Shown here: positions 1-64,000 of the stretch, in pieces | How positions within the stretch are numbered: the stretch's first letter is position 1 | Layout: each line of letters opens with the position of its first letter | DNA from: the human T2T-CHM13v2.0 reference genome, Homo sapiens | Direction: 5' to 3' (one strand) | Length of the DNA: 64,000 bases | Assembly (NCBI RefSeq): GCF_009914755.1 | Contig: NC_060925.1 | Notes under the pieces: generated by a model | What the model saw: the letters and a program-made list of their open reading frames with translations, nothing else | Databases searched by the model: none | Told to the model about the DNA's origin: nothing | Translations under genes and position numbers: made by a program

Positions 1-604
1 TTTGGAACAGATGAATCCTGAGGTAGAGGAATCTGACCTGGGCTTTAGTGAAGTGTCCAAATCTCGATAGAGAGGGTCAGGAGGACAGGAGGCAGAACAC
101 GCTGAAAAGGTTATACAGCATCTAGTTGCTCTCAAAGATGTACTCCATTAGAAACGATGGGCCGGGAGTGGTGGTTCAGGCCTGTAATCCCAGCACTTTG
201 GGAGGTTGAGGCTGGTGGATCGCTTGAGCCTAGGAGTTCAAGACCAGCCTGGGCAACATGGCAAAACCCTGTCTCTACTCAAAATAAAAAAATTAGCCAG
301 GTATGGTGGTGCACACCTGTAGTCAGGAGGCTGAGGTGGAAGGATCACTTGAGCCCAGGAGGCAGAGGTTGCAGTGAGCCAAGATTGCACCACTGCACCC
401 TGGCCTGGGCGACAAAGACCTTGTCTCAAAAAGAAAAAACAAAAAGAAAGAAATGATGTTAATGACTATCACTTAACTTAGTGCCTACTGTTTGCAAAGC
501 ACTATGTTAAACCTTCAAATTTTTGTATCTTTTCCTCATGGAGACCTTCAAATTAGGTGGTATCATCCTTATTGACAGAAGAAGAAATTAAAGTTCACTA
601 TGCA

Positions 605-1490
<886 letters not shown>

Positions 1491-2199
1491 TTATTGTCAA
1501 GTAAAAATGAAATATGGACAAGGCAATAAAGAATAAAAATAAAATAGAGTGAAGCTTAGAAATATTAAATGCTTGTCTGAGACCACCCAGCTGATAAATA
1601 GCCAAGTTGGGAATTAGCCCCAGGTCCCCCTGGTTTGGCTTGCAAGTCCAGTGCTTGTCCCACCACGCCAGCTGTCAGTCATATGCTGGGAAGGGACCAG
1701 TGTGCTCCCTCCTTCTCCTTGGGCATGGGTGACTTAAGGGACAGAAGATCGATGCACTGGAGGTGAAAATCTACTGGATTTTCAAGCAGCTCTGGCAGCT
1801 GGCTGTTGTCTGTTGACTGTTCTCATGCCAGATTTCATGTCCGGAAGTACTTTCATGTTTTCTCTGCCCTCATCCGGGGAGCACTGAGCATTTTTCTTGT
1901 GACCTGAGGCTTAACCTCTGACTATTGTCATAGCCTCCTTGGTTTCTCCTCCCTTCAGACCAGCCTATGGCTGCCAGTGCTGTCCTTCCAGAGCAGCACA
2001 TTGCACGTATGAGGCAAACCTCAACCTCCCATCACCACACTTATCAACCTGGCTGTATCTTGGCCCATCTCTGCTGCCTTCTCTCCTAAGTGATTACCTG
2101 CTGCTGAGATGTGACCCCTCGACTGCATTCTATCCCTTTTTGCCCCCTTCACTGGTGTTATCAGTCTCCCTGTCTACTGAATTATCCCCATCAGCCATG

Positions 2200-5560
<3,361 letters not shown>

Positions 5561-5784
5561 TAATGATTTAATGGAGTCCTCCTCCCTCCTTGTAAACATA
5601 AAGCATGATTCATGAATTCTGTGTATAAAACGAATGAAGAGAATGGGAATGGGAGGAGCGGATAGGAGTGAAGGGAAGGGAGGAAACTAATGTTCATGGG
5701 CCTTTACTACTAGGTTTCCAACCCAGCACTCTGCTTAGTGCTTTATGTGGATTATTTTGCTGAAACCTCATAACTATCCTATGA

Positions 5785-6100
<316 letters not shown>

Positions 6101-7676
6101 TAATTTCCATTTTATAGGTGAGGAAACTCAGGCTCCAAGACGTGAAGTCACTTGTTTGGGTCATTCAGCCAGCAACCAGCAGAGCTGGATCTGCACCCAG
6201 GTCTAGCTGGCCCCTGAGGAGACTATTCTAACCACTAGACTCATATAGTCTGCACTCAGAGCTTCCCTGGGAATTTCTGCCTGAGGATGTAGCACCTTTC
6301 ACCTGCCAGTCTCAGGGACAGGGGTCCTGCCAGCCCTGCCGGCTTGATCTCAAAGGAAGGCCTATTGAAGTAACAATCAGAAGGAGCCTGTGGGCTGTCC
6401 ATGAAAGGGTGGTGGAGGGGTGTGGGAACAGGAGGTGCTTCTATTCCTAGCTGTTTGTAAACAGCATCCCGACAACCCGGCTTGTTCTTTCTGCAGTGGG
6501 CCCCAGGGACAGCTGAAGCCAAGCTCTCCCAAAGCAGCCTTGGCTTTTCTGAGCTTGTGCTGGGGTGGAAGCCTGCAGACAAGGAGAATCCACCTCAAAA
6601 TCTTCTCCTAATCTCCTTTCACTCTGTCTTTTTCCAACCCAGCAACACAGTTTGGGCCCCTGAGCCTGTGACATAAAATAAATTAGGCAGAGGCTCAAAG
6701 AAATCAGGCGGCTGGGGCCAGGCAGCGAGTAATTACATAAGCCCTGCCTCCCTGCTTTCCTTCCTCCCCTTCCCCTCTCTCTTCATCATTCCTTCACACT
6801 CACTGATGGTTTTTTTTTTTTTTAATTTCGTGAGAGATAAAATAATGTTGATTTGGCAGATATACAGGTACAAACTCTGAAGAGTTTAGAGTGAGGAAAG
6901 AAGGTCTCTCGTGATGTGCCAAACACTTTCAATGCCTCATCCTATTTAATCTTCACTATAACCCTTCAAGGATGATTTTATCATCCCCACTTGACAGGTG
7001 AAGTAATTGGGCCTCAAGAAGCTATGTTAATGAGATAGCATCGATAAAGCCTTTGGCTCCAGAAGGCACTCAATCAAGTTAATGTTCTTTCTTCCTTGGG
7101 TAACTTATTCCAAGTCACTGGATCAGTAAGGGGCAGGAGCAGAATTCAAACCTGGACCTATCTGATTCCAGACACCCCTGGGCTTTCTGTCTCACCGCAC
7201 TGCCCAGACACTAACAAGCCGTTGGGAGAACTGATGAACCGAATGGAGACCACTGCTCTTTTGCTGGTTAAACAAAAGTGGTCCAATAAATAAGGAAGGG
7301 CCTGATCTGGAAAGGCCTGCATTCTATGGCTCAGGATATTCCTGTTTATCCAACTTGGCAGGCATGTAAATATTAGCGTCGCCACTCCTGTCCCCCATGC
7401 ATGGCGCTGTGTGTTGTTCCTCTGCTCCTGCTGTGTGTGTGTGTGTGTGTGTGTGTATACACATGTGTGTAGACTGCCTATCTCTTGGTGTGCTTCATTC
7501 AGGCTCTGCACACTCTGGGCCCAGCTGTAGATATGCTGACACGGTCTGACAAAGATACTCTAAAGTCTCCTGGGGGAGAGAAAGAGAGACTGAAGGAGGA
7601 TAGACAGATAAGACCGGGGCTTTGTCCTCACCTTCTTGTCCCAGCCTGGGGACCATGAAGCTCCCAGAATCCCTGA

Positions 7677-8134
<458 letters not shown>

Positions 8135-8384
8135 TGAACCACGGCACCCGGCCTAACCAAGCTCTTATACCTACTGTCCCAGTAAGGAGAAGGCAGGCAC
8201 CCAGAGGGCAGCACTGAGGGTGGGAGCAGGCACTAATGCCTCACTTGCTCAAAGTCTTTTTTTTTTTTTTTTGAGATGGAGTCTTGCTCTGTCAGCCAGG
8301 CTGGAGAGCAGTGGCTCGATCTCAGCTCACTGCAACCTCCGCCTCCCGGGTCAAGTGATTCTCCTGCCTCAGCCTCCCAAGTAG

Positions 8385-8735
<351 letters not shown>

Positions 8736-10344
8736 TAGTAGAGATGGGGTTTCCCCATGTTGGCCAGGCTGGTAAAATTCTTTTTTTTTAATTTAATTTT
8801 TAATTTTTTAGAGATGGGGTCTTGCTATGTTGCCCAGGCTAGTCTCGAGCTCCTGAACTCAAGTGATCCTCCTGTCTCAGCCTCCCAAAGTGCTGAGATT
8901 ACAGGTATTAGCCATCACACCTGCCCTCAAAATTCTTTAAATATTATATACATACAGAAGAAAACGTATAATAACAATATTTAAAACAAACACCTGTGGA
9001 TTGTACCACCTAGTTTAAGAAACAAGCAGTTGCTTTTTCAAACTCTGGATGGAGGCAGTTTCAAATTTCAGGGCGAGATTTTAACAGTCTAACCCTCTCC
9101 GGTGTCTGCTTTTGCCTCCCTGGGTCAACAGGCCCCCGTCACCTCTTCTGCCCTCTTCACCCTAGCCTCCAGGGCTATTTTGGGTGTGTACCAGTTGGGG
9201 TTAATCTCCTTAAGCATTGAGCCGTGCTGCTCAGTGCACTCCTGATAGGTCCCAACCCTCTGCAAAGGGCATTCTGAGGGTTAGGCCGCCGGCCTCGGGC
9301 CTTCCCGGCCCCGTAGAGATACCATGGACACTGAGCTGTGAACTAGAACCGATGGGGGAGGGGGCTGCTGAGGCTGTGCAGGCAGTGGGAGTGGAAGGTC
9401 AGGAGGGCTCAGGCCCAGCAGCCGCTATTAGTAGGTTGCTTCGGGTTTGCTTCTCGAGTTTACCTCTAGGGAGAGCTTTCCTCCACCCCCACCAGCTCAG
9501 CTGCCCTGACCCTGGCTGGGTACAGGCGCTAATCCCCAGCCCCTGCTAACACCAGGGAGAAGGGAGGGGGAGGCAGGCTGGAGATTTTCTTTCCCACTTG
9601 GGAAGGAAAGAGGACACACAAGTTGACCGGTTGGGATCCGGTTCCTGAAACCTGAGACAAGGACAAGAGTTTCACTGAACCGTTGGCTACAGCTTGCCCA
9701 GGGGCTTTGTCTTCTACCTGGGCTGAAGGAGAGTTCCCGGATGATTAGGGCGGAGCTACACTGGCTGACAGGTCTGGCCCTTTAAAGGGAGGGAGAGAAG
9801 CTGGGGTCAATTCTTCCAAGTCCCACCTCTACCCTCCCCAATCCCCTGCTAACATTCACTCAACAAACAGAGGCTGAAGGCCTGCTGTGTGCTGGGCCCT
9901 GCATTTGCATTTTGCCCTCCAAGTCCCACAAGCTGGTGAGTGAGACAGCCCAAGAAAACAGATGATTATACAAAAGTCATGTCCCAAGGGCTTTGGTACA
10001 GACTGGTATTGGAGCGCTCAGACAAGGTGCCTGACCTTGAGGGAGTCCTGGAAGACTACCTGGAGGAAGTGGTACCTGAGACAGGCAGAACAAATAGGAG
10101 TTGACCTGGAAGAGGCAAGGGTGGAATATTCATGAAAAAGATGGTAAACAATCAGGAGGATCTCTGGAATATCCCATCCCTTGGAGGGAGACCCTGGAGG
10201 GAGAAGCAGGCCAAGGGCCCTCTGGCAGCCTAGACTCACTTTGCACAATAGCCAGAGTATGCATCTTGGGGCTGTCCTTCTGGGGAAAAGACAGACCTTA
10301 AGACTGTCTTAAGGCCAACCTCCCAATGTTGGTTTCTTTCTTTC

Positions 10345-10680
10345 TTTTTTTTTTTTAAATTTTATTATGAAAATTTTCGAACATACATACAAAAGTAGAA
10401 AAAATAATATAATGAACACCCATGTAGACCCATCACCCAGCTTCAACAATTGTCAACTGGTGGCCAATCTTGTTTCATCTATATATACCCCCACCCAGAT
10501 TATTTTAAGGCTAATTCCCAAAGCCAATAAATTTTTCCCATAAATATTTATGTATTTATGTCTAAAAGAAAAGAATCCTTTAAAAAGTATATCTGCAATG
10601 CCATTATCACACCTAAAAGAAATTAATAGAAATTCCTTAACAGCATCCACTATCTAGTCAGGATTTACTTTCCCTAATCC
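10345..10680 (-). mobile_element. L1MC-like 3' end fragment
   Basis: TTTTATTATGAAAATTTTC...AATGAACACCCATGTAGACCCATCACCCAGCTTCAACAATT signature; a related piece lies at ~62805-63040. Confidence 0.7.
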
Positions 10681-11384
10681 ACACTTAGTTTTTCTAGTTA
10701 TGTTCCTACTCATGGGGGCAGGGAGATGAACATTTGACAGAAGACTATTATATCAGCCAATATAAGAATTTGTGGTCTCTGCTCTGTAGCACTCTCTGAT
10801 GGTTCTATCCATGTGTGTTTTGCATGGAATCTAATTGGATTACAAATTCTTCAGGGCAGGGACTGACATTACTGTCTTTTTTGCACCCTAGTATGGCAGA
10901 GAGGAAGAAGCACTGATCTCAACTAATTAGCTGTGTGACTTTGGGAAGGTTATTCAACCTCTCTAAGATAATAGGAATAAAAATACACATCTCCCAAGAA
11001 TCGTAAGGCTTAAAGAAAAGGTGAATGTGCTCGGCATGTAGAAGTTTCTTAGTAAATGCTCATCTTGCTTTACTCTCTGTTTTGACCACTTTTCAGTTCC
11101 TCACATGGAGTGAAGGCCACCGTCAGTGAGGGCTGCAGCCAGGCCAGCAGCCTGGAGTCCACCTGCCCCCAGCACGGTGCTGTGTCTGTGGTGTTGGTGG
11201 TCCCCACTCTGAGCACCCAGGGGTTGCTTGTTTACTCGGGCCACTCATTAAACTGACAGGTGAGGCTTGCACAGCCCTCAGGAAACTGAGGGAAGAGAGG
11301 GGCTGGACAGGAGTAGAGATTTGCTTTCGGCCCACTTCACCGGTTTCTGGGTTCCTTGACTCAAATGAAGTAATAATTTCATAG

Positions 11385-11610
11385 CTGGCCTTGACTGAGT
11401 GTTTATGACACGCCAAGCTCTGTGCTAAGTGCTCTACCGCAGCACCGCTTTTAGTGTTCACAACCCTGTGAGATGGGTACTACTATCCATATTTTGTAGG
11501 TGATGAAACTGAGGCTTAGATTAGGTAACTTGTGACTTACACAGAGACACCATTACTCAAACCAGGTTTTTCTAATACTTAAATCCAAGTTCTTGGCCAC
11601 ACACTCACTA
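11385..11610 (-). mobile_element. MIR SINE (others at about 5690-6240, 6910-7170, 16140-16390, 18110-18235, 49835-50060, 63430-63560)
   Basis: MIR core such as TTTTGTAGGTGATGAAACTGAGGCTTAGA and TTTTACAGATGAGGAAACTGAGGCTCACAGAGGTTAA. Confidence 0.75.
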
Positions 11611-13748
11611 TTTTGTTAATGGTGCCAAAGAAGCCACCTTCTAGGGTTCATTCTCACCCAGATTTACAGAGATGACTTCTGCCCAGGCTCAGCATGCACC
11701 CCGAACTCCAGCCAGCCATTATGCCAATGTACGTCCCTGGACAGGGTGAGGAAGAGTGAGGGGATCAGAACAGCCTACATCCACAAGGGAAAACCGGACC
11801 TAAAGGCATCTCCTTACATCAAGGATGTACACACAAACACACACACCACTTCTATTTCTTGACTCGGGCTCTGTCCGCAGAACCAAGTGTGGACCTGGCA
11901 GGGGTGAGAGAGGTGAGGCAGGGGAGGAGACACTTGTCACGGTATTAACTGGCTGAATAAAAAGTCTATGATAGTGAAATTTCCAGGAACAGGAGAATCC
12001 TTCACACTCTTGCTTGTGATTAGACTGCTTTGTTTGACTTCAGCCTCAGGAGTACCTTTCTGAGCACTGGAAGCTACCGGACACAAGGCAGTCATGGGCC
12101 CAGAGCCTGCGACTGGGAGTGGGGAAGAGCAGAGTCAACGATTTCCAAGGGTGCCAAAGCCTTTGGCTGCATTTCATTTCTTTCTGTATGATTCCTGATA
12201 GCTGTGTTGGGGTACCGGGCCCTCACAGTAAGTGCTACCACTTTTTCTGTAAATGTTTTGGTTTTATTTATCATTATCATAGCTGCATCTGGGGCAACCA
12301 CCTTATGCATACAGGACAATAAATTCCTGAGCCTCCTGGCTTCCCTCCTTCCTCCCTCCTTCTCCCTCTTCTTGGCAAAGGCTTAAACATAGGTGGTGGG
12401 GCGGGGGGGGCGGTAGGGACAGAGACAGAGTTCCAGCTCCTCTTTGCTTCACCCCCTTCCCTCCTCCTCCCTTCTTTCCCATTGCTACACTAAAGGAGTC
12501 AGGGCTGTGTCCACCAATATGCTCTGTGACTAGCAGTCAACACAATTTCATACCCAGCCAGTCATTCCGCAGGCATTTTGGATGATAATGTTCCCATTCT
12601 CAGTTCCTCTGTGAGAATGTGCATGTCATTTGAAGCTCTGTGCCTCAGTTTCCATAGAAGTAAAACAAAAAGCAAGAATTGAGACTGATCTTTTTCTTGC
12701 AAGAATTCACAAGTAATGGATAATGTACAAGAGATGTGGCTGAATAAGAGAACTAGAACAAAGACTTGAACAATTTTCCTATGCAACACTCTTTCCCATG
12801 GACAAAGGTATCCCACAAAGTCATACTTCATCGGAGGCTAGTTTGTCCAAAGAAAACTCACATACCAATGCAATAGTGACAAAAAAAAAATTCCTCCATG
12901 CCAACTCAGGAAAACAGAAAGCAAGTTGTGCTTAAGCCCATTGTAGGTGTGGGCAGATGCTTCCAAAACCGTCACCCCTTTTCCCTCCTCTATGACTATC
13001 TTCAACCCCCAGCAAAGCGGCCTCGCCAGCTGCTAAAGGGTTAATTACCAAAAAGAGGGCATGCTCCCTCCAGAGGCTCCTCTGGAGAGTGCAAAAACAA
13101 AACAAAACCAAAAACCAACTAACCACAACAAAAAACATCTTCCCTGGGAATAAATTTGAAGCTTATCAGGTCTTTAAGCCACATTTCCCAGCCCATAGAC
13201 TCCTGGTCCCTGTCTCCCTTTGCTTTGGGAAACTCATTTACCCCCAAGCCTCCTGAAATGATCCATGTGCCGTGAGATGCCCATAGGGTTGGGGACTTGA
13301 AAATGAGTTATTCTCCCACAAAAAATGGCTTAGCTTTGTCTTTTTGGGTGGCTGACAGGAGACATAAAGTATCACTCTCTCTTTTTACCCCTCCTCACAA
13401 TAGGATGGAATGAGTGTGGAGAAAAACAAAGGTATTGTGGGACCAGGATGGAGTCAACTTGACAATGGACTCTTCAAGGACACCTTCCAGCTCCCATTCT
13501 ACTAGTAGCTCTATTTGATTTTGTGGGATGTTGTGTTCCTCCAACATATCCGACTTCTGCTTATAAAACAGAAATTAGGAGTAAGAGATTCGCACCGCTA
13601 GTTCAGTGGATAATCATCAGTTCTGAAGCATTAAAATCCTTTGCCAACAAGAACGTTTCTTCTAAGGAAGGAAGCATCCTAATCATGAAGCCAGGGTCTC
13701 CAGCCCTCCCCTGTCTCCCTCCTCCCCTCCAGGGCTGTGCTCACTCAC

Positions 13749-14009
13749 ATCCATGGACATCTCCCTCTGCATAAGTTTCTTGGTCTCCTTTTCACAGAAG
13801 TTGAGCATGGCCTCCCGGTTGTACACACCCGTGGACTGTTTCTCCGTCTGGTTTCTCTGCCGCAGCCCCACGGGAACACTCCCGTCTGGGTCCACCACGT
13901 CCAGCTCCTTCTCCAGCTCCTCCATCTCCTCGGGAGACAGGGTCTCCAGCAGGCTGTCGATGTCGGGGTCTTCACTCACCTGCCGGCGATATTTGGCTAC
14001 TCTAGACAT
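13749..14009 (-). CDS. LMOD1: Leiomodin-1, coding part of exon 1 (87 codons; tropomodulin/leiomodin N-terminal region)
   Basis: ORF MSRVAKYRRQVSEDPDIDSLLETLSPEEMEELEKELDVVDPDGSVPVGLRQRNQTEKQSTGVYNREAML...MSMD matches the LMOD1 N-terminus; ATG in GCCAAGATGT context; donor GAT|GTGAGT at 13748. Downstream exons lie left of the window, so 1-13748 is intron 1. Confidence 0.97.
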
Positions 14010-14420
14010 CTTGGCAAAATGGGCTGTGGCTGCCAGGGGCTATCAGAGTCCTGGTGGGCAGGGAAGGGAGAGGGGTGAGCTGATCTGGATGCAGCGAGTG
14101 GGCTGAGGAGCAAACCTCCTGCTGGTCGAGGACTGCAGCTCCTTGGCCCTTCTGTGCTACAGGTGCTGAAGTGTTCACTGGACGCAGCAGCCTCCCTGCA
14201 GCCCAGGGCTAGTGGACCCCGGCTGGTCTAATCAGCGGCCAATAAGACCCGACAACTGGCAGGCCCGGAGAGGAGAAGCCAATCCCCAAGCTGGGGGCGG
14301 GCCTACCTCGCTGTCAGAGCTGTTTGAAACTTGAGGACATTCCAGGGAATCTTGGAGCGCTGCGTGACCAAATTTAGTACAGAGCAGTTTAGCCTTTTAA
14401 AGACAAGGGGCCACGCAATG
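14010..14420 (-). promoter_or_regulatory. LMOD1: LMOD1 5'UTR and proximal promoter
   Basis: Repeat-free and CpG-containing; CCAAT at 14239-14243 and 14279-14283, GC box at 14293-14301, MCAT CATTCCA at 14338-14344, two CArG-like boxes. The exact TSS cannot be read from sequence. Confidence 0.8.
14368..14402. promoter_or_regulatory. Pair of CArG-like (SRF/myocardin) elements
   Basis: CCAAATTTAG (14368-14377) and CCTTTTAAAG (14393-14402), each one mismatch from CC(A/T)6GG; LMOD1 is a known SRF-dependent smooth-muscle gene. Confidence 0.8.
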
Positions 14421-14844
14421 AGAAAAAGATACAAAAATGCGTAGGCTGGCAGAAGCAGATCACAGCCACGGAGAGCCAGACAAGCAGGGACGAGGCCATG
14501 AGGGCCGGTGAACTCGCCAGCCCGGGGCACGTTCAAGAGCGTATTTTACTACTCCATCACCGGGTGGACGTATCACTGTGGTCAATGTGTGGTTCATGGA
14601 CTTCCTTCTACAGTATTTGGTAATGTGCTGGGGGGCTCCCAGGTGTATACAGCTCCAGGAAAGTCTAGATTCAAGATGAGGAGCTGTTACTCCTAACCCC
14701 CTGCCTACCCATTTTCTTTCTACCCAGGTTCTGCCAAGGAGGACCTGAAGGCTGAGCATCAGAGGCTCCAGGATCCTTTGGCCACTTCTTAAGAGAGAGA
14801 CAGGAGACAGAAAGACAAACTTAGAGATAGAGATAGCTAGGCAG

Positions 14845-14846
14845 GA

Positions 14847-14896
<50 letters not shown>
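14845..14896. repeat. (GA)n microsatellite upstream of LMOD1
   Basis: About 22 uninterrupted GA units. Confidence 0.95.
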
Positions 14897-14899
<3 letters not shown>

Positions 14900-15801
14900 A
14901 ATCCTTACTGTGTACCAAAACTGAAAACTGGCAGGCTGTTTGGGAAAGAGAGAAGGATCTGCAGAAGTCGGGAAACTCTTAAAGGGCTGTCACTTTCCAT
15001 GAAGTTCCAAGGCTCTTGGGAAGAGGGTTCAAACCTCCCCCTGTTGTCATCTGTTTCTTCCTCTGCCGGGCATCTGTAGACAGACCTCCTTTGGGAGCAC
15101 AGAGGCAGGTCACCACCCACATATAAATCCAGAGCACGATTTAGTATGTCTTCAGGGAAACAGAATTCTGGGCCGTCGGGAGAGATACGATTGCAACAGG
15201 TCTGGCATGTTTCATAGAAGGGCTTTCCACTGCTCATCCATCATGCTGCCCTGCACAAGTCACAGAGACATTCAATCCCCTGCCCCCCTTCCTCCTGCCA
15301 CAAAATCCCTTCTAGAAGCCCTGGTGTAACCCATCAGGGTAGATGCTTCGATCTTTCCTGGCATCTTTCCATCCTAAGCCAGAGAGAGACAGTCACTTGA
15401 TCAGCATTTGCTGAGTCCAGGGATCGTCTGGGACTAAAACTTGGCCGTGCCATTTAATGTCCACTAGTCCAACTTTAGGTTAAGGCTGAAGAGGGGAATG
15501 GTGTCCACTGGGGGGACTGAAGGGCAGAAGGAAGGCAGGCAGACTTGATAGGAAGAGTGGAAGAAGACTTTAGGGAAACCTGGGGGTTGTCATTTTAAGA
15601 GTCAGTAGCCAACTTATTGGTCAAACCGTAGGTATATATTTATTGAGTGATTTATCAAGTGCCTATTATATATCAGGCATTGTTCTAAGAGCAAGAGATA
15701 TCACTAAAGATACAAAATCAGGCCAGGTGCAGTGGCTCATGTCTGTAATCCCAGCACTTTGGGAGGCCAAGGCAAGAGGATTGCTTGAGTCCAGGAGTTC
15801 A

Positions 15802-15966
<165 letters not shown>

Positions 15967-16010
15967 CTACTGTACTCCAGCCTGGGCAACAGAGTAAGAC
16001 CCCATCTCAA

Positions 16011-16012
16011 AA

Positions 16013-16084
<72 letters not shown>
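16011..16084. repeat. (AAAG)n STR derived from an Alu tail
   Basis: About 18 perfect AAAG units directly after the Alu 3' end. Confidence 0.95.
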
Positions 16085-16351
16085 GTGAGCAAGCACAGGG
16101 GCTATGGGAAAACACAACAAGAGGAGGCTGAATAGAAGTATGATTTAACAGTGAAGAGCTTGGGCCTTTGAGGCCAATAGACCTGTATTTGGTCCTGGTA
16201 TTGCTACTTACAGGCCATGTGACTTGGGCAAGCTACCTTCTTTTCTGAGACTTGAGTTCATCATCTGTAAAATAAGGACAACAGTTATACCAACCTTATA
16301 CAATTGTTGTGAATATTAAATTAGGTCCTACACATGACAACATTTCATTGA

Positions 16352-16704
<353 letters not shown>

Positions 16705-16798
16705 TAATTATTATTTACTCTTGTCCTGGGTTCTTTTCTTCCCATCCCACCTTTTCTCTCATCTTTTTATTTCTTTCTCTCAAGAGTAAACACCCTCT

Positions 16799-16799
<1 letters not shown>

Positions 16800-16833
<34 letters not shown>
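16800..16833. repeat. (CA)n microsatellite; another (TG)n lies at ~7433-7456
   Basis: Read directly from the sequence. Confidence 0.95.
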
Positions 16834-16836
<3 letters not shown>

Positions 16837-18529
16837 TCTCACCTGGTTCTCATTCATTCATTCAAACATTTATTCAGATACTACTATTTATATATAGCAT
16901 CCTGCCAGGCACTACAACATTGTCATTACAACATTGTTATTCTCTTAAACATGTATAATTCAATGGGGTAAAAAATAATAATAACTACACTGTAAGGCAA
17001 AGTGAAGCAAGCTAGAGAGGTACAAGGAGTCTTGCAGAGAGGTCCAACTGTTAAAAAACCCAGTGGAAGACACATTAATTTTGTGGGGAGGAGTCAGGGT
17101 GGTCATCTCAGAGGGCATAACAAAGGGTTTCAGCCATGCTGGAGTGGGCTTTTAGTTAGGTATGTTGGGTGGACATGGCACTCCCTATGCCCATCCCCTC
17201 CCCCTGTACCCCCTTTGGGTCAGCTGGCCTTCACCCTCAGTGTTGCCCAGAAAAAAGCATCATCTTCTGGGGTCCCTGGCTCTAGGACCTCAGCCAACCT
17301 CTAGCCTCCCAGTCAGCTGAAAGCAATTCTCTTTCTAGTTTCCAAGGACTCTTTCTCAGGCTTTTTGCCAAAAATATTCACTGCTCCCTGAGGAGCAGTC
17401 AGGGCCTAAAAGCAAATCACTACCTTCAGCCCCAGGGTTAGCCCTGTACCATCTGGTTTCAGTGGTTTTCTTTTTTGGGCCCAGTGGTCTCTGCTCCAGG
17501 AAGACACTCAAAAAAATAAATCCATAGCTTTCAAATGTAAAGGGCAGGACTCATGCCTCCTAACCAAAGGTTTCTACACATTAACCCCAGTATCTTCTCT
17601 GTGTCAGGTCTCCCAATTCCAAATCGCTGGTTCTTCTGACATGACTCAGTCAGAAGCTTTTTACTCCCTGGAGCCCCAAGAGCTCCCTGACACTGCTCAC
17701 AGACTCCAAAAGTCTTCCCTTGAAAGGCATCACAGCTGGAGCTGGAGGATTTGGGAACCCAGAGGCCAGGGAGTACAGCCACCTCCAGCCCCTACAATGA
17801 GAGGCCACTGCCCGACCCACTCTGTAGGGAGCACTGGTTGTTCCAGCTCAGAATCAACTTCCACCTGAAACAAATCCATCCTGGGTATCAGGACCCTGGC
17901 CGTTGTCTATTCCCCAGAGAAAAACAAGCACTGTTGTCGCTAGAGGGATGGGGAGAGAAAAGAAGGAAAAGAGACTCAAAGCTCCAATCAAAATGTGGTG
18001 CAGGGCAGGAGGGAAGAATGAGGATCCAGAACCAATTTAATTAATGCTTAGGTGGCTCTCAGTTGGGCTGAATGACCCCAGGAAAGTCACATTTTCAGGA
18101 ATATAGGGTGGCAGTATAGTATAGCAGATAAGACTACAGGCTCTGGAGTCAAATGACATGGGCTCAAATCTGAGATGTGTGACCTTAAGTAAGTTATTTA
18201 ACCTCTCTGAGCCTTAGGCAATGGAAAATGAGGATATTAAGAGCATCTACGAGCTGGGTGCAATGATGTGTGCCTGTAGTCCCAACTACTTGGGGTGCTG
18301 AGGCGGGAGGGTTGCTTAAGCCCAGGAGTTTGAGTCCAGCCTAGGGAAAATGTGAGACTCGTCTCTAAAACAAAACAAAACAAAACAAAACAAAACAACA
18401 AAAAACCAGACCGGGCATGATGGCTTATGCTTGTAATCCCCACATTTTGGGAGGCCGAGGAGGTGGGATGAATGTTTGAGGCCAGGAGTCAAGATGATCC
18501 CAGGCAACAGAGTGAGACCCCATCTCTTA

Positions 18530-18832
<303 letters not shown>

Positions 18833-20102
18833 CTAAAATTTAAAAAAACCCTAATTCATAGTTATGGAATTATTGAGCATATTAAATAAGATAATGCATG
18901 CAAAGTACTTAACAGCATCGGACATATTTTAAGCACTCACTGATGCTTGCTATATAGTTAAATTATATAGCTATATGTATGTGTATATACATGCAAAGAT
19001 CAGGAGATATGCTGACATAGAATGACTATGGCAGGGTCCTGAAAGAGACCACAAAAGAGAGAAGTTTTCACACTGGTTCTTTCCTTTTGGGGGATGCTGA
19101 CAGTTCCCCTAGAAGGCAGCAGACTTTGCCTCTGGGAGCAAGCCACTGGCCTGGCCCAGCACTCCTGAGATGAGCAGAAATGGGCAGAGGAGAGCTCAAG
19201 ACAGAGCACAGGCCAGACTAATGTCTTCCTGAGAGGAGAGCAGTGGGAGGAAAAAGGGGGCAGCAAAGAGACAAGAGATTGCCTCCTTCACCTCCACCAA
19301 TGTTACCTAAGCTAAAACCCCTCTGTCTACCAAATCAGCCCTGGTCACAAACTAAAACCCAAACCCAACAGGAGGCTTACTTATCCACGCCAATCTGAAT
19401 TTCTCCATGACATGGACCAGGTGGGACTGTGGGTTTGGTGCCATGTACATGACCTGTGACTTAGTGGATGGAGTTCCTTAGGCCACAGCAGCCTCTGGCT
19501 CAATGAAGCTTGATCTACTGAGTACCTGGACCACATGGGGCTCTAGCAGCAGTCCTATCTTGAGCCCAGAACAGTAACTTTCAATAGAATATACACTGGT
19601 ATGTTGAATCAGAAGTTCAAACGCCCTTCACCTTTATGGTGACTTTTCTCTCAAGGACCTCCACTGCTTTCTTCTACTATGCCTTCGTATCATTGACCAT
19701 TCCATCAGTGAGGGCCACCACAGTCCCTCAGAATTCTTTAAGACTAACTAGGGGGAGATTAGAGTACCAATCCTTCTAAACCTTTCAAAAGGCTTCTTTT
19801 GAACCCTTTTCAAAAGATTTCTTCACTTAGCACCCTGGAACCAAATGGAAGTGAATATTTTTGAGAAGACGTGACATCTTTCTCCTGGGCCTTGCCCAGC
19901 CAAAAATGTTCTGTTATCTGTTGCAATTAAAAGAGAGCAAAGAGTAAGAAGTCTCTTTCCTTAAAGTTTCTTTGGCCACTTGAGCGGAGCTTCCCAGAGC
20001 AGTAAACTCCTTTAGGATAGGGACTGTTGGAATTAAATGAGCTGGGGAACCACAACCTAGAAACTGGACTTCAGCTTTGTAAACTCCGAAACTCATTATC
20101 AC

Positions 20103-20972
<870 letters not shown>

Positions 20973-22562
20973 TTAGTCAAAATAACTGATCTCACAAGAG
21001 GCAGATACATAAGCCAGTATTAACTACCAAGTGGAGAAGAATAGTTATAAACACAGGCCAGGGTATTCTCTTCTATATCGAAATCTATTCAGAAGCCAAA
21101 TAAGAAGAAGAAGATTGCATAATAAATATGGAATAAGAACAAAGGGAGGTAGCTAGAGCTAGAGCTAAGGGATATTTTATCTGGGTCCTGGTGAGAGTGC
21201 AAATCTCTAGTTACTAAAATATTTATACCCACCAGGTCTTCGGTGCTGACTAAATGTCAGATTCCTGCCCTCTGAATTCCTCCATGTCCCCTCTCCCACA
21301 TTCTCTCTTTGGCCTGTACAATTAAATAGAGTTAACTATTCTTAATTACAGTCACATTCTGAACACGTCTTCTCCACCTTACACACCCAAATCAGATAAC
21401 TAGTATGAACCATTCTCACGTGCAAGACACATTTATTGATAATCTTTAGTTCCATGGAGGGTTCGATTCATCTGCTTACTTTATTTCCAAGCTTTTGGAG
21501 AGACCCTCACTCCTCTTTGCAGTCTTCCTTTATTTATTTATTTATTTGAGGTGGAGTCTCGCTCTGTCACCCAGGCACAATCTTAGCTCACTGCAACTTC
21601 CACCTCCCACGTTCAAGCCATTCTCCTGCCTCAGCCTCCTGACTAGCTGGGATTACAGGCAACACGCCAGGCTAAATTTTGTATTTTTAGTAGAGACGGG
21701 GTTTCACCATGTTGGTCAGGCTGGTCTCGAACTCCTGACCTCGTGATCCGCCCGCCTCGGCCTCCCAAAGTGCTGGGATTACAGGCGTGTGCCACTGCGC
21801 CCGGCCTCTTCCATTATTTATGACATTGACTTTTCCGTAAAATAAATATATACATATTTTTAAAGTTAATTACAAACGTACAGAATGGAGAGGAGCACTT
21901 TAACAGCCATCACATGATTGGGATTTTGTTGACAGTAAACTAAAAGCTCCATGGGTCCCAACCTTTTTTTTTTTTTTTTTTGACAGTGTCTCACTCTGTC
22001 ACTAGAGTGCAGTGGCATGATCACAGCTCCCTGCGGGGTAGATTTCCTGGGCTCAAGCTATCTTCCCGCCTCAGTCTCCCGAACAGTCAGGGCTACAGGC
22101 ACGTGTCACCACGCCCGGCCTGGTCCCCATAAGTCCCCTCTTCTCCGAGCCAAACATCTTCACACCTTCTGGTGATCATTAGTGGAGAGGCCTGTGAGAG
22201 GCTCTGGTGTCAATGTCCCTGAAATCGAGGGCTCCAAATTGGTCATGGCTCTCCAGATGGCCCAAACAGTTCCAGTTCACAAACATTTATTGAGCATCTA
22301 CTACATTCCAGGCACTGTGGTTATTATAAATCACTGAGACACTGTTTGCCCTAAAGGAGCTACGTGTGTTTGGTAACAGCTTCACAGTAAGTGACGAATA
22401 AGATAGCATTAATCCACATTTGACAGCAAAAGTACCAAAAAAGAAAGAAAGAAAAAGAAGAGAGAGAAAGGAAAGAAAAGAAAAGAAGAGAAAGAAAGAG
22501 GCCGGGTGCGGCGGCTCACGCCTGTAATTCTAGCACTCTGGGAGGCCGAGGTGGGCGGATCA

Positions 22563-22904
<342 letters not shown>

Positions 22905-22919
22905 TTAGGCAGTATCGCG

Positions 22920-23640
22920 TTGATTTCAGTCCACGGAACCTCTGGTGACCGGGTAGTGTGACTCCGTCATTGGTAGCCCCCCGCCCACACAGCCGGGACT
23001 CGCGGCCTTTGAGGACGTGGGCAGGGCCAGTCTCGCCACGCCGCGGCCAATGCCCCGACCACACGCTGGCCACAGGAGTCCTGGCTCCCATTGGCTGCAG
23101 CGGGAAATGGTGAACCAATGCTCATAGACCTTAACGCCCTCCTCTCGGGATCACTTCCGCCTCTGGGGTCAGGCTCCGCCCAGCTTGCCCGGCATCACTC
23201 GCGGCATTGGAGTCAAGATGGAGGAGTACGCGCGAGAGCCTTGGTGAGCTTCACCGCTGTCTTTGCATTTCTCTTGCCCCCCTGCCCACTGCCCTCCTTC
23301 TCCCTTGTCCAGGCTCCCAAGGTGCAAGCCAGACTCAACCGCAGCCTCGTCGACTTGGGCCTGGTAACTGGGCAATGCGGTCTTTCGCGGCCAGTCGGCT
23401 TCTTAGCCCTGTACTTAGTACCTCCCCGGCCGCGTGAGCCTCCCTCTCCCAACCCAGCACCCGTGTGACCTTGTGATGGATGGTAAGGAGGTCCAGACTT
23501 GAGTTTGATAGAACCTCGGAACCTCCTCCCAACGCAGGGCGTAATCGACTTTATGCGGGGCCAGTTATAATCCCCCCTGTTCGTCGAGGTGACCTTGGGC
23601 GCGTCCCTCCGTCTCGCCTTGCTCAGTTCCTGCGTTGAGG
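22920..23640 (+). promoter_or_regulatory. TIMM17A: TIMM17A CpG-island promoter
   Basis: CpG-dense and TATA-less; CCAAT/ATTGG at 22969, 23047, 23090, 23115 and 23206; E2F-type GCGGGAAA at 23100-23107; ETS/GABP-type CACTTCCG at 23152-23159. Confidence 0.85.
23218..23243 (+). CDS. TIMM17A: TIM17A exon 1 (MEEYAREP-C)
   Basis: AAGATGG start, conserved Tim17 N-terminus, donor TG|GTGAGC. Confidence 0.96.
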
Positions 23641-24429
23641 AACTGAAGAATAGGCATTTGAGGGAGTGTCATTCTTGAGGTTTTACTTGTATCATGATAT
23701 GTGTCCACAGAGTGAAGCATTTTAAATGAATGGAACATAGATTTTAGCCAAGGGGTCTGGATAAGCTTCTTTATTGCGTGGGGCCTTGTTTTCCTTCTTG
23801 GAATTCTTTCTTGAGGGTAGAGGGGGACAAAAATTACCTGGGAAATAGGAAGAGGTAATAGCATGTGTTCTCTGAAAAGCCATGGACAGAAATTCATTGT
23901 TACATCCAGCGTTTATTGAGTATGAATAAACCAGACACATAGATAATTATAAAACGATGTAATTGCTGTCAGAAGTCTCAGGTTGCCAGAGTTTAAAGTT
24001 TCTAGGGTCATAGGTAAAAAATCAAATCTTGATATTTCGGTTAATCATTTGTTTTATTGTGTAAGAGCAACAACCAAGATGTCCTCAATTTGTGAAAGTG
24101 CCCAGGACCTTAAATTATTACTCTGGTATCCTAGCCTTGTTGCATGTTTTATGTTCCCCTCTCCCATAAATGGCATACAAAATATAAGTTTTAGGGTCTC
24201 CTGGCTCTTCAAACTTATCTTCTTCAAAGCAGTTATCCTCCATTCTGGATTGTGCTCAGATATGTAGGACTCAGCACACTGTAAATAGCTGTTTGATGTA
24301 CTATAATGACACAGGTTAGCAGAGAGTTAAAATATTTAACTATGTTGAGTTAAAGATCTTAGAAAAATAAGGCCGGGTGTGGTGGCTCACGCCTGTAATC
24401 CCAGCACTTTGGAAGGCTGAGGCGGATCA

Positions 24430-24690
<261 letters not shown>

Positions 24691-24971
24691 TTACTAAATC
24701 ATTAGGTAGCCCCTTTGCTTTCTCTTAGTACATATGCCCTGAAACAATATAATCAGTTACCTGGTTATCTTTGTAGTCAAAACTGCTTTGATTTTTTGAC
24801 TGCCCTGTTTGATTACAGCATTTCCTCAAGTCATTTTATAGGCCAAATATTTATTGGTTGCAGTGGGCCCTGCAGTATAATCTGTTCCATTATAATCCTT
24901 ACTGTATTGGCAAAGAAGATTTTATGGTTTGTGAATGAGAAATATGGTCTTTTTTTTCCCCCTGTTCTTAG

Positions 24972-25071
24972 CCCATGGCGAATTGTGGATGACTGTGGTG
25001 GGGCCTTTACGATGGGTACCATTGGTGGTGGTATCTTTCAAGCAATCAAAGGTTTTCGCAATTCTCCAGTG
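24972..25071 (+). CDS. TIMM17A: TIM17A exon 2 ([33 protein letters not shown])
   Basis: Polypyrimidine tract plus TAG acceptor, GTAAGT donor, 100 nt, frame continuous with exon 1. Confidence 0.97.
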
Positions 25072-25201
25072 GTAAGTGGGTGAATGGTCTTATTTTATCA
25101 TCACTTGCAACTTGGGTTTGATGATATTACTGGTGGTCCCATCAGTGGCTTAGAAATGTACTTCTAATATATTTTTTGTTGCTTCCTTTTTTTTGTTATA
25201 G

Positions 25202-25265
25202 GGAGTAAACCACAGACTACGAGGGAGTTTGACAGCTATTAAAACCAGGGCTCCACAGTTAGGAG
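25202..25265 (+). CDS. TIMM17A: TIM17A exon 3 (GVNHRLRGSLTAIKTRAPQLG)
   Basis: TAG acceptor and GTAAGC donor, 64 nt, after a 130-nt intron. Confidence 0.96.
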
Positions 25266-25722
25266 GTAAGCAGAATTTTCATTTTAACTGAACTATTTTT
25301 TTCTGTTCCTTTGAAGATGGAGCTATTTTTATTTTTAGATTACAACAATTAGTGATTTTAGTTTGGTCTAACGGTTTGTCACAAACATATATCCCTATAG
25401 TTTCTTCTTGATTTGTAGTTTGTTTGAAAAATTAACCTGAATTATGATACCCATTTGAAAATCTTGTCTCTGTCCTTCAGACACTCGGTGATTTTTTTTT
25501 TTTTTTCCTTCTCCAGAAGAAAGACAGTTATTTAAAGCTCAGGTGTGAGGCCGGGCACGGGGCTCACGCCTGTAATCCCAGCACTTTGGGAGGCCGAGGT
25601 GGGCAGATCACCTGAGGTCAGGAGTTTGAGACCAGCCTGACCAACATGGAGAAACCCCATCTCTACTAAAAATACAAAATTAGCTGGGCGTGGTGGCGCA
25701 TGCCTGTAATCCCAGCTACTCA

Positions 25723-25827
<105 letters not shown>

Positions 25828-26941
25828 TCAAAAAAAAAAACCTCAGGTTCGTGAGTCAGGACCGATAGCTTCTGAGGTAACATAAAGCTGAAGAGAATGT
25901 GATCTGAAGGATTGGGGTTTCATGCAGGAGAAACCCATCAAGCCGATTGGGCTCTTCTCCAAGGTTGGTTTTGGGACATTGTGCAGAGGTCATTGGAAAA
26001 TTTGAAAAGATTCTATTCATTGTACTTTGTAAACTTGGTTATTCAGAAGCTGGGAAAAGGGAGGTGACAAAAAATGTTTGTAGGTTATATTCACTTACAA
26101 AGGTATAGTCAGGGTTGGGCGCAATGGCTCACGCCAATAATCCCAGTAGTTTGGGAGGCTGAGTTAGGCAGATAGCTTGAGCTCAGGAGTTCGAGACCAG
26201 CCTGGGCAGCATGGCTGCCCATTTCCCCAGAAAAATGGAAAAATTAGCCAGGTGTTGGGGCATGTGCCTGTGGTCCCAGCTACTAGGGAGGCTGACATGG
26301 ACGGATCACTTGAACCCATGAGGTTGAGGCTGCAGTGAGATTGCACCACTGCACTCCAGCCTGGGTGACAGAGACCCTGTCTCAAACAGCAACAAAAACA
26401 AACAACACAAGGGTATAGTTAGATTGGAGAGACCGTATATAAGACATGAAAAAATCTTAATACTTCAGTCGTTCCTTAGATGTTTTGGGTATCAAAATAA
26501 TCTTCTCTTTGCTTTTCTTAACTCTCACAGTAATGAAGAAGTTAGTACTATTATTATCTCCCATTTTCCAGATGAGGAAATTTAGTTCCTGAGGGTTGAG
26601 GTAATGTTGTATCTTTTTCCTTTGTTCCCTGTGTAAGAATTATCTACCCTGGAAAGTAATTAGTAACTAATTTCTCTTTGTTTTTGTGTTGGTGGTTATT
26701 GTGTTATTCAAGAATGATGAGTGGTATTAAAAAGTTCACACCAAACCCAGAACCTCTAGTATATGCAGAAGCCATATAGGTTTTTGCTTGTTTTTTGAGA
26801 GGCTGCTTCTATCACCTTACGCATTTTCAGTGAGTTAAAATACCATCAGATAACTGTCACTGCCAAAAGAAGCCTGTGAAGACATAGCAACTAAATTATT
26901 AGCTGGGCCCGGTGGTGCATGCCTGTAGTCCCAGCTACTCA

Positions 26942-27046
<105 letters not shown>

Positions 27047-27114
27047 CTAAAAAATAAAATAAAAGGGCTGGGCACAGTGGCTCACGCCTGTAATCCCAAC
27101 ACTTTGGGAGGCTA

Positions 27115-27375
<261 letters not shown>

Positions 27376-27875
27376 CTAAATGTAGGCCGGGCGCGGTGGC
27401 TCACGACTGTAATCCCAGCACTTTCGGAGGCCGAGGCAGGTGGATCACAAGGTGAGGAGAGCGAGACTACCCTGGCTAACACGGTGAAACCCCATCTCTA
27501 CTAAAAATACTAAAAATACAAAAAAAAACAACAACAAAAAAAATTAGCCGGGCATGGTGACGGGCGCCTGTAGTCCCGGCTCCTTGGGAGGCTGAGGCAC
27601 AAGAATGGCTGAACCCGGGAGGCGGAACTTGGCAGTGAGCCCAGATCACACCACTGTACTCCAGCCAGGGTGACAGCGAGACTCTGTCTCAAAATAAATA
27701 AATAAATAAATAAATAAAAATAAATGTAATGTGGTACTGTGGAACAGAAAAAGGACATTAGCAAACTAAGGAAATCTGAATTAAGTATGGACTTCAGTTA
27801 ATAGTAATGTGTCGGCCGGGCACAGTGGCTCACACCTGTAATCCCAGCACTTCGGGAGGCTGAGGCAGTAGATTA

Positions 27876-28154
<279 letters not shown>

Positions 28155-28430
28155 CTAATGTAGATGTTGGTAATAGGGAAAAACTGGAAGAGTTTATTTT
28201 TTCTTACAAAGCACGGTGAAATAGAGGAAGAGTGAGTGGTGATATGAGTGAATTGGAATTATCCATTTCAAATCCTAGAGGTTAGCCTTTTTTAGGAAGC
28301 TATTGAGAAGTTTTTATGGTATTTTAAATTCTAAAAATACTAGGATGATGATTTTATTAATTTGGTGAGCATTTGCTAAGGTATTCAGATCAAGGTGCAG
28401 GGAGGGACAGGCAGTATGGGAAAATCATAG

Positions 28431-28568
<138 letters not shown>

Positions 28569-28780
28569 TGAGTAGCTGGGATTATAGGCATGCGCCACCA
28601 CAGCCGGGATAATTTTTGTATTTTTAGTAAAGACGAGGTTTCACCATATTGGTCAGGCAGGTCTTGAACTCCCTACCTCAGGTGATCCGCCTACCTCAGC
28701 CTCCCAAAGTGCTGAGATTACAGGCATGAGCCACCACGCCCGGACTTAGGTCTTATATTTTCTTTTTTTTTTTTTTTTGA

Positions 28781-29029
<249 letters not shown>

Positions 29030-30669
29030 TAGGATCACAGGCGTGAGCCATCCGGCCCAGCCCAGGTCTTATATTTTCATAGAGAAAATAAGATAGGATT
29101 TTGACATGTCCCTGTTACTCTTTGACCACTTTCTTGCATTTTGGAAGAAGACGTTTCAGGCTCATCTTGTACTTTTCATGCCCTAGCTGTGGGCAGGGCA
29201 GCTTTTCCTGTTGTAGCCATTTCTCCAAAGAGCCCCAGTTCCTTTTAGTTGAGAATGGTATTTAGGGCCAGAAGTGGTAGCTCACACCTGTAATCCCAGC
29301 ACTTTGGGAGGCCAAGGCAGGAGAATGGCTTGAGCCCAGGAGTTCAACACCCTTGACAACTTAGAGAGAATGCCTCTCTACAAAAAAATTTTTTAAAAGA
29401 AAAATCAAGAATGGTATACAATCTATATTTCTGTATATCTATACATACTGAAAATCACAAGTTTATATTGATATCTCGTATTTCCAGTTCATCCCACAGG
29501 ATTCATTATTTTCTTCCTTTTCATATGTATACCTGCCTTCTTAACCTGCTTGGGCTATGGTACCCCACAACAGGCTGCCCTTTGTCAGAGTATACTCTGA
29601 CACTCCATGCCAGGCTGCCTTCCTTGAGAATCTCTCTCTTGCTTAGGCTCTAAAACCTTGTTCTCGGGTGTCCAGGTGTATAGACGTTCGCCTCATCTGG
29701 CTCTGGATCCTCACACCAGGCTACCCTTTATGGATCTCCTCCTCATCCTGCTTAGACTCAAATTCTCCATTCTCATTAGTAGCCAAAACTTATTCTGGCA
29801 ATGATTCTCAGGGGAAGGGTCTCCTGAGATTTTAGGCTCATGAGGAAATGGGAGGGTCTTGTCAGAAAATTTTAGTGAGGTAATTCTAATATACCTAGAC
29901 GTCATAGCTCTCTCCCAGGGCATAGAATTACTGAGTTAGAAGAAATAACTGGTTTATTTTTACATAGGATGTGATGTCTAATATTGTACTAAAAATGAGG
30001 ATGCTTATGCTATACTCCACTGGTACTATCCACTGGATTTATTTATTTTTTTTATTTTTTGAGACGGAGTCTCGCTCTGTCGCCCAGGCTGGAGCACAGT
30101 GGTGCAAACTTGGCTCACTGCAAGCTCTGCCTCCTGGGTTCACACCATTCTCCTGCCTCGGCCTCCAGAGTAGCTGGGACTACAGGTGCCCGCCATCACA
30201 CCTGGCTAATTTTTTTTGTATTTTTTAGTAGAGACGGGGGTTTCACCGTGTTGGCCAGGATGCCCTCGATCTTCTGACCTCATGATCCACCCGCCTCGGC
30301 CTCCCAAAATGCTGGGATTGTAGGCGTGAGCTACCGCACCTGGCTGTTTTTGTATTTAGATAGAGTTTAAGTGCAAAGTAATCTGCTGATTTAAGGTTGT
30401 TTTAAATTCATATCTGAGGAATAAAGGATGGACAGGCAATTTCCATCCCTTTGATGTTCCATAATTCTAGCTATTTATATCATTCATTTGCCCCTTCAGC
30501 ATGGATTGGCTTACACCTGTAATACGTTCCAGAATAGCTGGATTTCTTTTGTTTTCCCATCGGTGATTTTCATAGAGTAGATGCTCAATGACATATAATG
30601 CAGAAAGGCCAAAAATAGAGGTAAGTAAAGCTATGAAAGAAAAGAAGAACGAAAGAGGAAGCAGAGTAG

Positions 30670-31084
<415 letters not shown>

Positions 31085-31311
31085 TAGGCTTTGGGCCGTT
31101 GCTAATTTTCCAGCTGATATAATACAATCCAGCTTTATTCGAAAGATAAGTATTCTAACTCTTGTTCGGTGTTTATTCAAACTTGTGTTTGCATGTATTT
31201 GTTTGGACTATAAATTTTGAGACTATAGTGAGTATGTTTTTGACTATAATATTTTAAATGGAAGATGAAATTTAAATTAGTATTTGCTTGTTTCTTTTTA
31301 CAATAAAATAG

Positions 31312-31440
31312 GTAGCTTTGCAGTTTGGGGAGGGCTGTTTTCCATGATTGACTGTAGTATGGTTCAAGTCAGAGGAAAGGAAGATCCCTGGAACTCCATC
31401 ACAAGTGGTGCCTTAACGGGAGCCATACTGGCAGCAAGAA
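31312..31440 (+). CDS. TIMM17A: TIM17A exon 4 ([43 protein letters not shown])
   Basis: 129 nt, AG/GTAAGT boundaries, PRAT-family RGKEDPWN motif. Confidence 0.97.
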
Positions 31441-32139
31441 GTAAGTAGTCATTACAGACATACTAGTAGAAGCCACACTTTTAGGAAAACCTCATCTGCC
31501 TCAATTGAATGACATCTGTAATATATAAAACTGATTATTGACCAGGCACATTGGCTCATGACTATAATTCCATCATTTGGGAGGCTGAGGCAGGTAGATT
31601 GCACAAGTCCAGGAGCTTGAGATCAGATATAGGGAGACCTGGTCTCTACAAAAAAAAAAATTTAATTAGCTGGGTGTGTTGGTGCATGCCTATAGTCCCA
31701 GCTACTCATGAGGCCGAGGCAGGAGGATCACTTGAGCCACCGCACTCTCACCTGGGCAACAGAGTGAGACCCTGCTTCAAAAATAATAATAATTATAAAA
31801 CTGAGCATTGTTTAATTTGGCATAGCATAAATATACAGTATATGGTGATTTGAAAAAAAAGTAAGGGGATCTATTTATTTGGAATATTTGAGAATGAAAG
31901 AGCATGGAATTCTAACCCATATATTACAGTGGTTGAGAGCACTTCAGGTCCCAGTTCTGCCATTAATTAGCTGTATGACTGGTCAGTTTACCAAACTTTT
32001 TATGCTATAATTTCTTCACCAGTAATCTGGAGTTAATTAATAATTACACCTGCCATATAGAGTTGTTATGAATAAGGAACTTAGAACCATCTTCTGGATC
32101 CTCAGGACAGAGAATTCCTTTGAGCTTAGTGGTTTAGAC

Positions 32140-32993
<854 letters not shown>

Positions 32994-33125
32994 GGTCTTA
33001 GGCAATAAGAAAGAGTTTGGGAGTTGGGGGAGCATGTCACCATATGGACAGTTCTCTTCTTTACTATCTCTTACAGTAAACTAGATTTCTGTAAAAAATA
33101 ATCTCTTTGTTATTAATGTCTTCAG

Positions 33126-33236
33126 ATGGACCAGTGGCCATGGTTGGGTCAGCCGCAATGGGTGGCATTCTCCTAGCTTTAATTGAAGGAGCTGGTATCT
33201 TGTTGACAAGATTTGCCTCTGCACAGTTTCCCAATG
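33126..33236 (+). CDS. TIMM17A: TIM17A exon 5 ([37 protein letters not shown])
   Basis: 111 nt, CAG acceptor and GTGAGT donor, hydrophobic TM segment. Confidence 0.97.
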
Positions 33237-33954
33237 GTGAGTCTTTTTGCTTAAAACTATAGCTCAAACATTTTGGAATGGTTTTCTGATGTTAAGAAAG
33301 AACATACTTTGTGTGATAAAATGTGTGGTATGTATTAATATGCTGTGGTTCATGAGGACTGTGATAATAGGTAAAAAATGAACATGTTATATTTAGCCAC
33401 AAAAACAAAAATTTTTTGTATAAATTTGCTGTTGATCTTTCTTTATAGTACTTAGGGTTTATCAGTGCTCATGTCTTGCAAGAAATGTCTGATCATTTTA
33501 AAGGGACTTGAAGAATGGTTCTGCAGATGTATAACAATCATGATGGTCAATTGACAATTTAGTATTGTACATCTACATGCCAGACACTGTTTTAGGTAGT
33601 GAACAGGACAGTTCCTGCCCTCAAGGACTTACATTCTGGTAGGGGGAGACAGACTAACACATTAACAGATAAATTAGCTTATTTTAGATAGTGTTGCTTG
33701 TTTTGAAGAAGAGAATAGTGGAAAGTGACTCATATTTGGGAAGGTCACTTTAGGGTTCACAGTAGAAGTATCTTAGAAAATGTGTTAGCCCGGCTAATTT
33801 TTATATTGGTTTAATTTGTTGCCTGTTGTTCCTCCTATATGATGCATAGGGTAATAATTAAATTGTGGGCTGAATGATCATTACATGGTTATAGAATGTG
33901 CTCTCAGCTGATTAGCCAGGCATAATGGCTCACACCTATAGTCCTAGCTACTCA

Positions 33955-34077
<123 letters not shown>

Positions 34078-34196
34078 CTATCAAGATGGTGCATTCCTGT
34101 AGTTCCAGCTACTCAGGAGGCCACTCACTTGACCCCAGGAGTTCAAGGCCAGCCTGGGCAACAGAGCAAGACCCCATCTCTTAAAAAAAAATTTCA

Positions 34197-34313
<117 letters not shown>

Positions 34314-34326
34314 TCACTTGAGGTCA

Positions 34327-34732
<406 letters not shown>

Positions 34733-36064
34733 GTGAGGATAATAGTAGTGAAAATTTGACCTGGCATTTGGGAAGGAAAAAAATACGTAGAATAGTGAGA
34801 CATGTTGAAAATTATTTTTGGAGCTTGGAAAAGATTCAGCATAAAGTTAGGAATAGATCATACATCCCAATTTGCTTTGATTTCCCTGAGGCACCTAGCA
34901 AGAGATTCAGTATCTTTTTGGCACAATTTTCAAGTGCACTGCTCGTTAAATGGCAGTGAGTAATCTAGATGACCCTGCAGACCCTCTCACCTTCTGTTTG
35001 TTTTTCATTCCTTACTTCTGAGTTAACACTCTGTTGTGATGGTCACTTTCCAATTTTGTTTTGACTGCTTCAGTGTGAAAGACTTTACATAAAACATCAA
35101 AACAGTTCCATATTCACAGAAATTCAGAAATGGATATAGTTAACTTAAATAGTTACATTGTCTCATAGAAATTAGCCTTGAGTACTTTGTTTTAGGCTTT
35201 TTTCCTCAGAGGGAATCTCCTTTTTATTTATTTATTTTATTTATTTATTTATTTTATTTATTTATTTATTTATTTTAATTTTTTTTGAAACAGAATCTCT
35301 GTGACCCCGGCTGGAGTGCAGTGGTGCAATCTCGGCTCACTGCAGCCTTGACCTCCTGGGCTCAGGCGATCCTCCCACCTCAGCCTCTTGAGCAGCTGGG
35401 ACTATAGGTGTGCACCGCTATGCCCGGCTAATTTTTATATTTTTTGTAGAGATGAGGTCTCTGCCCAGGCTGATCCTAAACTCCTGGGCTCAAGCGATCC
35501 TCCCTGCCTCGGCCTCCCAAAGTGCTGGGATTACAGGGGTGAGCCACCGTGCCCAGCTGGAATCTCCTTTTTAGTAATTAAAACTCAGCATTTATATAGA
35601 AGCAGCCTAAAAGAGGTGTATTTATTTTTAGACAAGAGATGTGTTTCTGAAAAGCTGTGTAGGGGGGAAATCTTTGAAAACTTAATCATATTTTTCCAGT
35701 GAACTTACATGAAAAAGTTTGTCTTGTTTTGTTTTTGAGACAGAGTCTCGGTCTGTCGCCCAGGCTGGATTGCAGTGGTGCAATCTCAGCTTACTGCACC
35801 CTCCGCCTCCGGGGTGCAAGCGATTCTTCTGTCTCAGCCTCCTGAGTAGCTGGGACTACAGGTGCGCAACATCACACCTGGCTCATTTTTTTTTTGTATT
35901 TTTTAGTAGAGATGCAGTTTCACCATATTGGTCAGGCTGGTCTCGAACTCCTGACCTCGTGATCCGCCCGCCTTGACCTCCCAAAGTGCTGGGAATGTGA
36001 GCCATCGTGCCCAGCAAAAAAGTTTTTAAAACAGTGAAAAAAGGTTAGACAGAACTGTATGTAA

Positions 36065-36241
<177 letters not shown>

Positions 36242-37191
36242 TAGTTGGGATTACAGACACCCTCCACCATGCCCAGCTAATTTTCATATTTTCAGTAGAG
36301 ACGGGGTTTCGCCATGTTGTCCTGACCTCAGGTGATCTGCCCGCCTCAACCTCCCAAAGTGCTGAGATTACAGGCGAGAGCCACCGCACCCGGCCCCAGC
36401 TTATCTTTTTTACCCAGTATCTTCTCAAGTTTTCTGTAATTAACAGATAGTTGCATTTATAGTGAAGTAAAAATATATGAGTGAAACACTTTGAAAACTT
36501 CAGAGAATTCTGCCACTGCCCTCTTTCTCTCTTCCTTCCAGATATTTTTTAGTCTACTTCAGTTTTTCTTAAAGGAGAAAAGATTGATTCATCCCCTAAA
36601 AGTCTTTTTTTTTTTTTTTAAGCCACTTTGTTTTACTTAGTTCACAGGCTCTCCTATCCTTTGAAAATGAAAACTGCAAGACTTTGTTCTACAGTAAGCT
36701 AGGGGGTGTCTTCCCATTTCAGAGCTCATTCCCTACTTAATTGGTTATATAAATTGGATTACCAAGTTCTCTTAAAACATGACTAGGATACTTATACTTT
36801 GTGAAAATAATTTTAAATAGCTACTGAAAAATATGACAAGAAGTGGGAGAAACTCTTCTAATCTTGATATATGGCAGCTTGTTACAGCAATTGCTTTAAA
36901 AACTTGAAGTTTGCTTCTTGCTATAATTAATCCGTCTGACTTTCCTAGCATAGTGTTTGAAAACTGTTCATTCTGGAGCATAGCAAGCCAGTCTGTCATA
37001 TGTTATACCAAATTTGAAGGTTCTCCAGTACTCTTATGGGAATTAGGCAGATCTATAAAGAAATTTAGGGTTATAGTTTTAATTTAGCACATTTTTTTGT
37101 TGTTGATTGATTTACTCTCTATAGAGATTTGTTCTTTTTAATAATATAATATTCAGGTGATTTTTAAATCCTTTTTATTTCTCACTTGCAG

Positions 37192-37277
37192 GTCCTCAGT
37201 TTGCAGAAGACCCCTCCCAGTTGCCTTCAACTCAGTTACCTTCCTCACCTTTTGGAGACTATCGACAATATCAGTAG
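37192..37277 (+). CDS. TIMM17A: TIM17A exon 6, coding part (GPQFAEDPSQLPSTQLPSSPFGDYRQYQ*)
   Basis: CAG acceptor, TAG stop at 37275-37277; exon lengths 26+100+64+129+111+86 = 516 nt = 171 aa plus stop. Confidence 0.97.
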
Positions 37278-38370
37278 GACTTCTTTCCTAGGATTTCTTT
37301 AACAGAACGAGTTGTGGTTCGAGAAGGATTTCAGAAGATCAAGTTACAGTCTGTTTTTAAAACCATAGGTGGGACAGCTATGGCCAATAGGCTATAAAGA
37401 GACATTTAGCACTTTTTTCTATTTAAAGGAACAAGCGGGGAAGGGTGCTAAAAGATAATACGTTTATTTATTCACACTTGAATTGCATTTGTGATCAAAA
37501 TAAATGTTTAAATCGCTAAAGGAAAATACAGTAAGTGCTTGAAAGATGAAGGACCAAAAGGCCAAAAAACAGTGAAATATGATCATCATTTCCTTGCGGA
37601 CTTCTCTGCCTGGTTTTGTGTGTTCTGTTATTCAAACAATAAAAAGCTGGTGGAACTTACTCTTTCTTTTAAGATAAGTTGTAGACTTCGATGTTTCATG
37701 CTCATGTACTTCAAATAATGCATGTTTTATAGTTAGTCCCTCATCACTTGAAGTGACTTCTGAGAATTATGCAGAGTCAACATGGATCATTTCACAGTGA
37801 GATGCTTTATGGATTGAAGGATATGGTAAAATGTTTATAGTTTACTTTGAAAGTAAAATATACTATGTCTTGGTTTTGAGGATATTGGATACAAAACTCT
37901 CTTCCTTTAGGGCTACTGAGTCTTGATTCCTGATCATCAGAAATTTCACCAGAAACAACTTGCTTCCAATATACCCAATTCTATATGAAGAATTCATGGA
38001 GAGTGTACTGGCACTGGAAGAGTTTAGTGTTTCTTGTATGCTTGAAAATAAAGTATGTACTGTTTTGAATGTGTTCCAAGTCCTCTGCATAAACGATGTA
38101 TTTTGGGGTCTGGTTGGGCCTGGAAAATGGATGAGCACTTCAGAACAGGTCATTTTCCTGATATTGGAAGTGACATGTGGCCCTATAGGAGGCATGATGT
38201 TAGTTAATTACACATTTGCCTACATCTGTGGGAAATGGAGAACAAAGCCATGTGGGTACTGTAAACACACGTTTATCTTTTGGCCCAATGCCATACATAT
38301 GGTAGGCATTTAATTACTGATTGTGTTTGGATAATTTGGGAATTTTCGACTGTGGTAAAATATACATAAA
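37278..38370 (+). other. TIMM17A: TIMM17A 3'UTR with several polyadenylation signals
   Basis: AT-rich unique sequence with AATAAA at 37499, 37638 and 38047; distal end approximate, near where L1 sequence begins. Confidence 0.7.
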
Positions 38371-39075
38371 ATAATACTTATTAACCATTTGTAAGTGTAT
38401 AATTCAGTGGCATTGAAATACAGTCATAATGTTGTATAACAGCCACCATTATGTATACCCAAAATGTTCTCATTATCATCAACATAAACTCCGTTTTGTT
38501 TTTAGAGACAGTGTCTTACTCTGTCACCCAGGCTGGAATGCAGTGGCACAGTCATAGCTTACTGCAGCCTCGAACTCCTGGCTTCGAGCCATCCTTCTGC
38601 CTCAGCCTCCCACACCCCATGCTGGGATTACAGGCATGAGCCACCATGTCCAGCCTTCACAAACATAAACTCTGTACCTGTTAAATAATAACTTCCCATT
38701 CTTTCCTCGCCACAACCACTAGTAACCACAATTCTGCTTTCTGTCTGTGAATTTGCCTTTTCTGGGTACCTTATATAAGTGGAATCATAAAATATTTGTT
38801 TTTGTGTGTCCGTCTTAATGCACTTAGCGTGTTTTAAGGTCCATGTAGTAGCATGTAGCAAAATTTATTTTTAGGGCTGAATAATATTCCATAGTGTGCA
38901 TATACTACATTTTATTTGATGATCAGTTAGGTTGTTTCTACCTTTTGGCTATTGTGAATTATGCTGCTATGAACATTGGTGTACAACTATCTGTTTCAAC
39001 TCCTATTTTTGGTTCTTTTGGATATATACATAAGAGTGAGATTACCGAGTCATATGGTAGTTCTAGGTTTAACTT
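38350..39075 (-). mobile_element. L1MB-like 3' end
   Basis: TTGTAAGTGTATAATTCAGTGGCATT...GGCTGAATAATATTCCATAGTGTG...GCTATTGTGAATTATGCTGCTATGAACATTGGTGTACA. Confidence 0.85.
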
Positions 39076-41129
39076 TTTTTTTTTTAAAGACACAAGAGTC
39101 TGGCCGGGTGCAGTGGCTCACGTCTGTAATCCCAGCACTTTGGGAGGCCAAAGCGGGCAGGTCACAAGCTCAGGAGTTCGAGACCATCCTGGCTAACACA
39201 GTGAAATCCCGTCTCTACTAAAAATACAAAAAATTAGCTGGGCGTGGTGGTGGGCGCCTGTGGTCCCAGCTACTTTGGAGGCTGAGGCAGGAGAATGGCG
39301 TGAATCCGGGAGGTGGAGCTTGCAGTGAGCCGAGATCTTGCCACTACTCCAGCCTGGGCGACAGAGCGAGACTCCGTCTCAAAAATATAAAAGAAAGTGC
39401 TGGGCGCGGTGGCACACGCCTGTAATCCCAGCACTTTGGGAGGCTGAGGAGGGTGAATCACGAGGTCAGGAGTTCGAGACCAGCCTGGCCAACATGGTGA
39501 AACCCGGTGGGTACTAAAAATACAAAAAATTAGCTGGTAATGGTGCCGGGCACCTATAATCCCAGCTATTTGGGAGGCTGAGGCAGGAGAATCACTTGAA
39601 CCTGGGAGGGAAGAGGTTGTAGTGAGCCAAAATCACACCACTACACTCCAGCCTGGGCAACAGTGCAAGACTGTCTCAAAACAAAAAAGTAATCCACTAT
39701 TGCATGCCAATTTGGCACAAGATGTCAGATACAAAGCAAAACAGATGGGGTATTTCTGATGGGCATTTCAACCTTAAAAGTGAGAAACTAACTTCACTAT
39801 TCCAGTAAAGACCTAGGGAAAACCTCCTTCCTAATCTGCTTGTTTCTCCAGTTATTTATTTCAGTTATTAAAACAATTTAGTTTTTTTACTTTTTATCTT
39901 GAGCTCTACTCTAGTATACCAAATTTAGTTTTAGAATATTTATTAAACAGTTCAGCTGGGGATGGTGGCTCATACCCATAATCCCAGCATTTTGGGAGGC
40001 TGAAGCAGGAAGGTCGCTTGAGGTCAGGAGTTGGAGACTAGCCTGGGCTAGTGAGACGCTAGCCACAAAATGTAAATTTAGCCAGAGATAGGGTGCACAC
40101 CTGTAGTACCGGCTGCTTGGGAGGCTGAGGCGGGAGGATCCCTTGAGTCTAGGTGGTCAAGCCTGTAGTGACCTATGATTATGCCACTGCACTTCAGCCT
40201 GGGCAACAGAACAAGACTCTTTTTTTTGTTTGTTTGTTTGTTTGTTTGTTTGAGATGGAGTGCTAGGATTACAGGCATGAGCCACTGCACCTGGCCAGCA
40301 CTTTCTTTAAATAGAGACAGAGTTTTGCCACATTGTCAAGGCTGATCTTGAACTCCTGGACTCAATCCTCCCACCTCGGCCTCCCAAAGTGCTGGGATTA
40401 CAGGCGTGAGCCACTGTGCCTGGCCGAAATAGTGGATTTCTGAATCAGGGTTTGGAAGACATGGGTACAGCTGCACCTGCTATTGAAAGTGCATCTGTTT
40501 TTCACATAGGAAATGTCTGCAAATTATGAAAGCATGGTCATAGCTCCACCCTGTGGCATGTTACTTATAGTTAAAATTAATTGTCCAAATTCTATTCAGG
40601 CTGGGCCCAGTGGCTCATGCCTGTAATGCCAGCACTTTGGGAGGCTGAGGCGGGTGGATCACTTGGGGTCGAGACTTGAGGTTTCACCTTGTTGGTCAGG
40701 CTGATCTCGAACTCCCAACCTCAGGTGATCTGCCCGCCTCCGCCTCCCAAAGTGCTGGGATTACAGGCATGAACCACCGCATCTGGCCTCAAATAATAAT
40801 AATAATAAATTCTATTCAGTCTGTTAGATCATGGATGAGACCTTGTCTCTACTAAAATTCAAAAAATTTAGCTGGGCATGGTGGCATATGTTTGTAGCCC
40901 CAGCTACTCAAGGGGGCTGAGGCAGGAGGATTCCTTGATCCTGGGAAATGGAGGGAGCAGTAAGCTGAGATTGCACCACTGCACTCCGGCCTGGGCAACA
41001 GAGCAAGACCCTGTCTCAAAAACAAGAAAATTGAGGGCCGGGTGCAGTGGCTCATGCCTGTAATCCCAGCACTTTGGGAGGCCGAGGCGGGTGGATCACA
41101 AGGTCAGGAGATTGAGATCATCCTGGCTA

Positions 41130-41381
<252 letters not shown>

Positions 41382-42933
41382 TTATTGGATATTTTCCCTC
41401 CTTTTCCCTATGTTTGACATATTCTAGTCCTTTTCAGTGCATAAAGCTAGGAAATATGTAGTATATAATCCATGCACATAAACTTCTGTTTATTTCTGTA
41501 TCTGTCCTTGTGTTATAAAACAAAAACTAAGTCCCTCCAACTTCAATCTGGCACCACAGGATTCATTCTAGCTGTCTCTCTTAGTTGTAACAGCAAGAAA
41601 CCTGGCTTCTCATTATAATAATTTGCTCATTTGTTCAATCCTGGTTACATATATTTTGGACTTAGTAAATCATAGCTCTGAGAAATGGATTTGCCAGCTA
41701 GAACAGTGTTTGTACACAGTTGTTTTCAGTCTTCAGTATCTATTCAAAACATGTTCCAAAGCTATTTAATTATACTCCTTTCTCCCCCACTCTCTTCAGT
41801 GTGGTTATGCAATTCATTTGCAATGTGATTGTATTCATTTCCCCAGACTTCATTCCATCTTTCTCTCCACATCTTGGTGGATTTTTAAATTACATTCAGT
41901 AAAATTCACTATGGGGTACAGTTCAGTTAATTTTGATAAATGCTTAGAGATGGCTACCCACCACCACAGTTTCACACAGATAATCTTAAACTACAATCAC
42001 ATCACTCCCAAAATGTCTTCATGCTGCCTTTTTCTTTTCTTTTCTTTTCTTTCTGAGACAGGGTCTTGCTCTGTTGCCCAAGCTGGCATGCAGTGGTGTG
42101 ATCAGGGCTCACTGCAGCCTTGACATCCCAGATTTGAGCAATCCTCCTGCCTCAGCCCTTTGAGTAGCTGGGACTACAAGCATGTGCCACCATGCCCAGC
42201 TAATTTTTTTTTTTTAATTTTAGTAGAGACCAGGTCTCACTATATTGCCCAGACTGGTCTCGAACTCCTGAGCTCAAGCAATCCTCCTACCTTGGGCTCC
42301 CAAAGGGCTGGTATTACTGGTGTGAGCCACTGTTCCCGGCCCATGCTGCCTTTTTATAGCCAACCCCTCTCCCTACTCCTTCCAACCCGTGGCAACTACT
42401 GGTGTGTTTTTTGTCTGTAGTTTTATCTTTTCAGTAGATAAATGGAATCTTACGACATGTAGTATTTGGATCTAGTTTCTGTCATTTAGCAAAGTGCATT
42501 TAATTCATTCATGATGGTATGTGAATCAATCATTTATTCCTTTTTATTCCATTGTGCAGATGTACTCTTGTTTATTCATCTCTTCACCAGTTGAAGGACA
42601 TTGGAGTTATTTCCAATTTTTCATGATTATTCATAAAGTTGCTATAAACCTTTACTTACTGGTTTTTGTGTGAACATGTTTTCATTTATCTTGGATAAAA
42701 TAAATAGGATCACTAGGTTGTAAGGCAAGTATATGTTTAATTTTATAAGAAAATGCCAAATTGTTTCCCAAATTGTATCATTTTACGCTCTCACCAGCAA
42801 CCTATGAGAGTTCTGGCTGCTGTGTATCCTTGGCACTTGGTAGTGCCATTTTTTTTTTTATGTTAGCAATTCCGATAGGTGCTAGTGGTTTTAATTTTCC
42901 TTTCTCTAATGACTAATGATGTCCATCCTTTCA

Positions 42934-43803
<870 letters not shown>

Positions 43804-44235
43804 TTATAGTAAGTTTTGAAATTAGTATGAGTCTTCCAATTTTGTTTATTTTTTCAACATCGTTTTGGCTATTCTAGTTTCTTTGCCTGTCCCTATAAAT
43901 TTTATAATTAGATTGTTGTTATCTACGAAAAATCCTTCTGGGGTTTTTATTGGGATTGAGTTTTATCTGTGTTTTGCAATTTTAGCATATAGTCCTGCAT
44001 ATAATTTGTTATATTTAAACCTCAATATTTCATTTTAGGAAATGCTTTGTAAATAGTATTGGGTTTTTTGGTGGTTTTTTGTTGTTGTTGTTGTTTTTGT
44101 GGGGGTTTTTTTGTTTTTATTTTTTTAGACCTAGTCTCGCTCTTCGCTCAGACTGGGGTGTGCAGTGGTGTGATCTTGGCTCACTGCAACCTCCACCTCC
44201 TGGGTTCAAGCAATTCTCCTGCCTCAGCCTCATGA

Positions 44236-44421
<186 letters not shown>

Positions 44422-44545
44422 TAAATTTCAAATGTCATTGTTCATTACTAGTAAATAGAAATACAGGCTGGGTGCAGTGGCTCACGCCTGTAATCCTAGC
44501 ACTTTAGGAGGCTGAGATGGGTGGATCACTTGAGGCCAGGAGTTA

Positions 44546-45139
<594 letters not shown>

Positions 45140-45214
45140 TTAATTACTGGGAGAGGCATGTAACGTTTTTTACTCTGTTGGTGAATTTGTCCATTTTCCC
45201 TTGTGTTCTGTTAA

Positions 45215-45544
<330 letters not shown>

Positions 45545-45649
45545 TAGACAGATAATACTCCAACATGTGAGCTAGAACATTAACAAGCAATTTATACCTA
45601 GGTATTTGTGAACTACTTACCATCCCAGGTTTCTGCCTCCTCGATTTGA

Positions 45650-46022
<373 letters not shown>

Positions 46023-46154
46023 TGAGTTATATACTGTCTTCAATTTATATTACTTAAGTGGTTTCCTTTAAAACTTTAATACAGATACTTAAGATCTCAC
46101 ATTTATCCCTACTCTCCATCTGATAATACAAGGAGCTTAGAATGCTTTAACTTC

Positions 46155-46289
46155 CTGCAGCCAATTAAGCCGACTGAGTTCCTTTCCTCATGGGGGCCCA
46201 GTGTGCAATGGCTGTAAATAGCAGCTTCCTTGGTAGTGTATGCAGCCTGTTTGTTGTATGGGTTGCTCTAAGGGACCTTGGAGACAGTC
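46155..46289 (+). ncRNA. SNORA70H: Box H/ACA snoRNA SNORA70 (U70) retrocopy
   Basis: 135 nt matching U70 (GCAGCCAATTAAGCCGACTGAGTTCCTTTCCTCATGGGG...); H box ATAGCA at 46218-46223, ACA at 46284-46286 three nt from the end. Paralog letter is from recall. Confidence 0.9.
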
Positions 46290-46337
46290 CTTTCAGATGG
46301 ATGTTCATGTTTCTGACCTTACACTACCCCAATGTAG

Positions 46338-46715
46338 GCTCCAAACTGGCATACGAGGTGCCTTTGGAAAGCCCCAGGGCACTGTGGCCAGGGTTCACAT
46401 TGGCCAAGTTATGTCCATCCACACCAAGCTGCAGAACAAGGAGCATGTGATTGAGGCCCTGCGCAGGGCCAAGTTCAAGTTTTCTGGCCGCCAGAAGATC
46501 CACATCTCAAAGAAATGGGGCTTCACCAAGTTCAATGCCAATTAATTTGAAGACATGGTGGCTGAGAAGCGTCTCATCCCAGATGGGTCAAGTACATTCC
46601 CAATCATGGCCCTCTGGACAAGTGGCGGGTCCTGCACTCATGAGGGCTTCCACTGTGCTGCCCCCTCTTAATACTCACCAATAAATTCTACTTTCTGTCC
46701 ACCTAAAAAAAAAAA
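46338..46715 (+). pseudogene. RPL10P4: Partial processed pseudogene of ribosomal protein L10/uL16 (last two coding exons fused, 3'UTR, poly(A))
   Basis: [68 protein letters not shown] matches RPL10 from about residue 111; premature TAA at 46543-46545, small deletion near 46585, original TGA at 46641, AATAAA at 46680, A-tail at 46705-46715. Pseudogene number is from recall. Confidence 0.93.
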
Positions 46716-46842
46716 TGCTTTAACTTCAGTTACCCCTCTCTCTTATGTACTTTTAGTCTGTTATTTTAGTTTTATCCTGATTCCCTCACATAAACATTAT
46801 TAGTATATTATTAGTGTTGTTTTATACAGTTGTTTAAATTTA

Positions 46843-47228
<386 letters not shown>

Positions 47229-47591
47229 TTAGAATTTCTTTGTTAGGAGTCTATGGATGGTAAATACTCTCAATTTTTATCTAAAAATCTGTTTTCCCTT
47301 ACTTTTTAACAGTAGTTCATTTTTAATTTTATTTATTTTTATAAAGACAGGGTCTCCCTGTGTTGCCCAGCCTGGTCTGGAACTCCTTGGCTAAAGAGAT
47401 CTTCCTGCCTCAGCCTCCTAAAGTGCTGGGATTATAGGCTTGAGCCACTGCACATGACCAAATAATAGTTTAGTTGGGTATACAATTCCAATTTGACAGT
47501 TGGCTTTTTTTTCTCAGTATTTTGAAGATAATGTCTCCAGCTTGTATGTTGCTAATGAGAGGTCTGCCCTTGGTCCAATTTCTTATTTTGA

Positions 47592-47753
<162 letters not shown>

Positions 47754-50089
47754 TAGAGACAGGGTTTCTCCATGTTGGTCAGGCTGGTCTCGAACTCCCA
47801 ACCTCAGGTGATCCGCCCGCCTTGGCCTCCCAAAGTGCTGGGATTATAGGTGTGAGCCAACATACCTGGCACCTTGGTCCAATTTCTAATTGCCATTCTT
47901 TTGTAGATAATCTGTCTCTTTTCTTCCACTGCTGTAAGATCTTTATGTCTTGGTTTTCTTCAATTTAACTAAAACATGTCTATAGGTAGCTTTATTTTTA
48001 TTTTTGCTAATAATTTATTGTAACTTTTTACTGTTTTTTTTTTTTTTTGAGACAGGGTCTCACTCTGTCATGCAGGCTGGAGTGCAGTGGCGCAATGTTG
48101 GCTCACTCCAACCTCTGCCTCCTAGGCTCAAGCAATTCTCCTGCCTCAGCCTCCTGAGTAGCTGAGATTACAGGTGTGTGCCACTACTGCCCGGCTAATT
48201 TTTTGTATTTTTAGTAGAGATGGTGTTTCATAATGTTGGCCAGGCTGATCTTGAACTCCTGAGTTCAAATGATTCACCAGCCTCAGCCTCCCAAAGTGCT
48301 GGGATTACAGGCATAAGCCACTGCACTCGGCCCTGTAACTTTTAAATCTATAGAATCAGGAATGGAAAATTTGTGGCCATTATTTTGAAATGTCCAACAT
48401 ATGTTGCATTCTAAGCATTCACAAATAAATAATAAATAATGAAAATGAATTGGGGGAGAGGTGGGCTGTGCCCACAGTGTCCCCTTTCTACAATCCTGAA
48501 TTCTCTGAATTCCTGAATCTCTCCACTGTAAGTTATTACAGGCCATCTACAGGCCAGTTCTGAGGCAAACTAGACAGTGTGGGAGCCATGCAGGGAGGCA
48601 GAAGTGGAAATGAGGTTCCTGGTATTCCCAGGAAGAAGTAAGGCTATAAGGGGAAATAATATAATTCCTAAAATCTTTTTTTTTTTTTTTTTTGAGACAG
48701 GGTCTTTCTCTGTTGCCCCAGCTGGAGTGCAGTGGTATGATCATGGTTCACTGCAGCCTTGACCTCCCGGGCCCAAGCAATACCCCTACCTCATCCTCTG
48801 AGTAGCCAGGACCACAGGTGTGCATCACCACACCCAGCTAATTTTTTAAAATTTTTTTGTAGAGAGGGGGTCTCCCTCTGTTGCGTAGCCTCATCTTGAA
48901 CTCCTGGGCTCAAGCGATCCTCCTGCCTCAGCTTCCCAAAGTGTTGGGATTACAGGCGTGAGCCACCACACCCAGCCTAAAATCTTTTACCCTTTAGCTA
49001 AGGATGACATCCTCTTCCTCTGTCAATATTTAACTAGAAGGATCAGGCTAGGCATCTCTTCGTTGTGCTCCCCAGCATCCTTTTCTTCCCGTATCAAGCG
49101 CAGCACGTGGAAGTGTCGTGACCTGTTTTCTTGTGCGTCTGCTAAAATGTGAGTTAGGCTATGAACACCATAGGAAGAGGAATTGTGCCGGACTTATTCA
49201 AACTGTACCCCAGGCACTTAGCTTAACAACTGGTGTCTAGCAGATACTCAGCAAAAGTGCATTGCATCGAAGACTGAATAATTTCAAGATAGGAGTATTC
49301 AACGTCTAATATGTACCAAGCGCTGTTCTCAATGCTACAGAAAAGCAGGTTTCTAAGGTTTCTGGAGTTAAACAAAAAACCCTGACATTGAACTTACATG
49401 GAATATTAAAGTCATTATCTACCATAAGCATTATTTCATGAAATAAAATAATTTCAACTCTACAAAACTAGGAAGCACAGAACGGAATACTATTTCCCTT
49501 AATGAAAAACTCCCTACATTGTTCTTTTTAAAAATCTCATTTCCTAGCTGAACGGTAAAAACATCATCATTGATTAGCTCCTATTCATAGAAGGCCCATT
49601 GCAACCCACTGGTACAGAAGAGAAACAAAGTATTCAGCGGAGAATACCCTAGCTCAATAAGCGGTACAATACAGTAAGGGAAATAGAAGTGACATGCGAT
49701 GGACAGCCAGGCCTTAAATTGCGCGGTGCTGATTCCTGTCCCTTAACCCAACAATAGAAAGATAGGCGTGCCTGGAGTTGCTGGGGGACGAGGCTCGATC
49801 CAGTGTGAATTCCGTGAAGTTGTGCAGGGTTTCACTGTTTGCTGAGTGTGTTAGGTTACCTGGTAGAGTTCTCACATTACTTCGTGAGATACACAGATAT
49901 TATGACTCTATTATACTGGTGCAGAAAAAGGCTCGGGAAGATTCATGTTTCTTGTGCGACTTGCCCAAGGTGACACACAGTTCTAACAACTGGCCTATCG
50001 CAGGGTGTGAGATCTGGAACTCAGACCTTCCCAGCCAGGGCTCAGTCCACGCCACTGCCTAGATGAGGCAGCAGGAAGGGTCAGCAGAG

Positions 50090-51130
50090 AAGGGTGCCCC
50101 ACCGGGACGACTGGAACACCTCAGTAGGATATGGGTGGGCAAACGTGGACCACACGATCCCACCGGCCTATTTTGTCCTAAGTCCCGAGGCACGGGTGCA
50201 GCTAGAAGAGTGGGCGGTAAAGCGCAGGGAGGGGATGCGGTCGGGAGCAGATTTCGGGGGCGGGGCCCGCGCGGCGGGGGCGGGCCCGCGGCGCTCGGGG
50301 CGGGGCTCCCCTCGGGTTCGCGGCCCGGCCGGTGAGCAACGGCTCTGCGGCCATGGCGAGCGGCGAGCATTCCCCCGGCAGCGGCGCGGCCCGGCGGCCG
50401 CTGCACTCCGCGCAGGCTGTGGACGTGGCCTCGGCCTCCAACTTCCGGGCCTTTGAGCTGCTGCACTTGCACCTGGACCTGCGGGCTGAGTTCGGGCCTC
50501 CAGGGCCCGGCGCAGGGAGCCGGGGGCTGAGCGGCACCGCGGTCCTGGACCTGCGCTGCCTGGAGCCCGAGGGCGCCGCCGAGCTGCGGCTGGACTCGCA
50601 CCCGTGCCTGGAGGTGACGGCGGCGGCGCTGCGGCGGGAGCGGCCCGGCTCGGAGGAGCCGCCTGCGGAGCCCGTGAGCTTCTACACGCAGCCCTTCTCG
50701 CACTATGGCCAGGCCCTGTGCGTGTCCTTCCCGCAGCCCTGCCGCGCCGCCGAGCGCCTCCAGGTGCTGCTCACCTACCGCGTCGGGGAGGGACCCGGGG
50801 TGAGTGCGCCCCAGACTGCGCCCGCCGCTGCCTGCCTGCCCTTCCGGCCCCGAGCCGCCCTGCACCCGCACCTACCCCACCCGGGAGGAGGGACAGGGAG
50901 GACCCTTCCAGAGCGTCCCTAGAGGGGCCTACTCCCCGCGCGCCGCCTCTAGGCCTCCTCCCCTTGCTTCCTCTTTTCCTCCCGGGCTGCCTGGTTTCCT
51001 TCTTCTGGACTTCCTCCAGCCACTGGGCGGTGCATCCTTCACCCTTTCCGTCCTTCCGCGTCTCCTCCCTGGCCCTGGAGGCTTGTCCAGATTGCGCCGC
51101 ATTCCCGCTCATCGCACACTGCCGTTTCTA
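50090..51130 (+). promoter_or_regulatory. RNPEP: RNPEP CpG-island promoter with clustered GC boxes
   Basis: Very high GC and CpG content; three GGGGCGGG boxes at 50256-50305 just upstream of the ATG. Confidence 0.9.
50353..50799 (+). CDS. RNPEP: Aminopeptidase B (M1 family, LTA4H-like) exon 1, 149 codons
   Basis: GCGGCCATGG Kozak; MASGEHSPGSGAARRPLHSAQAVDVASASNFRAFELLHLHLDL...; donor GGG|GTGAGT. Confidence 0.97.
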
Positions 51131-51601
51131 ACATCTTCCGTGGCTTTCTAGATGACCTATTGTTCATGCACTTCACTTAGTGCCCTCTTGGACTTTTGGG
51201 CCGAGGTACCTGATTATCAGCCACCTTATCTCTGCTTTATGGTGGCTCTAGAATTAGCCAGATGTTGATCTAGCTCTTTGTTCTGTGTTGCCTTCTAGTT
51301 CCACGGTTAAAGCTCATATCTTTGTTTTTGTTTCCTCCTGTGAAGTCCTGGATTTGATTAACGAAAGAATTTGAGTAAAAGTGAGAACTGGAATTAGGGT
51401 GCTATAAGCATTATAATAATTTGGCCTTCTCACTGTTGGTTAACTCTTTAATTTTTTTTCGGGACGGGGCAAATATTGGAAATAAGAGGATGGAGTTACG
51501 TGGCTTATGTCTGTAAGAGTCAGAAAATCCTTCCTGGAGAGTCCTTAGGCTGTGGCTGCCAGTTATCTCTCAGGTAGAGTTGGTTGCAAGTTTCATAGTA
51601 A

Positions 51602-51799
<198 letters not shown>

Positions 51800-51921
51800 T
51801 AGTAGAGACAAAATTTCACCATGTTGGTCAGGCTGGTCTCGAACTCCTGACCTCATGATCCGCCTGCCTCGGCGGCCTCCCAAAGTGCTGGGATTACAGG
51901 TGTGAGCCACTGCGCCCGGCC

Positions 51922-52249
51922 CACAGCTTGGTTTTATACATTAGGGAGACATGATACATCAGTCAGTATATGTAAGAAGTACATTGGTTGGGTCTGAAAA
52001 GGTGGGACAACTTGCAGCAAAGGCAGGAAGACTTGAAGCGGCTTCCGGATCACAGATAGGTGATACACAAATGGTTACATTCTTTTGAGTTTCTGATGAG
52101 CCTTTCCAAAGGAAGCAAATCAGATATGCATCCATCTCAGTGAGCAGAGTAGTGGCATTGAATAGAATGGGAGGCAGGTGTGCCCTAAGCGGTTCCCAGG
52201 TTGAGTTTTCTTTAGTGATTTTGGGGGCCCAAGAGATTTTCCTTTCACA
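51922..52249 (-). mobile_element. MER4A-like ERV1 LTR (partial)
   Basis: Reverse complement begins TGTGAAAGGAAAATCTCTTGGGCCCCCAAAATCACTAA, the MER4 LTR 5' end. Confidence 0.85.
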
Positions 52250-52490
52250 GCCTGATAATACCACTGCACTCCAGCCTGAGCAACAGAGTGCGACCCTGTT
52301 TTAACAACAACAAAAAAGCAAAGATGATGAGTAAGCAATTTTGGTGGAGGGGGGATGATGGCTAATATTTAATAAGATGAGCCAGGCACTAGTCTAAGTG
52401 CTTGACATAGGTTAAATGAGTTGTCTTTCCATAAGTGGCTAATATGGTGCGTGGTACATGGTAAGTAAGCTGTGTTAGCTCTTACTGCTA

Positions 52491-52928
<438 letters not shown>

Positions 52929-53234
52929 TCAATGATCAGTCAATTGATCAATTCTTATTGACTGGTATAGTGACACCACCTCAGCTCACTGCAGCCTTGA
53001 CCTCCCTGGCTCAAGTGATCCTCCCACCTTAGCCTCCTGAGTAGCTGGGGTAGCTGGGACCGACCACAGACCTGCCACCTCCACACTTGGCTAATTTTTG
53101 TTATTTTTTGTAGAGATGGGGTTTTGCCATGTTGCCCACGCTGGTCTTGAACTCCTGGGTTCAAGCCGTCTGCCCGCTTTGGCATCCCAAAGTGCTGGGA
53201 CTACAAGCATGAGCCAACATGCCTGGCTTAATTG

Positions 53235-54650
<1,416 letters not shown>

Positions 54651-55037
54651 TGTACCTGTTATAAGGAGACTAATTAAATTTTTCACACACAAAAACTCAA
54701 ACCCAGCATCCCAACGTAGCTTCCTTATGCCTCTTAAAATAGGTCTCAGACACCGCTGTGTTCAGAACCCTTCATTAGACTTGCCCAGGCCTGCCTCCCC
54801 AACTCTGCATCTGGAGCCTGCATCTGTTTATGCCTCTCCTCGTGTTGCTGCTCGTCTCCTTGTGAATGTCTCCTCCCTTCCTTTCCAGCCATCTCAATCC
54901 TGCGTGTCTTTGAAGGTCCAGCCAGAAAGTTTTCTTCCCCTATGAAATCATCCTGGAGTAATCAAATCCATTTCTAAATTCTAAATGCTATTTGTTACTG
55001 ACCTATGCTCCACCCTGCCCCTCTTCCAGGTAAATGA

Positions 55038-55223
<186 letters not shown>

Positions 55224-55457
55224 TAGAATTACAGGTGCATGCCATCACACCCGGCTAATTTTTGTATTTTTAGTAGCAACGGGGTTTTACCATGTTATCC
55301 AGGCAGGTCACGAACGCCTGACCTCAAGTGATCCACCTGCGTCAGACTCCCAAAGTGCTGGGATTACAGGCGTGAGCCACTGCACCCAACCCAGATTTGC
55401 CCTTTGTTTAAGAGCTAACAGAACACAGATAAAGAATCATATAACCAGTGCCTATCA

Positions 55458-56231
<774 letters not shown>

Positions 56232-56555
56232 CTACTACAGTGAAAAGGACACAGATAGGGTACAGATGACAAGATCAGAGGCTAGGTCCAAGGTCTCTGA
56301 GATGACCCATGGGATGCAGTGAGGAATGGACCCTTTCTGGTGGCTCTGCCCTGTGAAGTGGATGTCATACTTTGGCATGGATTCCAGGATGAACTAAATA
56401 CACAGAGGAGAGAGCTTTCTAGTTCAAACCAGACTGGCTGGCGGAAAGGTTTTAAGGATTACCTAAAATTCTCTCATTCCAGCCAGCTCACTTCTCTGGC
56501 CAGACTGAGCTCGTGTGGGAGATGTCAGTTCTGAAATGTTCTTCTTTTCGCTTAG

Positions 56556-56696
56556 GTTTGCTGGTTGGCTCCCGAGCAGACAGCAGGAAAGAAGAAGCCC
56601 TTCGTGTACACCCAGGGCCAGGCTGTCCTAAACCGGGCCTTCTTCCCTTGCTTCGACACGCCTGCTGTTAAATACAAGTATTCAGCTCTTATTGAG
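56556..56696 (+). CDS. RNPEP: RNPEP exon 2 (VCWLAPEQTAGKKKPFVYTQGQAVLNRAFFPCFDTPAVKYKYSALIE)
   Basis: 141 nt, TAG/GTAAGG boundaries, M1 peptidase PCFDTP motif. Confidence 0.97.
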
Positions 56697-57034
56697 GTAA
56701 GGAGACTAAGGTTAGGTGCACCTGCCCTTGGGATGAAGAAATGATTTCAGATCTATCAATCAGGTCACGTTTCAGTGGTAAATTATTATATCCATTCAGT
56801 GGTACTTCTGAAAAATTGCTTACTTTTAAATTCTTCCACCTACTGAAGTTGTATGTAGCCTTCCTCTAAATCCCATCAGTTGAGCACAGATTTAGTTTCT
56901 TGAAACCTTTGTGTTCTCCAAGATAGACTCCAGGCCATTATCATCACACACAGGTGGCCGGTCATGCTCTTATTCAAACTAATCAAAAGGAAACTCTCTC
57001 CAGGTAAAATCTCCTAAGCTTTCTCTGTTGTCAG

Positions 57035-57183
57035 GTCCCAGATGGCTTCACAGCTGTGATGAGTGCTAGCACCTGGGAGAAGAGAGGTCCAAATAAGTTC
57101 TTCTTCCAGATGTGTCAGCCCATCCCCTCCTATCTGATAGCTTTGGCCATCGGAGATCTGGTTTCGGCTGAAGTTGGACCCAG
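57035..57183 (+). CDS. RNPEP: RNPEP exon 3 (VPDGFTAVMSASTWEKRGPNKFFFQMCQPIPSYLIALAIGDLVSAEVGP-R)
   Basis: 149 nt, CAG/GTAGGA boundaries, PIPSYLIA motif. Confidence 0.97.
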
Positions 57184-57473
57184 GTAGGAGACAAAGACCC
57201 CACAGGCAAGGTTGGATTGGCCTCAGAGGTGAGGAGGACTCTGACCAGTGGACCTGCTGGGGGGGTTCTTGGGCAGTCTTGGATCCTCTGTCTGAGTCCA
57301 GAGCCTTTCTGCAGCTCATGCAGCATGAGCACAGCTGGAGGAAGTGCTCTTTTTCTCCCTGCCTTTCTCACTCCCTCTCTCCAGTTCTAATCCTGCTGCC
57401 TGGAATGAGATCATCATCCCTGCTAGCAGTAGCGCTGTCCTGGGCTGCCTTACAGAGGGATGTTGGAATTTAG

Positions 57474-57830
<357 letters not shown>

Positions 57831-58713
57831 TAAATGCCCTTCTAGCAGCTATATCCACTTTCCTATCTTTGTACCAAATCTTCCCCATTTTCTTTTGCAC
57901 GTAGTTCCTGGAAATAACAACTTTGGTATCATTTCCCTCGAAGAGGGAAGTGGACTCTCCTTCCTATCTGCAGCAGATTCATGAGTCTAAGCCTACGGTG
58001 AGAGCAATGCCTCCGTGAAGTTACATGGATCTTGTGAAGATAAAAAGGGATTTTGTAAGGTTTCCTGATAAAAGAGGTTTGACCAGGAGTATAGGTTTTT
58101 CCTGGCTCTCATATTACCTCCACCATAGCTTAGTCCCAATGTGGGAGCATCACAGGCTGGACGGTGAAGCCGTGACCTTTTCCTGGCACTGTTGCTGTTC
58201 TTTATCTCTGGCCCTGCTCCCAGTTCCTAGAGGCAGTGGTGTCCTTGACAACATTAGTTACAAGCCTCAGACTTCATAACTGGGCTCAGTGGCACTGCTG
58301 GTATCATGAGTCTTAGTTTCTGGTTATCAGTTGGAATAATAAATGGGATTCCATTGGCATCTGCTCCCAGCGCACACATTCAAAACAATACCAGTCTGGA
58401 AAGACAAAGTGCCCTCCTCTTACGAAGGGCTGTCTTCCTAATAGGCAGGGCGGGAAATAACCAAAAGGATGTCATCTTTGCAATAGACAAGCAAGTAGAT
58501 AAGTAAAGGAACGTCGTTTCCAAGAATACCCTTACTAAGGTTCTACTTGTAAGAGTATGAACTATTAATGGGAAATGAGAGAACAATAGATTCTAAAGAT
58601 ACTGAGTGATAATGATTTCTTTTTATACTGCCTGTAATAAAATGACAACATGGTATATCGAACTAGGTGACAGAATCCACTTAACTGGTGGTAATGCCTT
58701 ATTCCTTCCGTGA

Positions 58714-59001
<288 letters not shown>

Positions 59002-59989
59002 TGATCCATCCACCTCGGCCTCCCAAAGTGCTCGATTACAGGCATGAGCCACCACGCCCGGCCGTGGGGGTTTATTAAATCGGAGGGTCTTCTGGCAAGG
59101 TATGCCACCTATCCCAGTCCCTGTTACTGCAAGAGGAAAATCCTGGGCAGAGGGGAATTATGGGTATATCCCAGTAGGCCCTTTTATGTATAATCTCTTC
59201 TAATCCTTACACAGACTCCATGAGGATGATACTTTCTACATTTTAAAAATAAGCAAACCAAGGCTGTGGTGAGTGGCTTGTGCAGGACCACTAGTTGGCA
59301 AAACTGGAATTAAAATTCAGGTATTTCCATTGCAAATCCAGTGCTCTTTGCAATATACTACAGGTAGTGAGATTGCAGCTTGACTGAGAGCATCCTGATT
59401 TATTTTGACAGAAATGTGTGTCCTGGTGGAGGTATCTTGGATGACTGTCTTAAACCTTCTAGTTGTAACAAGCTGAAGTCCACTGGGCTGAAGGACTGTG
59501 GTAATTTTGACATCCAAGGTGGTGGTAGAACAATTCACAAAGTAATTCCTTGAAGATACTGACTGCCGTCCCATGATCTTTTTCTGTCTGGTTTCCTGTC
59601 ACATCATCTTTGGCGACTTTTCTCTCCTAACACCCAGGGTTGAGGGTGGCTGCAGGGTTTCTTGTGCCTTTCTCCCTCCCTCCCTCCCTCCCTCTTTCTT
59701 TCTTTTCTTGCCTCGCTCTCTTGCCCAGGCTGGAATGCAGTGGCACAATAACAGCCCATTGAACCTCAAGCTACCAGGCTCAAGCAGTCCTCCCACTTCA
59801 GTCTCCAGAGTAGCTGGGACCACAGCTACTCTGTCACCATGCCCAGTTAATTTTATTTATTTTCTGCAGGAGCAAGGTCTTGCTATGTTGTCCAGGCTGA
59901 TCTTGAACTCCTGGGCTCAAGAGATCCTCCCACCTCGGCCTCCCAAAGTGTTGGGATTGCAGGCATGAGCCACAACACCAACCTTCAGG

Positions 59990-62511
<2,522 letters not shown>

Positions 62512-63793
62512 TAGTAGAAACAGCCTTTCACCATGTTGGTCAGGCTGGTCTGGTACTCTTGACCTCAGGTGAACCACCCACTTCGGCCTACCGAAGTACT
62601 GGGATTACAGACGTGAGCCACCAGGCCCAGCCAGTCTCATTCATATGTCTGTGTGGAAAAGCAGTTCTAAGCGCAGCCAGGGGCTCTTGGTCAAGCAGAG
62701 CCTTTGGCTGCAGGATCCCTGAGTCCATTGCATCTTTCCATTAGACTGGATCTTCTTGTTTTGTTTTTGTTTTTGTTTCCTCCAAGCCACCTTTGTTTCC
62801 CTATCTTTTTATTAAGAAAATTTCAAATATTTAGAAAATTGAAAGGATGATGCATTGAACACCTATAGAACCATCTACTTTGTCATATTAGTTTTATGAG
62901 TGGATTTATTTTTATTTTTGCTAGACCATTTAAAAGCAAGTAAATCTGTGTGCCTCTCTGAAGAATAGAGGCATTCTCCCTTATAACCACAATCCCATTA
63001 TTGTACCTAAGGCAGTTAACAAATTTCTATTAACATTAGTAGGTTTGGGTCGGACACAGTGGCTCATGCCTGTAATCCCAGCACTTTGAGAGGCTGAGGC
63101 AGGTGAATCACTTGAGCCCAGGAGTTCAAGACCAGCCAGGGCAACATAGCGAAACCCTACCTCTACAAAAATAAAAAAATTAGCCAGGCATGATGATGTG
63201 CAACTGTAGTCCTAGCTACTGGGGTTGGGGAGCTGAGATGGAAGGATCACTTGAGCCCCAGGAGGTGGAGGTTGGATCACACCACTGTACTCTAGCCTGG
63301 GCAACAGAGCAAGAACCTGTCTTAAAAAAAAAATAAAAAAGGTTTGTCTCTTAAGGTTTTATTCAATTCCAGATTCTACTATTAGAACGCTTTCTTATCT
63401 CTCCTCTAAGTAGGGAGAAGAAAACTAACATTTACTGTATAAATGTTTGAAGGGCTTTTGTGTGTTGTCTTATTTAATCTTCACTCATTTTACAGATGAG
63501 GAAACTGAGGCTCACAGAGGTTAAATCACTTTTGCAAGATCGCATTCAGTAGTGAAGCCATAACTGCGTAGCACGGTTCCACCTCCATGAGGCTGTCTTG
63601 GGTTCTTGTTTCTCAGGTGTGGTGAGCGGTCTCTTGGATCTGTGTGGTGATCCGATCTTGCACTCCGTCACTGTGGCTGACTGCATTGTCACATTCACTT
63701 GGCGGAGGCCAATTTCCTACAGGTGCTTTCAGGATCAGGTCACTGCGATGGTCTCTAAACACCATTCTGCTTTCTCTGCTCTCTTGTCTTTAG

Positions 63794-63910
63794 GAGCCGG
63801 GTGTGGGCTGAGCCCTGCCTGATTGATGCTGCCAAGGAGGAGTACAACGGGGTGATAGAAGAATTTTTGGCAACAGGAGAGAAGCTTTTTGGACCTTATG
63901 TTTGGGGAAG
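63794..63910 (+). CDS. RNPEP: RNPEP exon 4 (SRVWAEPCLIDAAKEEYNGVIEEFLATGEKLFGPYVWG-R)
   Basis: 117 nt, TAG/GTGTGG boundaries, frame continuous; the gene continues beyond the window. Confidence 0.96.
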
Positions 63911-64000
63911 GTGTGGTATCACATTGACTCTAGTGTCTCCTGTTAAACTGAGTCACTGGCTTCCATTCTTCCTCTTCGTGTGGCTTTTCCACCTCCTGCC

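What the first reader, a model, noticed from the sequence alone, without database searches (positions are those of the whole stretch)
46141..46727. Genomic fossil of a snoRNA-capped, partly spliced, polyadenylated RPL10 RNA
Seen: an exact 14-bp TSD AATGCTTTAACTTC (46141-46154 and 46714-46727) bounds the insert. The insert begins at the mature SNORA70 5' end (46155), runs through the snoRNA, keeps ~48 nt of downstream host intron ending in TAG (46337), then RPL10 coding sequence running through [10 protein letters not shown] with no intron, then 3'UTR, AATAAA and an A-tail. Established: SNORA70 sits in an RPL10 intron, and L1 retroposes poly(A)+ RNAs. Inference: the template was neither mRNA nor mature snoRNA but an RNA whose 5' end was set by the H/ACA snoRNP, with the last intron removed (an SPA-like lncRNA or a snoRNP-protected decay intermediate) that existed in the germline. 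snoRNA retrogenes carrying host sequence are a known class, so the class is not new, but the structure here is unusually clean.
Basis: partly seen in the sequence, partly recalled or inferred. Interest (0 to 1): 0.8.

Follow-up and report, generated by a model that had tools for sequence, protein, structure and literature searches.

The report
Known SNORA70–RPL10 snoRNA retrocopy
This is an old, dead L1-made DNA copy of an RPL10 RNA fragment that began at the SNORA70 snoRNA; it is real and cleanly preserved, but this kind of element, its origin and this very copy were already described in 2006.

Summary
An exact 14-bp target-site duplication brackets a 559-bp insert. The insert holds a full SNORA70 copy, 48 nt of the downstream RPL10 intron, the last two RPL10 exons joined with the 73-nt last intron removed, AATAAA and an A-tail.

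In this genome, 17 of 27 sister copies start within 5 nt of snoRNA nt 1. All 9 copies with a TSD of 13 bp or more start at nt -2 to +1. None reaches further into the upstream intron.

None of this is new. Weber (2006) defined this class as "Type-3 U70 snoRTs" and gave the same explanation. Luo and Li (2006) list a chr1 copy, U70b, that fits this one. The predicted poly(A)+ RNA (RPL10-SNORA70 3'-snoRT) was detected in long reads in 2025.

A chr12 copy is a daughter of this locus: it carries the locus's A-tail, TSD copy and 97 nt of 3' flank. All six TSD-verified truncated copies start at snoRNA nt 43-57.

The parts
46141..46154 (+). 5' copy of the target-site duplication AATGCTTTAACTTC. The empty-site top strand reads ..TTAG|AATG.., a partial match to the L1 endonuclease TT|AAAA preference.
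   Evidence: consensus as quoted from Weber 2006 section 15
46155..46289 (+). Full-length SNORA70 copy (RefSeq SNORA70H). An H-box-like ATAGCA and the ACA box 3 nt from the end are kept. There are 9 substitutions in 135 nt against today's parent.
46290..46337 (+). The 3'-most 48 nt of RPL10 intron 5 (the penultimate intron), ending in the acceptor TAG. It is collinear with the parent and could not be spliced, because the donor site lies upstream of the RNA's 5' end.
46338..46497 (+). RPL10 exon 6, with 4 substitutions and a 3-bp deletion. It ends ..GGCCGCCAGAAG (GRQK).
46498..46704 (+). RPL10 exon 7 and 3'UTR, joined to exon 6 with the parent's 73-nt intron removed. It carries an in-frame TAA at 46543-46545, a 7-bp deletion, AATAAA at 46680-46685, and ends at the parent's cleavage site.
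46705..46713 (+). A-tail of 9 A's. Two further A's belong to the TSD.
46714..46727 (+). 3' copy of the target-site duplication.
46728..46810 (+). 3' flank of the locus. It was co-retroposed, together with snoRNA nt 43 onward, the A-tail and the 3' TSD copy, into the chr12 daughter copy L008. A variant signal CATAAA lies at 46789-46794, 16 nt before the daughter's tail begins.

Best explanation
The element is a Type-3 SNORA70 (U70) snoRNA retroposon. It is an L1-mediated retrocopy of an RPL10-derived RNA with three features. Its 5' end was the H/ACA snoRNP-protected 5' end of SNORA70. It still carried the intron sequence downstream of the snoRNA, which could not be spliced because the donor site was gone. 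Its last intron had been removed, and it was polyadenylated at the normal RPL10 site.

L1 endonuclease and reverse transcriptase primed on the A-tail, copied the RNA to its 5' end and produced the 14-bp TSD. The copy is now a decayed fossil: it has no start codon, an in-frame stop and a frameshift.

Shown here: the anatomy, collinearity with the parent, the removed intron, the shared poly(A) site, the TSD, and the family-wide pile-up of 5' ends at nt -2..+1.

Inferred: how the RNA 5' end was made. The likely route is retention of intron 5, which puts a stop codon (AGG TGA) at the exon 5/intron border. That would make the transcript a target of nonsense-mediated decay, or of nuclear cleavage. 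A 5'-to-3' exonuclease would then be halted by the snoRNP.

After insertion the locus was transcribed on the + strand in the germline at least once, because a chr12 daughter copy carries its flank.
For: Anatomy and parent alignment.

Family counts:
- The searches of this genome and the 50 loci held gave 29 distinct Type-3 insertions and 10 ordinary mRNA-type RPL10 pseudogenes. These are lower bounds. Weber reported 30 and 12.
- Of 27 Type-3 loci scored by BLAST against the parent, 17 begin at parent positions 1494-1503 (snoRNA nt 1 = 1499), and 0 of 27 begin further upstream in the 338-nt upstream part of the intron.
- Among the 9 full-length copies with a TSD of 13 bp or more: L001 and L002 start at nt 1; L003, L004, L005 and L011 start at nt -1, a T templated by the parent intron; L010 starts at nt 1 or -2; L006 carries one extra C and L015 two extra G's.

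Stop codon in retained intron 5: parent exon 5 ends ..GACAG|GTGAGC.

Literature:
- Weber 2006: sections 8 and 15 read in full, passages of section 14.
- Luo and Li 2006: Table 1 and section 11 passages on partially processed, exon-containing hnRNA templates.
- Rambaldelli 2025: section 3.1 read in full plus passages. Poly(A)-selected nanopore reads show '3'-snoRTs' whose median 5' end lies two bases upstream of H/ACA snoRNAs. RPL10-SNORA70 was chosen as an example and detected by ddPCR, and a significant portion of the snoRTs identified there lay in the cytoplasmic fraction.
- Review PMC11028025, passages: the NOP56/SNORD86 cytoplasmic SPA is made through NMD cleavage.
Against: No RNA was examined here, so the template is inferred from DNA fossils.

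The L1 endonuclease site is only a partial match (AG|AATG against TT|AAAA).

The published long-read and ddPCR data come from somatic and cancer cells and tissues, not the germline.

The route by nonsense-mediated decay is an analogy with NOP56/SNORD86 and is untested for RPL10.

10 of the 27 Type-3 loci do not start at nt 1. Five are TSD-verified truncations. Five are too diverged, or interrupted, to place.

Whether the RNA came from RPL10 itself or from an older retrocopy is open (see the rival explanations).
Confidence: 0.9

Rival explanations
1. The architecture and mechanism are the same, but the source was not RPL10 itself. On this view the window copy (L001) was made from a transcript of an older Type-3 retrocopy, a 'master' lineage, and the snoRNA again set the 5' end.
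For: L008 proves that a retrocopy locus can be a source. In the tree L001, L002 and L008 form a clade (support 92/86) with L006 as sister (87/87). L001, L002, L005, L006 and L008 share C at alignment column 278, where an earlier-branching copy (L009), the younger copies and the parent have T. L001, L002 and L008 also share T at columns 134 and 344.
Against: The window insert carries no transduced flank of another copy; it starts at nt 1 and ends at the RPL10 cleavage site. Support for the clade is below the tool's star threshold. At least one shared site recurs elsewhere: column 279 A is also seen in an mRNA-type pseudogene (L022) and in L021. An X-linked RPL10 allele of that period could explain the shared states equally well.
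Confidence: 0.25
2. The copy is a simple 5'-truncated reverse transcript of a full-length, intron-5-retaining RPL10 mRNA. The end at snoRNA nt 1 would then be where L1 reverse transcriptase stopped.
For: Full-length intron-retaining RPL10-SNORA70 transcripts exist. 5' truncation is common in L1-made copies (established knowledge). Six family members are truncated inside the snoRNA.
Against: 0 of 27 Type-3 loci extend into the upstream part of the intron or into upstream exons. 9 of 9 well-resolved ends fall at nt -2..+1. Reverse transcriptase moves 3' to 5', so structure-induced stops should lie on the 3' side of hairpins. That is where the separate cluster at nt 43-57 lies, not at the last nucleotide after both hairpins have been copied.
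Confidence: 0.04
3. The copy is a chimera made by L1 reverse transcriptase switching templates from spliced RPL10 mRNA to mature SNORA70, as in U6-type chimeric retrogenes.
For: A full-length small RNA sits at the 5' end and an mRNA 3' part at the 3' end within one TSD, which is the outline of such chimeras (recalled; Weber's text cites template-switch chimeras).
Against: The snoRNA is followed without a break by the 48 nt of intron that follow it in the parent gene, and then by exon 6. Spliced mRNA does not contain that stub, so the two parts were one RNA. The same junction is present in all 27 Type-3 loci.
Confidence: 0.01
4. The copy arose by DNA-level (segmental) duplication of part of RPL10.
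For: None specific. One old Type-3 copy was later spread by segmental duplication (L039, L040, L044, L046-L050).
Against: One intron is removed, an A-tail sits at the mRNA cleavage site, a 14-bp TSD is present, and no flank is shared with the parent.
Confidence: 0.01

Closest known systems
Type-3 snoRNA retroposons (snoRTs) of U70/SNORA70, Weber 2006, PLoS Genet 2:e205 (PMC1687206)
   Same: Every defining feature matches: a start at the mature snoRNA 5' end, the entire downstream intron, processed 3' exons, a poly(A) tail and a TSD of about 14 bp. [quoted passage not shown]
   Different: Nothing in kind. The main text as searched does not mention copies made from copies. Its supplementary figures could not be opened.
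H/ACA snoRNA retrogenes from partially processed hnRNA, Luo and Li 2006, NAR 35:559 (PMC1802619)
   Same: Their Table 1 lists U70b on chr1 at 93.5% identity, with a poly(A) tail and a foldable structure. It is the only chr1 U70 entry. The identity measured here is 126 of 135, or 93.3%. U70n (chr12, 5'-truncated) fits L008, and U70m (chr12) fits L002.
   Different: The match of U70b, U70n and U70m to L001, L008 and L002 is my inference from chromosome, identity and truncation status, not a coordinate lift-over. They call the locus intronic, whereas the RefSeq table given with the finding places it between TIMM17A and RNPEP.
SPA lncRNAs, the cytoplasmic SPA of NOP56/SNORD86, and '3'-snoRTs' (snoRNA-retaining transcripts; Rambaldelli 2025, PMC12152556; Zacchini 2022, PMC9394076)
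   Same: These are living RNAs with the inferred template's architecture: a 5' end at or 0-2 nt upstream of a snoRNA and a poly(A) 3' end. RPL10-SNORA70 is among them.
   Different: They are RNAs, not genomic elements. The two snoRT papers contain no word beginning 'retropos', 'retrotranspos', 'pseudogene' or 'Weber'. The link to the 2006 retroposons is therefore not drawn there. The Prader-Willi SPAs arise from read-through polycistronic transcripts, not from a ribosomal-protein pre-mRNA.
Ordinary RPL10 processed pseudogenes
   Same: They were made by the same L1 machinery, share the same poly(A) site and have intron 6 removed (L018, L019, L022-L025, L033, L034, L036, L037).
   Different: Those copies carry the upstream exons with intron 5 removed, and no snoRNA. 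The window copy lacks exons 1-5 and keeps the snoRNA and the intron stub.
L1 3' transduction
   Same: The chr12 daughter L008 arose by read-through past the element's own poly(A) signal. It carried 97 nt of chr1 flank to a new site with its own tail and TSD.
   Different: The transducing unit is a non-autonomous snoRNA/RPL10 retrocopy, not an L1.

Membership tests
Type-3 snoRNA retroposon (Weber 2006) | 5' end coincides with the 5' end of the mature snoRNA | tested here: met
   The TSD ends at 46154 and Rfam model nt 1 is at 46155.
Type-3 snoRNA retroposon (Weber 2006) | Contains the entire intron sequence downstream of the snoRNA | tested here: met
   46290-46337 aligns to parent L020:1634-1681 up to the acceptor AG, with 2 substitutions in 48 nt.
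Type-3 snoRNA retroposon (Weber 2006) | Followed by the processed (spliced) 3' exons of the host gene | tested here: met
   Exons 6 and 7 are joined at 46497|46498. The parent's 73-nt intron L020:1845-1917 is absent.
Type-3 snoRNA retroposon (Weber 2006) | Poly(A) tail and a TSD of about 13-16 bp at an L1-type target | tested here: met
   A9 tail at the parent's cleavage site and an exact 14-bp TSD. The endonuclease motif is only partly matched (AG|AATG).
SNORA70 (Rfam RF00156) H/ACA snoRNA | Scores above the family's gathering threshold over the full model; H and ACA boxes present | tested here: met
   160.9 bits against 40, model positions 1-135. ATAGCA fits ANANNA, and ACA lies 3 nt from the end.
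SNORA70 (Rfam RF00156) H/ACA snoRNA | Expressed, dyskerin-bound and guiding pseudouridylation | not testable with these tools
   No paper in the library holds 'SNORA70H'. The snoRNA part is no better conserved than the rest: K2P 0.070 against 0.026-0.061.
SPA-like / 3'-snoRT RNA as the template | 5' end defined by the snoRNP; 3' end made by the canonical poly(A) machinery | tested here: met
   Met in the DNA fossil only: the pile-up of 5' ends and the shared AATAAA and cleavage site.
SPA-like / 3'-snoRT RNA as the template | No m7G cap; 5' end made by a 5'-to-3' exonuclease stalled at the snoRNP | not testable with these tools
   This needs RNA experiments. Only 1 of 9 resolved copies (L015) has extra G's at its 5' end, which is not decisive.
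Classical processed pseudogene of RPL10 | Copy of the mature, fully spliced mRNA | tested here: not met
   It retains 183 nt of intron 5 (snoRNA plus stub) and lacks all exons upstream of exon 6. The RPL10 part itself is real: Pfam Ribosomal_L16, 33.8 bits.
Template-switch chimeric retrogene (U6-type) | The junction between the small RNA and the mRNA part is not collinear with any genomic locus | tested here: not met
   The junction is collinear with the RPL10 gene.

The most novel reading that the evidence does not exclude
SNORA70 plus the RPL10 3' end may act as a portable, promoter-less cassette that defines both RNA ends. Wherever it lands in a transcribed region, the snoRNP would set a stable 5' end and the carried AATAAA, or the next signal, a poly(A) 3' end. 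That would regenerate a retroposition-competent RNA, so part of the family (L001, L002, L005, L006, L008) would be a lineage of copies made from copies rather than from RPL10. This would help explain why U70 has the most copies of any H/ACA snoRNA in Luo and Li's Table 1. One such event, chr1 to chr12, is shown here. Serial propagation beyond it is not shown.
Probability: 0.3. Interest if true: 0.4.

Novelty: already known. Interest (0 to 1): 0.15.

Why it matters
As it stands the finding is a textbook-quality example of a class described in 2006, so it adds little.

Its modest value lies in joining two literatures that share the acronym 'snoRT'. One is the 2006 genomic retroposons. The other is the 2022-2025 poly(A)+ snoRNA-retaining transcripts, some of them cytoplasmic and dyskerin-bound.

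If the latter are the templates, they answer Weber's open question of how a strictly nuclear snoRNA could meet the L1 machinery. The retrocopies would then be a dated germline record that such RNAs have existed since early in eutherian evolution.

The family also records how SNORA70 itself changed over time, including a compensatory base-pair switch.

Tried and rejected
- Covariance-model hits on the loci were all forced to model positions 1-135. They could not tell truncated from full copies, so TSDs and BLAST starts were used instead.
- The automatic TSD finder gave only weak matches of 7-10 bp for the old copies L012, L013, L016, L021, L027, L029, L030 and L031. It also picked a wrong match for L014, which I read by eye. 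Apart from L014, these copies were left out of the '9 of 9' count and the 'six truncated' count.
- L026, L029, L032, L035 and L038 have BLAST starts inside the snoRNA. They look like diverged or interrupted full copies, so they were not counted as truncations.
- A first shuffle test with 60 shuffles was too small and was repeated with 500.
- A first attempt to find the RPL10 reading frame from BLAST exon limits failed, because the limits were off by 1-3 nt. It was solved by reading the splice sites.
- Whether L002 is a second daughter of the window locus could not be settled.
- No primate genomes are held, so the insertion could not be dated by presence or absence.
- The earlier-findings tool and supplementary files were closed. 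Weber's Figure S3 and Table 3 and Luo and Li's supplementary list may show this locus or the chr12 copy in detail, and I could not see them.
- A literature search for 'SNORA70H' found 0 papers.
- Searches for 'snoRNA retaining' together with 'retrotranspos' or 'retropos' found 1 paper each, the same review. In the passages shown, that review does not name these RNAs as retroposon templates.
- One search was too unspecific to be of use.

Full report
**1. The observation**

The sequence is as described.
- The 14-mer AATGCTTTAACTTC occurs at 46141-46154 and 46714-46727.
- A 14-nt exact direct repeat anywhere in 45900-46950 at a spacing of 300-900 nt arose in 3 of 500 mononucleotide shuffles. A repeat sitting exactly at both ends of the insert has a chance of about 7e-9 per register.
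- Between the two copies, Rfam SNORA70 matches 46155-46289 over the whole model (1-135) at 160.9 bits, against a cut-off of 40. This is the second-best SNORA70 hit in the genome, after the chrX gene at 161.8 bits.

**2. The parent**

A search of the window's own assembly with the 559-bp insert found the source on contig C23 (locus L020). The exon limits follow from ten ordinary RPL10 processed pseudogenes and from reading the splice sites.

| Feature | L020 coordinates |
|---|---|
| Exon 5 | ends at 1159 |
| Intron 5 | 1160-1681 |
| SNORA70 (inside intron 5) | 1499-1633 |
| Exon 6 | 1682-1844 |
| Intron 6 (73 nt) | 1845-1917 |
| Exon 7, to the cleavage site | 1918-2135 |

The window insert aligns as follows.
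- It is collinear with parent DNA from the snoRNA through the 48-nt intron stub (46290-46337, ending TAG) and exon 6.
- It lacks exactly the 73-nt intron at 46497|46498.
- It ends at the parent's own cleavage site, 19 nt after AATAAA (46680-46685). Nine A's follow.

The RPL10 part reads ..[21 protein letters not shown], followed by an in-frame TAA at 46543-46545. It matches Pfam Ribosomal_L16.

Against today's parent there are 27 substitutions in 550 aligned bases, plus deletions of 3, 7 and 1 bp. The snoRNA part (K2P 0.070) is no better kept than the rest (0.026-0.061), so I see no sign of selection on it.

**3. The family and the 5' ends**

The two genome searches give lower bounds, as the tool states. 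Together with 20 further stretches they yielded 50 loci.

By BLAST against the parent the loci sort as follows.
- 27 loci have the Type-3 layout: snoRNA, stub, exon 6, exon 7, and no upstream exon.
- One old Type-3 copy was spread by segmental duplication to C9, C13, C14, C21 and C4 (L039, L040, L044, L046-L050).
- One more old Type-3 copy is L042.
- One copy ends in the stub (L041).
- 10 loci are ordinary mRNA-type pseudogenes.
- L043 and L045 are snoRNA-like only.

That makes 29 Type-3 insertions against 10 ordinary ones. Weber reported 30 and 12.

Of the 27 Type-3 loci:
- 17 begin at parent positions 1494-1503 (nt 1 = 1499);
- 5 are truncated, with their own TSDs;
- 5 are too diverged or interrupted to place;
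- 0 reach further into the 338 nt of intron upstream of the snoRNA.

| Copy (TSD of 13 bp or more) | Where the insert starts |
|---|---|
| L001, L002 | nt 1 |
| L003, L004, L005, L011 | nt -1, a T that matches the parent intron |
| L010 | nt 1 or nt -2 |
| L006 | nt 1 with one extra C |
| L015 | nt 1 with two extra G's |

These nine are all the full-length copies whose TSD is 13 bp or longer. The remaining eight full-length copies are older and have only weak TSD candidates, so they were not counted.

It agrees with the long-read result that the 5' ends of such RNAs lie a median of two bases upstream of H/ACA snoRNAs.

**4. Mechanism**

An RNA that begins at the snoRNA has lost the donor site of intron 5, so the stub cannot be spliced out. 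Intron 6 is complete and was removed. This explains the 'partly spliced' look without any special assumption.

How the 5' end arose is inference. If intron 5 is retained, the reading frame runs ..GAC AGG TGA, so a stop codon sits at the exon/intron border. It lies far upstream of the last exon junction. By the usual rule (established knowledge) this makes the transcript a target of nonsense-mediated decay. Cleavage followed by 5'-to-3' trimming would then stop at the snoRNP, as reported for the NOP56/SNORD86 cytoplasmic SPA (review passages).

Weber's 2006 wording is essentially the same: endonucleolytic cleavage, exonucleolytic degradation up to the snoRNA 5' end, and normal splicing and polyadenylation of the 3' part.

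The L1 steps follow from the A-tail, the 14-bp TSD and the partial endonuclease site.

**5. Rivals**

- Random 5' truncation of a full-length intron-retaining mRNA is contradicted by the distribution of ends.
- A template-switch chimera is excluded, because the snoRNA is followed by the very intron bases that follow it in the gene.
- DNA duplication is excluded by the removed intron, the tail and the TSD.
- One rival stays open: that the RNA came from an older retrocopy rather than from RPL10. In a maximum-likelihood tree the family is comb-like. The parent sits among the youngest copies, and L001, L002 and L008 form a clade at 92/86 support with L006 as sister at 87/87. These copies share a few states that neither the parent nor the flanking branches show. 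One of those sites, however, recurs in unrelated copies.

**6. What is known**

Weber 2006 (abstract, sections 8 and 15 in full, passages of section 14 and others) defines Type-3 snoRTs and singles out U70/RPL10.

Luo and Li 2006 (passages and part of Table 1) list 21 U70 copies, six of them 5'-truncated. They include U70b on chr1 (93.5% identity, with poly(A)), which I take to be this locus. It is the only chr1 entry, and I measure 126 of 135 = 93.3%. This match was not checked by coordinate lift-over.

Rambaldelli 2025 (abstract, section 3.1 in full, passages) detected RPL10-SNORA70 in a full-length form and a short 3' form.

Zacchini 2022 was only term-searched. Wu 2016 and Lykke-Andersen 2018 were not read. 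I know them from the review's passages and reference lists and from recall.

The finding is therefore already known.

(a) A daughter copy on chr12.
- L008 (C12, about 75663582-75664249, minus strand) aligns to window 46197-46810. That span runs from snoRNA nt 43 through the A-tail and the 3' TSD copy into 97 nt of chr1 flank.
- It then has its own A-rich tail and its own 12-bp TSD, AAGAAAATGTGT, at a TT|AAGA site.
- Its 5' flank is unrelated to the window.
- It is the only non-repeat flank shared among the Type-3 copies.
- It is therefore a retrocopy of a read-through transcript of this locus, ending 16 nt after a CATAAA.
- The two copies differ at 32 of 500 insert sites and 4 of 97 flank sites.
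- The window's 3-bp and 7-bp deletions and its TAA are absent from L008, so they arose later.
- Neither 2006 paper mentions such a relation in the text I searched.

(b) A cluster of truncated starts.
- The six TSD-verified truncated copies are L007, L008, L009, L014, L017 and L041. They start at nt 43, 43, 47, 47/48, 48 and about 57.
- This is the 3' arm of the 5' hairpin in the Rfam structure (pairs 2-5/50-53, 19-22/45-48, 25-28/39-42).
- They appear to be the six copies that Luo and Li marked as 5'-truncated.
- Reverse-transcriptase arrest at that hairpin fits. An RNA species lacking the 5' hairpin is not excluded.

(c) A compensatory change in the parent.
- Nearly all full-length retrocopies have U at nt 2 and A at nt 53, which are a base pair in the model. 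Today's parent has C and G.
- This looks like a compensatory switch that post-dates even the youngest copy holding both positions (L004).

**8. Age**

This is rough inference only. The path from the window copy to the parent lineage is about 0.04-0.045 substitutions per site. At a recalled neutral rate of 1-2e-9 per site per year, that suggests some tens of millions of years. It needs a presence/absence check in primates.

Noticed in passing
L008 = G000:C12:75663582-75664249 (minus strand); window 46197-46810: This chr12 copy is a daughter of the window locus. It holds snoRNA nt 43 to the RPL10 end, the window's A-tail, its 3' TSD copy and 97 nt of chr1 flank. It then has its own A-rich tail and the 12-bp TSD AAGAAAATGTGT. 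It shows that the chr1 copy was transcribed in the germline past its own poly(A) signal.
   Followed up: yes
L007, L008, L009, L014, L017, L041 (5' junctions): All six TSD-verified 5'-truncated SNORA70 retrocopies begin at snoRNA nt 43-57, the 3' arm of the 5' hairpin. None begins elsewhere in nt 58-183. The cluster suggests reverse-transcriptase arrest at that hairpin, or an RNA lacking it.
   Followed up: partly
L020:1500 and L020:1551 (parent SNORA70 nt 2 and nt 53); window 46156 and 46207: The parent has C2-G53, whereas the window copy and nearly all other full-length retrocopies have U2-A53. This is a compensatory change in the basal stem of the living gene, younger than the youngest copy that holds both positions (L004).
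   Followed up: partly
L020:1157-1165: Retention of RPL10 intron 5 gives ..AGG TGA, a stop codon at the exon/intron border. The intron-retaining mRNA should therefore be a target of nonsense-mediated decay.
   Followed up: partly
window 46410/46411; also L006 and L017: The same 3-bp deletion (ATC in GTTATCATG) is present in three copies. The window's own daughter L008 lacks it, so it arose independently more than once.
   Followed up: no
L039, L040, L044, L046-L050 (C9, C13, C14, C21, C4): One old, diverged Type-3 copy (about 70-77% identity to the parent) has been multiplied by segmental duplication. The copies share flanks at 94-100% identity.
   Followed up: no
L043 (G000:C1:201789107-201789236, minus strand, about 550 kb from the window) and L045 (C24, two places): These SNORA70-like sequences (56-64 bits) have no RPL10 part and share flanks at 97-98% identity between chr1 and contig C24. 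They are a different, older kind of paralog.
   Followed up: no
L041 = G000:C17:30720489-30720614 region: This copy ends inside the intron stub (parent position 1676) with a long A-tail and starts at nt 47. It has Weber's Type-2 layout and is also 5'-truncated.
   Followed up: no
L033 (C14:40.85 Mb) and L034 (C7:81.35 Mb): Two mRNA-type RPL10 pseudogenes end at the same internal position (parent 2078) and share 73 nt of 3' flank at 94.5% identity. One probably derives from the other, or both from a duplication.
   Followed up: no
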